Origin: Candidatus Bipolaricaulota bacterium
Lineage (GTDB): Bacteria > Bipolaricaulota > Bipolaricaulia > UBA7950 > UBA9294
DNA: 64,000 bases
Assembly (NCBI GenBank): GCA_028278555.1
Contig: JANQEA010000035.1
Span: 152,089 to 216,088 of the forward strand
Direction of reading: 5' to 3'
Positions 1 through 64,000 of this stretch are shown piece by piece. The position numbers were made by a program, and so were the translations under genes. The notes beneath the pieces were generated by a model. The model did no database searches, had not been told where the DNA came from, and worked only from the letters and a program-made list of their open reading frames with translations. Within the stretch, counting starts at the first letter, position 1. Each line of letters begins with the position of its first letter.

Positions 1-191
1 CGAATTCCTCGCCTTCCGGGCCGGCGAGGAAGACGAATCCCTCCTCGTCTATCGCTCCGACTTCTTCCCCGACGGGATCGAGATCGCCAGCGTCACCTCC
101 CTCCGCTAGCCTGCGTGCTGCTACGCAGCACTCTCCTTGTCGCACAGATCGACACTCGGTAGCCTTCCCCTAGCAGTTCGAAAGGGATGGG

Positions 192-1100
192 ATGCTCATC
201 ATGCGAAGCGGATTCCGTCGAGCGATCGTTCTTGCGTTCACGCTCGCCTGTGCCCTTCCGATCGCGGGGTCGGAGACCGAGTTGGCCCCTCTTCGCATCG
301 GCATCTTCGCCGACCTCCACGCGCACGACACAAACTCGCCGCTCGACGACTTCGTCCTGGCGAACTGGGCCGAGCGGCTGCAGGCCTGCGTCGACGCGAT
401 GAACGCCTGGCCGGCCGATCTGATGATCCAGATGGGTGATTTCGTCAACGGCCGGTTCGTCCTCGGGGCGGAGTTCGGCGATCCGGAACGGATCCCCGCG
501 ATCCTCGAGGCGGCCGAGGCGGTCTACGCCGGGTTCGACGGCCCGCGGCATCACGTCCTCGGCAACCACGACGTCGAGGACCTGACCAAGGCCGAGTTCC
601 TCGAGCGGGTCAACGTCGACGCGACGTCCTACTCGTTCGACGCCGGCGCCTACCACTTCGTCGTTCTCGACGCGCAGTACCGCCCGGACGGGACCGATCG
701 GGAGAACGAGTTCTGGTTCATGCAGGGCTACGTCCCGCCACCCCTCCTCGAATGGCTCCGCGACGACCTCGCTGCGACCGACCGGCCGACAATCGTCTGC
801 GTGCATCAGCGGCTCGATCTCGACTTCGAGATCCGCCACGGTGGACCGGAGATCGCCAACCATACCGAGGTCCGCGACGTCCTCGTCGAGGCGGGGAACG
901 TCATCTGCGTCTTCCACGGACACGACCACTGGGGCGGCTACTCGGAGATCGACGGGATCCACTACGTCACGTTCAACGCGCTCCTCGACATGTCGTGGGG
1001 AAAGCCACACACGTGGGCTTTCGTCACCCTCGATCCGGCAGCACGGACGATCACCGTCGAAGGCGCCGGCGAGCAGCCGAACCTGATGCTCGACTACTAG
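192..1100 (+). CDS. Secreted calcineurin-like metallophosphoesterase
   Basis: Carries the GDFVNG, GNHD and GHDH phosphoesterase motifs. The N-terminus has a signal or lipoprotein-like peptide (MLIMRSGFRRAIVLAFTLACALPIAG). Assignment follows established knowledge of the MPP family motifs. Confidence 0.75.
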   Translation: MLIMRSGFRRAIVLAFTLACALPIAGSETELAPLRIGIFADLHAHDTNSPLDDFVLANWAERLQACVDAMNAWPADLMIQMGDFVNGRFVLGAEFGDPERIPAILEAAEAVYAGFDGPRHHVLGNHDVEDLTKAEFLERVNVDATSYSFDAGAYHFVVLDAQYRPDGTDRENEFWFMQGYVPPPLLEWLRDDLAATDRPTIVCVHQRLDLDFEIRHGGPEIANHTEVRDVLVEAGNVICVFHGHDHWGGYSEIDGIHYVTFNALLDMSWGKPHTWAFVTLDPAARTITVEGAGEQPNLMLDY

Positions 1101-1111
1101 GAGGTCCCTTG

Positions 1112-2101
1112 ATGAAGGCGTTCGTCACAGGCGGAACCGGGTTCCTGGGAGCCAACGTCGTCCGCGATCTGCTCGAACGGAACATCGGCGTCCGCGCCCT
1201 CTGCCGGCCGACGCCGTCGCGCGGAAACCTCGAGGGCCTCGACGTCGAGATCGTCGAGGGGGATCTTCGTGATGTGCAGTCGCTCCGCCGCGGGATGGCC
1301 GGCTGCGAGCTCGTCTTCCACGTCGGCGCCCTCTACTCGTTCTGGGTCCGACCTCCCGGTCTGATCTACGAGGTCAACGTCGATGGAACGCGGAACGTCT
1401 TCGACGCCGCCCTCGAAGAGGGGATCGCGCGGGTCGTCTACACGAGCTCGGTCGCGGCACTCGGCCTCCGCGACAATGGACATCCGGCCGACGAGACGAC
1501 CGCGACGTCACTCGCCGAGGTCGTCGGCGACTACAAGAAGACGAAGTACCTCGCCGAGCAGATCGCGCTCGAGTACAGCGCGAAGCTCCCGATCGTCATC
1601 GTCAATCCGAGCTTCCCGGTCGGACCGTGGGACGCGAAGCCGACTCCGACCGGCCAGACGATCGTCGACTTCCTCAACCGGAAGATGCCCGCCTACCTCG
1701 ATACCGGGATGAACGTCGTCGACGCCCAGGACGTCGCTCTCGGCCACTGGCTGGCCCTCGAGAAGGGGACGGTCGGCGAACGGTACATCCTCGGTGGCGA
1801 AAACGTGACGATGAAGGGGCTGTTGGATCTGCTCGCCGAGATCACCGGGTTGCCATCACCTAGAATCAGGCTCCCGTACACGCCGATCCTCGCGATGTCC
1901 TACCTAAACGCCGGGTTCTGCAAGCTCTTTCCTCGGATCACCCCGCGGATGACGCCGGAGACGATCCGGATGTCGAGCCACTACATGTACTTCGATCCGA
2001 CCAAGGCCGTCCGAGAGCTCGGTTTCCCGCAGACCCCTGCCAAGGACGCCCTCGCCAAGGCCGTCGACTGGTATGGGGAGAATGGGTACGTGAAGAACTG
2101 A
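1112..2101 (+). CDS. NAD-dependent epimerase/dehydratase family protein (HpnA/dihydroflavonol-reductase-like)
   Basis: N-terminus carries the GGTGFLGANV Rossmann motif and the product is about 330 aa. An AGGAGG ribosome-binding site sits 7 nt upstream of the ATG at 1112. The ORF track frame 752..2101 is too long at its 5' end. Confidence 0.8.
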   Translation: MKAFVTGGTGFLGANVVRDLLERNIGVRALCRPTPSRGNLEGLDVEIVEGDLRDVQSLRRGMAGCELVFHVGALYSFWVRPPGLIYEVNVDGTRNVFDAALEEGIARVVYTSSVAALGLRDNGHPADETTATSLAEVVGDYKKTKYLAEQIALEYSAKLPIVIVNPSFPVGPWDAKPTPTGQTIVDFLNRKMPAYLDTGMNVVDAQDVALGHWLALEKGTVGERYILGGENVTMKGLLDLLAEITGLPSPRIRLPYTPILAMSYLNAGFCKLFPRITPRMTPETIRMSSHYMYFDPTKAVRELGFPQTPAKDALAKAVDWYGENGYVKN

Positions 2102-2250
2102 GAGGCGGAAGTATTCGACGCGTGGCAGCTGTGAAACATCGACTTTCCACTCTCAGCGCTACGCTCACTCGACTCGCAGCGCCTGGAACACCGTCAGATC
2201 AACACTGTCTCTTCGAGCAGCGGCTTCTTGACTCTGATCGAAAGGATCAA

Positions 2251-3579
2251 CTACGGCAGCTTCTTGAGAATGGCCTTGATCTTCGAATCCAGCTTGTTCT
2301 TGAGAGTAGTGATGTTCGGGTAGAACACCACCGCGAAGTCCTTGATGTCGAAATGGAGCATCGTTCCTTCTCTTGCAGTAAAGATGACTCTCTTGTTGAC
2401 GCCGTGAGTGTATCCGATTTCGTAATAGACATTGGGTCTTTCGTGCGTGAGATCCGCAATGACGAATTGCGCTGAATCTATCGATTCCATGATCTTGTCA
2501 GTTATCTTCTCCGTATCCTCAACATCATCGACCCTGTAGGCCTTCAGATCGTTCTCTTCACATACCTCCTTGATCGCAGCGTGAACATCGTCCAGGCCTG
2601 GATCTTCCTTTGTCATGGCCATGATGATGAACACCTCTCTCGATAGCTGCGGTATCCCCGCACCGGTTTCTGCAGATGCCACAACTCCACCTCCCAATTC
2701 CCGATACAGATTAGCCAGCTTCTCCTGCTCAGCTGCAAGTTGGTGAGGTGTCTTCTTGCTTGAGTGCAAATCCTCGACCAGACTTGCAAGCCGAGCATAG
2801 CTCTGAAGCCATGCCTCTGCGATGAACCCAATCCAACGATTGTGATCCTCCACTTCGTCTACAGCGAGCAGTTCCTCGTAGTACTCAGCTCTGTTTCCCA
2901 GAAAGAAGCGATCGGTACCAATGAGCGTATGGTCGAGTCTGTATCCACCAATGAGCATAGCATAATTCGCTAGTAGACGCGCAACACGCCCGTTTCCATC
3001 TAGAAACGGGTGGATTCGGGCAATCCCGTAGTGCACAACAGCTGAGACTACCACCGGGTTAGCATCGGGATTGGATTTCACCCAGTGCAGCATAGCCTGG
3101 AGAGCAAGCGAAACTGTCTCTGGCTTCGGCGGAGTGTAGAGGATCTTGCGGTCCGGCATTCTGATAACGTAATTCTGTACTTCACGCAGCTTTCCTCCGC
3201 CGCTTCCGGGAGTGAGGCGTCGGTGGGCCTCCTGGATGAGCGGAAGACTGATGGGCGCGTCTTCTGCCGCACAATCCATTAGGTATTCGATCGCCTCTGC
3301 GTAAGCTTGAATCTCGTGTCCAGATACACCAGCATCGGGCGTGCGGATACCCCGGGGGATGCCCAGAGGGGTGTCTATCCCTGTAGCCGATAGGAACTCA
3401 CCAGATTGAAGAATGCTGATAATCTCGTCCCGGTTCTTGGAAATCGACAGTACTGTTTGAACGTAGGTGTAGTGACGCGTGATTCCCTGTAGCTTTGAGA
3501 CTAGATCAGGAGTGTAGCTGAACTCGATGCTGAAACTGTCAGTCATCTTGGACTCTGCGTTTCTCTCAACGACAGACAT
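2251..3579 (-). CDS. Fic/DOC (AMPylase-type) domain fused to a C-terminal nucleoside 2-deoxyribosyltransferase/TIR-like Rossmannoid domain
   Basis: The canonical Fic motif HPFLDGNGRVARLL sits at about residues 190-203. Residues about 316-442 carry FVIADLTHERPNVYYEIGYTHGVNKRVIF, typical of the NDT/TIR-like fold with a conserved Glu. GC is about 45-50% against about 67% in the flanks. An alternative start is MTDSFS at 3546. Confidence 0.7.
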   Translation of the reverse strand: MSVVERNAESKMTDSFSIEFSYTPDLVSKLQGITRHYTYVQTVLSISKNRDEIISILQSGEFLSATGIDTPLGIPRGIRTPDAGVSGHEIQAYAEAIEYLMDCAAEDAPISLPLIQEAHRRLTPGSGGGKLREVQNYVIRMPDRKILYTPPKPETVSLALQAMLHWVKSNPDANPVVVSAVVHYGIARIHPFLDGNGRVARLLANYAMLIGGYRLDHTLIGTDRFFLGNRAEYYEELLAVDEVEDHNRWIGFIAEAWLQSYARLASLVEDLHSSKKTPHQLAAEQEKLANLYRELGGGVVASAETGAGIPQLSREVFIIMAMTKEDPGLDDVHAAIKEVCEENDLKAYRVDDVEDTEKITDKIMESIDSAQFVIADLTHERPNVYYEIGYTHGVNKRVIFTAREGTMLHFDIKDFAVVFYPNITTLKNKLDSKIKAILKKLP

Positions 3580-3865
3580 GGTGAGACATCAGACACGCCA
3601 TTCGAGCCTCCCTTCGCTGAACCCAGACTGCCGCCACATGTTCTGACTCTCTCCCATACCAGATTACCACTGGAACTCGCGCAGTGTAGGTTACCATTGT
3701 GGAGTACGTCGATCAATGCTCCGCCAGCGAGCCAACTTCCCCCCACCTCTTCAGCCTTGCTTGAGAATCGCAATCCCATCTCCCACAGGCCGCAGCGGCC
3801 TCTGAACGGCGCGGCGTATCTCGTACTACTCGTTGATGCCGTGCAGACAGAATGCCGCCTCCAGT

Positions 3866-4246
3866 TCATCTCCTACGGAGCGGGTGCTTCCGCGCCTTCA
3901 GTGTCAGCAGACCGAACGCAATGAGCCCTGCTATTAAGGACGCGATGAATGAGAACTCCAGCTCCGGCCATGGTTTTGCTTCAAGCTGAAGACCACAGAA
4001 CGGAGCAATGAATCCGACGGCGATAGCAGCTGCAATGCCCAGGCTCAAACTCGCCATCGCACGTGTCAGAAGGTCACGCGCAAGCGATCTTCCGATTTGC
4101 AGGGCGGCCAGACCAACCAGTGCGCCAACAAGCAGATCCCAGCTGTCGTAGGTGCCAGGCGCATACTCGACTGCAAGTAACGCAGCTAGAAGGGTAGCTC
4201 CCGCCGCTCCACGGCCGACGGTAGTTTCTTGAGTCGCGTTTCTCAC
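3866..4246 (-). CDS. Small membrane protein, about 127 aa with roughly 3 predicted TM helices, hypothetical
   Basis: A GAGGAGGAG ribosome-binding site sits 5 nt upstream of the GTG start at 4246. Hydrophobic segments are TLLAALLAV, LLVGALVGLAAL, LGIAAAIAVGFIAPF and FIASLIAGLIAFGLL. It lies inside the low-GC island next to the Fic fusion gene. The ORF track gives a longer version, 3866..4309. Confidence 0.45.
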   Translation of the reverse strand: MRNATQETTVGRGAAGATLLAALLAVEYAPGTYDSWDLLVGALVGLAALQIGRSLARDLLTRAMASLSLGIAAAIAVGFIAPFCGLQLEAKPWPELEFSFIASLIAGLIAFGLLTLKARKHPLRRR

Positions 4247-4375
4247 TAGTACTCCTCCTCTCGCGATCCTCTCCCACACGCGCATCGGCATCAATGATTT
4301 CTGAGCCAATCCTGCGGATGAGGACTTGCTCGATCAAGAGCGACTACCATCCCGCTCGGAGCATCCCTGCAAGAT

Positions 4376-4773
4376 TCACTCGAACACGTTGCCAGTGACG
4401 TTCCCTGCGGCATCGGTTTCTAGCAGTCCTTTGGACGAATCCAGGAGTACGAGTTCATTCTCTCACGAGTCGCGAACCACGACGCAACGACCGATCCGGA
4501 TGTCGAACGGTTGGGCAACTGTCGTACCGCCCGCTTCCGTGAAGCAGACAGCGGCCTCGTCGGCGTTCGATACCTTTAGGTCGATCTCGGGCGGCTTGGG
4601 CTCCGTGTGAAGCACGATCTCCGTTTCGTCCTTCCCTAGCGCTAGCCAACCTCATCTTCGGTCCGCCAAAGGAGTTCCAGCCTAAGCTTGTCTCGGTAGA
4701 ACGACAGACCCGATTCGAGGTCGTCCACGGACAGCTGCACACAATCCACCTTCTCGATGAGCGGTTCGGTCAC
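4376..4773 (-). pseudogene. VOC/glyoxalase-family gene disrupted by a frameshift and in-frame stops
   Basis: The N-terminal frame reads VTEPLIEKVDCVQLSVDDLESGLSFYRDKLRLELLWRTEDEVG* with a GGAGGA ribosome-binding site before a GTG. The C-terminal part is in another frame (LHTEPKPPEIDLKVSNADEAAVCFTEAGGTTVAQPFDIRIGRCVVVRDS*ENELVLLD) with a TGA where Trp or Pro is expected. The break coincides with the palindrome CTAGCGCTAG. Confidence 0.5.
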
Positions 4774-4790
4774 GGTTTCCTCCGGAGTCT

Positions 4791-6170
4791 CTACCTCTTC
4801 AGCGCAGCCTTGACCAGCTGCCGACCTAGATCCCAGAGTCCGCCGCGGAGCTTGTGCGCTTTGTCGAGGGTCGCGTCAATGGCTGAGAGCGCGAAGTCCA
4901 CATCCTCGTCCGAGAGGATCAGCGGCGGGAGGAACTTGATGATGTTCACCCGGTGGCCCGACACCTGGGTGAGGAGCCGGTGGTCGCGCATCAGACCCAT
5001 GACAACGAGCTGGGCGAAGAGCCCGGCCTGCATCGTTTCGAGCGCCTTCCACGCCGCCTTCAGCTTGAGCGACTTCGGTGGCCCGAACTCCATCCCGATC
5101 ATCAGTCCCTTCCCGCGGACGTCGTGGAGCATCTCGTACCGCGACTGCATGTCACGGAGGCCGGCGAGGAGCCGCTCCCCCTGCCGAGCGGCATTCTCGA
5201 TCAGGTTCTCCGACTCCAGCACTTCGAGCGTCGCTAGGCCTGCCCCCATCGCCAGCTCGTTCATCCCGAACGTGTTCGAGTGGACGACGCACCGCTCGAG
5301 TCCGGAGAACGTCTTCTTGTGCAGGTCGCGGCGGATCAGGATCGCGCCGACCGGGATGAACCCGCCGGAGAGGGCCTTCGAGATCGGAACGATGTCCGGT
5401 TCGAGGCCCCAATGCTCGCCGCCGAAGAAGCGGCCGGTCCGGCCGAGTCCGGCCTGGATCTCGTCGACGATGAAGACCGTCCCGTGCTTCCGGCAGAGCC
5501 GCTGCGCCTCGGGGAGGTACTCGTCGTCCGGCATGTAGACGCCCTTTCCCTGGATCGGCTCGGCGATGAACGCGGCCACATCCGCGCGCTCAAGCTCGCG
5601 CTTGAGCGCGTTCAGGTCGTTCAACGGGACGCCCGTGGAGGGAAGGAGCTGTCCGAACCCCTCGCGGAAGTGCGGGCTCCCGTTCACCGAGAGGGCCCCG
5701 AGGGTGAGTCCATGGAACGCGTGATCGATGTAGACGAACCGGTCACGCTTCGTCGCGGCACGGGAGAACTTCAGCGATCCCTCGACCGCTTCGGCCCCGG
5801 AGTTGGTGAAGAAGACAGCGTCGAGCCCAGGGTAGCTACGCTGGGCCCGTTCGGTCAGTCGCTCGGCGAGGAGGCCGGCGAGGAGCGGACAGTCCATCTG
5901 GATCAGGTTTGGCCGATCGAGGTCGAGCAGTTGGTGAAGGGTCTCCTTCAGGACCGGATGGCTCCGGCCGACCTGGTAGACGCCGTAGCCGGAGAGGAAG
6001 TCGAGGTACCGATTCCCACCGTCGTCGTAGAGGTACGCCCCCTCGCCGCGTGTGTAGGCTACGTCGTAGTCGATGATCTGCAGGACCCTCGCCAACGCCG
6101 GATTGACGTGGCGCTTGTGCAATTCGATTTGTTCCCCGAGCCGTTCTTCGATCAGCTTCGCGATCTCCAT
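4791..6170 (-). CDS. Class III pyridoxal-phosphate aminotransferase (ornithine/GABA/putrescine aminotransferase-like)
   Basis: A 459-aa product with class III transaminase motifs (FTNSGAEAVE, DEIQAGLGRTG, pyridoxal-phosphate Lys region SKALSGG). Confidence 0.85.
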   Translation of the reverse strand: MEIAKLIEERLGEQIELHKRHVNPALARVLQIIDYDVAYTRGEGAYLYDDGGNRYLDFLSGYGVYQVGRSHPVLKETLHQLLDLDRPNLIQMDCPLLAGLLAERLTERAQRSYPGLDAVFFTNSGAEAVEGSLKFSRAATKRDRFVYIDHAFHGLTLGALSVNGSPHFREGFGQLLPSTGVPLNDLNALKRELERADVAAFIAEPIQGKGVYMPDDEYLPEAQRLCRKHGTVFIVDEIQAGLGRTGRFFGGEHWGLEPDIVPISKALSGGFIPVGAILIRRDLHKKTFSGLERCVVHSNTFGMNELAMGAGLATLEVLESENLIENAARQGERLLAGLRDMQSRYEMLHDVRGKGLMIGMEFGPPKSLKLKAAWKALETMQAGLFAQLVVMGLMRDHRLLTQVSGHRVNIIKFLPPLILSDEDVDFALSAIDATLDKAHKLRGGLWDLGRQLVKAALKR

Positions 6171-6239
6171 CCCCCACCTCCGGATCGATCATACCACTGC
6201 CGGCTCGCCCGGGTGCCGCTCGCTGGGTATCCTGACCGC

Positions 6240-7112
6240 GTGTCCGGTTCGAGGGGGTTCGCCATCCGATCGGTCTTCGCTGCAGCGCTCGTGCTGTTGG
6301 CTGTCTCGCTCTTGATCTTCGCCGACGAGCCAGACGCTGAGGCGCTCCTCGCCAAGGCCGACGCGGCCTACGATCGGTGGAGCGAACCGTTCGACTTCGC
6401 CGTCTACGAGATCGCCCTCCGCGAGGCGATCGACCTGTGGGAAGAGGCTCTTCCGCTACTGCCCGACGAGGAGCCGGCAACGCGGATCCGCGTTCTCAAT
6501 CGCCTAGCGCAGGCGTTGTTCGAACTCGCGACGGCGTACCAACCCGAGCCGCGCGATCGAGAGGCGACCTTCGAGCGTGCCCGGGACTTCGGCCTGCAAG
6601 CGCTCGAGCTCGATCCTGCATTCGTCGCGACGCGCGAGGCGGACGGCTTCCGCGCTGCCCTTCGCGCGGCGACCGACGTGAAGACGATCTTCTGGTACGG
6701 GAACACGCTCGGTTCGTGGCTCGACTTCCACCGAATGAAGGCGATCTTCGGCGGCGTTCGTGACGTCGGTGCAGCGTTCGAGCGGTCGATTGAGATCGAC
6801 GAGACCTACGATGGCGGCGGGCCGCACCGAGCGATGGGCATCTTCATCGCCCAGGCCCACTTCCTCGTCGGGAAGAGCCGCGCCGATTCGGTCGTCCACT
6901 TCGAACGGTCGATCGAAATCGATCCGACCTACCTCGAGAACTACGTGAACTACGCCGAGTACTACGCACGAGGGACCGACGACGAGCTGTTCGATCGGCT
7001 GATCGAGACCGTGCTCGCAGCGGCCGAGGATCCGGCGATCGTCGGCGCCCATCCGCTCTACAACCACCTCGCGATCGAACGGGCGCGCGGACTCGCCGCC
7101 AACCGGAAGTAG
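6240..7112 (+). CDS. Secreted TPR-like helical-repeat protein, hypothetical
   Basis: Start inferred at GTG 6240 because it gives a signal peptide (SGSRGFAIRSVFAAALVLLAVSLLIFA). The ORF track frame 5280..7112 is mostly antisense to the aminotransferase. The product is helical and repeat-rich. Confidence 0.5.
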   Translation: MSGSRGFAIRSVFAAALVLLAVSLLIFADEPDAEALLAKADAAYDRWSEPFDFAVYEIALREAIDLWEEALPLLPDEEPATRIRVLNRLAQALFELATAYQPEPRDREATFERARDFGLQALELDPAFVATREADGFRAALRAATDVKTIFWYGNTLGSWLDFHRMKAIFGGVRDVGAAFERSIEIDETYDGGGPHRAMGIFIAQAHFLVGKSRADSVVHFERSIEIDPTYLENYVNYAEYYARGTDDELFDRLIETVLAAAEDPAIVGAHPLYNHLAIERARGLAANRK

Positions 7113-7138
7113 GGCGACCTCGAGCGGAGTCCGCCCGC

Positions 7139-7831
7139 CTATTCAACGCGCCCGAGACGGGTGACGGCTTCGTAGGCGACCATGTAGCTCGCCGCGTGCA
7201 GCGGGCCGAGGAAGAGCGTCCCACTGAGCAGGATGAACAGCTCGATCGCCCAGGGCGGGATGACCGGGGCTTCCGCAATCGCGGAGAGCCCGAAGACGAT
7301 CCCCAGGACGATCGTCGGGAGGATCAGCAACAGGCTGATCCCGAAGAGTGTCCCGCGGTAGCCGGAGGTCAACTCCTTGCTCCGACGCATCGCCTCCCGT
7401 GCCCGGACAGGTGGGCCATGGGGGTTCTGCACCTCCCGATCGAGGACGACGATCGGCGCCCATGAGAACATGAGCGCGAAGACAATCGCCGGGATGACGA
7501 GCAGAACGAACCCGCCAGCGATCGCCAGGATCGTCAGAGTCTGGACGCCGGCGATCGGCGCCCAGTGCCTGAACCCCCGGAAGAGATCACGGAAGGTCGC
7601 GGGCTCGTTGCGCACGGTCTGCAGCGCGAGGAAGTACTGTCCGGCGTAGAGCGGCGCAAGCAGGACGACGTACAGCACCAGATCGAGCCAGACCCACAGA
7701 CCCGAGTCGGGGAGCACGAGGTCGATCGCCTGCTGCACTGCGAGAATGACCAGCCACGCGCCGAGGAGAAGCGGCAGCCGTCGGACGATCACGTCGACAC
7801 CCTCCCGAAGGCAAGACCACACGGAAATCAT
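7139..7831 (-). CDS. Polytopic membrane protein, hypothetical
   Basis: Has about 6 hydrophobic helices. Start chosen at the ATG (MISVWSCL) preceded by an AGGGGGGAT ribosome-binding site. The track ORF 7139..7891 is longer. Confidence 0.5.
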   Translation of the reverse strand: MISVWSCLREGVDVIVRRLPLLLGAWLVILAVQQAIDLVLPDSGLWVWLDLVLYVVLLAPLYAGQYFLALQTVRNEPATFRDLFRGFRHWAPIAGVQTLTILAIAGGFVLLVIPAIVFALMFSWAPIVVLDREVQNPHGPPVRAREAMRRSKELTSGYRGTLFGISLLLILPTIVLGIVFGLSAIAEAPVIPPWAIELFILLSGTLFLGPLHAASYMVAYEAVTRLGRVE

Positions 7832-7902
7832 TGAATCCCCCCTAACGTCAGGAAGTACAACGAGAATAGCGGGGCCACCTGAGGCCGACAAGCGCGCGGC
7901 GG

Positions 7903-8442
7903 CTAGACGAGCCGGAGGCCCATCTCGGGCAGCTCGTCCCTCGTCTTGAAGCCGAGGTTTTCGTACAGGTTCCGTCCATCGCGCGATGCGTGGAGGCTGG
8001 CTGTCGGCACCCCTTCGGATCGGAGGACGGCGAAGACATGTTCCAACAGCGCGCGGGCGATCCCCCGCCGGCGCCAGTCCGGAAGGGTCACGAGGTTCAT
8101 GATATAGCCTTCCTTGCCGACGCGGTTGGACGGACCCGGCGGGATCGAGTGGACGACGAGACCAATGCTACCGACAAGCTCACCATCGCAAGTTCCGGCT
8201 TCATCGGAACTTGCCCCGGGCTTGATGCCGCTCTCGTCGGCATCAAGCGCGACGGCGATCCAGACGCGGAAGACCTCCGTCGGGAGGGTCGCTTCGAAGT
8301 AGGCACAGCAGTCGCCGCGGATCCTCTCCCGGTTCTCCTCGTCGAGGAGGTCCATCGCGTCGAACATCGCCATTCGCAGGTCGACCAGGCGTTCGATCTC
8401 ATCGACGGCCGCCTGCCGGATCGTCCACTCGGGTGACGTCAT
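7903..8442 (-). CDS. GNAT family N-acetyltransferase
   Basis: Contains the acetyl-CoA binding motif region RRRGIARALLEHV and is 179 aa. Its start overlaps the upstream methyltransferase stop (ATGA). Confidence 0.8.
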   Translation of the reverse strand: MTSPEWTIRQAAVDEIERLVDLRMAMFDAMDLLDEENRERIRGDCCAYFEATLPTEVFRVWIAVALDADESGIKPGASSDEAGTCDGELVGSIGLVVHSIPPGPSNRVGKEGYIMNLVTLPDWRRRGIARALLEHVFAVLRSEGVPTASLHASRDGRNLYENLGFKTRDELPEMGLRLV

Positions 8443-9140
8443 GGTTTCCTCGCGACGTACAGCCCGCGGCCGGTCAGGCCCTCCGGATCATGCCGGACGT
8501 CGAGTCCGGCGGCGATGAACGCCTCGGTCATCTCCTCGACCGTGTACAGGCCGAGTTCGTGGTGCTCGACGACGTGCTCCGTCTTCTCCGGCGTCCCGAT
8601 CAAGTGATGGAGATCGAAGATCGAAACGTGTCCCTCGACGGCACTCGAGTTGATCCGCGCAATCTTCAGCTCCGGATCGTCGATGAACATGCCGTGAACG
8701 GAGTTTGGCATCCACGCGTCCGGCGTGATCCACGGCTCGATGATCAGCAGGCCGCCCGGAACGAGGTGGTCGGCCATCCGGCCGATCGCACGGTGAAGGT
8801 CGTCGTGAGTCGTCATGTAGCCGATCGAGCTGAACAGGCAGGTGATGACGTCGTAGCGCGTCTCAAGCTCGAACGTCTGCATGTCGGCGGCGTGGTACGT
8901 CAGCTCCGGGCTCCGCTCTCGGGCGATGGCGAGCAGATCCGGCGAAAGATCGAGTCCCTCGGCGTCGAAGTGCGCCTTCAGGTGTTCCAGGTGGAGCCCG
9001 GTCCCGCAGGCGACGTCGAGAAGTCGCCGCCCGCCGGTCTGAAGCTCGGCCTCGACGATCGCGACGACCTTCGCCGCCTCGGCGGCGTAGTCCTTGAATG
9101 CGTAGATCCGATCGTAGTAGCGCGCTGTCTGAGCGAACAT
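8439..9140 (-). CDS. Class I SAM-dependent methyltransferase
   Basis: Carries motif I LLDVACGTGLH and is 233 aa. Confidence 0.8.
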   Translation of the reverse strand: MFAQTARYYDRIYAFKDYAAEAAKVVAIVEAELQTGGRRLLDVACGTGLHLEHLKAHFDAEGLDLSPDLLAIARERSPELTYHAADMQTFELETRYDVITCLFSSIGYMTTHDDLHRAIGRMADHLVPGGLLIIEPWITPDAWMPNSVHGMFIDDPELKIARINSSAVEGHVSIFDLHHLIGTPEKTEHVVEHHELGLYTVEEMTEAFIAAGLDVRHDPEGLTGRGLYVARKP

Positions 9141-9200
9141 CCCGCCCCCTTTGACGATGGATCGTACCGACGCGCCCGCGGGCGATCCAGGGAGGATCGG

Positions 9201-10268
9201 CTATTCGTCGTCGGGCGGGCGATTCACCGGGCGATCGTCCTTCGGCGTCAGATCGCGCGTCCGGCCCTCGTACCAATCGAAGTACTTCAGCGTCCCGGTC
9301 TTCCCCTGCTCGATCAGCTTCCGCTTGTCGGCGCGACTGATCCCGAAGTCGGTCGTCTTGATCTTCAGCGTGTTGATGTAGACGGTCCGATGCCAGTCGT
9401 CGCTGTGGAGGTGCCGGTTGTTCTGCGCGTTCAACAGTGTCTTGATCAACGACCAGCTGTACTCGAACAGGTCGTCGATATCCCGATGAGCCGGCGGCTT
9501 CTCCCGACGGAAGACGGCGATCTCCTGTTCGGTATCGAGTCGGAAGCCGAGCGTCTGCCGGTTGTAGAAGTAGGGATTCCCCTTCGCTTCTTTCCGACGG
9601 TTGATCTTCATGTAGTACGGCGTCTTCCGGAGATGGGTCGCCCGCTCCTTCGACGGAACGTACTTCTGTCGGTCGAACAGCTTCACCGGGTAGTTGTCGA
9701 GCACCCCACCGTCGACGTAGACGTCGCCGCGTCGATTTCGGACGGCGGCGAAGAAGAGCGGGATCGACATCGACATCCGGACCGCCTTGGCGACGCGCAT
9801 GTTCGGCGTCCGCTCGGCCGAGAAGACCTCCTCAAACCCGGTGCTCAGATTCGTTCCGATCAGGTAGAGCCCCCGATGGCCCGTCCGCTTCAGCTGCGCG
9901 AAGGTGACGTCGGCCGGCTGACCTTTCGTCTCGATCCGCTTGCCGATCCACTCCTCGAAGTAGTCCCCCTTGAACCATCCGAACTCGTCGCGGAGCCGAT
10001 CGAAGTTCCGGAGCAGCCCCCATGACTTGTCGAGGAAGTTCCGGAAGTCGAGTTTCAGGAGGATGTCGAGCATCTCCTTCCTCGTGTAGCCGAGCGCGAG
10101 CAAGACCGCGTTGATCGCGCCGGCCGAGGCGCCGCCGACCCGGACAACGTCTTTCAGGATCTTCCTCTCCTCCAGGACTTCCAGGGCTCCAACGTATGCG
10201 ATCCCCTTCACTCCGCCGCCTTCGAACACGAGATTCCGAAACGGGTACTTCACACTCGCCACCTCCAT
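9201..10268 (-). CDS. Patatin-like phospholipase (PNPLA family) with a C-terminal extension
   Basis: Has the oxyanion GGGVKG and nucleophile GASAG motifs. Start probably the GTG after a GGAGGTGG ribosome-binding site. The track ORF extends to 10292. Confidence 0.75.
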   Translation of the reverse strand: MEVASVKYPFRNLVFEGGGVKGIAYVGALEVLEERKILKDVVRVGGASAGAINAVLLALGYTRKEMLDILLKLDFRNFLDKSWGLLRNFDRLRDEFGWFKGDYFEEWIGKRIETKGQPADVTFAQLKRTGHRGLYLIGTNLSTGFEEVFSAERTPNMRVAKAVRMSMSIPLFFAAVRNRRGDVYVDGGVLDNYPVKLFDRQKYVPSKERATHLRKTPYYMKINRRKEAKGNPYFYNRQTLGFRLDTEQEIAVFRREKPPAHRDIDDLFEYSWSLIKTLLNAQNNRHLHSDDWHRTVYINTLKIKTTDFGISRADKRKLIEQGKTGTLKYFDWYEGRTRDLTPKDDRPVNRPPDDE

Positions 10269-10407
10269 GTGGATCCCGATTCTTGCGCACATCCTAACGG
10301 ATGGTGTTCAAAGGAACGAAACGCGGCCTCGACCACCGTTCGGGCCGGCGCTACACTTGAACCGAGTTCTCAGCCGGAGGAAGGCGGGCGGACGATCCGA
10401 TTTGACG

Positions 10408-11400
10408 ATGGACCGGTACGAACAGATCCCGGAATCGGAGAAGCGCGATCGCTACGAGCGGCTCGCGCGGAAGGCCCTCGCCGCGTACGGGCTGCCCGAC
10501 GTGCGGCTGACCCCGATCGGCACGTCGACGCTTGACGTCTTCGAGGTATCGACGGGCGATCCTTCGAGGCACTACGCACTTCGGATCTGTCCGCCGGAGG
10601 TATCGACCGACCGACTCCAGCGTGAGATCCTCTGGCTGACGGCCCTCCGTCGCGACACGAACCTGTCGGTCCCCGAGCCGATTCTCAGCCTGGACGGTGA
10701 GCTGATCCGGAAGGTGGCTGTCGCGGGGGTTCATGGCTTCCGTCCGTGCATCCTCTTCCGCTGGGTCGAGGGCGAAACCTCCGGCGAGCTGACGCCGGAG
10801 CAGCTCCACGCCGTCGGTCGACTGATGGGACAGCTCCACGCACATGCCGAGACGTTCCGCTGGCCGGAGGAGATCACGCCGCCGCGGCGGAACGCGACGA
10901 TGATGTCCGAGGTTCTCGACGAGGATCTGGTCGCGGCGCACTACGGGCCCGTTCGTCTCGACGTCTTCCGAAAGGCGATCGAGTCGATCGCAACAACGAT
11001 GGGCCGTCTTCGGGACGGGTCGGGCGTCGCCGGCGTGATCCACGGCCGGCTGAACCCACGCCGTCTTCTCTTCGCTGAGGAGGGCGTGGGTGCCGTCGGG
11101 TTTGCGGCCTGCCGATGGGGGTACTACGCCTACGATCTCGCGACGATCCGAAGCCACGTTGCAGGACGGGAGATCGGCGCCGCGCTCGTCGCCGAACTCC
11201 TCAAAGGGTATCGATCGGTCCGCGAACTCCCGCCGGAGGTCGAGCGAGCGATTCCCGCATTCGAGGCGCTTCACTCGATCGACCGAATCCAGAAGGCGCT
11301 ACGACGGCCCGATCGAACAAGTGCGAGCGATCGGAACCTCAAGGGAGAATTCGAGGCGCTCCATCGCGGATGGACGTCCGCGGACCACTTGGAGAGATGA
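10408..11400 (+). CDS. APH/homoserine-kinase-II-fold phosphotransferase homolog, predicted catalytically inactive (pseudokinase)
   Basis: Matches the phosphotransferase family fold. The Brenner motif reads HGRLNPRRLLF instead of HGDxxxxN. The DFG-equivalent region reads VGFAAC instead of IDFxxx, and YDLA is retained. Start is the ATG at 10408. Confidence 0.65.
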   Translation: MDRYEQIPESEKRDRYERLARKALAAYGLPDVRLTPIGTSTLDVFEVSTGDPSRHYALRICPPEVSTDRLQREILWLTALRRDTNLSVPEPILSLDGELIRKVAVAGVHGFRPCILFRWVEGETSGELTPEQLHAVGRLMGQLHAHAETFRWPEEITPPRRNATMMSEVLDEDLVAAHYGPVRLDVFRKAIESIATTMGRLRDGSGVAGVIHGRLNPRRLLFAEEGVGAVGFAACRWGYYAYDLATIRSHVAGREIGAALVAELLKGYRSVRELPPEVERAIPAFEALHSIDRIQKALRRPDRTSASDRNLKGEFEALHRGWTSADHLER

Positions 11401-11451
11401 GGGGGTTGGGTGTGCCGCCCGAAGGCGACACACCCGGGTAGGTGGGTTGAG

Positions 11452-12267
11452 CTAGAAACCCCAAACGGTCGGATCGAACGTCGTCAGGCTGTCCGGCGAG
11501 AAGACCTCATCGGCGATCTCGGCGTCGGGCCGTCGACGCTCGATCAAGGTGATCAGCGTCGAGCTTTCGTCGAGCACATCGGTGCTCAGCATTTCCGCAA
11601 ACGTCAGCATCCCCTCGAACTCGGTCAGGGAGATGACTTCGATCGTCGACGAGAGGTTCCCGAGGTCGTTGTACGACTCGGCCTTCAGCATCAGGAACGC
11701 TTCGGTATCGACCCAGATGATCGAGCGGGGCGTATCGGTGTCGACGCCCTCCTTCGCGACCGATTCGATCACGTAGGCCATCCGCGTCTCCTCGCCGATC
11801 ACCAGCTCCTCCTCACGAAGGATCGTCGCCACGAAGTCGTCCCGGTCGTTCTCGCCACCGAGATCGTCGTACGACATCGAGCTCCCGGCAAAGCTGCCGC
11901 CGCGCTCCTCGTCCGAAACGAGTTCCTTCGGGATGCCGAGGAGCGGAAGGTAGAGCCAGAGGCGCGAGTCGTCGCCGTCATCGATCTCATGGGTCAGGAA
12001 GATCGTCCCGGCCACGTCGGTTGGCTCGATGAAGTAGATGAGCGAGAAGCCGGGCTTCGACAGCATCCCGAACAGGTTGCCTGAAGTCGTCCCGTCGCGG
12101 TACGTGTTGTCGAACCGAAGCGTCCCGATCATGCTCCCTTCGGCCAGCTTGTCGGCTTCCTCTTCCATCCGGTCGAGGATCTCGTCGGCGGTCAACGCCG
12201 CCGCCGCGAATCCCGCCAGAAGCACCATCACTGCCGTGATCGTCCAAACCATCGTCTTCTTGTACAT
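11452..12267 (-). CDS. LolA-like outer-membrane lipoprotein-sorting family protein (secreted)
   Basis: Has a signal peptide (MYKKTMVWTITAVMVLLAGFAAAAL). LolA-like or DUF4367-like proteins are typically found beside RND/MMPL exporters. Confidence 0.55.
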   Translation of the reverse strand: MYKKTMVWTITAVMVLLAGFAAAALTADEILDRMEEEADKLAEGSMIGTLRFDNTYRDGTTSGNLFGMLSKPGFSLIYFIEPTDVAGTIFLTHEIDDGDDSRLWLYLPLLGIPKELVSDEERGGSFAGSSMSYDDLGGENDRDDFVATILREEELVIGEETRMAYVIESVAKEGVDTDTPRSIIWVDTEAFLMLKAESYNDLGNLSSTIEVISLTEFEGMLTFAEMLSTDVLDESSTLITLIERRRPDAEIADEVFSPDSLTTFDPTVWGF

Positions 12268-12313
12268 GTCGTTCCTCCCTAGGTGATCTACCTGAATTCG
12301 TTGATCTCGTTTG

Positions 12314-14611
12314 CTATCGATCGCGCTTCCACGCTGCTCGCGACAGGAACTTCGGTTGCCACTGCACGAGGATCGCCGGGATGATCGAGATCGCCGACAG
12401 GGCGCTCACGCCCATCGTCAGTGCAATCTGCCAGCCGAACGTTCGGATTCCCTTGAACGAGGCGAAGATCAGGATGAAGAACCCGAGCGCAACCGTAAGG
12501 GCGTTGTAGGTAATGCCGCGTCCCGTCGTCTGGATCGTCGCCTGGAGCGATCGCTCGGCATTCCGGTCCTTTCGGTACTCCGCACGGAAGCGGGAGATGA
12601 AGTGGATCGAGTAGTCAACCCCGATGCCGATCGCGACGACCGAGACCATCAGCGTCATGATGTCGAGCGGCTGGCCGGTGTAGGCCATGATCCCCATCGA
12701 GAACGTCACCGTCAGGATCAGCGGAATCGCCGCAATCAGGCCGGCGACGACCGATCCCATCAAGATCATGACGAGCACGGCGACGGCAGAGATCGTCGTT
12801 GCCAGACCGATCAGCTGGCTGTTCTGCATCTGGGTGAACATCCGGTTCATCAGCGTCGTTCCGCCGATCATCCGGACTCTCATGGTTCCATCTGCAGGGA
12901 AGTGCTCGTCGAGGTAGCCTTGCACGAGCTTCGCGAGGCGGGAGACGTTGCCGGATGAGCCCATCTGATACATCCCGGTCACCGTCCCGGCGGAGAAGTC
13001 GCCGACGGCCATGTCGCCGAGTGTCCCACCCTGGAACGTGTACAGAAGCAAGAGCTGCGAGATCATCTCCCGACTCTCGGGGATGACATAGTAGGCCGGA
13101 TCGTCGGCGTTGAACTTCTCGTTCATCTGCCGGACGAGCGTCGTCAACGAGAAGGTCTTTGCGACACCGTTGTCGAGGAGGAACGCCTCCAGATCGAGCA
13201 TCGCGTTCAGCACCACCGGATCCTTCAATCCGTCCCGGCGCCCCGTATCGAACTCGACCATCAGACTCATATCACCGGAGAAGTACTCCGACGTGAAGTC
13301 GAGGATCTGAACCGCCTCGTGCTCCTCGCCGAGGAATTCCTCGTTCGACGTCTCAATTCGCAGACGCGGGATCCCGGCGACCATCACGCCGAAGATGATC
13401 AACGCCACGAGAAGGACCGTCTTCCGGTGTCCGACGATGACCTTTTCGAACGCAATGAGGACGCGCGTCAGTGGCCGGAACCCCTTCTTGCTCAGATCTC
13501 GAACTCTCGGCTTCTTCAGCAGCGAGAAGACGGCCGGAATCATCACGAGCGAGAAGAGCATCGCAGCCAAGACGCCGATTGCCGTGACGATGCCGAAATG
13601 GCGCTGAGGTACGAGGAACGCCGAAAGAAGTGACAGGAAACCGACGGCGGTCGTCAGCGAGGTCATGACCACCGGCGCCTTCATCTCCTGCATCGTGTTG
13701 AAGATCGCTTCGCGCTTCTCGATCCCCTTGGCGATCTCCTCGTTATAGCGGTTCAGGACGTGGATCGCATCGGCAATACCGATCGCCAGGAGGAGGATCG
13801 GCGCGATGAACGACATCGTCGTCATCGGGAAGCCGAGAAGGACCATTGCCCCCATCGCAACGATCACCGACAACAGCACGATCGCAATCGGCAGGAGAAT
13901 CCCGCGGATCGTCACGAACGATGCGAACAGGAGCGCGACCATCACGAGGATCGCCAGCGGAAAGAGGAGCGTCGTGTCGGCTTCCATCTCCTCCGCCATG
14001 ACCGTGTCGAAGTACGCGTCGCCGTAGATGTACAGGGTGTCACCGTCGCCGCGGTTCTCGTCGACGATGGCGACGATGTCCGGCGTGATGCCGTACTCGT
14101 CGGCCCCGACCTCGAGTTCGATGTTGATCAGCGCAGCCTGCCCGGACTCGCTGACAACGCCACCGATCAGGTTCTCATCGGCCATCAGCCGCTCGCGGAA
14201 GATCTCCATGTCTTCCGGTGTCCGCGGCGCGACGCCGTCTGGCGCGGCCTTGCGGACAGAAAGCGCCGTCTCGGTTCCGACAATCGTCTGGGAGTTCAGC
14301 GGCGTGCTGACCGCCTTGACCCCCGGAATCGCCTCGATCCCGTCGGTCATCCGCTCGATCTTTCCGAGCGTCGTCTCGTTGAAGATGCCGCCCTCGTTGA
14401 ACAGCATCACCATGATCCCCCACGACCGGCCGTACCGCTCCTCCGCCTCGTCCATCAGGACGATGATCGGATCGTCATCGGCCATGAACTCGCGGAAGTC
14501 GGTCTCCTGCTCCAGAAACTGGATCGGGTACGCAAGAGCCACGGCTAGCAACAGCGTCGCGGCGATCGTCCAGATTGGATGATCGACCGCAAATCGAATC
14601 AATCGGTTCAT
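12314..14611 (-). CDS. MMPL/RND superfamily exporter
   Basis: About 765 aa with 12 TM helices and two periplasmic loops. Start set at the ATG (MNRLIRF) that overlaps the upstream gene stop (ATGA) and follows a GAAGGG ribosome-binding site. Confidence 0.85.
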   Translation of the reverse strand: MNRLIRFAVDHPIWTIAATLLLAVALAYPIQFLEQETDFREFMADDDPIIVLMDEAEERYGRSWGIMVMLFNEGGIFNETTLGKIERMTDGIEAIPGVKAVSTPLNSQTIVGTETALSVRKAAPDGVAPRTPEDMEIFRERLMADENLIGGVVSESGQAALINIELEVGADEYGITPDIVAIVDENRGDGDTLYIYGDAYFDTVMAEEMEADTTLLFPLAILVMVALLFASFVTIRGILLPIAIVLLSVIVAMGAMVLLGFPMTTMSFIAPILLLAIGIADAIHVLNRYNEEIAKGIEKREAIFNTMQEMKAPVVMTSLTTAVGFLSLLSAFLVPQRHFGIVTAIGVLAAMLFSLVMIPAVFSLLKKPRVRDLSKKGFRPLTRVLIAFEKVIVGHRKTVLLVALIIFGVMVAGIPRLRIETSNEEFLGEEHEAVQILDFTSEYFSGDMSLMVEFDTGRRDGLKDPVVLNAMLDLEAFLLDNGVAKTFSLTTLVRQMNEKFNADDPAYYVIPESREMISQLLLLYTFQGGTLGDMAVGDFSAGTVTGMYQMGSSGNVSRLAKLVQGYLDEHFPADGTMRVRMIGGTTLMNRMFTQMQNSQLIGLATTISAVAVLVMILMGSVVAGLIAAIPLILTVTFSMGIMAYTGQPLDIMTLMVSVVAIGIGVDYSIHFISRFRAEYRKDRNAERSLQATIQTTGRGITYNALTVALGFFILIFASFKGIRTFGWQIALTMGVSALSAISIIPAILVQWQPKFLSRAAWKRDR

Positions 14612-15114
14612 CGGATCCATCCCTTCGTCGAATAGGCGGCCCAGAGCAGGCCGGGCCAAAGGTCTTCGGTCACGTCAATCCCCTCGCCGATCCCGGCAAA
14701 AACCTGCTCGATGATTCCTGCGATTGCGTCGAGCCCGGCAGCCACGCTCGGCGACAGTGCGCTCATCCCGGCGCTGACGATCCATATGTGGCTCGCCGTT
14801 CCGTCGTCCAATCCTCTCGGAAGGATGACGATCAGGTCATACGGCTCCTCGTCCACGCCGGGGAGCCGGTCGGCAAGTGGGTCGTCGTAGCTCGACATCA
14901 CATCGGCGAGCGTGATCCCCACGTCGAACATCCCAACGGAGCGGAGCGCTCCGACCAATCCTGCGACGCGCATCGTCGAGTTGAACGTCTTTGTCTCGTC
15001 GACGACCAGCACCCTGACGAGGGGCGGAGCGTCCTGCGCGAGCCCGCCAAGCGGGATCGCGATCGCGACCATCATCAGCGCAATCAACAGAGCGTGCGAG
15101 CGTTTCGACATCAC
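14608..15114 (-). CDS. Small secreted or periplasmic protein, possibly an MmpS-like accessory to the MMPL exporter
   Basis: Has an N-terminal TM or signal segment (MMSKRSHALLIALMMVAIAIPLGG) and is 168 aa. It is translationally coupled on both sides. Confidence 0.5.
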   Translation of the reverse strand: MMSKRSHALLIALMMVAIAIPLGGLAQDAPPLVRVLVVDETKTFNSTMRVAGLVGALRSVGMFDVGITLADVMSSYDDPLADRLPGVDEEPYDLIVILPRGLDDGTASHIWIVSAGMSALSPSVAAGLDAIAGIIEQVFAGIGEGIDVTEDLWPGLLWAAYSTKGWIR

Positions 15115-15617
15115 GAACCTCCTCCGTATTCGGCCATCCGTTCCTTCTTCAGTTCGGGGTATCGAACCTTCCAGCGGTCGGCCAATCGCGGAAGCTCTTC
15201 CTCGACGTAGTCGAAGAAGACCATCATCTCCAATAGTCGCTCTTTCGCCTCGATCGGTTCACCTTCGAGCGCGGCAAGACCGAGGGCCGCCAGTTCCTTG
15301 TGCCGCTGGAGGTGCTCCGTCCGCTGGACGTACATGTCCATCCAGATCCCCGGACGGATGCGATAGTAGTGGCGCCGATGTCCGGGAAGGCTCACCTTCT
15401 CAATCACACTAAGCCGCAGGAGCAGCCGGGTTGCCATGCTGATCGAACCCCGGCTCGCCTGGAGGCGCTCGGCCAGTTCGTCCATCGATAGGTACGGGGG
15501 CACACAAACCTGGAGTGCCCCCAGAACGCGGCCGGCCATGTGCGAGAGGCCATGCTCTTCCATCATGTCACCTGTCATCTCCACAAATCGCCTCTCGGCA
15601 TCGAGGGTCTTCACCAT
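15111..15617 (-). CDS. Winged-helix transcriptional regulator (GbsR/MarR-like)
   Basis: HTH region GRVLGALQVCVPPYLSMDELAERLQASRGSISMATRLL. It is the first gene of the MMPL operon, and a GAAGGAGGA ribosome-binding site precedes the ATG. Confidence 0.6.
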   Translation of the reverse strand: MVKTLDAERRFVEMTGDMMEEHGLSHMAGRVLGALQVCVPPYLSMDELAERLQASRGSISMATRLLLRLSVIEKVSLPGHRRHYYRIRPGIWMDMYVQRTEHLQRHKELAALGLAALEGEPIEAKERLLEMMVFFDYVEEELPRLADRWKVRYPELKKERMAEYGGGS

Positions 15618-15641
15618 GGATCCTCCTTCGAGCAGAGCACT

Positions 15642-15669
15642 ATTCTAATTGTTTTGTCTCTTCAGTCAA
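15642..15669 (-). promoter_or_regulatory. Sigma70-like promoter for the regulator/MMPL operon
   Basis: On the minus strand there is TTGACT, a 16-17 nt spacer, then TAGAAT, about 20 nt upstream of the regulator start. It lies in the AT-rich intergenic region. Confidence 0.45.
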
Positions 15670-15732
15670 GTTTGAAACCAGCGAACAGAAAAGGGATTGT
15701 TCACTGCCCGTTATTCACGAAACCTACACATT

Positions 15733-16518
15733 CTAGCGAGGCCGCGCCAGGAAGAGGGTTGCAACTTGGGGCCGATCGATCGACCCGCCGAATCGATCGA
15801 TCGTCGAACGGACGGCCTCCGAGAGGCTCCCGAACGTCGCACGATCGAGGGCGAGATGGTCGGAGTGCGTCCGGAGGAGTCGAAGGTATCGTTCCGTCGC
15901 GTAGGTGGATGTCCACGGGACTCTCACGACGTCTGGCTCGTCGAAGAGGCCCGAGGCGCGGATTTCGCGCAGCGTACGCTCGACCCGATCTTCCAGCGAC
16001 GACCGCCAAGAGGCACGGCCAAGCTGCGGCGCGCATGAGCGATAGACCTCGTCGAGCGCCCGGTAAACCGGTGCATCGGATCCTGGGAAGAGGTTCCAGA
16101 TGAGCGCGAGGTGGCCGGGCGATCGAAGCGCCGCGTGGGCTTTTCGGTAGCCAATCGTCGGTTCGATCCAGTGAAACGCCTGCGCCGAGACGACAAGCTC
16201 GTAGGCGCACGGCTCGACGTCCCAGGTCTCGAAGTCGGCGCAGTCGACGGTCGCATTCGGAAATCGTTCGAGGTTGTGCGCCGCCAGCCGACTCAGTTCT
16301 TCGCCGAGTTCGACCGCGGTGATCGCGTATCCACGCTTCGCCAGGAGGACGGTCAGCTGCCCGGTCCCGCAGCCGATCTCGAGAATCGATCCGCCGCCCG
16401 GGATCCCTGATCGAGCAACCAGCTCGTCGATCAGCTCCACCGGATACCCAGGACGGGCAGCATCGTAGTCGGCTGCAGCCCCGTCAAACAGCCGGCGATC
16501 GCTTCGATTGAACGTCAT
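15733..16518 (-). CDS. Class I SAM-dependent methyltransferase
   Basis: Carries motif I ILEIGCGTGQLT and is 261 aa. Confidence 0.8.
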   Translation of the reverse strand: MTFNRSDRRLFDGAAADYDAARPGYPVELIDELVARSGIPGGGSILEIGCGTGQLTVLLAKRGYAITAVELGEELSRLAAHNLERFPNATVDCADFETWDVEPCAYELVVSAQAFHWIEPTIGYRKAHAALRSPGHLALIWNLFPGSDAPVYRALDEVYRSCAPQLGRASWRSSLEDRVERTLREIRASGLFDEPDVVRVPWTSTYATERYLRLLRTHSDHLALDRATFGSLSEAVRSTIDRFGGSIDRPQVATLFLARPR

Positions 16519-16744
16519 GCCGTGGTCCTCCTGTTCAGGAATCCGGGGATTCTACGCAAGCGGATCGCCTCCGGCGAACCGGACACTCCGATTGCCGGAG
16601 ACGACGCGTTGGGCCCACCGCATCGCAGGTGGAGATCTCTCCCTTCTGCCGTAGACACACGGCGAGTCGGGGGGAGAGACGGACGCGAGACGATTCCGGG
16701 GATGCTCGGACTGTCAGTTCGCACCGTGAAGGAGGAAATCACCA

Positions 16745-17860
16745 ATGGATCCGATCGATGTTCGTGCCAAGTGGGTCGAGCCTCAGGCCGTCACTTCGTC
16801 TCGCTGCTTCGTCAAGGATCAGCACGACGTCCAGGCTGCCATCCGTGAGCTTCGCGAGAAGGCCGGAGCCACAGCGAGCGGGCCACCCGTCTGTCTCTTT
16901 CTGGGGCACGACCCGGAGAAGGGGTTCGAAGTCGAAATCGGCCTTCCGGTGTCCAATGCGGGATCGATCGGTGACCTCGAGATCAAGACGCTTCCCGGCG
17001 ATCACGTCCTCTGGACGCAGCACATCGGTCCGCACACGAAAGCCAACGGCGCGGCCGGGCTCCGCGAAACGGCCGAGCGGATGTGGGGATTCATTGCCGA
17101 GAAGAACCTTCTCGCCGGCGACAACCCGACACGCTACGTCTACCTCGAAGGGGGAGAGACACACGGCGAGCATGCCGAGCGGTACGTCACGGAGATCCAG
17201 ATCTCCTATCACTTCCCGCTCTGGATCGAGTCGCTCGAACGCGGCTTGAAGGAGCAGACCGGTGCCGAGACGGCCGCAGCCGTGACCGCCGGCGCCGATG
17301 CGGTCCGCCACAACTTCGACTCCGAGACACTCCGGTCGTGGGTCCTCGGAACGCTCGATCGCCTCGACGAATCGGTTCCGTCCGAGCGGACACGCGCCTG
17401 TGTCCTCAACGGGTGTGCCCATCGATACCCGAAGATCCAGCTCCTTCGGATGAAGGCGGCCTACGAAGAAGAAGGCGACATCCTCCGGTTCATCGAACGG
17501 CTCAATCGCGACAACGACCTGTTCCCGGCACGAATCTTCTGGAAGGGTGGGGACCCGAAGAACGTCATTTGCATCGAGAAGGTGATCCCTCCGTGGAATC
17601 GGCAGGCGTACGAGAAGGCAACCGATCCGGTTGAGAAGCGATACCTCGGCTGCTTCTGCTCGCTGGTGAAGGAGGTCATCCGCACCGGCGAGGAGCTGTC
17701 GCCGTCGTTCTGTCACTGCTCCGCCGGGTGGTTCGTCCAGATGTGGGAGACGGTTCTCGATCGAACCCCGATCCGCGTCGACATCGTCGAGTCGGTCCTC
17801 CGCGGAGACGACCGCTGCGTCTTCGCCATCCACCTTCCCGAGGAGCTGTTCGCCAAGTAA
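16745..17860 (+). CDS. GyrI-like small-molecule-binding domain protein with a Cys-rich C-terminal domain
   Basis: The first 150 aa or so resemble the GyrI-like/AraC effector-binding fold. The C-terminal domain has Cys clusters (CVLNGCAH, CFCSL, CHCSAGW), suggesting metal or cofactor binding. Confidence 0.5.
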   Translation: MDPIDVRAKWVEPQAVTSSRCFVKDQHDVQAAIRELREKAGATASGPPVCLFLGHDPEKGFEVEIGLPVSNAGSIGDLEIKTLPGDHVLWTQHIGPHTKANGAAGLRETAERMWGFIAEKNLLAGDNPTRYVYLEGGETHGEHAERYVTEIQISYHFPLWIESLERGLKEQTGAETAAAVTAGADAVRHNFDSETLRSWVLGTLDRLDESVPSERTRACVLNGCAHRYPKIQLLRMKAAYEEEGDILRFIERLNRDNDLFPARIFWKGGDPKNVICIEKVIPPWNRQAYEKATDPVEKRYLGCFCSLVKEVIRTGEELSPSFCHCSAGWFVQMWETVLDRTPIRVDIVESVLRGDDRCVFAIHLPEELFAK

Positions 17861-17866
17861 TGGGTG

Positions 17867-19096
17867 TCAGAACTCCCACTCTTCGGTGCTGAGCGTGAAG
17901 CCGCTGACGTGCTGTGGAATCGGGTCGTACAACAGCGATTCGCCTGTCCGGATCGCGTGCTCGCCGAAGCGATCTCGGATCCGATCGACTGCCTGATTCA
18001 GCCGCTCACGGCGCTGATCCTCTTGCAACAGAGGCCCGGGAAGACCGGCCTTATCCGTAAGGTTGCGAACTGAGACGCCAATCTGCGTGACCTCCTTCGG
18101 TTTCATGGGGATCTTCCGGAAGGCCGCCAGACAGGCTTGATAGATGCTGTCTCGATCATCGGTAGGCGATGCCAGTGTCACTTGTTTCCCGCGATACTCG
18201 GACGTGTCCGCACGAAACCACGCGTGGACTGTCCGCCCGACGTACCCGAGCCTTCGCAGCCGACGCGCAACCAGATCGCACAAGTTCAGAAGAACTCGAA
18301 GAGCACTCTCGATCTCGCGCAAGTCGGGCCGCAGGGTTCGCGAATGGCCGACCGATTTCGCCGCGGCAGGCTCGGTGTACGGAATCACAGGGTTCGGATC
18401 TCGGCCTTCCCCGACGGCCTTGAGGAATCGACCGTACGCCCCGAATTCGCCTTTCAGATAGGCTTCCGACGCCTTCCCCAGCTCGGCTAGGGTTCGGATC
18501 CCCGCTCTCGCCAACCGTGGTTCGATCCGATGCCCGATCCCGCAGAGCTCCCCGACGGACGTTTCGACCAACAGCTCCGGAATCTCCTCGTCGTCCAGGA
18601 AGCCGATCCCATCCGGCTTGTGTCGATATCCGATCAGCTTGGCAAAGGCCTTGCCCGAGGCAATTCCGATCGTCGCCGTGATGTACTCCCCCAGCTCATC
18701 GCGGAAGTCCGCCTTGATCTCACGCGCCATCGGGATCGGTCCCCCGCGGCGAGGCGCCTCCTGCGTGACGTCCATGAAGACCTCATCGACGCTGAAGACC
18801 TCGATCATTGGGGTGTAACGTTCCAGAATGACAAGGAATTCCTTGGTTGTTGAGAGGTAACGTTCGGCGCGGCCGGGAACGAGTACGAGGCTGGGACAGA
18901 GACGCCGCGCTTCCCAGACCGGCATCCCTGCGATCAATCCGTACTTCTTCGCTTCTCGCGATGCCGCGACGATGATCGACTTCTCCGTTGGGCGACCTGT
19001 GACGCCGATCGGTTTGCCCCGCAGGCTCGGATCATGCTGCTGTTCGACGGACGCGAAGTAGGAGTCCATGTCGAGATGCATGATCACACGTCGCAC
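17867..19096 (-). CDS. dinB: DNA polymerase IV (Y-family, DinB)
   Basis: Has the HLDMDSYFASVE catalytic motif, a Y-family palm/fingers region and a little-finger domain. Confidence 0.9.
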   Translation of the reverse strand: MRRVIMHLDMDSYFASVEQQHDPSLRGKPIGVTGRPTEKSIIVAASREAKKYGLIAGMPVWEARRLCPSLVLVPGRAERYLSTTKEFLVILERYTPMIEVFSVDEVFMDVTQEAPRRGGPIPMAREIKADFRDELGEYITATIGIASGKAFAKLIGYRHKPDGIGFLDDEEIPELLVETSVGELCGIGHRIEPRLARAGIRTLAELGKASEAYLKGEFGAYGRFLKAVGEGRDPNPVIPYTEPAAAKSVGHSRTLRPDLREIESALRVLLNLCDLVARRLRRLGYVGRTVHAWFRADTSEYRGKQVTLASPTDDRDSIYQACLAAFRKIPMKPKEVTQIGVSVRNLTDKAGLPGPLLQEDQRRERLNQAVDRIRDRFGEHAIRTGESLLYDPIPQHVSGFTLSTEEWEF

Positions 19097-19233
19097 AGTG
19101 CCTCCCGATCGCTCCGTATGCCGATGTCTTCTCGCCCCTCATTGCGGCTGATCGACGCCGTCGGGGACGTTTCCCATCCCACAAGAATACCCTCCGCAAT
19201 CGTTGAGGGAATAGCGAGCGCGAAAACGAGTGC

Positions 19234-19256
19234 GGGACGGCGCGATCGGCCGTCCC
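19234..19256 (-). terminator. Hairpin immediately downstream of the DUF885 gene stop (putative terminator)
   Basis: GGGACGGC/GCCGTCCC forms an 8-bp stem with a 7-nt loop. On the minus strand it is followed by a GUUUUC stretch. Confidence 0.4.
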
Positions 19257-19269
19257 GCGTGAGATGATT

Positions 19270-20910
19270 CTAGAGTTCGAGCGCCTGCCGCATCAGGCGC
19301 GGCGGGAGCGATCCTTGCGAGAGGAGGGTGTCGTGCATCTCGCGGAGGCTCGCGTCCGGATGCGCCTTCTTGTAGTCATCGATCAGATCGAGGATCTGGA
19401 GCTTCCCCATCAGATACGACTGGGGCTGCGTCGGCGTCTGCGTGTACCGCCGAACCTCGGCCGTCGCGTTTGCCGGCTCGAGCTGAACCTTCTCGACCAT
19501 GAAGTCGACCGCTTCCTGAACGGTCATTCCGCGGGTGTGAAGCGACACGTCGAGGATGATCCGCGCGGCACGCCAGAGCTGATCGTGAAGGCGTCCCAGC
19601 CGCTGGATCGGCTTGGCGATCCAGCCGAGCTGCTCCATCAGCTCTTCGCAGTAGAAGGCCCATCCCTCGATGAACAGCGTCGCCAGGAACGATCCCATCC
19701 GCCGCGGAATCGTTTCGGCTCGGTTCGCCCAGACGAGCTGCAAGTGATGCCCCGGATACGCCTCGTGGAGAGCGACAACGGGGAGCTTCACGTGGAAGTG
19801 CCCCTTCAGCTTCGCCTCCTTCTCCTCGTCCGACGCATTCGGATCGACCGGGGTGACGACGAAAATCCCATCCTGCTGTTCTTCGAAGATCCCGGCGTTC
19901 TGGTAGGCGGCGTAGGGGATGAGCGGGCGGATGTAGACGGGGGTCTCGATGATCTTGAGCGACTCGTCCTCGGGGATCGTGACGATCTCGTGATCGATCA
20001 CGTATTGCTTCGCACTCTCCATCGCCTCTTCGTACGCCCGGAGGAGTCCTTCGGCCGTCGGATGATCGTTCTTCGCTTCCTCGAGGAGCTCCTCGACCGA
20101 CTTCGTCGGATCGATCTCCTTCGCGACCTCCTCCATCTGCTTCTTGGTCAGCTCGAACTGCTCCCAGCCGACCTCGATCAATCGGTCGGCGTCGTAGTCG
20201 ACCATGTGGTTCTCGCGGAGGATCTCGTCGAAGAGTTCCTTCCCTACGGCGTACTCGCCTTCGGCGTTCGGGAGGACCTCGTCCCGGATGAACGCGACAT
20301 ACGCCTCCACGGCCTTCGCCGCCTCGGCGCCGACGGCGGCGATTTCCTCGGCGAGGTCGGGGGCCGCCTGCTGCGCAAGACCCGGCAGAAGCGCGCTGAA
20401 GAGCATCGGCGCCATCTGACCCTGTTCGAGTGCCGTCTCCGCCCAGACCCGCGGGACTTCGCTCGGTATGAGGACCGCCTTCGCCTCCTCGAGGACTCTC
20501 GGCACTTGGCGCGTCCGCTCGAGGGCCAGCTTCAACCGTTCGGGGAGCGGAGCGAAGTCCTTCATGAGAAGGAGGATCACGCTCCCGGTGGTCGCATCCA
20601 GGTATTGACCCGGGTTCCGGAACTGACCGCGCTGCTTCTCGTAGCCGCGGACGAAGCCTTTGAAGATCTGCGTCATCAGCGTGTGATCGACGACGGCATC
20701 GTTCGGCCAACCCGTTGTCTCCATCGCGCCCAGCTCGGTTAGGATCTCATGAATCTCTCCGTTCTGTGCATCCTGAGCCGCGCGTGTGAAATCGCCGAGT
20801 CGATCGTCGAAGCGATGATCTCCGAGTTGCGTCGCCGCGATCGGATTCAGCTCCATCAGCCGTTCGATCCAGGCGTCGGAGCGGTCGTAGAAGTGCTTCG
20901 GGTCCGTCAC
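19270..20910 (-). CDS. DUF885 family protein (metallopeptidase-like)
   Basis: Has the HEAYPGHHLQ motif characteristic of DUF885 and is 546 aa. Confidence 0.8.
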   Translation of the reverse strand: MTDPKHFYDRSDAWIERLMELNPIAATQLGDHRFDDRLGDFTRAAQDAQNGEIHEILTELGAMETTGWPNDAVVDHTLMTQIFKGFVRGYEKQRGQFRNPGQYLDATTGSVILLLMKDFAPLPERLKLALERTRQVPRVLEEAKAVLIPSEVPRVWAETALEQGQMAPMLFSALLPGLAQQAAPDLAEEIAAVGAEAAKAVEAYVAFIRDEVLPNAEGEYAVGKELFDEILRENHMVDYDADRLIEVGWEQFELTKKQMEEVAKEIDPTKSVEELLEEAKNDHPTAEGLLRAYEEAMESAKQYVIDHEIVTIPEDESLKIIETPVYIRPLIPYAAYQNAGIFEEQQDGIFVVTPVDPNASDEEKEAKLKGHFHVKLPVVALHEAYPGHHLQLVWANRAETIPRRMGSFLATLFIEGWAFYCEELMEQLGWIAKPIQRLGRLHDQLWRAARIILDVSLHTRGMTVQEAVDFMVEKVQLEPANATAEVRRYTQTPTQPQSYLMGKLQILDLIDDYKKAHPDASLREMHDTLLSQGSLPPRLMRQALEL

Positions 20911-20975
20911 GTCCCAACCTCCTTCTGATTCCTCATTTACATCTGTTTGTCGCAGCTCCGAAGCGTTCGGTTCAG

Positions 20976-21533
20976 CTAGACCTGATAACCGCTGATCTCA
21001 TCCTCCGTCGCCTCGACCCCGAGCCCGAGAACGATCCGGTTGACGAAGTTGAAGTAGGCGACAATCAGGGCGATTGAGAGGATGTCTTCATCGGAGAAGC
21101 CCGCTGTGCGGAGGGACTCGATGTCCTCCTCGATGACGTTCTCCGGGGTCTCGGTCAGCTTCTGCGCGTACTCGAGCGCGACCGTCATTTTCGGGCCGAC
21201 GTCGACCGCCTCGCGATCCTCGACGAAGCGGGCGAGACGTTCCGGATCGCGCCAGTAGTGTCCGAGCGCTTCGGCGTGATGGCGGATGCAATACGGACAG
21301 CGATTCGACGTCGAGACGACGACGGCGATCATCTCGCGCTCCTCGCGGGAGAGGTCGGACCGCGAGAACATCGTCGCCAGGTAGAGATCCATGTGCGCCG
21401 TCATCGCCTCCGGCCGAAGGCTGTGGACGGCCATGATGTTCGACAGCTTCCCGCGCTTCCCCTTGACCCTCTCGAACGCAGCGCGTAGTTCGTCGTCCGC
21501 CTCGTCTTCACCGATCACGCGGATCCAGGCCAT
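20976..21533 (-). CDS. Carboxymuconolactone decarboxylase/AhpD-like peroxidase-related family protein
   Basis: Has a CMD-domain CxxxH-like region (NRCPYCIRHH). A GAGGAGG ribosome-binding site precedes the ATG (MAWIRV) at 21533. Confidence 0.7.
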   Translation of the reverse strand: MAWIRVIGEDEADDELRAAFERVKGKRGKLSNIMAVHSLRPEAMTAHMDLYLATMFSRSDLSREEREMIAVVVSTSNRCPYCIRHHAEALGHYWRDPERLARFVEDREAVDVGPKMTVALEYAQKLTETPENVIEEDIESLRTAGFSDEDILSIALIVAYFNFVNRIVLGLGVEATEDEISGYQV

Positions 21534-21622
21534 CGATGCCTCCTCAGTCTGGCAGAATGGTCCGATCATATCCCGCCTCTTAGTGCGCATCAGCCGCTAT
21601 CGATCTCGCTCGCTCGATAGCC

Positions 21623-21650
21623 TTGACAATCGAATTCCGGAGCGTATACT
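21623..21650 (+). promoter_or_regulatory. Near-consensus sigma70 promoter (TTGACA-16 nt-TATACT)
   Basis: The -35 box TTGACA is at 21623-21628 and the -10 box TATACT at 21645-21650. It lies upstream of the membrane-protein/regulator operon. Confidence 0.6.
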
Positions 21651-21654
21651 GCAG

Positions 21655-21677
21655 AGTACTTTGCGCTGCAAAGTACT
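21655..21677 (+). promoter_or_regulatory. Perfect 23-bp palindromic operator AGTACTTTGC-GCT-GCAAAGTACT overlapping the transcription start
   Basis: Perfect 10-bp inverted repeats separated by 3 bp, immediately downstream of the -10 element. This is the typical position of a repressor operator. Confidence 0.55.
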
Positions 21678-21692
21678 TGACGGGAGAGAACT

Positions 21693-22352
21693 ATGAACCA
21701 ACTGAGTCTTCGAAACATCGAGCGCAAGAGCTGGCAAAGCACGATGGGCGGCGGGGTGATCGAGATCATGTTCGGGATCATGATGTTCGCCGGCGCGACG
21801 TCGTATCTCGTCTCCGATCTCGGCGCGCCATCCGCTGCGAGCACCGCTACGTTGATCGCCCTTCACGCCGTGGCGCTTCTATTGATGCTTTGGCTGCGGA
21901 AGCGATACGTCCTTCCGCGGGTCGGGCGGGCCGCCTTCTCGGCGAACCGAAAGCGGCGTCTCCATCGCATGCGGATCCTTCTGGGGATTTGCGTCGCGGT
22001 GACGGTCGCGCTCGTCGTGCTGACGGTCCTCGCAACGCGGACCGGGACCTCTCTCCTCGGGCCCGTTTCGGCCGCTCCCGTGGTTGCCGTCGTTGCCGTG
22101 ATCGTTCTCGTGCCGCTCGGCGCGCTCGCGATCTTCCTCGACTACCCTCGATTCCTCCTTCTTGGCGGATTGGTCGTCGGGGCGGAGGCGATCCTCGCGC
22201 TGCTCGACAAGTACGGTTCGCCGCCGTTCGACCGGACACTCGTCTTCGGCTCGATCGGCCTGATCAGTCTGATCCTCGGGTTGGTCATCTTCGCTCGCTT
22301 CCTCCGCCGCGTACCACGACCCGAACACGAGGTGATCGATCATGCCGGCTAG
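21693..22352 (+). CDS. Polytopic membrane protein, paralog A
   Basis: A GGGAGAG ribosome-binding site sits upstream. It has about 6 TM helices and a conserved VLPRVGRAAFSANRKRR loop. Confidence 0.6.
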   Translation: MNQLSLRNIERKSWQSTMGGGVIEIMFGIMMFAGATSYLVSDLGAPSAASTATLIALHAVALLLMLWLRKRYVLPRVGRAAFSANRKRRLHRMRILLGICVAVTVALVVLTVLATRTGTSLLGPVSAAPVVAVVAVIVLVPLGALAIFLDYPRFLLLGGLVVGAEAILALLDKYGSPPFDRTLVFGSIGLISLILGLVIFARFLRRVPRPEHEVIDHAG

Positions 22353-22971
22353 TCCGGGATTGAGGGAACTCGAGCGGCGCGTCTGGCTGCGGACATTCGA
22401 ACACGGGCTCTGGGACGTCGCCATCGGCCTGCTGTTACTGGCGTTCGGGATCGGCATCCTGACGGAGTTCTACTGGCTCTCCGCCATCATCGTTCCGGTC
22501 AGCCTGCCTGCGATGCGAGACCTTGCCCGACGGGCGATTGTCCCGAGGATCGGGCACGCGACGTTCCGCGGGCGGCGAAAGAGGAGCCTTGTTCACGTTC
22601 AGCTGATCCTGACCGGCCTCGCCGTCGCCGGTGCCGGGATGTTCGCGTTCACGAGCTTCGCGTCACGGGGGACGGCGCCCGACTGGATGCTCTGGATACG
22701 GTCTCACTTCATCGTCGTCATCGGGCTGATCTGGGGCGGGGCACTCGGCGTCGCCGGGTGGACCGTCGATTTTCCCCGTCTCTACGCGTACGGCGCGATC
22801 CTCTTCGGAGCTCTGCTCGCCGTCGACCTCATCCCATCCGGCTACCACCTTGCCCACGCGCTGATCGCCGTCGGCGGACTGATCGCGCTCGTCGGGGCCG
22901 CGCTGTTCATCCGCTTCACCCGTCGGTATCCGCGTCACCCCAAACCGCTCGAAGGAGCGGCCGATGACTGA
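22342..22971 (+). CDS. Polytopic membrane protein, paralog B
   Basis: Overlaps paralog A by 11 nt. Shares the loop motif IVPRIGHATFRGRRKRS and a DFPRLYAYG segment with paralog A. Confidence 0.6.
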   Translation: MPASPGLRELERRVWLRTFEHGLWDVAIGLLLLAFGIGILTEFYWLSAIIVPVSLPAMRDLARRAIVPRIGHATFRGRRKRSLVHVQLILTGLAVAGAGMFAFTSFASRGTAPDWMLWIRSHFIVVIGLIWGGALGVAGWTVDFPRLYAYGAILFGALLAVDLIPSGYHLAHALIAVGGLIALVGAALFIRFTRRYPRHPKPLEGAADD

Positions 22972-23284
22972 GGCGGAGCGCGACGATGCCCGCGGCCTGC
23001 AGATCGACCGCGCGATTCACGAGCCAGCACGCCTGCTGATCACCGCCCACCTCTACGTCGTCGAATCGGCCGACTACGTGTTCCTGATGGGGAACACCGG
23101 CCTGACATGGGGAAACCTCTCGTCGCACCTCTCCAAATTGGAGGCCACCGGCTACGTCGAGATCACCAAGGAGTTCGTCGAGAAGAAACCGCACACGATG
23201 GTCAAGCTGACGGAAGAAGGCCGGACGGCGTTCGACACCTATCGCCGCCAGATGAAGGCCCTGTTCGAGGATCTCCCGGACTGA
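22964..23284 (+). CDS. Winged-helix (HTH_34/ArsR-like) transcriptional regulator
   Basis: A 106-aa product with an HTH wing (GNTGLTWGNLSSHLSKLEATGYVEITKEF). It overlaps the upstream gene by 8 nt. Confidence 0.65.
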   Translation: MTEAERDDARGLQIDRAIHEPARLLITAHLYVVESADYVFLMGNTGLTWGNLSSHLSKLEATGYVEITKEFVEKKPHTMVKLTEEGRTAFDTYRRQMKALFEDLPD

Positions 23285-23316
23285 CAAGCGCAACCACCCG
23301 ATGGAGGAGGTGACCT

Positions 23317-23400
23317 ATGGAAGGAACCACGTGGATCCTGATCGGCCTCGGCGTTCTCGCCGTGATCGGCGCGATTATCCTCCTGTCACAGGCGAAGTAG
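23317..23400 (+). CDS. Predicted 27-aa single-TM micropeptide (MEGTTWILIGLGVLAVIGAIILLSQAK)
   Basis: A GGAGGAGG ribosome-binding site sits 5-8 nt upstream of the ATG. The product is one hydrophobic helix and is followed by a hairpin. It is not in the ORF track because it is under 60 aa. Confidence 0.3.
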   Translation: MEGTTWILIGLGVLAVIGAIILLSQAK

Positions 23401-23412
23401 AACATCTGGTCC

Positions 23413-23450
23413 GCCCGGTCGTTCTTCTTACGGCCGGGCATCTGTTTCCT
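23413..23450 (+). terminator. Hairpin after the micropeptide ORF (putative operon terminator)
   Basis: GCCCGGUC/GGCCGGGC forms an 8-bp stem with one G-U pair and an 11-nt loop, followed by AUCUGUUUCC. Confidence 0.35.
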
Positions 23451-23729
23451 CGACCGGATCGGCAATCCGAGATCGACGGCCAGGCTTCCGGACAGAAGGA
23501 CGGCGTCGATCACCCGGCTGAAGCTACCGGAACGTAAGCTTCACGGAACCGAGGTCGACTCGGACTCTCCAGCCTGTAGCCCCTATCGTGATGTACACAA
23601 CGACGTTCATGTCCCTCCTTGCACATCCAAGCGGTTCTCAGGACTGGCTCGTGAAGGTCGCATGCCGATTGCAGTGTAAGACCCAACCCTAATTCCGCGT
23701 AGCTCGTCTGTTCACATGAATGCTCAGAT

Positions 23730-23759
23730 TTGACATTCACAGAACTTCCATGATATACG
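23730..23759 (+). promoter_or_regulatory. Putative promoter of the glycine-rich protein gene (TTGACA -35, extended -10 TGaTATACG)
   Basis: Lies in an AT-rich region (about 40% GC). The spacer is 18 nt and a TG motif precedes the -10 hexamer. Confidence 0.4.
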
Positions 23760-23791
23760 GTCCCTGATTTCGACTATGGGAGATGGTTCAA

Positions 23792-25789
23792 ATGTCGAAA
23801 CTCGGGAAACGCATCTGCGTTGTGTGCGCGATCATCCTTGTGGCAGCTGTTGCTATGACCTGCGTTGCGCAGGAGTACGGAAAGGATAACCCACAAGCGT
23901 GGGGCGGATACCCTGAGGGATACAAGTTTGGTGCTGATGGAACCCAGCCGGATCATCCTGACGGATACGACGGCTGGCCAGCAGACCATCCCAACAATCC
24001 CAACAAGGGCTACGCCGGCAAAGGCGGCAAGGGCGCGGACGCGACTAAAGAAGGCCACGCAGCTGGGAATGGAGGGAAGGGTGGTGCTGGACCAAAGAAT
24101 GATGATGGCCCCCTTAATTCCTGGAACGGCGGCAAAGGCGGAGCCGGCGGAGGCAGCTCAGTTCCGGGAATACGCGGTGGAAATGGCGGCAAAGGCGGCG
24201 ATTCCACACACGGAGCCGGAGGCGATGGCGGCAATGGCGGCGATGGCGGCGAGGACGATGTGACGGTGAAGCACTCCGCCGGCGGTAACGGCGGCAAAGG
24301 CGGAGACAGCGTCAACGGTAACGGCGGCAAGGGCGGAGACGCTGGGAAGGGTAGCGACAGTGCGCCCGGCGGAAACGGCGGCGACGGAGGCACCAGCATT
24401 CATAAGACAGGAGGAGCGGGGGGTGACGGCGGCGACGGCGGCAGCAATGGCGAGGGTGGCAACGGAGGAAGTGGCGGTCACACGAGACATGGGACGGGCG
24501 GACCGGGCGGCAATGGCGGAAACGGCGGCGCGAGCAAGATTCCAGGACAGAAGGGAAAGACGGGAGGTGAGGGCGGCGATGGCGGCAATGGGTATGTCGG
24601 CGGTCCCTGCGACAAGGTAGGTAACGGGGCCGGAGGCAAGGGCGGACAAGGCGGGCAAGGCGGCGCGGGTTACTCTGGCGACGATGAGAACGACGCAACG
24701 GGCGGCGGGGATGGTGGGAAAGGCGGGGCCGGAGGAAATGCCGGAGACGGGGAAGATGCATCCGCGGGCAATGGCGGGGATGGTGGGAAAGGCGGCACAG
24801 CGAACAAGAAACCTGCAATTGGGGGCACTGGCGGGAAGGGTGGCAAGGGCGGCCGCTCTGGGCTCGGCAACAAAGGCGGCACTGGCGGAAAGGGTGGACC
24901 AGGAGGAGATGGACCAGACAAGCATGGCGGAGAAGGCGGGGCTCCTGGTGAAGGCGGAGACTATTCCCCATCTGGCCCCATGAAGCCTGGCAAAGGAGGC
25001 ATGGGTGGCAGCGGCGGAAAGGGAAGCCCCGAAAAAAAGGATCGAAGTCGTGAGAGAGGTGCCTCCGGCTCTTGTGTGAGATACGTCTGCCTTCCCTTCT
25101 CAGGTTTCGGATGGGAACGGGCTTGGACCTCGGACACTGATCGGGCCGAGTGTGTTGGCTTGGGCCTTTGCTGCGTCGGCCTAGATGTGGGCGTCGAAGT
25201 CGTGACAGTCGACCATGCCGGAATGCTGTCCGACATCATAGATCTCACACCACTGCTAGGCTGGTGGAGCAGCGAGTCGTACTCCCCGATGATCGGCGTG
25301 GCCATCACTGCGCTTCTCCCGGAATGCGGAACCGGGCTACCTCTTGTCGACATAGCCTATGGCTCGGCCAGCATCCCTGTGAGTGGTCACGCCGAGTGGA
25401 TCCTCGAAGATTCCGATTATGGACTCGCGGAGATCCAGGGCATCCTTGGCATAACCCGTGCGTCCTTGGGATTCGGGATGCGCATCGGTGCACTCTGCGA
25501 ATGCCCTGTGCTGACACCGTACGTCGACCTCAAAGCGGGAATCGCACAGTCGTGGTTAGAGTTCGAGGATGTCCAATCCGGGATGGATTCGGTAGATCTG
25601 CGGACACTGCTAGAAACTAACACAAGTGCTATCACACAGTACTACGTGCAAGCTTCCATGGGAGCCTCGTTCTCACTCGGTCCACAGCTTGACCTTCGTC
25701 TTGTCGGGACTGGAAGGATCTCGGGGGGAGCGGATCAATCAACCCATTTCGAGTTCGGGGGAAGTCTGTCACTGGGGCTCCGCTTCTAG
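23792..25789 (+). CDS. Secreted glycine-rich GGxGGxGG (PGRS-like) repeat protein with a C-terminal beta-barrel (autotransporter-like) domain
   Basis: Has a Sec signal peptide (MSKLGKRICVVCAIILVAAVAMTCVAQE). About 17 repeats of GG[NDTK]GG[KDNS]GG span residues about 75-410. The last 230 aa or so show alternating-hydrophobic beta-strands and end in LSLGLRF with a terminal Phe. Codon usage is atypical for the genome. Start is taken at the second ATG, 23792, which has the better ribosome-binding-site spacing. Confidence 0.65.
   Translation: MSKLGKRICVVCAIILVAAVAMTCVAQEYGKDNPQAWGGYPEGYKFGADGTQPDHPDGYDGWPADHPNNPNKGYAGKGGKGADATKEGHAAGNGGKGGAGPKNDDGPLNSWNGGKGGAGGGSSVPGIRGGNGGKGGDSTHGAGGDGGNGGDGGEDDVTVKHSAGGNGGKGGDSVNGNGGKGGDAGKGSDSAPGGNGGDGGTSIHKTGGAGGDGGDGGSNGEGGNGGSGGHTRHGTGGPGGNGGNGGASKIPGQKGKTGGEGGDGGNGYVGGPCDKVGNGAGGKGGQGGQGGAGYSGDDENDATGGGDGGKGGAGGNAGDGEDASAGNGGDGGKGGTANKKPAIGGTGGKGGKGGRSGLGNKGGTGGKGGPGGDGPDKHGGEGGAPGEGGDYSPSGPMKPGKGGMGGSGGKGSPEKKDRSRERGASGSCVRYVCLPFSGFGWERAWTSDTDRAECVGLGLCCVGLDVGVEVVTVDHAGMLSDIIDLTPLLGWWSSESYSPMIGVAITALLPECGTGLPLVDIAYGSASIPVSGHAEWILEDSDYGLAEIQGILGITRASLGFGMRIGALCECPVLTPYVDLKAGIAQSWLEFEDVQSGMDSVDLRTLLETNTSAITQYYVQASMGASFSLGPQLDLRLVGTGRISGGADQSTHFEFGGSLSLGLRF
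24000..25030 (+). repeat. Imperfect tandem DNA repeats (about 27-33 bp units, ggcggcaaaggcggngac-like) encoding the Gly-rich repeats
   Basis: GGCGGCAAAGGCGG and AATGGCGGCGA(T/C)GGCGG units recur through this interval. Confidence 0.6.
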
Positions 25790-25976
25790 AGTCTTGAGTT
25801 GGGAGGGTCTCAGAGGTACAGGCACAAGTTCCCGGAAGCCAAGCCTGTGGCTACTGGTGAAGGTGGCCCAGGGCCGATGACGCAATACGCCGGAGGTTCA
25901 GTCATTGCATTCATGATGGGCCACTTGTCTTGGCGGCTGGACTCCCGCCGCCAGAATTCGCGCAACGTGAACTGCG

Positions 25977-26924
25977 CTACTTGTACCGAATTCTCGGATT
26001 GACGGCGGCGTAGAGGATGTCGGCGAGCAGGTTGGCGAAGACAACGCCGATGACGACGACGATCGCGATCGCCTGGAGGAGCGGGAAGTCGCGCCGGTCG
26101 ATCGCGAAGAGGAGCAGCCGGCCGAGCCCCGGGTAGTTGAAGACGTTCTCGATGACGATGATCCCGCCGATCAGCCAGCCGAAGCTGATCGCGATCACCG
26201 TGATCGTCGGGAGGAGGGCGTTCCGCAGAACGTGCTTGAAGACGACGATCCACCTCGGGAGCCCTTTCAAGACGGCCGTCCGCACGTATGGCCGACGCAT
26301 CTGCTCAGCAACCTCGGCGCGGGTCAGCCGCGCGATGTACGCGAGGAGGACGAACGTCGCCGTCAGCGACGGGAGGATGAGGAACGGAAGCGCCTCCCAG
26401 AAGCCGGTCCCCGGCGCGATCGGCGAGCTCGCCGGGAGGAGATCGAGCCGGTGCGCGAGAAGCTCGATCAGCAGGACGCCGGTGACGAACTCGGGGAGAC
26501 CGACAACCGCCAGGCTTCCGAGGCTGATCACGTGATCGGCGATCCCGTGCTCCCGGAGTCCGGCCCAGACGCCGAGGACGACGGAGAGCGGCACGGCGAG
26601 GACGAGGGCGACGACTGCAAGCATCAGCGAATTGCGGAGCCGTTCGACGACAAGCGGTCGAACCGGAAGATCGGTCCCGAATGACGTCCCCCAGTCGCCG
26701 CGGACGAACCGTCCAAGCCACGACCCGTACTGCACGATCGCCGGTCGATTGAGGCCGAGCTCTTCGCGGAGCGCGGCGACCGCTTCCTCGCCGGCTTCGC
26801 GCCCGAGGATCACCCGCGCGACGTCCCCGGGAAGGAACTGTGTCGCCGCGAAGATCAACGCCGACGTCAACAGAAGCGTCAGCAGAAGGAAGCCGAGCCG
26901 CTGGATCAGAAGGCGTCCCATCAT
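25977..26924 (-). CDS. ABC transporter permease (DppB/OppB family)
   Basis: Has 6 TM helices and the EAA-like permease signature, and is 315 aa. Confidence 0.85.
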   Translation of the reverse strand: MMGRLLIQRLGFLLLTLLLTSALIFAATQFLPGDVARVILGREAGEEAVAALREELGLNRPAIVQYGSWLGRFVRGDWGTSFGTDLPVRPLVVERLRNSLMLAVVALVLAVPLSVVLGVWAGLREHGIADHVISLGSLAVVGLPEFVTGVLLIELLAHRLDLLPASSPIAPGTGFWEALPFLILPSLTATFVLLAYIARLTRAEVAEQMRRPYVRTAVLKGLPRWIVVFKHVLRNALLPTITVIAISFGWLIGGIIVIENVFNYPGLGRLLLFAIDRRDFPLLQAIAIVVVIGVVFANLLADILYAAVNPRIRYK

Positions 26925-29911
26925 GCATCTCCTTCGAAGAGCGGCTTCTGCATCCCCCGGAGCTCCGCGACCGGGATATGGCAGAAGATCGCGTGCCCCG
27001 ATTCATCCTGCTGCCACGGGGGAATCTCCTCGACGCAGATCGGCCCGATCCTTCGCGGACATCGCGTGTGGAATGGGCAGCCGCTCGGCCGATCGATCGG
27101 ACTTGGGATTTCGCCTTCGAGGCGAACTGCTTCCCGACCAGTCCCGCCTCCGATCGTCGGGACCGCTGACAAGAGCGCCTCCGTGTACGGGTGGTACGGC
27201 GGCGCGAAGATCTCCTCAACGCTTCCGATCTCCATCAGCCTTCCCAGATAGAGAACAGCGATGTCGTCGGAGAGATGCGAGACAACGGCCAGATCGTGGG
27301 TGATGAACAGATGTGCGCTGTCCCCGCCCGACTGGAGCTCGTCGAGAAGGTTGAGGATCCGCGCCTGGACCGAGACATCGAGCGACGAGGTCGCTTCGTC
27401 GAACAGAACGAGATCCGGACCGGCGGCAATCGCACGGGCGATCGCGACGCGCTGTTTCTCGCCGCCGGAAAGCTGATCGGGCAGCCGTGACGCGTAGGCC
27501 GCCGAGAGGCCGACGCGATCGAGAAGATCGTTCATCCGCAGGCGGACCTCGCGTCGGCCGACCTCGCCCAATCGGATCAGCGGGCGGACGAGCGTCGCTC
27601 CGACCGACAGATGCGGGTTAAGCGCCTGATCCGGATTCTGAGAGACCGACTGCAGGCGCCGGAGGGTTCCGCGCTTTCGCCCCCGGAGACCCGGGGGAAG
27701 AAGTTCATCGTCGAGGTGGATCGCGCCGGCATGGCGCGGTTCCAAGCCGAGGATCGTTCGGGCGAGCGTCGTCTTCCCGGATCCGCTCTCGCCAACCAGC
27801 CCGAGCGTCCCCCCCTCGTCGATCGACAGACTGACCCGATCGACCGCCCGGACGGCACGGCGCTCCCGGCGGCGGACTACGTCAATCAAGGAGCGGGAAA
27901 TCGGGAAGCTCGCCTCAACGCCCTCCACGCGGAGGACGGTCTTCTGGCGTTTCGTTCGGCGCTCTGGCGCCTCGCCGACGAAATCGGACTCCCAGTCCGC
28001 CTGAGAGATTTCCGCCCAACGATGACAGCGGACCGTGCGTCCGCCGTCGATCGACTCGAGGAGTGGTCGCTCCTCGCAGACCCCCGCCGCCCACGGGCAT
28101 CGCGGGCGGAAGACGCAGCCGATCGGAATCGCGTCGAGCGCCGGGATCGATCCCTCCATCGACGACAGTCGCGCGCCCCGAGCCTCTGCGCGGGGGAGGC
28201 TCGCCAGCAGTCCGGCCGTGTACGGATGGCGCGCGTTCCTCAGGAGCGCATCCGTCGGACCGGCTTCGACAAGCTCCCCGGCGTACAGAACGGCAACGTC
28301 GGTCGCGACACGCGCAATCACCCCGAGATCGTGTGTGATGTAGAGGGTTGACCGGTCTCCCTCCTGAAGAAGGTCGGCGATCAGGTCGAGGATCGTTGCC
28401 TCCGTCGTCACGTCGAGCCCGGTCGTCGGCTCGTCGAAGAGAAGAAGGCGCGGCGATGTCGACAGGCCCATCGCGATCGCCACCCGCTGCTGCATCCCGC
28501 CGGAGAGCTGGTGCGGATACCGGCGGGCAACGCGCTCCGGATCGGCGATCTGCACGCTCCGAAGAAGCTCGGTCGCCGCGCCCCGGGCCTCCTTCCGGAG
28601 CAGCGACCCATGTTGTCGAAGAATCTCAGCGATCTGTTCGCCGACCCGGATCGATGGATTGAGCGAGGCGAGCGGATCCTGCGGAACCAGACCGATCTCG
28701 GCGCCCCGGATGGCGCGCAGCTCGCGGGAAGAGAGCCCGAGCAGATCCTTCCCGTCGAAGCGAATCCCTCCGGCGCGGACCGCCCCGTTCGCCGCCAGGT
28801 ACTGCGCGAAGGCGAGGGCCAACGTCGACTTCCCCGACCCGCTCTCGCCGACCACGCCGAGCGTCTCGCCTAGGCGGAGTTCGAGATCGACGTCGCGGAC
28901 CGCGTCGAGCCATCGACCCTCTTGGAAGTACGAGACGGTCAACTGCTCGATCGACGCAATGGCCTCTCCGTTCTCGGCTGGTAATTCTGAGCCTCTCCCG
29001 GCGGACGTCCGCGCACGGAGGATCCTCCGTCGGGCTCGGGGAGAGAGCGATTCGGTCGTCGGACGAAGGGCTGTCTTCAGTCCGTCGGCGGTCAGATTGA
29101 CGCCGACGACCAGCAGCGAGATCGCTCCGGCCGGGAAGTAGAGCGACCACGGCGCAAGCCGGATGTAAATCCGCGCCTCCTTGACCATCAGGCCCCAATC
29201 CGGGCTCGGCGGCTGGACGCCAACCCCGAGAAAGCCGAGGGATGCTATGAGGAAAATCCCGTACGAGAACCGAAGGGCCGCTTCGACTGACAATGCTGGG
29301 AGGACGGACGGGAGGATCTCGCGAAGGAGGATCCACGGGAGTCGCTCGCCCCGGAGGCGGGCGGCCTCGATGAATCCGAGTGACTTGATCGCCAGGGTCT
29401 CGCTCCGGACGACGCGCGCGACGATCGGCGTGTAAACGACGGCGATCACCGCGAGAACGCTCGCCTGTGACGGACCGACCGTCCCGAGGAGGACGAGCGC
29501 AAGGAGGAGGGCCGGGATCGCGAGGAGGCTGTCAAAGACGCGCATCAACAGCTCGTCGAACAGCCCGCCGACGTATCCTGCGAGGAGCCCGAAGAGCGTC
29601 CCGGCCGTTACCGCAAGGAGGGCACCGAGCCCGGTCAGCGAGAGGATGCTCCGCGCCCCGTAAACGATCCGGCTGAAGACGTCCCGCCCGAGGTGATCGG
29701 TCCCGAACCAGTGCGCCGTCGACGGTGCCTGCCGCGCGTCGGCGTAGATCTGCTCTGTCGGTCCGTACGGCGCGATCCACGGCGCGAGGATCGCAAGAAG
29801 GACGAACAGGCAGACGATGCTCGCCCCGAACGCCGACGACGGTTTCCGATACAGGTCACGCAACACCCTGATCACCGGCCACCGCCCGCGCTTCATCTCA
29901 GAACAGTCCAT
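26921..29911 (-). CDS. Fused ABC transporter: DppC-type permease plus two ATPase domains (DppD/DppF-like)
   Basis: The N-terminal 290 aa or so form the permease. Two Walker A sites are present (GESGSGKST and GESGSGKTT) and two LSGG signatures. The C-terminus has the Cys-rich oligopeptide-ATPase tail. Confidence 0.8.
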   Translation of the reverse strand: MDCSEMKRGRWPVIRVLRDLYRKPSSAFGASIVCLFVLLAILAPWIAPYGPTEQIYADARQAPSTAHWFGTDHLGRDVFSRIVYGARSILSLTGLGALLAVTAGTLFGLLAGYVGGLFDELLMRVFDSLLAIPALLLALVLLGTVGPSQASVLAVIAVVYTPIVARVVRSETLAIKSLGFIEAARLRGERLPWILLREILPSVLPALSVEAALRFSYGIFLIASLGFLGVGVQPPSPDWGLMVKEARIYIRLAPWSLYFPAGAISLLVVGVNLTADGLKTALRPTTESLSPRARRRILRARTSAGRGSELPAENGEAIASIEQLTVSYFQEGRWLDAVRDVDLELRLGETLGVVGESGSGKSTLALAFAQYLAANGAVRAGGIRFDGKDLLGLSSRELRAIRGAEIGLVPQDPLASLNPSIRVGEQIAEILRQHGSLLRKEARGAATELLRSVQIADPERVARRYPHQLSGGMQQRVAIAMGLSTSPRLLLFDEPTTGLDVTTEATILDLIADLLQEGDRSTLYITHDLGVIARVATDVAVLYAGELVEAGPTDALLRNARHPYTAGLLASLPRAEARGARLSSMEGSIPALDAIPIGCVFRPRCPWAAGVCEERPLLESIDGGRTVRCHRWAEISQADWESDFVGEAPERRTKRQKTVLRVEGVEASFPISRSLIDVVRRRERRAVRAVDRVSLSIDEGGTLGLVGESGSGKTTLARTILGLEPRHAGAIHLDDELLPPGLRGRKRGTLRRLQSVSQNPDQALNPHLSVGATLVRPLIRLGEVGRREVRLRMNDLLDRVGLSAAYASRLPDQLSGGEKQRVAIARAIAAGPDLVLFDEATSSLDVSVQARILNLLDELQSGGDSAHLFITHDLAVVSHLSDDIAVLYLGRLMEIGSVEEIFAPPYHPYTEALLSAVPTIGGGTGREAVRLEGEIPSPIDRPSGCPFHTRCPRRIGPICVEEIPPWQQDESGHAIFCHIPVAELRGMQKPLFEGDA

Positions 29912-30072
29912 ACGGCTCCGATTCGCACGGGGCGAGTATAGAGTCTTACCTTGCTGTGCCGCATTTCAGAAGTGTGAAGGGAGGCCATCGGCCTCCCTTC
30001 GCGGCACTCAGATTCGCAGCTCACCCACACGAGAACAGAGGCCATGCCACTGTTCTCGTCCGCGTCAGGGGG

Positions 30073-31572
30073 CTAGCCCCCTGACGCGAAGACGATGCGG
30101 AAGTCGGTCCTCCCGGGGAACGCCTTCAGCTCGAGGCCGTCGAACCGATCACTGTATGCCGCAACTGCGGCGAAGAAGTAGGGGATGATGACCGGCCCGC
30201 GCTCGATCAAGATCCGCTGGATCTCGGCGTATGCGGCGACACGCTCCGCTTCGTCGAGGGTCGTTCCGGCCGTTGCAGCGAGCCCGTCGAACTCGCTGTC
30301 GCAGAAGCGAGATTCATTCCACGACGCCGCGCACGTCAGCATCGAGTTCATGTAAAACTGCGGGTACGGACGCGATCCCCAGCCGGTGATCCCGAGCTCC
30401 TTGTCCATCCAGTGGTTCTCACCGTAGTAGATGGATTCTGGCTCGACGATCACGTTGACCGTGATCCCGGCTTCGGCCCACTGCTCCTTCAGGACGACCG
30501 CCAGGTCGGGTCGGCCACCGGTGTCCGGGGTGTAGAGATCGATCGTCAGACCGTCCGGGTATCCGGCGCTGGCAAGGAGGGCCTTGGCGGCGAGCGGATC
30601 CCGCGCCGGGATCGGGGTCGATTCATCGTAGTACTCGGCGTAGAGCGGGCCGACCGGGCTATCCCGCCCGACGGCGCCGAGCCCGAGCTGAACGATCTGG
30701 AAGATCGCCTCGCGATCGGTCGCGAGCTTCATCGCCTCGATAACGAGTGGATCGTTCCCCGGTGGAATGTCGGAGCGGAGCCGGACGAGGTCGAATCCGT
30801 TCGTCGGCACGTCGACGGCAACGATTCCCGGCTCACCTTGAAGCGTGAGGAAAAGGGCCGACGACATCCGCCACGCCATGTCGACCTGCCCGCCGCGGAG
30901 CGCGTCGACCGATGCAACCTGATCGCCGAAGAAGATGAACTGCAGGCCGTCGATTCGCGGGAGACCCTCAATGAAGTAGTCCGAATTCGCCCGCATCACG
31001 ATCCGATCTTCCGGACGGTAGTCCTCGACGATGAACGGACCGGTCCCGTTGAATGCCAAGAAGTCGGTCGTCCCTCGCTTAACGATCAACGCGTGGTTGT
31101 CGCTCAGATCGTAGAGGAAGAACGGATTCGGCTCCTTCAGCTGGAACGTCACTTCGTTCGGCCCGGTGACGTCGATCCTGTCGACGTTGGCGTAGACCGA
31201 CTCGGTTGCGAACCCATTCTCCGGATCGCGGAGCCGATCGAAGGTCCAGGCGACGTCGCCAGGGACGAGCGGGCTCCCGTCGTGGAATCGAATCCCTTCC
31301 GTCAGGATGAACGTGTACTCCGTTCCGTCCTCGCTGACGACCCAGGTTGCCGCCAATCGCGGAATGATTCGGCTTCCAGCATCGACATCGACCAGGTAGT
31401 CGTAGACCGCATTTGCTACCGCGACCTCCGCGTCCGAAGAGATCAGCGCCGGATCAACCTGAACGATCGGCTGCATCGCAACGCGGAAGACCGACTCAGC
31501 GAGAGCGGCGCCCTGAATGCTCAGCAGGAGTACCACCGCCAACAGAAAGACTCGGACGATTCCTCTACGCAT
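30073..31572 (-). CDS. ABC transporter substrate-binding protein, family 5 (DppA/OppA-like)
   Basis: An AAGGAGGA ribosome-binding site precedes the ATG (MRRGIVRVFLLAVVLLLS signal peptide). The mature protein is about 500 aa. Confidence 0.8.
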   Translation of the reverse strand: MRRGIVRVFLLAVVLLLSIQGAALAESVFRVAMQPIVQVDPALISSDAEVAVANAVYDYLVDVDAGSRIIPRLAATWVVSEDGTEYTFILTEGIRFHDGSPLVPGDVAWTFDRLRDPENGFATESVYANVDRIDVTGPNEVTFQLKEPNPFFLYDLSDNHALIVKRGTTDFLAFNGTGPFIVEDYRPEDRIVMRANSDYFIEGLPRIDGLQFIFFGDQVASVDALRGGQVDMAWRMSSALFLTLQGEPGIVAVDVPTNGFDLVRLRSDIPPGNDPLVIEAMKLATDREAIFQIVQLGLGAVGRDSPVGPLYAEYYDESTPIPARDPLAAKALLASAGYPDGLTIDLYTPDTGGRPDLAVVLKEQWAEAGITVNVIVEPESIYYGENHWMDKELGITGWGSRPYPQFYMNSMLTCAASWNESRFCDSEFDGLAATAGTTLDEAERVAAYAEIQRILIERGPVIIPYFFAAVAAYSDRFDGLELKAFPGRTDFRIVFASGG

Positions 31573-31734
31573 GATGATTCCTCCTTCGATTCTCGACACA
31601 ACGACCCGGTTCAGCGGCCTCGCGCGGCCACTTCGACCAGCCTACCCGAGCCGTGTCGTTCCGATCAAGGTCAGCATCGAACGGTTCCGTCTCGGCTCCG
31701 TTTCCGAGTGCTCTGCGGCGGCTGCCCGGCTAGA

Positions 31735-32673
31735 ATGGCAGAGATCATGTCGGGAAGGACCGCACCACCGCATCGCCACATCTGGAGCGGACTCGCCAGC
31801 GTCTCCAGCGCTGGAGACGAAGCGGTCGGAATCCTCGGGATTCCATTCGACGGCGCATCGAGTTTTCGCCGTGGCTCGGCCGAGGCGCCGGACCGAATCC
31901 GCTCGCTGACGCCGCATTGCGCACCGTTCACCGAGGACGGAGCGCAGCTCGCCGGGCTCCGTCTCCGCGACTACGGGAACGTGGCAGCCAGCCCGTCGTG
32001 GGAACGGTTCGCCAACTCGGTCAGCGAAGCAGCATTGCGTGCACTCGCGCATCGGTTCGCCCTCTTCCTCGGCGGAGATCACTCGGTGACGATCCCACTC
32101 GTTGCCGCGGCCGCAGGTACAGTTTCCGGTCAGCTCGGGATTCTCCACCTCGATGCCCATCTCGATCTGATGGACACGTTCGAAGGATCGCCGTGGTCAC
32201 ACGCCTGCACGGCTCGCCGGGTCCTTGAACTCCCGCAGACCGATCCGTCTCTGATGGTGTTCGTGGGTACCCGGTCGTGGCTCGGCCGGGAGAAGGACCT
32301 CCTCTCAGCTCACCCACAGGTCGGGGTTCATACCGCCCGCGACGTCTTCGTCAACGGCGTCGGTCCGATCGCGGAAGCCGTCTGCCGGCAGCTGGAGAAT
32401 GCAGAAGCCGTCTACGTCACGATCGACATCGATGTGCTCGATCCAGCCTACGCCCCCGGAACGGGGACCCCCGAGGCCGGCGGACTCTCAACCCGCGAGC
32501 TGCTCGAACTCCTTCGGTTCGTCCTTCGAACTCTGCCGGTTCGCGCCCTCGACATCGTCGAGGTCTCCCCGCCGCTCGATCCGTCCGACGTCACGTCGTT
32601 CGCCGCGATCAAGCTGATCTACGAAGCGCTAGGGGCCATCCGGGCGGAACTCGGACAACCTGCAAGCGGCTGA
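31735..32673 (+). CDS. Agmatinase/arginase-family ureohydrolase
   Basis: Has the Mn-binding motifs GGDHSVT, DAHLD and DIDVLDPA. The track ORF 30412..32673 is over-extended at its 5' end. Confidence 0.8.
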   Translation: MAEIMSGRTAPPHRHIWSGLASVSSAGDEAVGILGIPFDGASSFRRGSAEAPDRIRSLTPHCAPFTEDGAQLAGLRLRDYGNVAASPSWERFANSVSEAALRALAHRFALFLGGDHSVTIPLVAAAAGTVSGQLGILHLDAHLDLMDTFEGSPWSHACTARRVLELPQTDPSLMVFVGTRSWLGREKDLLSAHPQVGVHTARDVFVNGVGPIAEAVCRQLENAEAVYVTIDIDVLDPAYAPGTGTPEAGGLSTRELLELLRFVLRTLPVRALDIVEVSPPLDPSDVTSFAAIKLIYEALGAIRAELGQPASG

Positions 32674-32674
32674 A

Positions 32675-33040
32675 TCAGGCGGCGCTCGTATCGGACTGCA
32701 TCATCCCGTGGAGATTCCCTTCGGGATCCTTGAAGTACGCCATCCAGCCGACGCCGGGGACGGCCATCTTCGGGAGGACGATCTCTCCGCCGTGCTCCTC
32801 GACCTTCGCGATGTACGCATCGAGATCGGGGACATCGATCGTGTTCGCGACCATCGAGTCTTCGCCCTCGCGGCGGGTGATTCCGCCATCGATCCCGTGC
32901 TCTTCCTCCCCGGTCATGACGAGCCAGTAGTCAATCGGTCCGTCCCATTTCTCGATCCGCCAGCCGAACGTCTTCTCGAAGAAACCGATCACCCGCTCCG
33001 GATCGTCCGCAGGAATCTCGAAATGCACTACGCGTGGCAT
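32675..33040 (-). CDS. VOC (glyoxalase/bleomycin-resistance) family protein
   Basis: A 121-aa product with the VOC fold pattern. Confidence 0.75.
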   Translation of the reverse strand: MPRVVHFEIPADDPERVIGFFEKTFGWRIEKWDGPIDYWLVMTGEEEHGIDGGITRREGEDSMVANTIDVPDLDAYIAKVEEHGGEIVLPKMAVPGVGWMAYFKDPEGNLHGMMQSDTSAA

Positions 33041-33098
33041 GATGCCTCCTTTTCATCCCATCCTGACTCGATCGGTGAGGCCACGCTGAAGATCCGTG

Positions 33099-34547
33099 TC
33101 AGATTCGGTGAACCTTGATGAAGTTCGTCCGTCCTTCGCTTCCGGCCGGAATCCCCCCGGCGACGACGACCATCTCACCCGGTTCCGCCTCGCCGCGCTC
33201 CAGGAGGAGGCTTCTGACCATCTCCAGCATCTCGTCGGTCGAGCCGTACGGCGGGACGAGGATCGGCGTGATCCCCCAGACGAGCGCAAGCTGCCGGAGG
33301 GTCGTCTCTCGCGGCGTGAGTGCGACGATCGGGCGCGTCGGACGCTCTCGCGCGATCTGGCGCGCTGTGTAGCCGCTCCGGGTCGAGGTGACGATCAATG
33401 CCGCGTCGATCTCACGAGCGACACGGACGGTCGCCTTCCCGATCGCGTCGGTGATCGGACGAGATCGATCGGTTCTGTCATCGATGGTCCCCTCGTCGCG
33501 ACAGGAGACCTCTCGCTCAGCGATCGCCGAGATCTCGCGGATCATCGACACGGCCTCGACCGGATGCCGTCCGACGGCCGTCTCGGCCGAGAGCATCACC
33601 GCATCGGAACCGTCGAAGATCGCGTTCGCCACGTCGCTCGCCTCAGCGCGGGTCGGCCTTGGACTCTCGATCATCGACTGGAGCATCTGCGTCGCGGTGA
33701 TCACCGGGATTCCGAGTCGGTTGCAGCGCCGGATGATCTTCTTCTGGAGAACGGGGACCTGCTGAGGCGACGTCTCAACGCCCAGATCGCCGCGGGCGAC
33801 CATCACACCATCGCTGGCGGCGAGGATCGCCGGGAGCCGCTCGATCGCCTCGCGTTTCTCGATCTTGGCGATGATCCCCACATCGATTCCCCCGGGACAC
33901 CCGTCGAGCAGCTCGCGAAGTCCGTTCAAATCGTCGGCGGCTCGGACGAATGACAGCGCGACATAATCGACACCTTGCTCGATGGCGAACCGCGCGTCCG
34001 CGCGATCCTTCACTGTCAACGCGGTGATCCCTGACGTCCCGCTCGGAGCGGCAATCCCCTTCTGCGACGACAGCTCGCCTCCAACAACGATTCGCGCGAT
34101 TAGCGTCTCCGGCCGAACCTCGCGGATCTCGGCCTCGATCAGCCCATCGTCGAGCAGGATCCGATCCCCGACGCACGCGCCGACGATCAGCTCGGGATGC
34201 GGCAACGGGATCGCGTGATCGGTTCCGTCGGATGGTCGCGTCGTGAATGCCACCCAATCACCAGCGTCGAGTCGGAGCGAGTCAACCAGTCGGCCGATCC
34301 TGAGCTTCGGTCCCTGCAGGTCGGCGATCACAGCGACGATCCCCTTCTCCTCGGCTGCGATCTCACGGACGCGCTGGATCGTCTCGGCGTGTGTCTCGTG
34401 CGTTCCATGCGAGAAGTTGACCCGCGCGACGTCCATCCCGGCACGGATCAACCGCCGGATCGCCTCGCGATCGCTCGATGCCGGCCCGAGGGTGCAGACG
34501 ATCTTCGTCTTCGTCTCCGACGCGTGGCTGACCATCGCTAGGCCTCG
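33099..34547 (-). CDS. pyk: Pyruvate kinase
   Basis: Begins MVSHASETKTKIVCTLGPAS and has the pyruvate kinase barrel and C-terminal domains, about 482 aa. The track ORF extends upstream, but no ribosome-binding site or similarity supports the extension. Confidence 0.85.
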   Translation of the reverse strand, partial: RGLAMVSHASETKTKIVCTLGPASSDREAIRRLIRAGMDVARVNFSHGTHETHAETIQRVREIAAEEKGIVAVIADLQGPKLRIGRLVDSLRLDAGDWVAFTTRPSDGTDHAIPLPHPELIVGACVGDRILLDDGLIEAEIREVRPETLIARIVVGGELSSQKGIAAPSGTSGITALTVKDRADARFAIEQGVDYVALSFVRAADDLNGLRELLDGCPGGIDVGIIAKIEKREAIERLPAILAASDGVMVARGDLGVETSPQQVPVLQKKIIRRCNRLGIPVITATQMLQSMIESPRPTRAEASDVANAIFDGSDAVMLSAETAVGRHPVEAVSMIREISAIAEREVSCRDEGTIDDRTDRSRPITDAIGKATVRVAREIDAALIVTSTRSGYTARQIARERPTRPIVALTPRETTLRQLALVWGITPILVPPYGSTDEMLEMVRSLLLERGEAEPGEMVVVAGGIPAGSEGRTNFIKVHRI

Positions 34548-35398
34548 TCCGCCGGCGAGACGATCCGATACTGCGCGGAGTCCGAGACCGGTCGGAATCC
34601 GATCTGTTGGTAGATCTTGTTCGACGTCGGATTCGCCAGGTCGGCGTAGAGCGTGCAGAACGCCTTCCCTGCGCCGAGCAGCCGCTCGCAGAGGGCTGCG
34701 ACACAGGCCGATGCGTAGCCGTTCCTCCGCTTCTCCGGAGGGGTATAGACCGCGCTGATCGTCGCGGCGTTCTCCGTTCCACGAGAGCTTCCAGCCAGAG
34801 AGGCCGGTCCATCGTGATCCCAGACGACCAGGTTCCCCGACTCCATGAACCGACGGGCGATCCCCTTCGGATCGGAGGGCGGATCTCCCGGGACGGCCTC
34901 GGTCTGGAACCCGACGATCCATTCCGCGATCAGATCGAGCTCCTCGTCAGCCACAGACCGCATCCGGCCGGGTACGCCGCTCGGCGGCTTGACGTCGTAC
35001 AAGGCGTAGATCCGCATCCGTCGTTCGACCTCCAGGCAAGAGCCCGTCCGTTCCGTCCACGCCTCCGCGAATGCCGCGGCGACACCAGCTTCCCCATTCA
35101 GCCCGGGAAGCTCTGGATCGGCTTTCGAGAGGTGCTCGACAAGCGGAACGATCGTGTCGAGGCGGCCTTCCTCGCAATGGAGAATCACCGGGAACGGGGG
35201 CGTCCGGATTGCAGCGGCCACGAGATCGGCGCCGTCCTCGACGCTCACGAAGTACGGTGGATCGCCGCCGTAGGACCGTCCGGCGCGGACGCGATCGGCG
35301 ATCCCGAGGATCAGGTTGTTCTTCGCTTCCTCGACGAGCAGGCGTTCTTCCGTCGCTTCGAGGAACGCCTTCGGGCTCGGATAGGTCGTCAGTTTCAT
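34538..35398 (-). CDS. GNAT-like acetyltransferase domain protein
   Basis: The C-terminal GNAT fold carries NGYASACVAALCERLL, and the N-terminal region is GNAT_acetyltran-like. Confidence 0.6.
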   Translation of the reverse strand: MKLTTYPSPKAFLEATEERLLVEEAKNNLILGIADRVRAGRSYGGDPPYFVSVEDGADLVAAAIRTPPFPVILHCEEGRLDTIVPLVEHLSKADPELPGLNGEAGVAAAFAEAWTERTGSCLEVERRMRIYALYDVKPPSGVPGRMRSVADEELDLIAEWIVGFQTEAVPGDPPSDPKGIARRFMESGNLVVWDHDGPASLAGSSRGTENAATISAVYTPPEKRRNGYASACVAALCERLLGAGKAFCTLYADLANPTSNKIYQQIGFRPVSDSAQYRIVSPADEA

Positions 35399-35913
35399 CG
35401 GCTTCCTGTCTCCAGCAAATCGATATACGCTCCGCTCACGCGATCCGCGTTTTCGATGCCGAGTGACTCCAGCAGTCGATCGGCGGTTGCCGCTCCCTCC
35501 TCGGTCGATTCTCCCTCCTCGAGAACGACCTCGAGTTCCATGAACGTGCCGAGGCCCTCGACTTCATCGAGGTGGATTCGCGTTCGGCCGATACGATAGA
35601 GGAACCGACGTTTCACGACCACTCCCCGAACCTCGAGTACCGCCGTGAGCATGCTCAGGAACGTCTCGGGATCGGTCGACCAGACAAGGGCGTACTCCGA
35701 GACCTTTGCGGACGAGTCGTCCGGCCGCTCGTAGTAGATCAGCTCGCACGCGTCCGGCGCGAGAACGCGGAGCTTCAGCCGACCGCGTGGCACGACGAAG
35801 AACGTGTCGTGCTGATCGAGGTTCTCAACCGGAGTCTCAGTCAGCGCTTCGGCGCGTCGGCGGAAGGCGTCGACCTCCCTGACGCGCGCCTTGACCTCAA
35901 CGTTTCTCGCCAT
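35395..35913 (-). CDS. CYTH domain protein (class IV adenylyl cyclase / triphosphatase family)
   Basis: The EVKARV N-terminal motif (ExExK) is typical of CYTH. The product is 172 aa. Confidence 0.7.
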   Translation of the reverse strand: MARNVEVKARVREVDAFRRRAEALTETPVENLDQHDTFFVVPRGRLKLRVLAPDACELIYYERPDDSSAKVSEYALVWSTDPETFLSMLTAVLEVRGVVVKRRFLYRIGRTRIHLDEVEGLGTFMELEVVLEEGESTEEGAATADRLLESLGIENADRVSGAYIDLLETGSR

Positions 35914-36676
35914 CGTTCTCCTCCCACACCTTCAGCTGTCGATCGAGCGCGGCTCGGAGACTCGGATCGATTGGTTCACGATCCGGGTCTTCGCGGCGAT
36001 GGAGCACTCGAGGCCGTTCCTCCCCATAGGGAGTGAAGCGGAGTGCAACGTGCTCCAGATAGAACCGCGCGTTCCCCGGAGGCACCGGGTCGGCGTACAA
36101 CCAATCGTCGACAAGCGGTGCGCCGAGATGCGCCATCGTCGCGCGGATCTGATGATACCGCCCGGTGTGCAGCCGGAGGAGGGCATGCGCTTCGTCCTCA
36201 CGATCGGGTGTTGGTGCAAGCGCCAGGATCTCGGTGACCGCGCGTTTCCCACCGCTTCGAACGACGATCGAACGGCCGCCGCGCGTCCGAAGGTGGACCA
36301 TGTGTACGCCGATCCACCGCTCAGGCCGATCCGACAGCGTTCCATTGACCCGCGCCAAGTAGACCTTCTCCCAGGTGCGATCTCGAAGGCTCTCGTTGTG
36401 GAATCGGATCGCGTCGGCCGACAGCGCAACCACAACGATCCCTCTCGTCACCCGGTCGAGCCGATGCGGAAGCTTCGGAGCGGCATCTCGCGCCGCCGCC
36501 GCCCGGACCCGCGCGATCAGCGAGACGCCCTTCGGATCGCTCGTCAGCTCGGTCGCCATACCGGCCGGCTTGATGACGGTGAGTTCGTGCGGACCCTCGA
36601 AGAGGATCGGCAGCCCGAGCGCGTCCCAACCGACGTTCTCTCCCCCGGCGCTGGCAACAGGCTCCACGCGTTCCAC
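35897..36676 (-). CDS. RluA-family pseudouridine synthase
   Basis: Contains the catalytic HRLDRVTRG motif with its Asp. Confidence 0.8.
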   Translation of the reverse strand: MERVEPVASAGGENVGWDALGLPILFEGPHELTVIKPAGMATELTSDPKGVSLIARVRAAAARDAAPKLPHRLDRVTRGIVVVALSADAIRFHNESLRDRTWEKVYLARVNGTLSDRPERWIGVHMVHLRTRGGRSIVVRSGGKRAVTEILALAPTPDREDEAHALLRLHTGRYHQIRATMAHLGAPLVDDWLYADPVPPGNARFYLEHVALRFTPYGEERPRVLHRREDPDREPIDPSLRAALDRQLKVWEENDGEKR

Positions 36677-37056
36677 CTCCGTCTGCCCGAGAGTCTATCG
36701 CCAGGGACCGAACGCCGAAATGGTTCGACACAAGAAAGCGAGCGCACGAGATCCCGGAGCTTCTCGCACGCTCGCCGGTGGGCGACCTTCGGTTCACGAC
36801 ATCATGGGTACTCTGCATCCTTGAAGGGCCGATGTGCGTGCCGTGATGCGGGTGTGTTCCCGCAAGCTGGCGAAAGGTGAGAGCCCGGGCCGTATTGTGC
36901 AAGGCCCAGGCTCTCGTGACTCCTCAGCGTAGGGCAACCGTAGCTCGAAGGCGTGAACCGACTGTGAACCGTCGGTGTCGTCCGTGTGTCCTGTCCATCA
37001 GCCGCGGCCCAGAGTTCGGAAAGGCTTATCCCAAGGACATTTCGCCGCTTAGGGTC

Positions 37057-37085
37057 TTGACAAGGCCTGGGGACCGGCCTATAGT
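37057..37085 (+). promoter_or_regulatory. Consensus sigma70 promoter (TTGACA-17 nt-TATAGT)
   Basis: The -35 box is at 37057-37062 and the -10 box at 37080-37085. It drives rightward transcription into a non-coding region. Confidence 0.65.
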
Positions 37086-37091
37086 GGCCGC

Positions 37092-37263
37092 GATATGCTA
37101 GAAGCAGGTAGTCCTCGGATGAGCCGGATGGGTTCGAGCGGCGTCTGCTTCTATTGGTTTTGGTACGAGTCCGGCTCCCGCGCTGCACGCTAGCCACGAC
37201 TAGCTAGCAAGAGCAGCGAAGGGGCCGGAAGACGACTGCGGGCAACCGCGGTCTTTTCTTTTT
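37092..37263 (+). ncRNA. Candidate structured small RNA or riboswitch leader, about 170 nt
   Basis: Lies between a consensus promoter and an intrinsic terminator. It contains several internal helices (UAGAAGCAG/CUGCUUCUA, UCCGGC/GCCGGA, GCUAG/CUAGC) and no ORF. Its class is not identified. Confidence 0.4.
37234..37263 (+). terminator. Intrinsic terminator: 8-bp stem with a GCAA (GNRA) tetraloop followed by UUUUCUUUUU
   Basis: GACUGCGG-GCAA-CCGCGGUC followed by a T-tract. Confidence 0.6.
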
Positions 37264-37424
37264 GCGCGGAGGTGACAGGAAGCAGGAAGCGAGTCGGAAC
37301 AGGCCCGCCCGCGAGCGCGCTTGAGAAGCGTTCCCCTCGCGGGCGGACACGGATGGACGATCGGTGCAGATCGTCCGGGTTCGGTCCGAAGGACCACCGC
37401 AAGGATAACGCGGAAGGAGACGAA

Positions 37425-38426
37425 GTGAAACGGATCATTGCGGTTGCACTACTAGGACTTGTTGTCCTCAACGTTGGATTCGCGGCGGCGGCAGCCCCGT
37501 TGAAGATCGGGATCTGCAAGATCGTCGAACATCCGGCGCTCGATGCGGTCGAACAGGGAGTCATCGACACCCTGACGGCCGCCGGATATGTCGAAGGAGT
37601 CGATGTCGAGTACCTGATCGCCAGCGCCCAGGGAGACTTCGGCACGGCGATCTCCATCGCGCAGAACTTTCTAGCCCAGAACGTCGATCTCGTCGTCGCC
37701 ATCGCCACACCGACGGCGCAGGCGGCGGTCGAGGTCTTCCGGGGCACGGACACACCGATCATCTACGGCGCCGTGACGGATCCGGTCGGGGCCGAGCTTG
37801 TGCCGAGCGCCACCGACCCGAGCGGGAACGAAAACGTGACCGGGGTCTCTGACATGATCCCCGTCGCGGCGCACCTCCGGCTCCTGAAGGAGCTGTCACC
37901 CGACATCGTCAGGATCGGAATCGTCTACAACCCGGGAGAAGCAAACTCGGCGATCCTAACGGAGATGGCCCTCGCTGCTGCGTCGGACGTCGGTGTCGAG
38001 ATCGTCACGGCGTCGGCCGATTCGACGGCGAACGTCCCGCTCGCCGCCCAGTCGCTGATCGGACGGGTCGACGCGTTCTACGTCACCACGGACAACACGG
38101 TCGTCTCGGCGATCGACTCCGTCCTGGCGGCGTCCGAGGAAGCAAAGGTTCCTTTCCTAATGGCCGATCCGACGAGCCTCGCGCAGGCGACGCTCGCCGC
38201 CGGCTTCGACTACTACGAGCATGGCTTGACCGTCGGGCAGATTGTCTTGGACGTCCTCTCCGGAGTAGGAACCGACGAGATCCCGGTGACGTACCAGCCG
38301 ACCGCCGAGGTTCACCTGAACATCGATGCGGCAGCACGGATCGGGTTCGTCTTCTCACAGGCGGTGCTCGATCAGGCCTCGGCGATCCTGTACGGCGGGA
38401 TCATCTGGGAGAAGAAACAGCCCTAG
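37425..38426 (+). CDS. ABC transporter substrate-binding protein (ABC_sub_bind/COG2984 family)
   Basis: Has a signal peptide and a GTG start after a GGAAGGAG ribosome-binding site. The ligand is unknown. Confidence 0.75.
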   Translation: MKRIIAVALLGLVVLNVGFAAAAAPLKIGICKIVEHPALDAVEQGVIDTLTAAGYVEGVDVEYLIASAQGDFGTAISIAQNFLAQNVDLVVAIATPTAQAAVEVFRGTDTPIIYGAVTDPVGAELVPSATDPSGNENVTGVSDMIPVAAHLRLLKELSPDIVRIGIVYNPGEANSAILTEMALAAASDVGVEIVTASADSTANVPLAAQSLIGRVDAFYVTTDNTVVSAIDSVLAASEEAKVPFLMADPTSLAQATLAAGFDYYEHGLTVGQIVLDVLSGVGTDEIPVTYQPTAEVHLNIDAAARIGFVFSQAVLDQASAILYGGIIWEKKQP

Positions 38427-38454
38427 TACCGGGGCAAGCAGCGACGGAGGAACG

Positions 38455-39354
38455 ATGGCTGTCCTGTGGATTCACGCGGTCGAACAAGGCCTCGCCTACG
38501 GCATCGCAGCGCTGGGTGTCTTTCTAACCTATCGCGTGCTGAAGTTCCCCGACCTGACGGTCGATGGGAGTTTCGTGACCGGGGCGGCCATCGCTTCCGT
38601 CCTCCTGATCCGATACGGCGTCGACCCGTTCACGGTCCTTCTGGTCGCGTTCGTCGCCGGAGGGATCGCCGGATTGATCACCGGGCTCCTCAACACGCGT
38701 TTGGGGATCACGAACCTCCTCGCCGGCGTGTTGACGATGATCATGCTCTACTCGATCAATCTGCGGATCATGGGACGTCCGAACCTGTCGCTTCTCCGAG
38801 TCTCGACGGCGACGCGGATCGTCGATGCCGCCTGGTCGCCGCTCGGCGCGTTCTCCGTCCTCGCGTTCATCGCGATCCTGACGATTGCGATCAAGTTCCT
38901 TCTCGACGCCTTCCTTCGCACGGAAGTCGGCTTCGCGCTCCGCGCGACCGGCGACAGCGAACGGATGATCACGGCGCAGGGGGTGAATACGAAGACGATG
39001 AAGATCCTTGGATTGGCGCTTTCCAACGGGCTTGTCGCGCTCTCCGGCGCGTTGGTCGCCCAGTACAGCGGCTTCGCCGACGTCGGGATGGGACTCGGGA
39101 CGATCGTCACCGGGCTCGCTGCAGTGATTATCGGTGGAACGCTGATCCGATCGAGTCGCGTCGGATGGATGACCGCCGGCGTTCTCCTCGGTTCGCTCGT
39201 CTACCGGATCGCCGTCATCCTCGCCCTCCGATACGGCTACGTCATCGGGTTCCAGGCGAGCGACTTGAAGCTGATCACGTCGCTTCTCGTCATCCTCGCC
39301 CTCGTTGTCCCGTACCTTCGGGAGCGGCGGATGCGGAAGGTGAGCGCATGCTGA
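38455..39354 (+). CDS. ABC transporter permease (COG4120 family)
   Basis: Has about 8 TM helices and is 299 aa. Confidence 0.75.
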   Translation: MAVLWIHAVEQGLAYGIAALGVFLTYRVLKFPDLTVDGSFVTGAAIASVLLIRYGVDPFTVLLVAFVAGGIAGLITGLLNTRLGITNLLAGVLTMIMLYSINLRIMGRPNLSLLRVSTATRIVDAAWSPLGAFSVLAFIAILTIAIKFLLDAFLRTEVGFALRATGDSERMITAQGVNTKTMKILGLALSNGLVALSGALVAQYSGFADVGMGLGTIVTGLAAVIIGGTLIRSSRVGWMTAGVLLGSLVYRIAVILALRYGYVIGFQASDLKLITSLLVILALVVPYLRERRMRKVSAC

Positions 39355-40136
39355 GCCTCGAACGCCTGTCGAAGACTTTCCAGACCGCCGCCGATCGGGT
39401 CGTCGCGATTCGCGAGACCGACCTGCACCTGGAAGAGGGAGACTTCCTGACGATCATCGGATCGAACGGTGCCGGGAAGAGCACGCTCCTCAACCTGATC
39501 GCGGGAAGCTATCCGCCGACCTCCGGGCGGATCGTGCTAAGAGGCGTCGACTTGACCGGTATCCCGGCCCATCGGAGGGCACGGCGGATCGGTCGGATCG
39601 TTCAGGATCCGCTCGCCGGGACGGCCCCTTCGATGACGGTCGCAGAGAACCTTGCCCTGGCGATGAAACGGGGCCGCCGGTCCCTTCGGCTGGCCCTCCC
39701 TCGAAGGCTCCGCCGCCGCTTCCGCGAGCAACTCACCGCCCTGAACGTCGGGTTGGAGGATCGCCTCCGATGCCGGGTCGATCTCCTCTCCGGTGGGGAG
39801 CGCCAGGCCCTCGCCGTCCTGATGGCCACGCTCGTCCCGCCCGAAGTTCTGCTCCTCGACGAGCACACCGCAGCGCTCGATCCGAGCAACGCTGCGATGA
39901 TCGTCCGACTGACGCGATCGTTCGTCGAACGTCTCAATCTGACGACCCTGATGGTCACCCACAACATGGAGCAGGCGATCGACGTCGGAACGCGTCTGAT
40001 CATGATGCACAAGGGGGAGATCATCGAGGAGCTCCACGGGGTGGAGAAGAGCCAGGCGACCGTTCCACAGCTCGTCGACCTCTTCTCGCAGCACCACGTC
40101 GTCGACGACGAGCTTCTCCTCGAACGGGTCGTCTAG
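39348..40136 (+). CDS. ABC transporter ATP-binding protein (COG1101 family)
   Basis: Walker A GSNGAGKST and the LSGGERQ signature are present. It overlaps the permease by 7 nt. Confidence 0.8.
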   Translation: MLSLERLSKTFQTAADRVVAIRETDLHLEEGDFLTIIGSNGAGKSTLLNLIAGSYPPTSGRIVLRGVDLTGIPAHRRARRIGRIVQDPLAGTAPSMTVAENLALAMKRGRRSLRLALPRRLRRRFREQLTALNVGLEDRLRCRVDLLSGGERQALAVLMATLVPPEVLLLDEHTAALDPSNAAMIVRLTRSFVERLNLTTLMVTHNMEQAIDVGTRLIMMHKGEIIEELHGVEKSQATVPQLVDLFSQHHVVDDELLLERVV

Positions 40137-40819
40137 TCCGACTTCGCCGGCCAACCGACCGGCATGATCGCCAGCGGATCTTCGGTGATCGCGAGATTGA
40201 TCTTCACCGCTTCATCGACGAACGCTCCGACGATCACCGTCCCGAGTCCGTGTGCGCCGGCCTGGAGATAGATGTTCTGGCAGACGTGTCCAACCTCGAT
40301 GTGAACGTAGCGTTCGGTACGATCTCCGTACTTGCCCGCGGTCCGGTCGAAATCGGCTACGATGACGATCATCGCCGGAGCGTCGGCCATCCAAACCTGA
40401 CCGTGCGCGGCAATCGCCACCTCGAATCGCCAATCGCCCTCGCGATGGAATTCGAGCCGGTGCCCGGACGGTTCGTAGCGGTAGATCCCCGGATCGACCC
40501 CATCCACGTTCCCGACGACCACGAAGATCTCGAGCGGGTAGAGCGCTCCGGCCGACGGGGCGGTCCGTCCGCCCCAGACGGACGTAATCCCCTGCGCCGC
40601 CCAAAGGATCTGACCAAGCTCCTCGAGTGAGAGCGGCACGTCCTGGTAGTCGCGGATCGAGCGCCGCGAGGCGAGGGCGCTCTCGACGCTCACTTCCCCG
40701 TCGAACCGCGGCTCCGGAAGATGGACGTCCTCGGCGAACAGGCATACGGAAACGCCGATCAGGAGAAACAAGCAAAACGCAGAACCTATCATCGTCTTCA
40801 CAAGCGGCCTCCCTTGCAT
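40133..40819 (-). CDS. SagB/ThcOx-type nitroreductase-family dehydrogenase with an N-terminal signal or TM segment
   Basis: Nitroreductase-fold motifs are present (RRSIRDY and the FMN-binding region) and the N-terminus is hydrophobic. The product is 228 aa. Confidence 0.6.
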   Translation of the reverse strand: MQGRPLVKTMIGSAFCLFLLIGVSVCLFAEDVHLPEPRFDGEVSVESALASRRSIRDYQDVPLSLEELGQILWAAQGITSVWGGRTAPSAGALYPLEIFVVVGNVDGVDPGIYRYEPSGHRLEFHREGDWRFEVAIAAHGQVWMADAPAMIVIVADFDRTAGKYGDRTERYVHIEVGHVCQNIYLQAGAHGLGTVIVGAFVDEAVKINLAITEDPLAIMPVGWPAKSD

Positions 40820-40872
40820 TCAGAGACTCGCTACGACACCCACCCAGGGAAGCGTCCTATGCTTCCCCGACG

Positions 40873-40898
40873 TGATGGCTGCGCCGAAGCGCAGCCAT
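40873..40898 (-). terminator. Perfect 11-bp GC-rich hairpin with a UUCG tetraloop abutting the tldD stop codon
   Basis: GATGGCTGCGC-cgaa-GCGCAGCCATC, with no clear U-tract. It may be a terminator or an RNA-stability element. Confidence 0.4.
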
Positions 40899-42364
40899 CA
40901 CGCCTTCATCACTCCGATCTGCACGTTCCGGAACCGGGCCGGCGCCGTCCCGTGGCCGGTATGCGCCCGTTGACCGGGCTGCCCCTTGCCGCAGTTCGCC
41001 GTTCCCCAGACGTTCCAGTGATCGGCATTGCAGACCGCATCGCAGTTGCCCCAGAACTCGGGCGTGATCCCGGTGTAGGTCGCGTTCTTCAGCATCCGCC
41101 CGAGCTTCCCGCTCTTGACCTCATAGGCAAGCTCGGTCCCGAATTGGAAGTTGAGCCGGCGATCGTCGATCGACCAGCTCTTGTTCGTCAGCATGTAGAC
41201 CCCGTCGTCCGTGTCGGCGATCAGGTCGTCGAGCGACCAGTCCCCGGGCATCAGGCTCACGTTGTTCATCCGGATGATCGGCACCCGGTTCCATCCGTCG
41301 GCCCGCATCGTCCCGTTGCTCCGTTCCGGAGCATCCGGGTGGATCGTCCGGAGCTGGCTCGCCGACTCCCGCGAGGTCAGGTACCCGACGAAGACCCCTT
41401 CTCGGACGATGTCGGTCTTCTGACCGGGGACGCCCTCGTCGTCGTAGCCGTAGGTCCCAAGCCCGGTCGGGGTGATCGCATCGGAGACGAGGTTGACGAC
41501 CTCCGAGCCGTAGCGGTACGTCCCGTACTTCTCCGGGGTAAGGAAGCTCGTTCCGGCAAACGCCGCCTCGGTCCCGAAGACCCGATCGAGCTCGATCGGA
41601 TGCCCACACGACTCGTGGACCTGGAGAGCCAGCTGAGGCCCATCGAGGATCAGCGTCGTCGTCGCGCTCGGACACTGCGGCGCCGACAGCAGGGCGACCG
41701 CCTCTTCGGCCGTTTGTCTCGCGTGCCCGGGGAGATCCCACGCACGGATGAACTCGTAGCCGGCCGTTCCCTGATGTCTCCCGAATGAATTCGGGTAGCT
41801 ACGCTGCTGCACTTCTCCCTCGGCGATTGCACGGACGGTGATACCAAGCCCCGACTCGACAATCGTCTGCTCGATGAAGCTCCCCTCGCTGCTGGCGAAC
41901 GTCTTCGTCTCTCGCAGGAATCCCATCGTCCCCTGGGCGATTGCCACGCCGCTGACGGCTCTCGCCTCCTTGTCGGCGGTGAGGAGGACTTCGATCTTCT
42001 CCTCCAGCGAGACCTCGAACGGATCGATCTCGAACGGAGTCCGGTAGGTATCGACGTGGACTTCGGGCGGGCCGAGGTTCACGTCTGCTTCCTTCACCCG
42101 GGCGCTCGCCATTGCGATCTCGACCGCTCGCGCCGCCACCCGGTCGATCTCATCGATCGTCAGCCGGTTGCTCGAGGCGAAACCCCACGCTCCATTGGCG
42201 ATGACCCGGACGCCGAACCCGAAGTCCTCGTCGAGGGTGAGGGTCTGGACGATCCCGTTCTTCACGCCGATATCTTGGTTCTCGCGACGGACGATCCGGA
42301 TGTCTGCATATGTTGCGCCGCCGCTCTGTGCCGTGTCGAGTGCTCGATCGGTGTATTCGCGCAT
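40898..42364 (-). CDS. tldD: TldD-family metallopeptidase
   Basis: A 488-aa product in the TldD/PmbA fold, with the HExxxH-like HESCGH motif. Confidence 0.85.
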   Translation of the reverse strand: MREYTDRALDTAQSGGATYADIRIVRRENQDIGVKNGIVQTLTLDEDFGFGVRVIANGAWGFASSNRLTIDEIDRVAARAVEIAMASARVKEADVNLGPPEVHVDTYRTPFEIDPFEVSLEEKIEVLLTADKEARAVSGVAIAQGTMGFLRETKTFASSEGSFIEQTIVESGLGITVRAIAEGEVQQRSYPNSFGRHQGTAGYEFIRAWDLPGHARQTAEEAVALLSAPQCPSATTTLILDGPQLALQVHESCGHPIELDRVFGTEAAFAGTSFLTPEKYGTYRYGSEVVNLVSDAITPTGLGTYGYDDEGVPGQKTDIVREGVFVGYLTSRESASQLRTIHPDAPERSNGTMRADGWNRVPIIRMNNVSLMPGDWSLDDLIADTDDGVYMLTNKSWSIDDRRLNFQFGTELAYEVKSGKLGRMLKNATYTGITPEFWGNCDAVCNADHWNVWGTANCGKGQPGQRAHTGHGTAPARFRNVQIGVMKA

Positions 42365-42381
42365 TTGGTTTCCCCTCCTCT

Positions 42382-43728
42382 CTAGAAGTCGGTCGTCCCG
42401 GTGAACCGGAACCCACGGATTTTCGCGGCCGGCGCAAACGTCACGATGTTGCCGAATCCCGCCTGGACCGGCTTCGCTTCGCGGCCGAGCGCCTCGACGT
42501 TCTCGAACGCTCCGAGGATGCTCTGCGTGAATCGAAGGTTCTTGAGCGGTTTCGTCACCTTCCCGTTCTCGATCAGGAATGTCCCGTCGCGCGTCATGCC
42601 GGTGAAGATCGTCTTCACCGGGTGGACCGGGTTCGTGTAGTGGAACCGTGTCACCCAGATTCCGCGCTCCGTCGACGCGATCATCTCGTCGATCGACGCC
42701 GACCCCGGAGACATCGCCAAGTGAATCGGGATCGGGCCGAGCGCATTCGGCGCCGCCAGCGCATGGCCGGTCGATGCCTTTCCCTCTTCCCGACCGGCGG
42801 TGAACGAGTCGTAGACGACGCTCCTCGCGATGCCGTTCTCGATCAGCGAGACCTGCTGTCTCGGGACCCCCTCGAAATCGAACGGAAGTGGAAAGCCCCG
42901 AGGGTCGAGGCCATTGTCCCGGATGGTGATTGCGTCGCCGGTGATCGCCTCCCCGAAGCGATCGTTCATGAAGCTCCGCTTCTCCTGAACGGAGAGCGCG
43001 CCGAGGCCGAGATATCCGAGGAAGAAGACCATGTTCGCGACAGCGGACTCTTCGAGGATCACCGTATACTCGCCGGGCTCGATCTTGACCGGATCGGCGC
43101 TCCGAACCGCCTTCTCGACGGCGATCCGGCCGACTTCCGTCGGGTCGAGGCCGGCGACGTCCTGTGCGGCCTCCGAACCATAGCCGGAGCCCGTCTCGCC
43201 CATCACGACGGTCATGACGTTCGCGGTCGTTCCGGCGTGATAGGCGCGGACCCCGAGCGAATTGCCGACGAACAGCTCGTTCGCGCTCGTCGAGAAAGCG
43301 CCCGAGGCCTCGAGGCCGTTCGCCTTCGCCTGCCGGACGATCGAACCGACACCCTCGGCACGCGTTTCGGGCGAGCAGGCGGCCGTCGACTCGACGTAGG
43401 CATTGACCGGTTGAATCGGATTGGGCTCGGGGAGAGATCGAAACTCCGGGTTCTCCTGCTGAAAGCCGGCTGCCGTCTCCGCGTTCCGGACGAGCTCGGT
43501 CAACGCAGCGTCCGTGATGTCGTTCCCCGTCGCCACACCGATCCGCTTTCCGAGGATCGATCGGACGCGCACGTTCACGTCCGTCTCCGCGACATTCTGA
43601 TGGATCGTGTTCATCGCGAACCGCGTCAGCGCTTGATCCTGGGTCGTGACCAGAACCTCCGTCTGATCCGCCGTTGCCGCGCCGAGGACAGCCTCGACAA
43701 TCGTTCTTAGTCGTGCTTCGCCTAGCAC
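42382..43728 (-). CDS. pmbA: PmbA/TldE-family metallopeptidase partner
   Basis: Has the TldD/PmbA fold. Start set at the GTG after an AAGGGGG ribosome-binding site. The track ORF extends to 43872. Confidence 0.75.
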   Translation of the reverse strand: MLGEARLRTIVEAVLGAATADQTEVLVTTQDQALTRFAMNTIHQNVAETDVNVRVRSILGKRIGVATGNDITDAALTELVRNAETAAGFQQENPEFRSLPEPNPIQPVNAYVESTAACSPETRAEGVGSIVRQAKANGLEASGAFSTSANELFVGNSLGVRAYHAGTTANVMTVVMGETGSGYGSEAAQDVAGLDPTEVGRIAVEKAVRSADPVKIEPGEYTVILEESAVANMVFFLGYLGLGALSVQEKRSFMNDRFGEAITGDAITIRDNGLDPRGFPLPFDFEGVPRQQVSLIENGIARSVVYDSFTAGREEGKASTGHALAAPNALGPIPIHLAMSPGSASIDEMIASTERGIWVTRFHYTNPVHPVKTIFTGMTRDGTFLIENGKVTKPLKNLRFTQSILGAFENVEALGREAKPVQAGFGNIVTFAPAAKIRGFRFTGTTDF

Positions 43729-43984
43729 CTTCGCCCCCTTCGTACGGTCGTTGATCGAAGTCCGCTCAGGAGAGTACCGAGCGGCCGGCGTCGCCGCCAG
43801 AGGAGGACGAGAACGAGTCACCGCTCGTTCTCGCGACGTGCGCCCTCGCAGCGTGCATCGCCGATTCGTCATCCGTCATGAGAAGCGAGGCGTTCGGCCA
43901 TCAGCCGATCCAGAGATACGAGCCATTGCTCGTTTCTCTCCCGCGACTCCGAAGGAGTCGCGCACTATACTGACGGCAGTGACC

Positions 43985-44671
43985 ATGGCAACGAAGGTCC
44001 TGGTTGTCGACGACGAACCCTGGGTCGTTCAGGCGGTCCGGAGCTACCTCGAGGAGGCACACTTCGAGGTGATCAGCGCGTACAACGGTGCCGAGGCGTT
44101 GACGCAATTCGACCGGCACGAGCCCGACCTGATCATCCTCGACTGGATGCTTCCCGAGCTCGACGGCCTGTCGGTAGCGCAGCGGATCCGCCACACGTCG
44201 AACGTCCCGATCATCATGCTGACCGCCAAGGTCGACGAAGAGGATCGGATCGCGGGCCTGGAGACCGGCGCCGACGACTACGTTGTCAAGCCGTTCAGCG
44301 CGCGGGAATTGGAGGCCCGCGTTCGTGCCGTCCTCCGTCGTTCGGCCGGTCGGAAGGCACCGATCCTGGAAGTCGGGGATCTGAGGATCGATCAGGCCGA
44401 GCGCCGGGTCTGGATCCGAGGCGAGCCCGTGGAATTGACAGCGATGGAGTTCGACCTCCTCGCGTTCCTGATGACGCATCCCGGGCGCGTCTTCACGCGA
44501 CTCGAACTCCTCGAGGGGGTCCGGGGGGAGACCTACGAGAGCTTCGAGCGCTCGATCGACTCCCACATCAAACGCCTCCGGCAGAAGATCGAGCCGGACC
44601 CGAAGAGCCCTCGGTTCGTCCTGACCGTCTTTGGTGTCGGATACAAGCTCGCCAGGGAGGACGATCAGTGA
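43985..44671 (+). CDS. OmpR-family response regulator
   Basis: The receiver domain carries DD...D...K residues and the winged-helix output domain has VFGVGYKL. Confidence 0.85.
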   Translation: MATKVLVVDDEPWVVQAVRSYLEEAHFEVISAYNGAEALTQFDRHEPDLIILDWMLPELDGLSVAQRIRHTSNVPIIMLTAKVDEEDRIAGLETGADDYVVKPFSARELEARVRAVLRRSAGRKAPILEVGDLRIDQAERRVWIRGEPVELTAMEFDLLAFLMTHPGRVFTRLELLEGVRGETYESFERSIDSHIKRLRQKIEPDPKSPRFVLTVFGVGYKLAREDDQ

Positions 44672-46005
44672 AGCTCTTCCGGAGGATGTCGTTTCAGACG
44701 AAGCTCCTCGCCGCGTTCATCGCGATCATTCTCCTGACGTCCGCCGCCGGGTACCTGTTCATCAATCAATCGGTGAAGCGCGCCTTCTCCGAGTTCGCCA
44801 CGTCGACGTACTCACCGCAGGAGCGGGCCGTCCTCGAGCTCGTCCGCACCTTCTATGAGCGGACCGGGGACCTGGAGTCCGTTCTCGACTTCCTCGGACG
44901 GGGCCGCCGCGAGGTCCCCGTTCTCCTCGCCGATCCGGAGAGAACGGTCGTCTACGCGCCCGACGAGCGATTCGTCGGGCGACGTCTCTCGGTCGACGAA
45001 CTCGCAGAGGGCACCGAGGTCGTTCTGGCGAACGGCGAAGTCTGGACGGTCATCCCCTCCCGGATCGTCCTCGGCCAGGAGATCGTCGAGCGCGGCTTCC
45101 TCTGGACGACCCGTCGAGCACTCTGGCTCGCCGGCTTCGTGGCGATCCTCGTCGCAGTTCTCCTCTCGTTCCTCCTCCTCCGGCAGATCACCCGACCACT
45201 ACGGCGCCTCGACACGGCGACCCGGCAGATCGCTCGCGGGGAATTCTCCGAGCGGGTGTCGATCGAGTCGTCCGACGAGATCGGTCGTCTCGCGCGCTCG
45301 TTCGACGAGATGGCGGAGAGCCTCGAACGGGCCGAGCGAACGAAGAAGCAGATGATCGCCGACGTCTCGCACGAGCTGCGAACGCCGCTTGCTGCGGTTC
45401 GGGGCGCGCTGGAGGGGCTCCGTGACGGACTGATCGAACCGACCTCCGAGACCCTTGCGTCGCTACATGACAAGATTCTGCTGACAACGCGGCTCGTTCG
45501 GGATCTCCATCAGCTGACGCTCGCCGACGCCGGCCGCCTGTCGATTCACCCGGCGCCATGCCGGATCGGTGAGATCGTCGGAACGATCGTCGAGACAATC
45601 GGCGTGCAGCTCGAGGATGCAAACATCCGGCTCGAGAAGCGGACGCCGGACAGTCTTCCGATGCTCATCGTCGATCGGCAGCGGATCGAGCAAGTCTTCC
45701 TCAACCTGCTCGCCAACGCGATCCGCCACACGCCGGAAGGCGGAACGATCTCGATCGAGGCACGCGAGCACACCGAAGGCGTTCTCACCAGCATCTGCGA
45801 CAGCGGGCCCGGCCTGGCGGAAGCCGACTTGGCGCACGTTTTCGACCGGTTCTACCGGGCTGATGACGCGCGGACGAGCGACAGCGGAGCCGGCCTCGGT
45901 CTCTCGATCGCCAAGGCGTTGGTCGACGCGCACGGAGGGCGGATCTGGGCTGAGAACGCGCCGTCCGGCGGCGCTTGCTTCCACGTTCTTCTCCCGACGG
46001 GGTAG
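44668..46005 (+). CDS. Sensor histidine kinase (TM sensor, HAMP, HisKA, HATPase_c)
   Basis: Has the H-box SHELRTPL and the N, G1 and G2 boxes. Its start overlaps the response-regulator stop. Confidence 0.85.
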   Translation: MKLFRRMSFQTKLLAAFIAIILLTSAAGYLFINQSVKRAFSEFATSTYSPQERAVLELVRTFYERTGDLESVLDFLGRGRREVPVLLADPERTVVYAPDERFVGRRLSVDELAEGTEVVLANGEVWTVIPSRIVLGQEIVERGFLWTTRRALWLAGFVAILVAVLLSFLLLRQITRPLRRLDTATRQIARGEFSERVSIESSDEIGRLARSFDEMAESLERAERTKKQMIADVSHELRTPLAAVRGALEGLRDGLIEPTSETLASLHDKILLTTRLVRDLHQLTLADAGRLSIHPAPCRIGEIVGTIVETIGVQLEDANIRLEKRTPDSLPMLIVDRQRIEQVFLNLLANAIRHTPEGGTISIEAREHTEGVLTSICDSGPGLAEADLAHVFDRFYRADDARTSDSGAGLGLSIAKALVDAHGGRIWAENAPSGGACFHVLLPTG

Positions 46006-46035
46006 CCGTCCCCGATTCCCGTTCCGAGAAGAGAC

Positions 46036-46061
46036 GTGCCGCCGTCCGTAGACGACGGCAC
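46036..46061. terminator. Hairpin between convergent genes (putative bidirectional terminator)
   Basis: GTGCCGCCGTC-cgta-GACGACGGCAC, with 10 of 11 positions paired. Confidence 0.35.
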
Positions 46062-46110
46062 GCGCGGGAACTGAACCGGTGGCCCAGAGGGCCGAGACTT
46101 GTCTTGGCTC

Positions 46111-46878
46111 TTAGTCGCTCACTCCTAGCTTCAACTCGAGGACTTCGATCAGCTGTTCGATCCAGTCGAGACCGCGCTGTTTCATGCCGACATGCTGGAA
46201 GCCGCCGCCAAACTGGCTCTGGCCGCCCATCCGGCGCCCCATCATCATCGATCCCCGCATTCCGTGGGCGTCTGGGGACTGCTGCGTTTGGGATGAATCT
46301 CCGAACCGCTGGCGGAACCCTTCGGCCATCTCAGATTGGTTCTCGAATCGTCCCCTGAGCCGTTCGGCGATCTGCTCACGGAGGCTGAACGCGGAACCTT
46401 CGCCCGGCTGGCCGAGCCGTCCGCGGACTCCGACGTCCCGTCCGCCGAGGAAGCCGGGGAAGATCGAATCGAGAAGCTCGCCCTGCTTCGCGGACAGGAT
46501 CTCCTTGATCCGGTCGATCGTTTCAAGCGCATGTTCACGTGCCGCCTCGAGCTGGGGTTCTGTCTCAGCGCGGAACGCCTCCAGGACCGCGTCGAGCTCT
46601 TCCGCCGTCCCGTTGAAAGCGATCATCGCCTCCTCGAGTTCGGCTCGACGGATCTCGAGTGCCTCACGCTCCTCGACGAGGCCGACGAGGAGCCCGTGGA
46701 TCTCCTCCATCTGCTCCGTTGTCAGCTCCATCCGGTTGACGAGGATCAGCAGCGGCAGATGATCCGCCTCCTCGCCTGCTCCGGCCGATTTCATGAGGAC
46801 CTGCGTGCTCGCCGGAATCGCCGCGATCACCGCGAGCAGGACCACCACCGATGCGATCCGCAGTCGTTTTCGCTTCAT
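46111..46878 (-). CDS. Spy/CpxP/ZraP-family periplasmic stress protein (LTXXQ motif)
   Basis: Has a signal peptide and the LTTEQMEEIHGLL (LTXXQ) motif. It lies adjacent to the two-component system. Confidence 0.7.
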   Translation of the reverse strand: MKRKRLRIASVVVLLAVIAAIPASTQVLMKSAGAGEEADHLPLLILVNRMELTTEQMEEIHGLLVGLVEEREALEIRRAELEEAMIAFNGTAEELDAVLEAFRAETEPQLEAAREHALETIDRIKEILSAKQGELLDSIFPGFLGGRDVGVRGRLGQPGEGSAFSLREQIAERLRGRFENQSEMAEGFRQRFGDSSQTQQSPDAHGMRGSMMMGRRMGGQSQFGGGFQHVGMKQRGLDWIEQLIEVLELKLGVSD

Positions 46879-47043
46879 CCGTTGTTCCTCCTTTTCCTCA
46901 ACATCGTGGCTCGAACGGTATCGGCCCGCCGTGAACGGGCCCGTCCAAACCTGTGGCAGGACTGTGAAGAGCTGGGCGCTTGAAGCGGAGGAGGAGGCTG
47001 TGACAAACTCGCCTTACGATCCTCAAGCGAGAAGGAGCGAACC

Positions 47044-47334
47044 ATGTCGAGAGTCGGGTGTTTGGTGCTGGTCGTCGTCTTCGCGTTGTCCGGATCCGCG
47101 CTGGCAGCACGGATCGTCTGCACGACGACGATCGTCGGAGACGTCGTCGCGCAGGTCGCCGGAGAGGGCCATTCGCTGACGGTCCTCCTTCCGATCGCCG
47201 CCGACACCGGGAGGCGGATCGTCCTCCTCTACACCGGATCGTTGAGCGGACCGGACGGGCCGGCGCCGACGTACCTCGACAAGATCCGGTTCGACGTCCG
47301 AGCAATCGTCAAGGGGTTGTCGGAGACGCCGTGA
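47044..47334 (+). pseudogene. Truncated ZnuA/TroA-like metal-binding protein (N-terminal 96-aa remnant)
   Basis: Has a signal peptide followed by RIVCTTTIVGDVVAQVAGEGHSLTVLLP, which resembles the ZnuA N-terminus and then diverges. A full solute-binding protein would be about 300 aa. Its stop overlaps the ATPase start. Confidence 0.4.
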
Positions 47335-48152
47335 GTCGCCGACGGACGCACGCGGTCCATCTGGCCGATGCCCCGGCCGTCGCCGTTCGCGATCTCTCCG
47401 TTACGCTCGACGGGGAGATCGCGCTGAGCGGAGTCACGTTCGAGCTGGAACCTGGCCGACAGCTCGCCGTCGTCGGTCCGAACGGCGCCGGGAAGACGAC
47501 GCTCCTCCGCGTCCTCGCCGGACTGATTGCCCCGGCAAGCGGCGACGTCCGGATCCACGGCCACGGTCCCTGCGGCCACATCTGCATCGCCTATGTCCCG
47601 CAGAAGAGCGGGATCGACTGGAGATTCCCCGTTACCGTCCGCGACGTCGTGATGATGGGACGGATCCAACGGATCGGCCCGTTCCGCAGGCCGAGCGCGG
47701 ACGACCGACGCGTCGTTCATGACGCGCTCGAAGCGGTCGAGCTTGCTGACCTCGGGAACCGGCAGATCGAGGCCCTCTCCGGCGGTCAGCAGCAGCGGAT
47801 GTTCCTCGCCCGAGCTCTCGCACAGGAGGCAGATGTGATCCTGTTCGACGAACCGCTCGCCGGCCTCGACATCCACTCCCGCGGTGAGATCCTCGGCGTC
47901 ATCGGCCGCCTCCGTGAGCGGAACGTCAGCGCCATCGTGGCGCTTCACGATCTCGGAATCGCCGCCGCGTCGTTCGATCGGGTCCTCCTCCTCCAGCGCC
48001 GTATGATCGGCCACGGCCCGGCCAGCGAGGTCTTCACCGAGGCAAACCTCCGCGAAGCATACGGAACCTGCCTCCACATGACCGATGGACCGTCGGGACC
48101 GTTCGTCATCCACGACACCGCCTGCACCGGAGGCGATGATGAACCTCGTTGA
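47331..48152 (+). CDS. Metal (Zn/Mn) ABC transporter ATP-binding protein (ZnuC/TroB-like)
   Basis: Walker A GPNGAGKTT and the LSGGQQQR signature are present. Start set at the GTG at 47331. Confidence 0.8.
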   Translation: MSRRRTHAVHLADAPAVAVRDLSVTLDGEIALSGVTFELEPGRQLAVVGPNGAGKTTLLRVLAGLIAPASGDVRIHGHGPCGHICIAYVPQKSGIDWRFPVTVRDVVMMGRIQRIGPFRRPSADDRRVVHDALEAVELADLGNRQIEALSGGQQQRMFLARALAQEADVILFDEPLAGLDIHSRGEILGVIGRLRERNVSAIVALHDLGIAAASFDRVLLLQRRMIGHGPASEVFTEANLREAYGTCLHMTDGPSGPFVIHDTACTGGDDEPR

Positions 48153-48999
48153 GCTGATCGTTGAGCCTCTCCGCTATCCGTTCATGATCCGGGGAATCGT
48201 CGCCGCGATGGCCGTCGGAGGTCTCTGCGGGATCGTCGGTTCGTTCGTCGTCCTCCGCGGGATGGCGTTCATGGGCGATGCAATCGCCCATTCGATCCTC
48301 CCCGGCCTCGCCGGGGGCGTCCTCGTCGCGGGACGCGGAGATCGCCGCGCTCTCTTCTGGTGGGCCCTCGGAACAGCGATCCTCGTCGCCCTCGGGATGG
48401 GTTGGATCAGCCAGCGTGGCCGCGTCCGCGAGGACACGGCCATCGGGATCGTCTTCGCCGGGATGTTCGCCCTCGGGATCGCACTCATCTCGACCGTCCG
48501 CGGCTTCGCCGTCGATCTCGTCCACTTCCTGTTCGGAAACGTGCTCGGCGTTGCGACCGTCGATCTCATCCTGATCGGAGCATTCGGCGGTGCTGTCCTC
48601 CTTCTCGTCCTCCTCTTCTACAAGGAGCTGGTCGTCGTCTCATTCGATCCGACCCTCGCGCGAACCCTCCGCCTCCCGACGGCCGCCTACCGATATCTCC
48701 TGTTCGTTCTCGTCGCGATCACCGTCGTGGTATCGCTTCAGACAGTCGGCGTCGGGCTGATGCTCGCCATGTTGATCGTCCCGGCGTCGACTGCGTTCCT
48801 CCTCGTCCGACGCCTGCCGCGGATGATGGCGATCGGAGCCCTTCTCGGCATCCTGTCCGGCGCGATCGGGCTCTATCTTTCCTTTTACTGGAGCGTCGCC
48901 TCCGGCGCGGCGATCGTCCTCGTCTCGATCGGGCTCTTCTTCGTCGCGCTTCTCGTCTCCCCGCACCGCGGACTCCTTGCACGGTTGCGGAAGGGCTGA
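48136..48999 (+). CDS. Metal ABC transporter permease (ABC-3, ZnuB/TroC-like)
   Basis: Has about 8 TM helices and is 287 aa. Confidence 0.8.
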   Translation: MMNLVELIVEPLRYPFMIRGIVAAMAVGGLCGIVGSFVVLRGMAFMGDAIAHSILPGLAGGVLVAGRGDRRALFWWALGTAILVALGMGWISQRGRVREDTAIGIVFAGMFALGIALISTVRGFAVDLVHFLFGNVLGVATVDLILIGAFGGAVLLLVLLFYKELVVVSFDPTLARTLRLPTAAYRYLLFVLVAITVVVSLQTVGVGLMLAMLIVPASTAFLLVRRLPRMMAIGALLGILSGAIGLYLSFYWSVASGAAIVLVSIGLFFVALLVSPHRGLLARLRKG

Positions 49000-49116
49000 C
49001 CAAGCCGTCTCCTCAACCTCACGAGAATCTCACCGATCGGACACTATACGCCCACCCGCACGGTCTACGACTTGGTCGTGATCAACATCAGGGCTTCAGA
49101 ATCGTAGGAGGTTCGT

Positions 49117-49698
49117 ATGAGCAGAAAGGGGCTTCGCGTTGTAGGAGCAGGGGTCGCGATTGCAGCTCTAGGATTCTCGATCTTTTTCGCCGTCGATCTT
49201 CTCTCGGCGCGGCCGGGAATGGCTCAAGAGTCGGAGGAGGGCGAAGCCGCTTCGATTGAGCTCCCGGCGTGGGCCGACTTCGAGCTCGTCGATGCGATCA
49301 CCGGGGAATCGTTCACCATCGCCGATTTCGCCGGGAAGCCGATCCTCGTCGAGAGCTTCGCCGTCTGGTGCTCGATCTGCCTCCGCCAGCAGAAGGAGAT
49401 GGCAAAGCTGATCGAGCTTGAAGGGGAATCGATCGTGCACATCTCGCTCGACACCGACCCGAATGAAGACGACATCGCAGTTCGACTGCACGCAGAGAAG
49501 CACGGGTTCACGTGGCTGTTCGCCGTTGCGCCGGTCGAGATGACGCAGGCGCTGATCGATGCGTTCGGGCTGACGGTGGTCAACGCGCCACGCGCCCCGG
49601 TGATTCTGATCGATGTCGATGGCTCGGCGAGGCTGCTCCGGAACGGCGTGAAGTCGGCGGAGGATCTCCTCGAGGAGATCTCGGGAACCGAGGAATGA
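49117..49698 (+). CDS. Thioredoxin-fold thiol:disulfide oxidoreductase (TlpA/redoxin-like)
   Basis: Has an N-terminal anchor or signal and the WCSIC active site. An AGGAGG ribosome-binding site sits upstream. Confidence 0.75.
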   Translation: MSRKGLRVVGAGVAIAALGFSIFFAVDLLSARPGMAQESEEGEAASIELPAWADFELVDAITGESFTIADFAGKPILVESFAVWCSICLRQQKEMAKLIELEGESIVHISLDTDPNEDDIAVRLHAEKHGFTWLFAVAPVEMTQALIDAFGLTVVNAPRAPVILIDVDGSARLLRNGVKSAEDLLEEISGTEE

Positions 49699-50384
49699 CG
49701 CTCCTCGCCGATCTCGCGGAATCGTTCGTCCTCGGCGTGTTGACGCCGCTTGGTGCAGTCTGCGTCCTCCCTCTCTATCCCGGCTTCCTCGCCTATCTCT
49801 CCAACCGGCTCGCAGGGCGAGAAGCGAAACGGAGCACGATCCTCCTGTTTGCGTTGAACGTGACCGGCGGGGTGGTCGCGTTCATGTTCCTGCTCGGTCT
49901 CGTCTTCACGACGATCCTGCAAGTTTCACTGACCCGCGTGATCGGTGTCATCTCGCCGATTGCGTTCGGCGTCCTGTTCGTCCTCAGCTTCCTCCTTCTC
50001 TTCGACGTCGACATCGGTCGATTTCTCCCGAAAGCGAAGGTCCCGAAGTCGAAGAGCCCGTGGTGGACGGCCTTCCTGTACGGCTTCTTCTTCGGGGCAA
50101 TCGTCGTCCCGTGCAATCCGCTGTTCATCGCCATCTTCTTCACGCGATCGGTCTCCGTCCTCGGGTTCGGGGCGAACCTCCTTCGGTTCCTCGCATTCGG
50201 GATCGGCATCGCCGCTCCGTTGCTCGCTCTCGCCGTCGTTTCGACCGCGGCATCCGGCACGGTGATCCGGTTCCTGACCCGCTACAAGTCGGTCATCAAC
50301 CGGGTCGCCGGTCTGATCATGCTCGGCATTTCGGTCTACTACCTCGTCTTCGTCTTCCGGATCTTCGACACGCTGTTCGGATAA
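49695..50384 (+). CDS. ccdA: Cytochrome c biogenesis / thiol-disulfide transfer membrane protein CcdA (DsbD family)
   Basis: Has 6 TM helices and conserved Cys residues in TM1 and TM4 (VCVLPLY; IVVPCNPLF). Confidence 0.8.
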   Translation: MTLLADLAESFVLGVLTPLGAVCVLPLYPGFLAYLSNRLAGREAKRSTILLFALNVTGGVVAFMFLLGLVFTTILQVSLTRVIGVISPIAFGVLFVLSFLLLFDVDIGRFLPKAKVPKSKSPWWTAFLYGFFFGAIVVPCNPLFIAIFFTRSVSVLGFGANLLRFLAFGIGIAAPLLALAVVSTAASGTVIRFLTRYKSVINRVAGLIMLGISVYYLVFVFRIFDTLFG

Positions 50385-50396
50385 GGAGGGATCCCG

Positions 50397-51416
50397 ATGA
50401 AACACCCTCACAGGAGAAGGCTCTACTTCGGATTGGCGACCGTTGTGGTGGCAGCCGGTCTGGCGATCGGCCTGGCACAGAGCCAGCCAGATTCCACGAC
50501 CGAACCGCACGTCGAGATCGTCAACGGACGTGAGGTCTACGTTACGGAGTCCGGGTTCCGGTACATCGTCCATCCATCGGAAATCCTGAGCGGCGGCCCG
50601 CCGATGGACGGCATCCCGTCGATCGACCGGCCAGTCTACGTTTCGGTCGAAGAGGCCGACGCGTGGATCGAGGACAACGAACTCGTCCTCGCCCTGATCC
50701 ACGGCGACGTCGTTCGCGTCTATCCGCTCCAAATCCTCGTCTGGCACGAGATTGTCAATGACACGATCGGCGGCGATCCGATCCTCGTCACCTACTGCCC
50801 CCTCTGCGGATCCGGGATCGCCTACGAGCGACGGATCGAGGGGGTCGAGGTCGAGTTCGGGACCTCGGGGAAGCTGTACAACTCGAATCTCGTGATGTAC
50901 GACCGGCGGACCGAGACCTACTGGAGTCAGATCGACGGCCTCGCGATCGTCGGCGAGCTAACCGGGATGGAGCTCGTGCCGATCTCGATCGACACGGTCG
51001 TCTGGCGTGACTGGAAGGTCGCGTATCCTAAGTCCGAGGTCCTCAGCCAGGAGACTGGCTTCAGCCGGCCGTACGGACGCGATCCGTACGGGAGCTACTA
51101 CGAGGACAGCTTCATCTGGTTCCCGGTCGCCGGGCGTGACGATCGGATTCACCCGAAGACGGTCATCTTCGGGGTCGAGGTCGATGGTGTCTACGCCGCC
51201 TACCGCGAGTCCGACCTGATCGAGCTTGGATCGATCGAGGACGTGGTCAACGGGATCCCGATCCGGATCGTCCGCGATCCGGCTGGGGTCGTCACGATCA
51301 CCGATCTGAGCACCGGCGAGGCAATCGTCAAGGAACGCGACTTCTGGTTCGCCTGGTACGCGTTCCACCCGGAGACGCTCCTCTACCTGCCTGAGGCTGA
51401 GTCGGACGGCGAGTAG
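50397..51416 (+). CDS. DUF3179 domain protein
   Basis: Carries the CPLCGSG motif, typical of DUF3179, which often accompanies thioredoxin/CcdA genes. Confidence 0.75.
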   Translation: MKHPHRRRLYFGLATVVVAAGLAIGLAQSQPDSTTEPHVEIVNGREVYVTESGFRYIVHPSEILSGGPPMDGIPSIDRPVYVSVEEADAWIEDNELVLALIHGDVVRVYPLQILVWHEIVNDTIGGDPILVTYCPLCGSGIAYERRIEGVEVEFGTSGKLYNSNLVMYDRRTETYWSQIDGLAIVGELTGMELVPISIDTVVWRDWKVAYPKSEVLSQETGFSRPYGRDPYGSYYEDSFIWFPVAGRDDRIHPKTVIFGVEVDGVYAAYRESDLIELGSIEDVVNGIPIRIVRDPAGVVTITDLSTGEAIVKERDFWFAWYAFHPETLLYLPEAESDGE

Positions 51417-51510
51417 AAGAGGAAACCCGATCACCTGCGCCCGCATTCGACGATCCATCACATGCAGGTTTTCTTGATCGCGCCTCTGCGTACTGCTACT
51501 GTCTTCGACC

Positions 51511-52389
51511 ATGCGCGTTGAGGTTCGTCCGCTGATCGCCGAGGATCGATCGCGCGTCCTCGAGATCTCCTCACAGATCTGGGAGGGCGACGACTGGGTT
51601 CCGAATGCGATCGACTCGTGGTTCGGCTCTGAGGAAGGCGAAGCAGTCGCCGCCGTTCTCGACGGAAGACTGATCGGCTTCGGTCGTCGCACATGGATCC
51701 TCCCCCGCCACGCTTGGTTCGAGGCGCTCCGATCCGATCCTGCCGCTCGCGGCGTCGGTGCCGGGCGGGCGATCACCGAGCATCTGATCGACGGTGCCCG
51801 GCGTGACGGTGCCGAGGCAATCCATCTGTCGACGTACATCGACAACGAGGCATCGATCCACATCATCGAATCCTGCGGGTTCGAGCGCGTTGCGACCTTC
51901 GCGGCGGTCGAGAAATCGGTCGACGCGAACCCTGAGAATGGGGACTTCGAGACAGGAATCGTCAGTGTATCCCAGGAGGAAACCGCGGAGTTCGTCGACC
52001 GTTCGAACTTCCTCGACCTGGCAAATCGGCGGTTCCCACGGGGGTGGAAGTTCATTCCGTTCGATCTCGATCCGCTCGAGGCCGTCGCGCGACTGGAAAC
52101 GCGGATCGGCATTCGCCGTGGCGGCAGACTCGTTGCCCTCATGTGCCTGCGCCAACCGGTCGGAGAGGCTGATGGAACCGCTCTCAACTTCGCCGACGGG
52201 GAACCGGACGACCTGAGACGGCTGCTCCGCCATGCTCACACCCTCTACCCGAGATGGAAGATCGCGGCAATGGTTCCGAAGGTCGGAAAGGAGGAGGCCG
52301 CCCTCCTCCCGATCCTCAGGGAGTTCGAGTACACCTCGTGGGACGACTACGCTCCGGCCGTCTTCGTCTACGAACTCGACCTTCGCTGA
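51511..52389 (+). CDS. GNAT family N-acetyltransferase
   Basis: A 292-aa product with an N-terminal GNAT fold (GVGAGRAITEHLI). Confidence 0.7.
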   Translation: MRVEVRPLIAEDRSRVLEISSQIWEGDDWVPNAIDSWFGSEEGEAVAAVLDGRLIGFGRRTWILPRHAWFEALRSDPAARGVGAGRAITEHLIDGARRDGAEAIHLSTYIDNEASIHIIESCGFERVATFAAVEKSVDANPENGDFETGIVSVSQEETAEFVDRSNFLDLANRRFPRGWKFIPFDLDPLEAVARLETRIGIRRGGRLVALMCLRQPVGEADGTALNFADGEPDDLRRLLRHAHTLYPRWKIAAMVPKVGKEEAALLPILREFEYTSWDDYAPAVFVYELDLR

Positions 52390-52484
52390 CGGATCGTCCC
52401 CCGAAGAAGTCATGGCCATGACTTCTCCGACGCGTCTGCGCAGCAGACGCGCAAGCCGCTATGATGTAACCATCGGAGGCAACC

Positions 52485-53261
52485 ATGGGCCCACGTGAAC
52501 TCCCAGAACTGACGCCGAGCGAGCGCGATCGATACGCGCGGCACCTTGTCTTGCCGGCGATTGGCGAGGAGGGGCAGCGGAGACTGAAGGCGGCCCGCGT
52601 CCTCGTCGTCGGACTCGGCGGTCTCGGCAGTTCAATCGTCCTCTACCTCGCAGGGGCCGGCGTCGGGCGGATCGGCGTCATCGATGACGACCGTGTAACC
52701 TTCTCCAATCTCCAGCGACAGATCGTCCACGGAGAGGCGGCCCTCGATCGCCCGAAGGTCGAGAGCGTCGCGGCTCGCCTGGCCGATCTGAATGCCGGCA
52801 TCGTCGTGGAGCCGTTCCCCGAGCGCTTCGACCGGTGTAACGGGCGACGGATCGCCGCGGAGTACGATCTGATCGTCGATGGGACGGACAACTTCGACAC
52901 CCGCTACGCGATCAACGAGGTCTGCCTGACGCTCGGGATCCCCTACGTCTACGGGGCGATCTTCCGCCTCGACGGGCAGCTCAGCCTCCTCTGCACCGAA
53001 GAGGGACCCTGCTACCGATGCCTCTTCCCCGATCCGCCTCCGCCGGGGTCCGTACTGACCGGTGAGGAGGCGGGGATCCTCGGCGCCGTGCCCGGAACGA
53101 TCGGAACGCTGCAGGCGACCGAGGCGATCAAGTGGATCGTCGGGATCGGGCAGCTCCTCGTCGGCCGCCTCCTCGTCTACGACGCGAGCACCATGCGATT
53201 CGAGGAGATCGGAATCGAAAGGAATCCTGCCTGCCCGGCCTGCGGCAGCAGGAACTCCTGA
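52485..53261 (+). CDS. ThiF/MoeB/HesA-family E1-like adenylyltransferase
   Basis: Has the GLGGLGS nucleotide-binding loop and CxxC...CxxC zinc motifs. Confidence 0.85.
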   Translation: MGPRELPELTPSERDRYARHLVLPAIGEEGQRRLKAARVLVVGLGGLGSSIVLYLAGAGVGRIGVIDDDRVTFSNLQRQIVHGEAALDRPKVESVAARLADLNAGIVVEPFPERFDRCNGRRIAAEYDLIVDGTDNFDTRYAINEVCLTLGIPYVYGAIFRLDGQLSLLCTEEGPCYRCLFPDPPPPGSVLTGEEAGILGAVPGTIGTLQATEAIKWIVGIGQLLVGRLLVYDASTMRFEEIGIERNPACPACGSRNS

Positions 53262-53277
53262 GCGAGAAAGGACCCCC

Positions 53278-54276
53278 ATGAAGCTACTCATCCTCGGCGG
53301 AACGGTCTATCTCGGGCGTGCGATCGTCGACCGCGCTCTGGCCCTCGGTCATCAAGTCACCCTGTTCCATCGCGGCCAGTCGAATCCAGACCTATTCCCG
53401 GAGGCCGAGCACATTCTCGGCGACCGCGAGCACGATCTCGATCGCCTCTCAGGGAGATCGTTCGATGCCTGTGTCGATACCTGCGGTTACGTCCCGAGGA
53501 TCGTCGGTGCGTCAGTCCGCGCCCTCACCGATGCGGTCGATCGGTATGCGTTCGTCTCGTCATTGTCGGTCTACGGCGATCCGTCCCCCGACGGCACCGC
53601 CGAGGACGGGACGCTTGCGACCATCGACGACCCGACAGTGGAGGAGATCAACGGCGAGACCTACGGCCCGCTGAAAGCACTCTGCGAAGCGGCTGTCCGC
53701 GACGCGTTCGGAGAACGAGCCCTTCTCGTCCGGCCGGGTCTGATCGTCGGACCTCACGATCCGACCGATCGGTTCACCTACTGGCCTTGGCGCGTCGCCC
53801 GTGGCGGCGAGATCCTCGCACCGGGGCGACCGGAGCGAGCAATTCAGCTGATCGATGTTCGAGATCTCGCGGCATGGATCGTCAACCTGCTCGAGATGCA
53901 GCAGTCGGGAGCGTACAACGCCGTCTCCCCTCCCGGGATGATGTCGATGGAGAGCATGCTGTGCGCCTGCCTCGAAGTCGCCGGATCGGATGGAACGCTC
54001 CAGTGGGTCGATGACGCGTTCCTCGTCGACCACGAGGTTGGCGCCTGGATCGAACTTCCGCTCTGGATCCCCGAAGACGAGCCGATCGCCCGCGGGTTCT
54101 TCGCGTTCCGACCGGATCGCGCCGTGTCGAACGGGCTGACCTTCCGACCGATCGAGGAGACCGTCCGAGCGACGCTCCATTGGGCACGCACCCGTCCCGA
54201 CAACCACGAATGGCGCGCCGGCCTGAAACCGGACCGCGAGGACGATCTACTTCGCGCATGGCGAGACGGGCCGTAG
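53278..54276 (+). CDS. NAD(P)-dependent epimerase/dehydratase family protein
   Basis: N-terminus carries the ILGGTVYLGRAIV Rossmann motif and the product is 332 aa. The track ORF start at 53062 is over-extended. Confidence 0.75.
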   Translation: MKLLILGGTVYLGRAIVDRALALGHQVTLFHRGQSNPDLFPEAEHILGDREHDLDRLSGRSFDACVDTCGYVPRIVGASVRALTDAVDRYAFVSSLSVYGDPSPDGTAEDGTLATIDDPTVEEINGETYGPLKALCEAAVRDAFGERALLVRPGLIVGPHDPTDRFTYWPWRVARGGEILAPGRPERAIQLIDVRDLAAWIVNLLEMQQSGAYNAVSPPGMMSMESMLCACLEVAGSDGTLQWVDDAFLVDHEVGAWIELPLWIPEDEPIARGFFAFRPDRAVSNGLTFRPIEETVRATLHWARTRPDNHEWRAGLKPDREDDLLRAWRDGP

Positions 54277-54291
54277 CAGTCCGGGCGACGA

Positions 54292-55866
54292 CTACCGAGC
54301 CGGGATGATGATCTCGATCTTCGCCTCATAGACAACCTGTCGATCGCGATCGACGGCCGCCTGTCTGAGCATGAACTCGATGTCCAAAGCGACGTCCCCG
54401 AAGAACGACTCTTTCCCGTTGGTGATCACGCGAATCGGCGAGGTCAGATCGAACTGCTCCGAGCTGAGGAAGATCGTGTACTGTGCGATATTCCGCGTCG
54501 TTACAGCGATCTCGTTCCCCTTCGCGCTGACGTAGATCGAGCCGGTCAGCTGGTCCCGTCGGTAGACGGAATCAGGCATCGGGACCAGTCCGAGCAGGGT
54601 CACCGAGGTTTCGTCGCGGAGGACCTCGATCTCGATCGGTTCTCCGGGGATCTTCCGCTTGATGACCGCCGCCACTTCCTGATCGGTACGGGCCGCCTGG
54701 CCATCGATCGCGACGATCTCGTCCCCGACCTCGATCCCGATTCGGTGCGCGATCCCGTCCGGTTCGACACCGACAACGACGAACCTCCCGCTGCTCGCCT
54801 CGTACGCGATACTCGCCGCGAGCCGCTTGGCGTCCTCGATCCACTCGAGGTTGATATCCTCGAACCCGGCTCCGCCCCATCGCTCGGCGATCTCATCGAT
54901 CCGAACCCAGTCGCAGCGCCCCGTCTCCGGTTGGGATGTCTCCCACAGAACCTTGGGCCGGTACGGATCCCTCTCCCACTCGGCGAGGAAAACGGTCGTC
55001 CTCGGCCACTCGTAGGGGATCATCAGAAAGAGGTTGTGCGTCGTCGGGTAGATCTCCCACTCAAATCCGACCCCCTGCATCCGCAGTTGGGCGATCAGCG
55101 AACTCTCATGGTTGATCGGGATCCCCTCGTCGTAAAGGCCGTTCGCGGCCAAGATCGGTCGGTTGATCAGGTTGCGAGGGTAGCACGGATACGGTCCGAG
55201 GCTCGGCCCGGAGACCGACCCGTACAAGGGGATGAACCCGGCCCACGGCGTCGGATCGTGGAAGGCCATCCAGTAGCTCCCGTGAGCCCCGGCGGAGAAC
55301 CCTGTGAGGAAGACACGGTTCTCATCGATGTTGCAGAGGTGCTTCACATGCGTGAGCTGTGCGAGGATGTTCTGACGCCCGGCCTCGCTCCACCACGTGG
55401 CATCGCGATCGCCGTGCGGCATGACGACGATGAAGCCGTTCTCCTCCGCCAGCTCTTCCCACATCGCCCGCTTCGGGAGGAACTCCTCGATCGTGTAGGG
55501 TCGCTGATTGACCGCCCCGTGCAGACTGAACAGGGCGGGCGTCGGAAGACTCGGATCGTACGATTCGGGGATGAAGACGTGGTAGACGCGCGTGACGCCG
55601 TCTGAGCAGACCCGATCGAGGATCCGCCAGCCGGTCTCCTCGATCGTGGAATAGGTTCGTCCGCGTCGGAGGCGTGCCGCCAGCTCCTCGCAGCCGGTTC
55701 CAAGGGCGATCAGTCGATCGATCGCTTCGTCGATCGCCGTAGGGGTGTCCGCCGCAAAGAAGGTCTCCATCGCGGCATCGAGTTCGGTCTGTCCGACGAG
55801 GATCGATCCGAGACACAAGAGAAGCAGTCCGACACCGAGGAGCACCTCACCCGATCGTCTGAGCAT
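54292..55866 (-). CDS. Secreted alpha/beta-hydrolase (esterase/PHB-depolymerase-like) fused to a PDZ domain
   Basis: Has a signal peptide, the GFSAGA nucleophile elbow, and a PDZ region with GIEVGDEIVAIDGQ. Confidence 0.65.
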   Translation of the reverse strand: MLRRSGEVLLGVGLLLLCLGSILVGQTELDAAMETFFAADTPTAIDEAIDRLIALGTGCEELAARLRRGRTYSTIEETGWRILDRVCSDGVTRVYHVFIPESYDPSLPTPALFSLHGAVNQRPYTIEEFLPKRAMWEELAEENGFIVVMPHGDRDATWWSEAGRQNILAQLTHVKHLCNIDENRVFLTGFSAGAHGSYWMAFHDPTPWAGFIPLYGSVSGPSLGPYPCYPRNLINRPILAANGLYDEGIPINHESSLIAQLRMQGVGFEWEIYPTTHNLFLMIPYEWPRTTVFLAEWERDPYRPKVLWETSQPETGRCDWVRIDEIAERWGGAGFEDINLEWIEDAKRLAASIAYEASSGRFVVVGVEPDGIAHRIGIEVGDEIVAIDGQAARTDQEVAAVIKRKIPGEPIEIEVLRDETSVTLLGLVPMPDSVYRRDQLTGSIYVSAKGNEIAVTTRNIAQYTIFLSSEQFDLTSPIRVITNGKESFFGDVALDIEFMLRQAAVDRDRQVVYEAKIEIIIPAR

Positions 55867-55989
55867 CTCGACTCCGCCTTCCGCCTCGCAGGATTCCCGA
55901 ATTCCCTCCGTCCGTTGTCGGGCGGCGCCCAGTCTAGAGCCCCGAGATGGAGAGAATGTGGAGACCGGCCGTTTCGACCCTTCTTCGGG

Positions 55990-56796
55990 CTATCCGGCCG
56001 ATCGCTCGAGATGCTCCAGTCCTGCCCAAATCCCTTCGGGAATGGAGATCCCGTCCGGCGGGTGGACTTCGAGAACCCCCGTCCCGGCGAACCCGATCCG
56101 GTCGAGCGCGTCGAGGGTGCGCTGCCAATCGATCGTCCCTCCGCCGGGGACGAGATGTTCGTCCTCTTCGCCATGCCCGTCGTGGAGATGGAGATGGACG
56201 AGCTGTCCGGCGTAGCGCTCGATGTAATCGACGATCGGCTCCCGCCCGGCGTCTCGAGAGAGATGCGCATGCCCGACATCGATACAGATCCCGACGTTTG
56301 ACGTCTCGGGGTCGTCGCCGACTTCCTCGAGAACCCGATCGAGTGTCGAGATCGAGTGTCGGACGTTCTCCACCGCCAATCGGACGCCCCGTTCCGCGGC
56401 GTAGCCGGCGATCCGTCGAATCTCAGGTGTATCGATCCGATCGTCCGGATCTTTCAGTCCGAGGCATACGGGATGGAGGACGAGCATCTCTCCGCCGACG
56501 CATGCGGCAAAATCGATCTCTCGCCGAAGGCTGGCCGGATCCCATCTCCAGTAGATTCCCCGAGTATGAACCGTGACGAACGCCGCCGCCCGGCAGGCCT
56601 CCGCAAGCTCGGTGATCTCCGCTTCGTCCGTCTCCGGAGCGTCGAGCGCCTTCGAACCCCAAACCTCGACACCAAGCGCCGGATCGATCGCCAAGATCGC
56701 TCGGACGGCTTCCGAGAGTGACGGCCACTCCCCGGGAGGGCGACGCCCGTAGAATCCCCAGATACTCGCTCCGAGCCGGAACCCGACGTCGGTCAT
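55990..56796 (-). CDS. Sugar-phosphate isomerase/epimerase (xylose-isomerase-like TIM barrel)
   Basis: Shows the TIM-barrel metal-binding pattern (HxD...E). Start set at MTDVG. Confidence 0.65.
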   Translation of the reverse strand: MTDVGFRLGASIWGFYGRRPPGEWPSLSEAVRAILAIDPALGVEVWGSKALDAPETDEAEITELAEACRAAAFVTVHTRGIYWRWDPASLRREIDFAACVGGEMLVLHPVCLGLKDPDDRIDTPEIRRIAGYAAERGVRLAVENVRHSISTLDRVLEEVGDDPETSNVGICIDVGHAHLSRDAGREPIVDYIERYAGQLVHLHLHDGHGEEDEHLVPGGGTIDWQRTLDALDRIGFAGTGVLEVHPPDGISIPEGIWAGLEHLERSAG

Positions 56797-56812
56797 CGAG
56801 GGGCCTCCTTGG

Positions 56813-58132
56813 CTAGACAGTCTCGATCGTCTCGCGGAACGAGACCCCGAGTTCGGCCAACTCGGCAAGGACCGGCCCGTAGATCTCCGGGATCACCGGG
56901 GTGTGGACCCCCGTCAGCGCGATCTCGCCCTGGAGGATCCTTCGCGCCGCGATCGCGGCCGGCAGCCCGACGAGCCTCGACATCGACGAATCGCCGTTCG
57001 GAATCCCATAGTCGATCATCGTCGAGGTTACCTTTTCCGTCCGGTCCGAATACTCGGCAACGAACTCATGCTGCATAACGAGCATGTCTCGTTCCCCGGA
57101 CGTGTACTCCATCTTCGAGAGCATCCGCGAGGCGACGACGTCGAGGTAGGTCGTGTCCCTTGCCGGGATCGGATCGCTTCCGAGAAGGCCGAGCCATTCG
57201 AAGTCGGTGATGGGTTTGGCGTCGACGGCGATCCCGAGACGGTTCGCCAGATCCGCCTTCAGATCTGTTCCGTCGGAGCCGATCAGGCGCGCGAGCAGCT
57301 CGCCGAACGTCAGCCCGGCGAGATCGTCTCGCTCCGTCTCGTCCAAGAGGCCGAGATCGACGACCGCCTTCAGCGTATCGCACCATTCCGGGTAGCGGAG
57401 CGTCCCTCGGAACATGCTCCGGACCGTCGGGATGTCATAGGTCTCGATGTAGGGGATCGAGTCGCGATTCGGATAGACCTCGAGGTGTCCGAATCCGACG
57501 ATCGGGCAGACCCAGTGGTGAGCGAACAGCTCCGGGCCGGGGACGTCGACAACCTCGCCGTCCTTCAAGAATCGCGCCGGATTCTTCCCCGCGAGGATCA
57601 CCCCGCGTGGCGCCCACGAGAATTTGTAGCCGAACGGGTTGTCGTTCGCGTCGGGCGCGGGGAGCCCTCCGGTGTTCGAGGTGAACGACACGAGCGTTCC
57701 GCCGGACTCCCGAATCCGATCGATGACCTGCATCGCCGACATGTGATCGATTCCCGGATCGACGCCGATCTCGTTCAACAGAAGGACGCCGGCCCCACGC
57801 GCCGCGCTGTCCAAGGCTCGCATCTCGTCTTTCACGTAGGAGGTCGTCACCATCTGCTTCCGGTGCTCGACGCAGAATCGCGCGACGAGTGGGTGGTAGA
57901 CATACGGGAGAAGGCTGATCGATAGATCGTGCTCGGCGATCAGGCGTTCCAGCTCTGTTTCTTCCGTGACGTCGAGCGCCAGCGCCGTGCCGTTCGATGC
58001 GCCGCCGATCAGCCGCTTCGCCTTCTCCACCGTCCGGCTGGCGATGGTGACATGAAACCCTTCCACATCGAGCAGGTAGCGAACGAGCGGACCGGCAACG
58101 AGGCCGGCCCCGAGGACGAGTACGCGCTTCAT
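56813..58132 (-). CDS. Saccharopine dehydrogenase (NAD(P)-binding) family protein
   Basis: Has the N-terminal VLVLGAGLVAGP Rossmann motif and a saccharopine dehydrogenase C-terminal domain. Confidence 0.75.
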   Translation of the reverse strand: MKRVLVLGAGLVAGPLVRYLLDVEGFHVTIASRTVEKAKRLIGGASNGTALALDVTEETELERLIAEHDLSISLLPYVYHPLVARFCVEHRKQMVTTSYVKDEMRALDSAARGAGVLLLNEIGVDPGIDHMSAMQVIDRIRESGGTLVSFTSNTGGLPAPDANDNPFGYKFSWAPRGVILAGKNPARFLKDGEVVDVPGPELFAHHWVCPIVGFGHLEVYPNRDSIPYIETYDIPTVRSMFRGTLRYPEWCDTLKAVVDLGLLDETERDDLAGLTFGELLARLIGSDGTDLKADLANRLGIAVDAKPITDFEWLGLLGSDPIPARDTTYLDVVASRMLSKMEYTSGERDMLVMQHEFVAEYSDRTEKVTSTMIDYGIPNGDSSMSRLVGLPAAIAARRILQGEIALTGVHTPVIPEIYGPVLAELAELGVSFRETIETV

Positions 58133-58136
58133 CGAT

Positions 58137-59480
58137 TCACTCCTTTGGCGCGGCCGTGCCGGCCGCTTCGAGGTGTTTGCCAATGCCACGATATTCGGGG
58201 GCCAGGTCGCCGCGATGACAGATAACGGCCCGTTTCAGTTCCGGGGGAAGGTCAAGCCCGTCGAACGGCTCGCGATAGTCGGCCGCGGCGATCGCGGGGA
58301 CGAACCCCTTCAGAATCGCGCTGAAGTAGGTCGATGCCTCACGCGGAAGCTCGGTCGGAAGGATCTCGACCGCCATCATCACCGGCCCGGTCCCCTCGAT
58401 TCCCGGACGGATCGATCCGTTCGTTGGATCGTAGACGTAGACAGGATTGTCCGGTTCGGTCCCCTTGACAGTGATCTGGATCGATCCCTCGACGTCGCAA
58501 GAGATGTCGCCGATAACGCGGAGGGTCGGCTGGCCTGCCGCGTAGAGATCTCGGATCGACTCCACCGTCACCAGGCGGGGGTACTTCGGCTCCCAGTAGA
58601 TGCAGTTGACGAGCGCGTGGAGCTTCGACAGATACCGATCGAACGCGCCGCGGTAGCGCTCCGGATGGGCGTAGTACTCCTCCAGATCGAACGGTTTTCC
58701 GTCGACCAGCGGAAGGACCGTATCCTCCTCGCGGAAGACTGTCACGACGACCGGCCGGTTCGGATCAGCCGTCGGACCTTCTGGGGCGAGGAGATCACTC
58801 GGAGGGACGACCGTCGTCGGGAGAAGGTTGAGGATCTCTTGCGCCCCTTTCGAGACGTTCCCGTACCCGGCGACCCCGATCATCAACGGGTCAATCGCCT
58901 CCGGCAGACCTTCCGATGCGATCCGCTCGCCGACGGCGCGGATCGCGCGTTTCGCCTCGTCGAGGTCCGCATACGCCGATGCCTGCCGGATCTCTTCGAG
59001 CGGCGTCGAAATCCCCTCCCAGGCGAGCCGTCGCCCGAGCGTCCAAAGCGTGTCGATCGCTCCGGCCAGGCCGGCGTAGTTGCCGAAGAAGATAAGTCGT
59101 CGCCCGGCTTCGTCGACGATCCTTTCGTAGTCGATGATCGTGCAGCGAAGGTCGAGACACCGCTGGAGCATCGGCATGTTCGCCGGCTGCGCCTTGATCG
59201 TGTGGGAGAAGAAAACGTAGACCGTCTCCGCCTCGAAAGCATCGACGGGGATCTCCTTCAGGCCGATGACGATCGGACACCCTGAGAGTCGATCGACGAC
59301 CTCCAGACCCGCATCGCGGTACTCGGCGTCGCTGAAGGCTCTCTTGGCCGATGACTCAACCGAAAACGCAAGGCCCGTCTCTTCAGTCAGCGCGTGAAGG
59401 TGTTCTGGGGTCAGGGGAACGCGCCGCTCCCACTCGTACATATCCTCGTGTCGAATCCCGATCCGATCGCCCATCCGCAC
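58137..59480 (-). CDS. Alanine-dehydrogenase/PNT-domain protein, lysine-ketoglutarate reductase-like
   Basis: Has N- and C-terminal AlaDH/PNT domains with GVAGYGNVSKGA. It is paired with the saccharopine dehydrogenase gene. Confidence 0.65.
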   Translation of the reverse strand: MRMGDRIGIRHEDMYEWERRVPLTPEHLHALTEETGLAFSVESSAKRAFSDAEYRDAGLEVVDRLSGCPIVIGLKEIPVDAFEAETVYVFFSHTIKAQPANMPMLQRCLDLRCTIIDYERIVDEAGRRLIFFGNYAGLAGAIDTLWTLGRRLAWEGISTPLEEIRQASAYADLDEAKRAIRAVGERIASEGLPEAIDPLMIGVAGYGNVSKGAQEILNLLPTTVVPPSDLLAPEGPTADPNRPVVVTVFREEDTVLPLVDGKPFDLEEYYAHPERYRGAFDRYLSKLHALVNCIYWEPKYPRLVTVESIRDLYAAGQPTLRVIGDISCDVEGSIQITVKGTEPDNPVYVYDPTNGSIRPGIEGTGPVMMAVEILPTELPREASTYFSAILKGFVPAIAAADYREPFDGLDLPPELKRAVICHRGDLAPEYRGIGKHLEAAGTAAPKE

Positions 59481-59594
59481 CGCCCTTCAAACGTGCTTGC
59501 CTGCTCAGGCGCGAAGTATACCGAACCGCCTGAAGAGGGACAAAAGCCCGTCCCTGACAGTGATACCGCCCGTGCGCCGACGACGATGGCTGAC

Positions 59595-60389
59595 CTAGCG
59601 GAGACCCCACCGCTCGAAGGCCCGTTTGCCTTCCCGGGAGAAGAAGAGCCAGCGTTGGATCCCCTCCATGTCGTGGTGGAACGTCTCGCCAGATTCGTCG
59701 AGGAACGCCCGGACCGCCTCGACGAGTTCTCTCGTCTGCTCGGATTCCGGAACCCCTTGCAGACAAACGGCACGAGAGAGGAGATCGTCTGGAACGCCCA
59801 GAAGTCGCAGTTCCTCCTCGCTCCAGTGCTTCGTCGCCGCCCACGAGCCCTTCACGAGGAAGAGGAGCTTGACGAGTGCGTTGAGTGCATCGCCGTAGAG
59901 AAGGCGAAGGTCGAGTGTCGGAGCGGTCTCGACTCGATTCGACGTCTTTCGCGCTCGGCCGAGCCGGTAGAGGAACTCGAGGAAGTGGATTGTCATCCGT
60001 TCCTGCCGAACGTCCTCGGGGAGTTCCGCGAGACGCTCGATGACCGGTCCGATCCGCCCCTCCGGATCGTGAAGGACCACCGCGTGCTGATACGGCTGAT
60101 GGAAGAGGTCGAGCGTCGAGTCGGTCAGCCCGACGAAGTCGGACCAGGGGATCAGATAGAACTCGTAGTCGACGATCGGCCGTTCGCCTTCCGGCGTTCC
60201 CTCCTTGTAGACGAAGACCTGCCGCTCCTCGTCGGGAGTCCGCTCGTAGACGGCGTTCTCGACGATCACCTCGATGTCGTAGTCGGACAGTCCATCCCGA
60301 TACGGGCGTGTCATCGACCCAAGAAGGTAGATCCCAACCACGCCCTCTCTCCCGACGTACGGCTCGATCAGTTCACGCGCTCGCTCCAT
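59595..60389 (-). CDS. Nucleotidyltransferase, ANT(6)/AadK-like (streptomycin adenylyltransferase family)
   Basis: Has the GS...SDYDI nucleotidyltransferase motif (LLGSMTRPYRDGLSDYDIEVIV). A GGGAGG ribosome-binding site precedes the ATG at 60389. GC is about 55-57%. Confidence 0.6.
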   Translation of the reverse strand: MERARELIEPYVGREGVVGIYLLGSMTRPYRDGLSDYDIEVIVENAVYERTPDEERQVFVYKEGTPEGERPIVDYEFYLIPWSDFVGLTDSTLDLFHQPYQHAVVLHDPEGRIGPVIERLAELPEDVRQERMTIHFLEFLYRLGRARKTSNRVETAPTLDLRLLYGDALNALVKLLFLVKGSWAATKHWSEEELRLLGVPDDLLSRAVCLQGVPESEQTRELVEAVRAFLDESGETFHHDMEGIQRWLFFSREGKRAFERWGLR

Positions 60390-60443
60390 CGGCAACCTCC
60401 CGATCCCACAAAGATGAAGCCCGCGAGTGGCCTCGCGGGCTGG

Positions 60444-60516
60444 TGGGTGGTACAGGGCTCGAACCTGTGACCTCATGCACGTCAAGCATGCGCTCTCCCA
60501 GCTGAGCTAACCACCC
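60444..60516 (-). tRNA. tRNA-Val (anticodon GAC)
   Basis: The 73-nt cloverleaf has a 7-bp acceptor stem GGGTGGT/ACCACCC, a GTTCGAG T-loop and the anticodon loop TTGACGT. Confidence 0.85.
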
Positions 60517-60527
60517 ATCTCGTGCTC

Positions 60528-60602
60528 TGGAGGCGGCGACCGGATTCGAACCGGTGAATCAGGGATTTGCAGTCCCTTGCCTTACCGCTTGGCTACGCCG
60601 CC
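60528..60602 (-). tRNA. tRNA-Cys (anticodon GCA), CCA encoded
   Basis: Acceptor stem GGCGGCG/CGCCGCC, anticodon loop CTGCAAA and a U73 discriminator typical of Cys. The terminal CCA is present. Confidence 0.85.
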
Positions 60603-60664
60603 GACAGGCCCTCGATTATACGAGACCCGGAAACCCGGATCAATTCACGCTTCCGCTCGGCCGA

Positions 60665-62110
<1,446 letters not shown>

Positions 62111-62122
62111 CTATCCCACGGA

Positions 62123-62974
62123 TCAGGTCGTTCGAAGCGCCTCCGCTCCCCCAATGATGTCAGCGATCTCTCGCGTGATCGCCTGCTGTCTCGCCTTGTT
62201 GTACGCGCGGGTCAACCCCTTCAGCAGATCCTCGGCATTGTCGGTCGCGTTCTTCATCGCTTGGCGGCGGATCGCGTCCTCGCTCGTCTTCGTCTCGAGG
62301 AGCGCCGCGTAGAGCCTCCCCTGCAGGCTCAGCCGAAGCGACACGTCGAGCATCTCGATCACGCTCGGCTCGACGAGCACGTCGTTCAGCACCGACTCTG
62401 TCGTAACCGGCAGGAAGTCCTCCACAACAAGCGTCTGCTTCAGATCGGAGACGAACCGCATGTAGACCAGCACGATCCTCCCGACGCGCCCTCCGAGGTA
62501 GAGATCGATCAGATCCCCGGCCATCCGCCGCGCCGTCTCGGCGGACGGCGGATCGTAGGTGTGCGAGTAGCTGAGGAGCGGCTCGACGCCGCGCCGGGAG
62601 AAGTAGGAGCGCGCCTTCTCGCCGCCGGCAAGCAGCTCCGCTTCCGTGCCCTCCTGGAGCAATTCCTCGCCTTTCCGGTTGATGTCCCCCTTGTAGCGGC
62701 CGCAGAGTCCCCGATCGGAGTTGAGGACCATGACGCCGAGTGCCTCGGATCCGTTCGGCGCCATCAGCGGATGCGGTTCGACGTCCGGGGGAATCCGACC
62801 GATCAGCTGCGCAATGTAGCCATCGAGCTCCTCGAGGTACGGGCGAACCTCGGCGAGGCGTCGCTTCATCCGCGTCACCTTCGTCATCGCGATCGCGTTC
62901 ATCGCACGGGTAATCTGCGCGATGTTCTCGATGTTCCCGATGCGCCCTTTAATCGCCCTGACGTGTTGTGCCAC
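62123..62974 (-). CDS. atpG: F1 ATP synthase gamma subunit
   Basis: A 283-aa product with gamma-subunit termini (MAQHVRAIKGRI...). Confidence 0.9.
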   Translation of the reverse strand: MAQHVRAIKGRIGNIENIAQITRAMNAIAMTKVTRMKRRLAEVRPYLEELDGYIAQLIGRIPPDVEPHPLMAPNGSEALGVMVLNSDRGLCGRYKGDINRKGEELLQEGTEAELLAGGEKARSYFSRRGVEPLLSYSHTYDPPSAETARRMAGDLIDLYLGGRVGRIVLVYMRFVSDLKQTLVVEDFLPVTTESVLNDVLVEPSVIEMLDVSLRLSLQGRLYAALLETKTSEDAIRRQAMKNATDNAEDLLKGLTRAYNKARQQAITREIADIIGGAEALRTT

Positions 62975-63057
62975 ATCTTCTCCTCTGCTTCATCGACCAG
63001 GAGAACGGCGCTCGTCGCCGTTCTCCACCGTGATCGGCGGTCGGCTTCGACCGTCGA

Positions 63058-64000
63058 TCACGCAAACGTCTTCTTGAACTCGCCGATCGCCTCTTCCAGC
63101 TGCGAGCGGATCTCGTCGGTCATCCGCCGTTCCTCGCGGATCATCGTGAGGATCTCGCCCCGCTCCTCACGGATGAACTTCAGCCACTCCCGTTCGAACC
63201 GACGGACATCAGCGACCTCCACATCGACGACGTGGTTCTCGACCCCGACATAGATCGCGACAATCTGCTCCTCGACAGGCATCGGCTGGTACTGCTCCTG
63301 CTTGAGGATCTCCATCAGACGATCGCCCCGCGCCAGCTGCGCCTTCGACTCGTCGTCGAGGTCGGCCGAGAACTCGGCGAACGCCTCCAGTTCGCGGTAC
63401 TGAGATAGCTCGAGCCGGAGCGGACCGGCGATCTGAGACATCGCCTTGATCTGCGCCTCGCCGCCGACGCGCGACACCGAGAACCCGACATTGATCGCCG
63501 GACGGAATCCCTGGTTGAACAGATCGGTCTCGAGATAGATCTGACCGTCTGTGATGCTGATTACATTCGTCGGGATGTAGGCGGTGATGTCTCCGGCCTT
63601 TGTCTCGATGATCGGGAAGGCTGTCAGCGAGCCTCCGCCCTGCTCGTCGGCGAGGCGGACCGCCCGCTCGAGGAGCCGCGAGTGGGTGTAGAAGATGTCG
63701 CCAGGATAGGCCTCGCGCCCCGGCGGTCGCCGGAGGAGGAGGGAGAGCTCGCGATAAGCAACGGCGTGCTTCGACAAATCGTCGTAGACGATGAACGCAT
63801 CCCGTCCCTGGTAGGTGAAGTACTCGGCCATCGCGCATCCGGCGTAGGGGGCGAGGTACTGCATCGGTGTCGGCGAGTTCGCGTCGGCGACGACGACGAT
63901 CGTGTAGTCCATCGCATCGTACTTGGTCAGGGTGTCGACGATCCGCGCGACCGTCGACGCCTTTTGCCCGATCGCAACGTACACGCAGACAACGTCCTCT
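63058..64000 (-). CDS. atpA: F1 ATP synthase alpha subunit (3' portion; gene continues beyond the window end)
   Basis: The C-terminal 310 aa or so of the alpha subunit (..[41 protein letters not shown]..). The true start lies upstream of position 64000. Confidence 0.9.

What the first reader, a model, noticed from the sequence alone, without database searches (positions are those of the whole stretch)
21693..23284. Operon of two paralogous polytopic membrane proteins plus a winged-helix regulator with overlapping reading frames
The 219-aa and 209-aa proteins share conserved cytoplasmic-loop motifs (V/I-x-P-R-I/V-G-x-A-x-F-x-x-x-R-K-R and DxPRxxxxG), so they are duplicates. The three genes overlap by 11 and 8 nt, indicating tight translational coupling. 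I do not recognise a described family or function for this heterodimer-like membrane pair under a dedicated repressor. It may be a sensor or transporter for an unknown signal.
Basis: partly seen in the sequence, partly recalled or inferred. Interest (0 to 1): 0.5.

Follow-up and report, generated by a model that had tools for sequence, protein, structure and literature searches.

The report
Membrane-protein pair with its own repressor
This is a real, self-regulated operon of two related six-helix membrane proteins, a small DNA-binding repressor and an overlooked 27-residue membrane peptide; it belongs to a large, unnamed module found in many uncultured bacteria and archaea, and probably works like the Bacillus SdpI/SdpR membrane-to-DNA switch.

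Summary
Three overlapping genes lie at 21693-23284 (overlaps 11 and 8 nt), and the two membrane proteins are paralogues (28% identity, E 5e-14).

- **No known family.** Neither membrane protein matches a Pfam, NCBIfam, PADLOC or PHROGs family or a solved structure. The regulator is a Pfam HTH_34 winged helix.
- **Large unnamed family.** The membrane proteins have 2,791 cluster representatives in bacteria and archaea, including Promethearchaeum syntrophicum. The gene occurs in 1-3 copies or as a tandem fusion.
- **Fixed partner.** An HTH_34 gene followed every family gene I inspected. 76 of 77 testable regulator loci carry the membrane gene directly upstream.
- **Conserved operator.** A palindrome, ACTTTG-N5-CAAAGT (window 21658-21674), sits just after a TTGACA/TATACT promoter. 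It recurs in 59 of 62 distinct upstream regions.
- **Conservation pattern.** Conserved membrane-protein residues lie on the cytoplasmic face. The regulator is far more conserved than its partner (median 63% against 26%).
- **New part.** A conserved 27-codon micropeptide gene (23317-23400) ends the operon.

Best reading: an SdpI/SdpR-like autoregulated module in which the membrane proteins control the repressor. The operator and gene linkage are shown; binding and the signal are inferred. I class it as a new variant of a known kind.

The parts
21623..21650 (+). Sigma-70-like promoter, TTGACA-16 nt-TATACT
   Evidence: It matches 11 of 12 consensus positions and is the only such site in 20900-23900. 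The same layout, TTGACN-N15-19-TANNNT ending 7 nt (25 loci) or 11 nt (8 loci) before the palindrome, is found in 41 of 57 related upstream regions.
21655..21677 (.). Predicted operator for the HTH_34 repressor: perfect inverted repeat AGTACTTTGC-GCT-GCAAAGTACT (core ACTTTG-N5-CAAAGT at 21658-21674)
   Evidence: The two 10-nt arms are 100% complementary. It is the only match in the 64-kb window at up to 2 mismatches. The core recurs in 59 of 62 distinct upstream regions of related operons, against 78 matches in all 531 kb of fetched loci. It is also present in Bathyarchaeota, Chloroflexota, Thermomicrobium and Promethearchaeum loci.
21693..22352 (+). Membrane protein A (219 aa), the regulator-distal paralogue; predicted 6 TM, N-in and C-in
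   Evidence: ORF. It is a paralogue of B. It has 21 close orthologues, all unnamed. It matches the family profile and keeps every cytoplasmic motif.
22342..22971 (+). Membrane protein B (209 aa), the regulator-proximal paralogue; predicted 6 TM, N-in and C-in
   Evidence: ORF. The AF2 model has pLDDT 77.7 and is an all-helical bundle. In the family, K+R averages 17.2 on the inside against 1.6 on the outside. About 100 orthologues were found, and the family has 2,791 representatives.
22964..23284 (+). Winged-helix regulator R (106 aa, Pfam HTH_34), the predicted autorepressor
   Evidence: PF13601 scores 85 bits, E 4e-24. The closest solved structure is PH1061, 1ub9. Identity is 73-91% within the phylum and 63-68% to relatives from other phyla and from archaea.
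23317..23400 (+). Micropeptide S (27 aa, MEGTTWILIGLGVLAVIGAIILLSQAK), one TM helix; the fourth gene of the operon
   Evidence: A strong Shine-Dalgarno sequence, GGAGGAGGTGA, lies upstream. A 23-29 aa homologue lies 0-34 nt after R in 39 loci. Random control windows contain such an ORF in 45 of 1200 cases, and codon-position differences are 708/473/1268. There is no Pfam match.
23413..23449 (+). Terminator-like hairpin (10-bp stem, 8 G-C pairs) with a weak T tail; probable end of the operon
   Evidence: This is a consensus match only, and the shuffled-sequence expectation is 1.7 sites.
20976..21590 (-). Divergent neighbour: an AhpD/CMD-type peroxidase-related enzyme. This is context only, not a universal part of the module
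   Evidence: TIGR01926 scores 155 bits and PF02627 matches. It is syntenic in L001, L002, L008, L012, L016 and about 14 metagenome loci, but absent from many other loci.

Best explanation
The locus is a self-contained, autoregulated operon: promoter, operator, membrane protein A, membrane protein B, repressor R, micropeptide S, terminator.

**Repression.** R is a minimal winged-helix dimer. It binds the palindrome ACTTTG-N5-CAAAGT, which starts about 7 nt after the -10 box. This blocks transcription of its own operon.

**The membrane complex.** A and B are parallel 6-TM paralogues that assemble into a hetero-oligomer. Other genomes use a homo-oligomer, three paralogues or a fused 12-TM chain.

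**The switch.** The conserved cytoplasmic face of the complex consists of the N-terminal LRxIERxxW helix, the PRxG...F...R loop, the DxPR turn and the C-terminal RFxRxYP tail. I propose that this face captures or releases R in response to an event in the membrane, so operon expression follows that signal. This is the logic of Bacillus subtilis SdpI/SdpR, where a 6-TM immunity and signalling protein sequesters an ArsR-type autorepressor.

**The micropeptide.** S probably joins or modulates the membrane complex.

**What is shown and what is inferred.** Shown: the genes, the paralogy, the family size, the near-obligate gene linkage, the conserved operator in fixed register with promoter elements, and the cytoplasmic-face conservation. 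Inferred: R binds this operator and represses; A and B form a complex; they bind R. Unknown: the signal.
For: - **Linkage from the membrane-protein side.** An HTH_34 gene followed every family gene I inspected: 7 look-ups and 9 genome loci.
- **Linkage from the regulator side.** 76 of 77 testable regulator loci have a family gene directly upstream. The one exception has a remnant of one.
- **Translational coupling.** Overlaps are conserved, for example 11 and 8 nt again in L001, whose B protein is only 49% identical.
- **Operator.** It is found in 59 of 62 distinct upstream regions and only once in this window. In 41 loci it follows a sigma-70-like promoter in fixed register. In 11 loci it abuts a TATA-like element, and these include a Bathyarchaeota MAG.
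- **Half-site changes.** Two loci carry the same base change in both half-sites: AGTTTG...CAAACT in Chloroflexota and ACTTTA...TAAAGT in Promethearchaeum.
- **Conservation gradient in 148 family members.** Mean information is 2.20 bits on the cytoplasmic side, 1.71 in the membrane and 0.94 outside. 15 of the 21 positions at 3 bits or more are cytoplasmic and none is outside.
- **Regulator conservation.** R is much more conserved than its partner: median 63% against 26%, and 63-68% against 26-31% in loci chosen from the membrane-protein side.
- **Complex formation.** Natural A-B-type fusions are followed by HTH_34, and proximal and distal copies show positional orthology.
- **No other partner.** No cross-phylum neighbour was found beyond the membrane protein and R.
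- **Precedent.** The SdpI/SdpR mechanism is described in PMC2910880, and the HAAS-PadR dyad concept in PMC11237479.
Against: - No direct evidence shows that R touches A or B. AlphaFold-Multimer was not available, and the fused-protein model was too poor to use.
- The membrane proteins show no detectable homology to SdpI or HAAS.
- Gene order, with the membrane genes first, is the reverse of sdpRI.
- The outer loops are tiny and no cognate extracellular ligand is evident.
- The comparison of R and membrane-protein conservation is biased in the 80 metagenome loci, because these were selected by similarity to R.
- If the only operator is its own, the membrane proteins could simply be the regulated output, with R sensing a ligand by itself.
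- A Thermomicrobium relative of R has the same operator but sits with an unrelated membrane protein and an ABC transporter. So R-type regulators are not tied to this family alone.
Confidence: 0.45

Rival explanations
1. Inducible effector model (TetR/TetA or ArsR/ArsB logic). R senses a small ligand or metal directly. A and B, with S, are simply the regulated output, for example a small exporter, channel or membrane-protective complex. They give no signalling input to R.
For: - The operon is self-contained and carries the only operator in 64 kb.
- The 6+6 TM pairs and fused 12-TM forms resemble small transporters.
- An R relative in Thermomicrobium with the same operator heads an operon with an ABC ATPase and permease.
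- The fused member is divergent from an ABC-2 exporter.
- Small ArsR- and PadR-type wHTH proteins can bind ligands at their dimer interface (general knowledge).
Against: - No polar residue is conserved in the membrane core or outer face. Conservation concentrates on the cytoplasmic loops and tails.
- No transporter family or fold is matched.
- R has no Cys and no extra domain. Two of its four His (H19, H55) are invariant in the 9-sequence regulator alignment A4; I take these to be framework or recognition-helix positions (my reading).
- ABC neighbours are not general.
Confidence: 0.3
2. Selfish or defensive two-part module (toxin-antitoxin or abortive-infection type). The membrane protein or proteins are a membrane-damaging toxin, and R is the antitoxin and autorepressor.
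For: - The module is compact and overlapping, autoregulated through a palindrome.
- It is found in many phyla and both domains, with neighbours that differ between phyla.
- One copy lies on a Chloroflexota plasmid.
- A weak sub-threshold match to a holin family exists (18.4 bits against a cutoff of 28.4).
Against: - There are no PADLOC or PHROGs hits and no occurrence in 2.9 million viral contigs.
- Chromosomal synteny is stable across Bipolaricaulota-type genomes, next to the same opp-type ABC and CMD genes. This argues for vertical inheritance.
- R is a bare wHTH with no toxin-neutralising domain.
- 1-3 copies of a 200-aa, 6-TM protein are atypical for toxins.
Confidence: 0.07
3. Constitutive complex or homeostat. 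R is always bound stoichiometrically by newly made A/B. Free R then reports a shortfall or excess of correctly inserted membrane protein, making this a membrane-insertion or proteostasis feedback rather than a response to an external signal.
For: Translational coupling places R last in the operon. It would therefore be made in fixed ratio at the membrane-tethered mRNA (inference). The cytoplasmic-face conservation is the same as for the main model.
Against: No evidence separates this from the signal-responsive model. It does not explain the fast divergence and copy-number expansion of the membrane part.
Confidence: 0.12

Closest known systems
SdpI/SdpR of Bacillus subtilis (immunity and signal-transduction membrane protein plus ArsR-type autorepressor; SdpI family, Pfam PF13630)
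   Same: Both have a roughly 200-aa 6-TM protein co-transcribed with a roughly 100-aa wHTH autorepressor in a self-contained operon. In both, the conserved motif for repressor contact is proposed on the cytoplasmic side. Both occur as topological and copy-number variants, including 12-TM forms (PMC2910880).
   Different: No sequence match to the SdpI model was found in A, B or 44 relatives. The regulator is HTH_34, not ArsR proper. Gene order is reversed. No adjacent secreted-toxin operon is present. The module is found mainly in uncultured phyla and in archaea. Binding of R is not shown here.
HAAS-PadR-like wHTH dyads (proposed alternative two-component systems; PMC11237479)
   Same: Both pair a standalone small wHTH with a membrane-linked helical partner. 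In both cases comparative genomics predicts that the partner passes a membrane signal on by releasing or reconfiguring the transcription factor.
   Different: HAAS is a cytoplasmic three-helix domain with a GxP kink, placed N-terminal to the TM segments. The present proteins have only about 20 cytoplasmic N-terminal residues and match no HAAS, DUF1700 or DUF1129 model. In HAAS dyads the wHTH is PadR-like, and in the one example seen here its gene comes first.
BlaR1/BlaI and MecR1/MecI (membrane sensor-protease plus wHTH repressor)
   Same: A membrane protein controls a small wHTH autorepressor encoded in the same locus (general knowledge).
   Different: BlaR1 has an extracellular penicillin-binding domain and a zinc-protease domain that cleaves the repressor. 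No such domains or motifs are present here.
PH1061 of Pyrococcus horikoshii (PDB 1ub9), a MarR/ArsR-like wHTH
   Same: It is the closest solved relative of R (profile E 3e-11) and has the same minimal wHTH size.
   Different: Its function and partner are uncharacterised in the PDB record, and sequence identity is low.
Regulatory membrane micropeptides (MgrB-PhoQ, AcrZ-AcrB, KdpF-KdpABC)
   Same: S is a 27-aa single-TM peptide co-transcribed with larger membrane proteins. This is general knowledge and an analogy only.
   Different: No homology was found. The partner and effect of S are unknown. S is restricted to the Bipolaricaulota-type loci.

Membership tests
Pfam HTH_34 (PF13601) winged-helix regulators (protein R) | Score above the Pfam gathering threshold over the whole domain | tested here: met
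   85 bits against a cutoff of 27, E 4e-24, covering profile positions 2-79 of 80.
SdpI/SdpR-type immunity-signalling pair | The membrane protein belongs to the SdpI/YhfL family (Pfam PF13630) | tested here: not met
   No PF13630 hit for A or B at E up to 1, nor for any of 46 family members at E up to 0.01. A profile-profile comparison with SdpI was not possible because no SdpI sequences were held.
SdpI/SdpR-type immunity-signalling pair | A polytopic (about 6 TM) membrane protein co-transcribed with a small wHTH regulator | tested here: met
   The pairing is conserved in 76 of 77 testable loci.
SdpI/SdpR-type immunity-signalling pair | The regulator is an ArsR-family protein | tested here: not met
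   HTH_5 scores 16.2 bits against a cutoff of 22, and NF033788 scores 20.3 against 55. The best family is HTH_34.
SdpI/SdpR-type immunity-signalling pair | Autorepression through an operator at the operon's own promoter | tested here: inconclusive
   A conserved palindrome lies in fixed register with promoter elements. Binding and repression themselves cannot be tested in silico.
SdpI/SdpR-type immunity-signalling pair | The membrane protein sequesters the repressor when it binds an extracellular toxin | not testable with these tools
   Only indirect evidence exists: cytoplasmic-face conservation. No neighbouring gene cluster other than the membrane protein and R recurs across phyla; toxin genes were not searched for specifically.
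HAAS-PadR-like wHTH dyad | A HAAS domain (PF22564, DUF1700, DUF1129) in the membrane partner | tested here: not met
   None of these models was hit by A, B or 44 relatives. The N-terminal cytoplasmic segment is only about 20 residues long.
HAAS-PadR-like wHTH dyad | The partner regulator is a PadR-like wHTH | tested here: not met
   PadR PF03551 scores 17.8 bits against a cutoff of 27. It is a sub-threshold match to another winged-helix family.
Known transporter, holin or channel families | A sequence or fold match to a described transporter family | tested here: not met
Anti-phage defence or toxin-antitoxin modules | A match to PADLOC or PHROGs models, or presence on viral or mobile DNA | tested here: not met
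   Membrane proteins A and B have no significant PADLOC or PHROGs hit; R gives only weak PADLOC hits to the wHTH domain of Csa3/CARF regulators (E 9e-6 and weaker). None was found in viral contigs. One copy lies on a non-mobilizable Chloroflexota plasmid.

The most novel reading that the evidence does not exclude
This module would be a third, very simple kind of one-step membrane-to-DNA signalling system, used in both Bacteria and Archaea including Asgard archaea. A fast-evolving 6-TM sensor family, in 1-3 copies or fused, directly gates a nearly invariant winged-helix repressor. The repressor's operator has been kept the same across both domains, but placed to suit either a sigma-70 promoter or a TATA/BRE promoter. 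In one phylum a dedicated micropeptide acts as an extra modulator.
Probability: 0.3. Interest if true: 0.75.

Novelty: new variant of a known kind. Interest (0 to 1): 0.55.

Why it matters
Polytopic membrane proteins paired with a minimal wHTH autorepressor are a known but little-studied alternative to two-component signalling. SdpI/SdpR is the only mechanistically dissected case I found.

This module adds an unnamed family with no model in the Pfam and NCBIfam copies searched and at least 2,791 clusters at 50% identity. Most members come from uncultured phyla.

The regulator-operator pair is conserved across the bacteria-archaea divide. That makes it a ready-made, testable system: a 23-bp operator, a 106-aa repressor and one to three membrane partners. 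It could be used to ask how membrane events are passed to DNA without phosphorylation. It also shows how one repressor-operator pair is redeployed on two different transcription machineries.

Candidate host strains appear in the public records. They are Promethearchaeum syntrophicum (DSAG12_03700, cultured to my knowledge), Chloroflexota strain ZRK35 (its record gives the source as a single cell), and Thermomicrobium roseum DSM 5159 for the regulator and operator only.

The micropeptide is a further example of small genes missed by annotation.

Tried and rejected
- **Library scans.** Pfam, NCBIfam, PADLOC and PHROGs scans of A, B and 44 relatives gave only scattered sub-threshold hits, each in a single member.
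- **Fused protein model.** An AF2 model of the natural fusion P0128 was meant to show the A-B interface. Its second half scored pLDDT about 50, because the single-domain sequences all aligned to the first half. I did not use it.
- **Locus searches.** The search for related loci with the broad alignments A1 and A2 failed because they had no sufficiently conserved stretch. The narrower A3 alignment and the regulator alignment A4 worked.
- **Neighbour clustering.** This gave only phylum-level synteny (an opp-type ABC, CMD and a few unknowns) plus many shadow ORFs. No universal third partner appeared.
- **ABC exporter link.** An association was suggested by two loci but is not general.
- **Viral contigs.** None carried the module.
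- **Literature.** Searches for HTH_34, PF13601 and membrane-sequestered wHTH autorepressors found no description of this module.
- **Thermomicrobium partner.** hhalign of the family profile against the Thermomicrobium membrane partner found no homology.
- **Internal repeat.** I considered a 3+3 TM internal repeat, as proposed for SdpI. The positions of the conserved PR motifs do not fit a simple duplication. I did not pursue it.
Full report
**1. The observation**

A is at 21693-22352 (219 aa), B at 22342-22971 (209 aa) and R at 22964-23284 (106 aa). All are on the + strand, and they overlap by 11 and 8 nt. Shine-Dalgarno-like AGGTGA and AGGAG lie 6 nt before the internal start codons.

A and B align end to end at 28% identity, BLASTP E 5e-14, so they are paralogues. 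Both quoted motifs exist. R is a winged-helix protein of Pfam family HTH_34 (85 bits against a cutoff of 27). Its closest solved relative is the uncharacterised PH1061, PDB 1ub9.

**2.

Upstream of A lies a near-consensus sigma-70-type promoter, TTGACA-16-TATACT, at 21623-21650. Four nucleotides after the -10 box comes a perfect 10-3-10 inverted repeat, AGTACTTTGC-GCT-GCAAAGTACT, at 21655-21677.

Downstream of R, 33 nt after its stop codon and behind a strong GGAGGAGGTGA ribosome-binding site, is a 27-codon ORF at 23317-23400. It encodes a single hydrophobic helix, MEGTTWILIGLGVLAVIGAIILLSQAK. A terminator-like hairpin follows at 23413-23439.

A 23-29 aa homologue of this peptide lies 0-34 nt after R in 39 related loci. 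Only 45 of 1200 random 350-nt control windows from the same loci hold a comparable ORF. Among 15 distinct 27-codon versions, differences by codon position are 708/473/1268. Third-position differences dominate, so the ORF is under coding selection. The operon is therefore A-B-R-S.

**3. The membrane proteins belong to a large family without a name**

Neither A nor B reaches threshold in Pfam, NCBIfam, PADLOC or PHROGs. Forty-six diverse relatives share no family in Pfam or NCBIfam.

An exhaustive profile search found 2,791 representatives of 50%-identity clusters at E up to 1e-3, and 1,626 at E up to 1e-10. Most of the 150 best hits listed are 190-230 aa and match over their full length. Nearly all source names are 'hypothetical protein'; two JGI entries carry other automatic names.

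Named sources include Bipolaricaulota, Zixiibacteriota, Acidobacteriota, Gemmatimonadota, Neomarinimicrobiota, Anaerolineae and Bathyarchaeota. They also include the Asgard archaeon Promethearchaeum syntrophicum, gene DSAG12_03700.

The window itself is most like Bipolaricaulota-type MAGs. This is inferred from the names of close homologues. Some of those MAGs carry 'uncultured Thermotogae' labels.

**4. The gene pairing is near-obligate in both directions**

Starting from the membrane protein, every locus I inspected has an HTH_34 gene immediately downstream, usually overlapping. The cases are:

- the same A-B-R cassette at 49% identity;
- a single copy plus R;
- a fused 419-aa tandem protein plus R;
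- two copies plus R in a Bathyarchaeota MAG;
- three copies plus R in Anaerolineales;
- one copy plus R in Promethearchaeum;
- nine genome loci.

Starting from R, a metagenome scan confirmed 529 stretches, and the 80 best loci were kept. Of 77 loci with enough upstream sequence, 76 have a family gene directly upstream on the same strand. The exception carries a C-terminal remnant of one.

Copy number in those loci is mostly one (31 loci with one complete copy) or two (22), and occasionally three. In multi-copy loci the proximal copy's best match elsewhere is another proximal copy, and the distal copy's best match is another distal or a single copy. It is never the protein's own neighbour. The A/B split is therefore old and positionally stable.

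Together with the natural fusions, this supports a hetero-oligomer. Complex formation itself remains inferred.

**5. The operator is conserved across phyla and domains**

The core ACTTTG-N5-CAAAGT, at up to 2 mismatches, occurs in 59 of 62 distinct upstream regions, 32-88 nt before the first membrane gene. There are 78 matches in all 531 kb of fetched loci. The three misses have a site further upstream once the first gene is placed correctly. In the 64-kb window it occurs once, at this operon; shuffled sequence gives 0.25.

In 41 of 57 regions the palindrome follows TTGACN-N15-19-TANNNT, with the -10 box ending 7 nt (25 loci) or 11 nt (8 loci) before it. In 11 regions no such promoter is found and the palindrome abuts an A/T-rich TATA-like hexamer. 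This second group includes the Bathyarchaeota locus. There a second, inverted half-site pair lies on the other side of the TATA-like element, and the start codon follows closely.

Two loci carry the same base change in both half-sites: AGTTTG...CAAACT on a Chloroflexota plasmid and ACTTTA...TAAAGT in Promethearchaeum.

I infer that R dimers bind this site and repress by occluding the transcription start in bacteria, or TATA/BRE in archaea. Binding has not been shown.

**6. Where the constraint lies**

Across 148 distinct family members the strongly conserved residues, in B numbering, are:

- L7 and E11 in the N-terminal helix;
- D21, G22, D25 and G29 at the cytoplasmic end of TM1;
- P68, R69, G71, F75 and R79 in the TM2-TM3 loop;
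- R146 in the TM4-TM5 turn;
- G185;
- R191, F192, R194 and P197 in the C-terminal tail.

K+R averages 17.2 on the predicted inside and 1.6 on the outside, which gives an N-in, C-in, 6-TM topology. Mean information content is 2.20 bits on the cytoplasmic side, 1.71 in the membrane and 0.94 outside. It is 1.95 bits for the inner-leaflet halves of the TM helices and 1.46 for the outer halves. None of the 21 positions at 3 bits or more is on the outside.

R is far more conserved than its partner. Median pairwise identity is 63% against 26% in 65 distinct loci. That sample was chosen by similarity to R, so it is biased. However, loci chosen from the membrane-protein side show the same thing: R at 63-68% against the membrane protein at 26-31%.

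This pattern is what one expects if a constant cytoplasmic surface meets a constant partner while the membrane and outer parts diversify. It is not what one expects of a transporter with a conserved substrate site in the membrane core.

**7. Mechanism**

The best-supported reading is a closed, autoregulated module. R represses the A-B-R-S operon, and the membrane proteins, through their conserved cytoplasmic face, set how much free R there is.

This is the logic of B. subtilis SdpI/SdpR. There a 6-TM immunity and signalling protein sequesters an ArsR-type autorepressor encoded in the same operon when it meets the SdpC toxin (PMC2910880). The more general HAAS-PadR dyads have been proposed as alternatives to two-component systems (PMC11237479).

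The fast divergence and 1-3-copy expansion of the membrane part fit a protein that meets variable membrane-active agents. The signal is unknown. I give the full model 0.45.

Its parts differ in strength, in my own estimation. Autoregulation through the palindrome is likely (about 0.85). A-B assembly is probable (about 0.7). Direct control of R by A/B is plausible (about 0.4-0.5).

**8. Rivals**

- **R senses a ligand itself and A/B are only the output (0.3).** In favour are the self-only operator, the 12-TM fusions, and a Thermomicrobium R relative with a perfect operator (GGAGTACTTTGTATAACAAAGTACTCC). That relative sits with an unrelated membrane protein and an ABC transporter. Against it are the conservation pattern and the absence of any transporter signature.
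- **Constitutive-complex homeostat (0.12).** Present data cannot separate this from the main model.
- **Toxin-antitoxin or defence module (0.07).** This is disfavoured by stable synteny within the phylum, by absence from viral contigs, and by the lack of any PADLOC or PHROGs hit for A or B.

**9. Comparison with known families and novelty**

R is a member of HTH_34. The membrane proteins fail the sequence tests for SdpI, for HAAS/DUF1700/DUF1129, and for transporter and holin families. The module therefore works like SdpI/SdpR but is not a member of that family.

I found no description of this module in the searchable literature. I class it as a new variant of a known kind. The kind, a membrane protein plus a minimal wHTH autorepressor, is known. 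What is new here is the membrane family, the operator conserved across both domains, and the micropeptide.

**10. Limits**

- No complex prediction was possible, and the fused-protein model was poor.
- The AlphaFold-database fold library was unavailable.
- Taxonomic labels of most loci are unknown.
- The archaeal promoter reading rests on one labelled Bathyarchaeota MAG, on Promethearchaeum, and on sequence patterns.
- Regulon size could be checked only within this window.

Noticed in passing
window 23317-23400 (+): An unannotated 27-aa single-TM micropeptide gene with a strong Shine-Dalgarno sequence is the fourth gene of the operon. It is conserved after R in 39 loci, essentially the Bipolaricaulota-type ones, and was not detected in other phyla.
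   Followed up: yes
window 21596-21621: A second inverted repeat, GCTATCGA-N10-TCGATAGC, lies in the divergent intergenic region just upstream of the -35 box. It might serve the divergent CMD/AhpD-like gene or another regulator.
   Followed up: no
window 23783-25789 (+): A 668-aa ORF has a long Gly-rich, GGxGG-type repetitive N-terminal two-thirds and a non-repetitive C-terminal part. It has no Pfam match. The region 24000-25000 shows strong positive GC and AT skew.
   Followed up: no
window 20976-21590 (-): An AhpD/CMD-type 'peroxidase-related enzyme' (TIGR01926) is transcribed divergently from the operon. It is syntenic in part of the phylum only. Its true start is probably the internal Met at residue 20, MAWIRV.
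   Followed up: partly
L099 1957-4530 (Thermomicrobium roseum DSM 5159 megaplasmid NC_011961, TRD_RS10025 to TRD_RS10010): An R-like HTH_34 (43% identity) has a perfect ACTTTG-N5-CAAAGT operator. It is preceded by a 188-aa polytopic protein with no detectable homology to the family, and followed by an ABC ATPase and permease. The regulator-operator pair is therefore reused with other membrane partners.
   Followed up: partly
L015 1097-1393: An orphan second copy of R (87% identical) has no membrane gene and no operator upstream. In the same contig the B gene of the main cassette is truncated.
   Followed up: partly
L097 (Promethearchaeum syntrophicum CP042905.2, 3448394-3455047): The single-copy module DSAG12_03700 plus HTH_34 lies next to ESCRT-II (EAP30/Vps25-like) and Vps4 genes. 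I take the adjacency to be coincidental.
   Followed up: no
L003 6255-7170 (-): A second, more divergent membrane-protein plus HTH_34 pair lies on the same contig as a first pair. Genomes can therefore carry several such modules.
   Followed up: no
L011 2644-4940, L007 856-3167, L078 1865-4282: Three tandem family genes precede one R in these loci.
   Followed up: partly

Follow-up and report, generated by a model that had tools for sequence, protein, structure and literature searches.

The element at positions 37057–37263 (forward strand) of the DNA that we analysed, a 64,000-nucleotide stretch of a Candidatus Bipolaricaulota contig (hereafter the window), is probably a leaderless, ribosome-mediated (leader-peptide) transcription attenuator of an ABC importer for aromatic amino acids. 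Comparison of related sequences establishes the open reading frame (ORF) with its frame and aromatic codons. It also shows that three hairpins co-evolve, that the spacings are fixed and that the element is linked to the operon. We infer that more importer would be made when aromatic amino acids are scarce; how the second hairpin (HP2) might interfere with the terminator is the least certain part of the proposal. An earlier reading, made from the sequence alone, had proposed a riboswitch or attenuator leader of an unknown class, or an independent small RNA (sRNA). From this list the attenuator leader is retained and the element stays with the operon, while the riboswitch, the stand-alone sRNA and the unknown class are dropped. 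The class, ribosome-mediated leader-peptide attenuation, is already known. It is the layout that is new, and we call it so because no antiterminator overlapping the terminator was found.

A promoter-adjacent ORF carries a run of aromatic codons

A promoter scan located a sigma-70-type promoter at 37057–37085 on the forward strand, in which the −35 hexamer TTGACA (37057–37062) and the −10 hexamer TATAGT (37080–37085) are separated by a 17-nt spacer. It matches 11 of 12 consensus positions, in agreement with the near-consensus promoter described by the sequence-only reading, and the scan returned no further promoter-like site between 35500 and 39000. The layout is common to 67 of 69 distinct relatives. 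TTGACA is found in 61 and the 17-nt spacer in 57, and the −10 box reads TATAGT in 39 and TATGAT in 12.

An ATG at 37095, 9 nt past the −10 hexamer, opens an ORF of 32 codons (MLEAGSPRMSRMGSSGVCFYWFWYESGSRAAR) which ends with the stop codon TAG at 37191–37193 (ORF at 37095–37193, forward strand) and is conserved in relatives. The earlier statement that the transcript has no ORF is contradicted by this frame. The start codon lies 6–11 nt past the −10 box in 67 of 69 relatives, 49 of which have exactly 9 nt. The ATG of the window is preceded by no visible Shine-Dalgarno sequence. Transcription would begin at the AUG or 1–3 nt 5′ of it, so that the ORF is probably translated without a Shine-Dalgarno sequence, as a leaderless message.

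According to the fold and to the comparison of leaders, the putative regulatory codons are TTC TAT TGG TTT TGG TAC (F Y W F W Y), at 37149–37166 on the forward strand. Both Trp codons (37155–37157 and 37161–37163) lie in the unpaired linker between the first hairpin (HP1) and HP2. We compared 72 distinct loci upstream of orthologous binding-protein genes of Candidatus Bipolaricaulota: a promoter-adjacent small ORF with a Trp-containing aromatic run is present in 68 of them, and is found in none of the 72 reverse complements, the coding controls or the 360 shuffles. All 70 distinct leader peptides have an aromatic run with at least one Trp, WYWF being the most frequent version, and Trp accounts for 5.9% of leader-peptide residues. 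The last Trp is invariant (70/70). Relative to it, position −1 is Tyr or Phe in 68 of the 70 leaders, position −2 is Trp in 53 and aromatic in 64, and position +1 is Phe or Tyr in 59. The motif TGGTWYTGG occurs once in the window, at the leader run, and no other copy of the Trp-codon motif or of the terminator was found there.

The run varies synonymously (both synonymous codons occur) and between Phe and Tyr, and is conserved at the level of the aromatic class over six consecutive positions. Using nucleotide criteria only, we found that the distance from the start codon to the Trp motif is divisible by 3 in 63 of 65 regions, spread over seven length classes. The frame of the start codon is open in 63 of these 65 regions, compared to 5 of 65 for the +1 frame. 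Alignment gaps 5′ of the aromatic run come in multiples of 3, and directly 3′ of it there is a gap of 1 nt. Beyond the run, the peptide tails of relatives differ in frame and in stop position, and the N-terminal residues vary freely. The element had also been called a non-coding RNA, a description that no longer applies now that its conserved unpaired bases prove to be aromatic codons in a conserved reading frame.

Co-evolving hairpins flank the aromatic codons

The predicted fold of the transcript (−84.6 kcal/mol, z = −4.55) is more stable than that of 200 out of 200 shuffles. The three internal helices listed by the sequence-only reading all lie within this minimum-free-energy fold: HP1 is closed by the stem UAGAAGCAG/CUGCUUCUA, and HP2 has UCCGGC/GCCGGA at its base and GCUAG/CUAGC at its tip. 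Below, the strands are named A and B in HP1, C and D in HP2, and T5 (5′) and T3 (3′) in the terminator.

HP1 (37099–37153, forward strand) was defined by the fold, by duplex energies and by paired changes. Strand A consists of codons 2–5 of the ORF and strand B of the codons just 5′ of the Trp codons, with the U-rich linker next. Native A:B duplexes are better than cross-sequence pairs (z = −11.9), and 9 of 10 pairs of the stem show changes on both sides. The promoter and terminator scan called the inner part of HP1 together with CTATTGGTTT terminator-like.

HP2, a long hairpin at 37170–37229 (forward strand), was defined by the same three kinds of evidence. Its 5′ half contains the end of the leader ORF with the stop codon TAG. 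Counted from the first base of the last Trp codon, it starts 9–11 nt further on in the window; its end is 4 nt short of the terminator core. Native C:D duplexes are again better than cross-sequence pairs (z = −14.5), and changes on both sides were seen at 15 of 15 pairs, outer and inner alike. HP2 follows the Trp codon at a distance of 11–12 nt in 56 of 56 long-type leaders and of 12–13 nt in all 12 short-type leaders; its spacing to the terminator is 2–5 nt in the long type and 4 nt in the short type.

The intrinsic terminator proposed earlier, GACTGCGG-GCAA-CCGCGGTC at 37234–37253 followed by TTTTCTTTTT, was found again by the terminator scan at 37234–37263 on the forward strand, as an 8-bp stem (GACUGCGG/CCGCGGUC) with a GCAA loop and the tail UUUUCUUUUU. 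Across 56 relatives, the proportion of paired cells is 99.8%. Covariation is seen at the top of the stem (GC/AU 42/12 and 39/17), and the GAC/GUC base of the stem is invariant in 55–56 of the 56. Judged by comparison of the leaders, HP1, HP2 and the terminator co-evolve.

The downstream operon encodes a putative importer of aromatic amino acids

The operon that would be regulated lies at 37425–40136 on the forward strand. According to gene calls and Pfam matches, it encodes a binding protein (37425–38426, PF04392), a permease (38455–39354, PF02653) and an ATPase (39348–40136, PF00005), all on the forward strand, and the ABC uptake operon announced by the sequence-only reading is thus confirmed, its binding-protein gene starting 161 nt past the T-run. 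The intervening 5′ UTR of 161 nt (37264–37424, forward strand) would be made by read-through only. It contains a Shine-Dalgarno-like GGAGGTGA (37268–37275), a GC-rich hairpin (37301–37346), a second hairpin at about 37350–37380 and, before the GTG at 37425, the ribosome-binding site GGAAGGAG of the binding-protein gene; no promoter-like site was found within 37264–37424. In compact (short-type) relatives the ribosome-binding site of the binding-protein gene comes directly after the terminator. An N-terminal extension of the binding protein from a GTG at 37272 was rejected: it would add about 50 residues before the signal peptide, it spans the hairpins, and its frame differs in one leader (L006).

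Among 63 loci with at least 1500 nt 5′ of the leader, the element is accompanied by the permease gene in 59 and by the ATPase gene in 57. The upstream neighbour gene is present in 1 of the 63.

The sole NCBIfam match of the binding protein is to the tryptophan-binding TrpX family NF041285, at 219.8 bits and below the cut-off of 390 bits; the protein is a TrpX homologue, not an equivalog. It matches three solved relatives over nearly full length, 3LKV (E = 2e-62), 6HNI (E = 1.8e-45) and 3LFT (E = 6.4e-41), whose ligands are Phe, Tyr and Trp, respectively (PMC6816091). The specificity residues are Glu and Tyr in the tyrosine binder and Ala and Gln in the tryptophan binder 3LFT (PMC6816091). Here they are Asp and Tyr, nearest to those of the tyrosine binder and unlike those of the tryptophan binder. 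By analogy with these proteins, the operon probably encodes an importer of aromatic amino acids, and such a cargo would agree with the codons of the leader. A streptococcal importer of the PF04392 family, TrpXYZ, is induced under Trp limitation (PMC9382623).

The specificity residues are tyrosine-binder-like, yet Trp is the sole invariant codon of the leader, a discrepancy that counts against the reading.

Ribosome position is predicted to control HP2

We masked ribosome footprints at each Trp codon and at the stop codon and refolded the RNA. With the ribosome on a Trp codon HP2 stays folded, and with the ribosome on the stop codon HP2 is melted. In these models, HP2 formation is predicted to depend on the position of the ribosome. 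The terminator is kept in all modelled ribosome states but one (L022 with the ribosome on the stop codon).

Footprint folds, a duplex search, permutation tests and an alignment scan revealed no antiterminator sharing bases with the terminator. In the predicted folds, HP2 and the terminator have no common base. The best duplex partners of the terminator strands are found at inconsistent positions across leaders, and in the RNA folded before T3 exists, T5 is unpaired. Cross-sequence permutation tests supported HP1, HP2 and the terminator only; the pairings A:C, B:D, B:T5, C:T5, D:T3 and those with post-terminator sequence were unsupported, with z between −3 and +3. A column-wise scan of the alignment for conserved alternative helices yielded only G/U-rich promiscuous matches, such as UGGUU with GACUG. 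The classical 1:2/2:3/3:4 scheme, which gained no support from the footprint folding, duplex, co-transcriptional folding, permutation and column-scan tests, was rejected, and so was an extension of the HP2 base into the terminator in the style of C. glutamicum, for which inspection showed no consistent complementarity.

We therefore propose, rather than observe, the link from ribosome position to termination. Transcription would start at the near-consensus promoter and the 32-codon ORF would be translated. The ribosome would unfold HP1 and arrive at F-Y-W-F-W-Y in the single-stranded linker. When charged tRNA-Trp, and probably also tRNA-Tyr and tRNA-Phe, is plentiful, it would proceed to the stop codon within HP2 and leave the 5′ strand of HP2 single-stranded during synthesis of the terminator by RNA polymerase, and transcription would stop at 37263. 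A ribosome held on the aromatic codons would have its leading edge just before HP2, and HP2 could fold. Folded HP2, 2–5 nt from the base of the terminator stem, might then hinder completion of the stem and allow read-through into the transporter genes.

One specific form of this last step, suggested by the models, is attenuation without a shared-strand antiterminator, in which HP2 at the leading edge of the ribosome would block termination sterically; we put it forward tentatively and consider it rather unlikely. Once folded, HP2 could not enter the RNA exit channel of RNA polymerase behind the 5′ strand of the terminator, and a purine-rich segment early in the ORF, either HP1 strand A or, in the short type, the internal Shine-Dalgarno look-alike, would antagonize HP2. 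If true, this would be an undescribed coupling of translation to termination, kept in two divergent leader architectures of one phylum.

Alternative explanations

With no overlapping antiterminator, the RNA does not dictate in which direction the operon responds, and this counts for another use of the same ORF, a TnaC-like nascent-peptide arrest. The ribosome would be stalled by the aromatic peptide acting with free tryptophan or tyrosine in the exit tunnel, and the operon would answer amino-acid abundance (import for catabolism), not scarcity of charged tRNA. Acetothermia are predicted to ferment amino acids, Tyr and Trp included (PMC6092417), and this prediction favours arrest. So does the amino-acid class kept over the six consecutive positions, beyond the Trp codons, and so does a second conserved peptide or RNA motif of the short type, x-E-V-[IVM]-x-G, about 11 residues before the Trp. 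In arrest peptides such as TnaC and SecM, contacts with the tunnel are made at roughly this place. However, the short-type motif is equally explicable as RNA, GGAGGUGAU, which is complementary to the 5′ strand of HP2 (mean duplex −15.1 kcal/mol), and the motif is absent in the long type, including the leader of the window. The free variation of the N-terminal leader residues also argues against arrest. Moreover, all known leader ORFs rich in codons for the amino acid that the regulated genes handle act via charged-tRNA supply. We hold arrest to be improbable.

That the terminated transcript of about 170 nt accumulates and acts in trans by base pairing, in the manner of rnTrpL in Sinorhizobium, as a stand-alone or dual-function sRNA with or without attenuation, appears highly improbable. 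The short transcript would probably be abundant, its promoter being very strong and its terminator strong; it has a stable fold (z = −4.55), and an sRNA derived from an attenuator has a precedent (PMC6614838). But the element always lies directly 5′ of one operon while the upstream gene varies, and for this operon no separate promoter-like site was found. What is conserved among the single-stranded bases is codons and not a seed region, and the window holds no second copy.

The sequence-only reading had matched the element by eye to none of the TPP, B12, SAM, purine, T-box, SRP or RNase P signatures, and a covariance search against Rfam agrees: no leader family reached its gathering score in the window, no family was found at E ≤ 10 in 36700–37600 (T-box included), and at gathering score the 15 relatives searched gave no leader or T-box match. 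The Rfam searches returned tRNAs and chance-level matches only. A metabolite riboswitch, or a T-box-like tRNA sensor with a UGG specifier, would account for a structured, conserved leader that ends in a terminator 5′ of a transporter, and streptococcal homologues of this transporter are under T-box control (PMC9382623). The leader nevertheless consists of three simple hairpins, and conserved junctions, bulges or loops are absent. Its sole conserved unpaired stretch is the in-frame aromatic codon run, which is not the core of a metabolite riboswitch; it tolerates synonymous and Phe/Tyr changes that a ligand pocket or a specifier would not. A start codon at a fixed distance from the −10 box argues in the same direction, and we give either sensor very little credence.

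A functional micro-protein gene with a leaky terminator, encoding for example a small subunit or partner of the transporter, has an equally slender chance. The ORF is conserved in about 70 distinct versions and adjoins transporter genes, but at the protein level conservation is confined to the aromatic run, the N-terminus being variable and the C-terminal tail differently framed; there is no hydrophobic helix, and beyond the run conservation tracks the RNA hairpin and not the peptide. A TRAP-like protein site of (G/U)AG repeats was rejected for its unsuitable triplet spacing, as was a tRNA-like element built on GGUUCGAGC in HP1, which is the codon string S-N/T-G and matched no tRNA or tmRNA model.

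Significance of the proposed attenuator

Read as a ribosome-mediated attenuator, the candidate "new riboswitch or sRNA" becomes a specific mechanism that can be tested, and a leader-peptide attenuator family is added to the phylum Bipolaricaulota. The first isolate of this previously uncultivated phylum was reported in 2025, and the phylum relies heavily on imported amino acids. The mixed Trp/Tyr/Phe run suggests that one sensor serves all three aromatic amino acids. Since one transporter family is controlled by a T-box in streptococci and, as proposed, by a translated leader here, different sensors would have converged on the same decision. With about 70 natural variants, fixed spacings and no overlapping antiterminator, the leaders also offer a data set on whether an intrinsic terminator can be defeated by a neighbouring hairpin alone.

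Comparison with known systems

Like the enterobacterial attenuators trpL (trp operon) and pheL (pheA), the element has a short ORF with codons for the amino acids of its operon and an intrinsic terminator before the first structural gene, and in both the position of the ribosome would set termination against read-through. Here, however, there is no match to Rfam Trp_leader or to other leader families, the ORF is apparently leaderless and not preceded by a Shine-Dalgarno sequence, the regulated genes encode an importer and not a biosynthetic pathway, and codons for Trp, Tyr and Phe occur together in the run. A 2:3 antiterminator sharing a strand with the terminator, the hallmark of those attenuators, was not found.

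A leaderless AUG and a first cistron enriched in codons relevant to its operon are also features of the mycobacterial polycysteine uORFs (10.1101/834739) and of predicted leader peptides of Deinococcus deserti (PMC4007540), in other phyla and with other amino acids. Together with the C. glutamicum ilvBNC operon (PMC11857589), they are precedents for a leaderless leader peptide and count for the attenuator reading. Trans functions of both RNA and peptide have been shown for Sinorhizobium meliloti rnTrpL/peTrpL; there, as is proposed here, the RNA released by the attenuator is short, structured and terminated and also codes for a leader peptide with Trp (PMC6614838, PMC7298713).

The streptococcal TrpXYZ T-box controls the same transporter family, with a PF04392 binding protein, a permease and an ATPase (PMC9382623). 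Uncharged tRNA is bound there by the T-box RNA, while here a translated ORF would take this role and a T-box is not detectable. Both would sense aromatic supply via the translation apparatus, with a leader terminator as the output.

The C. glutamicum ilvBNC attenuator differs in phylum, in regulated genes and in amino acids (branched-chain there, aromatic here), and its antiterminator and terminator hairpins compete for a shared GCC trinucleotide, whereas HP2 and the terminator have no base in common in the folds predicted here. Its first hairpin has been proposed to act as a pause or an anti-antiterminator (PMC11857589). It resembles our element in having a leaderless peptide, which starts about 1 nt from the transcript start, and three successive hairpins, with those of antiterminator and terminator standing base to base (PMC11857589).

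Leader ORF and its conservation

The promoter predicted by the sequence-only reading was recovered as described, with TTGACA at 37057–37062, a 17-nt spacer and TATAGT at 37080–37085 (11 of 12 consensus positions), and it is the sole promoter-like site detected by a promoter scan of 35500–39000. However, the accompanying claim that the transcript has no ORF does not hold. An ATG at 37095 on the plus strand opens a frame ending at TAG 37191–37193, which encodes MLEAGSPRMSRMGSSGVCFYWFWYESGSRAAR and is conserved in relatives. This ATG lies 9 nt 3′ of the −10 hexamer and is not preceded by a Shine-Dalgarno sequence. Transcription starting at the usual 6–8 nt after the −10 box would place the 5′ end at, or 1–3 nt before, the leader AUG, so the transcript is predicted to be a leaderless mRNA.

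An identical copy of the downstream operon's binding protein is encoded on a single 14.2-kb contig from a public metagenome assembly. Its closest genome relatives (46–89% identity) are MAGs labelled Candidatus Bipolaricaulota or Acetothermia, some of them mislabelled Thermotogae, and a metagenome scan contributed about 60 further loci. In related loci, DNA similar to the element likewise lies immediately 5′ of the binding-protein gene. We searched 72 distinct upstream regions, each 450 nt or longer, for ORFs of 15–50 codons located just after a TTGAC-17/20-TAnnnT promoter and carrying three or more consecutive aromatic residues, Trp among them. Such an ORF was present in 68 of the regions, but in none of the 72 reverse complements, the coding controls or 360 shuffles. 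Among 67 parsed cases, the promoter has TTGACA in 61, a 17-nt spacer in 57, and TATAGT (39) or TATGAT (12) as −10 box, which is separated from the start codon by 6–11 nt (9 nt in 49).

The reading frame was assessed by setting the start from the promoter alone and the Trp motif from nucleotides alone. In 63 of 65 regions, a whole number of codons separates the two, over seven length classes from 54 to 72 nt, and the start codon's frame is stop-free in 63/65 regions versus 5/65 for the +1 frame. In a plain MAFFT alignment, all gaps 5′ of the aromatic run are multiples of three, while a 1-nt gap occurs directly 3′ of it, so that the peptide tails differ in reading frame and in the stop codon that ends them. 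The 70 distinct leader ORFs (23–34 codons) all retain the last Trp, and contain either two Trp codons (53) or one (17). Relative to this residue, position −1 is Tyr or Phe in 68 leaders, position −2 is Trp in 53 and aromatic in 64, and position +1 is Phe or Tyr in 59; within the run, TAT/TAC and TTT/TTC both occur. This pattern argues that the ORF is under selection for frame and aromatic codons, and it reads as the signature of a leader peptide, in which only the start, the frame and the regulatory codons would matter.

In two AT-rich relatives (L027 and L144), the promoter-proximal ATG yields just M-N-stop and the aromatic ORF opens some 30 nt downstream, after a GAGG ribosome-binding site. 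A leaderless start is therefore not universal in this leader family.

Structure of the leader RNA

Between the promoter and the T-run, the RNA folds into two long hairpins and a terminator (−84.6 kcal/mol), a fold that beats all 200 dinucleotide shuffles (z = −4.55). The terminator proposed from the sequence is present, as the hairpin GACTGCGG-GCAA-CCGCGGTC at 37234–37253 followed by TTTTCTTTTT, and the three helices noticed by eye correspond to the closing stem of HP1, the base of HP2 and the tip of HP2. The Rfam search suggested at that stage returned no match for the leader, whether the whole window was searched at gathering score or 36700–37600 at E ≤ 10. The only Rfam matches in the window are two adjacent tRNA genes on the minus strand (60444–60602; 65.6 and 69.1 bits).

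The comparison upstream of orthologous transporter genes, also suggested, showed that the hairpins co-vary. When the duplex energy of native strand pairs was compared with that of strands paired across different sequences, z was −11.9 for HP1 (strands A:B, 37099–37153), −14.5 for HP2 (C:D, 37170–37229; −7.7 for its inner part) and −11.8 for the terminator stem (T5:T3), all on the plus strand. In 56 window-type leaders aligned with MAFFT, pairing holds for 74.8% of cells, compared with 37–50% when partners are slid by 1–3 columns, and both sides have changed in 204 cells versus 97.5 in shuffles (none of 500 reaching 204). The terminator pairs in 99.8% of cells. HP1 is followed by a U-rich linker and was flagged as terminator-like by the scan; both Trp codons (37155–37157 and 37161–37163) lie in the unpaired HP1–HP2 linker.

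Two architectures occur. In the long type, to which the window belongs, HP1, HP2 and the terminator are followed by a 70–240-nt UTR. In the short type (L019–L026 and others), an ORF of 23–27 codons ends one or two codons past the aromatic run, HP2 directly follows, and the terminator is followed immediately by the RBS and the binding-protein start, so that the operon can be transcribed there solely by terminator read-through. The last Trp codon is 11–12 nt from the first consensus HP2 pair in 56/56 long leaders and 12–13 nt in 12/12 short ones; HP2 ends 2–5 nt (long type) or 4 nt (12/12 short) before the terminator stem. Both types place the stop codon inside the 5′ half of HP2 or just ahead of it.

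Proposed attenuation mechanism

A ribosome needs single-stranded mRNA as far as about +11 to +13, counted from the first base of the P-site codon, so one that holds the last Trp codon in its A or P site would end just where HP2 begins. When the ribosome footprint was masked in folding, HP2 was folded with the ribosome on Trp and melted with the ribosome on the stop codon. The folding state of HP2 is thus predicted to be decided by ribosome position. The best-supported reading is that the leader mediates ribosome-dependent attenuation sensing charged tRNA-Trp, and probably tRNA-Tyr and tRNA-Phe as well. Alternatively, the aromatic run could belong to an arrest peptide sensing a free amino acid, with the regulatory logic reversed, which we consider unlikely. 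There is only a slim chance that the terminated RNA, if abundant, also has a trans-acting role in addition to attenuation. A riboswitch or T-box, and likewise a functional micro-protein, are very improbable, both being contradicted by the conservation pattern.

The terminator forms a self-contained unit that survives almost all modelled ribosome states, the one exception being L022 with the ribosome on the stop codon. Folding of partial RNA left strand T5 unpaired before T3 synthesis. A duplex partner search gave alternative partners of the terminator that were inconsistent between sequences, cross-sequence duplex tests revealed no co-evolving alternative pairing, and a column-wise alignment scan found no conserved competing helix. 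From physiological logic and precedent, the stalled ribosome with HP2 folded would be the read-through state. Given what is generally known of intrinsic termination, we propose that HP2 works through its proximity to the terminator: with only 2–5 nt separating it from the base of the terminator stem, a stable 50–60-nt hairpin would collide with RNA polymerase as that stem closes to its base inside the RNA exit channel.

Two further steps, both hypothetical, fit a three-element scheme. HP1 could pause the polymerase until the ribosome arrives, and an early-ORF purine-rich segment could block HP2 formation when no ribosome separates the two. Long-type leaders have AGAAGC as this segment, and short-type leaders have GGAGGUGAU, which perfectly mimics a Shine-Dalgarno sequence. 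Its complementarity to the HP2 5′ strand is generic, with mean duplex energies of −11.4 (long) and −15.1 kcal/mol (short), versus roughly −5 to −9 kcal/mol for most unrelated segment pairs.

In short-type leaders (L019–L026, L134, L136, L139 and L140), a near-invariant GG(A/G)GGUGAU occurs about 25–38 nt into the ORF. It resembles a Shine-Dalgarno sequence, also encodes x-E/G-V-I/M, and is strongly complementary to the CCUCC-like HP2 5′ strand, while the HP2 3′ strand is again SD-like; HP2 there looks like an SD:anti-SD mimic.

Operon and flanking DNA

The binding-protein gene (PF04392) starts at GTG 37425 on the plus strand, 161 nt past the T-run, in agreement with the earlier estimate of about 160 nt, and is followed by permease (PF02653) and ATPase (PF00005) genes. 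Upstream, an RluA-type pseudouridine synthase gene (35897–36676) is divergently transcribed. Among 63 loci with enough upstream sequence, the leader is accompanied by the pseudouridine synthase gene in 1, the permease gene in 59 and the ATPase gene in 57.

The only NCBIfam match of the binding protein is the tryptophan-binding TrpX family (219.8 bits versus an equivalog cut-off of 390). The only solved relatives of the protein are 3LKV, with bound phenylalanine, 6HNI, with tyrosine, and 3LFT, with tryptophan (PMC6816091). At the two reported specificity positions, the window protein and the orthologues inspected have Asp and Tyr (MADPTS, GFDYY), a pair that most resembles the Glu and Tyr of the tyrosine-binding CD0873 and differs from the Ala and Gln of SP1069, which binds tryptophan. 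We therefore specify the predicted cargo no further than an aromatic amino acid, without claiming tryptophan. The invariant codon of the leader is nevertheless Trp.

The 161-nt UTR (37264–37424) is itself conserved and structured. It contains the SD-like GGAGGTGA (37268–37275, plus strand), which has no start codon after it and is the binding-protein RBS in short-type relatives, a GC-rich hairpin (37301–37346) unique in the window, a second hairpin (about 37350–37380) and a conserved GCAAGGATA about 25 nt before the binding-protein start. The GC-rich hairpin occupies the same place in 15 loci, apparently as three tandem copies in L017. The structured UTR may be a second control layer or a repeat insertion. 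A mechanical ORF list gave a 384-aa frame (37272–38426) extending the binding protein upstream from GTG 37272 across these hairpins. This extension is probably not real: it would put about 50 residues ahead of the signal peptide, and the matching stretch of L006 reads in a different frame, closing with a GTGA that overlaps the start.

A long inverted repeat, GAGAGCCCGGGCC...GGCCCAGGCTCTC, occupies 36868–36915 in the intergenic stretch that separates the divergent pseudouridine synthase gene from the leader promoter; L002 conserves its flanks, and L003 does so in part. About 40–120 nt upstream of the leader promoter, L004 and L012–L018 carry a palindrome, TTAGCAC...GTCTGCTAA, and a CTTGTCAAC motif, adjoining an apparent divergently transcribed gene. 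These may be the operator of an unrelated regulator, and the window has nothing of the kind.

Comparison with known systems

Neither leader-peptide attenuation nor leaderless leader peptides are new, and amino acid supply is already known to regulate this transporter family; the streptococcal homologue TrpXYZ is induced by tryptophan limitation via a T-box (PMC9382623). The closest precedent is the ilvBNC attenuator of C. glutamicum, which is likewise leaderless and whose antiterminator and terminator hairpins stand base to base, as HP2 and the terminator do here (PMC11857589). There, however, the hairpins compete for three shared nucleotides (PMC11857589), an overlap not found in the window leader. 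What would be new is this attenuator layout without a recognisable overlapping antiterminator, the use of a mixed aromatic codon run to control an importer, and the leader family itself together with its phylum.
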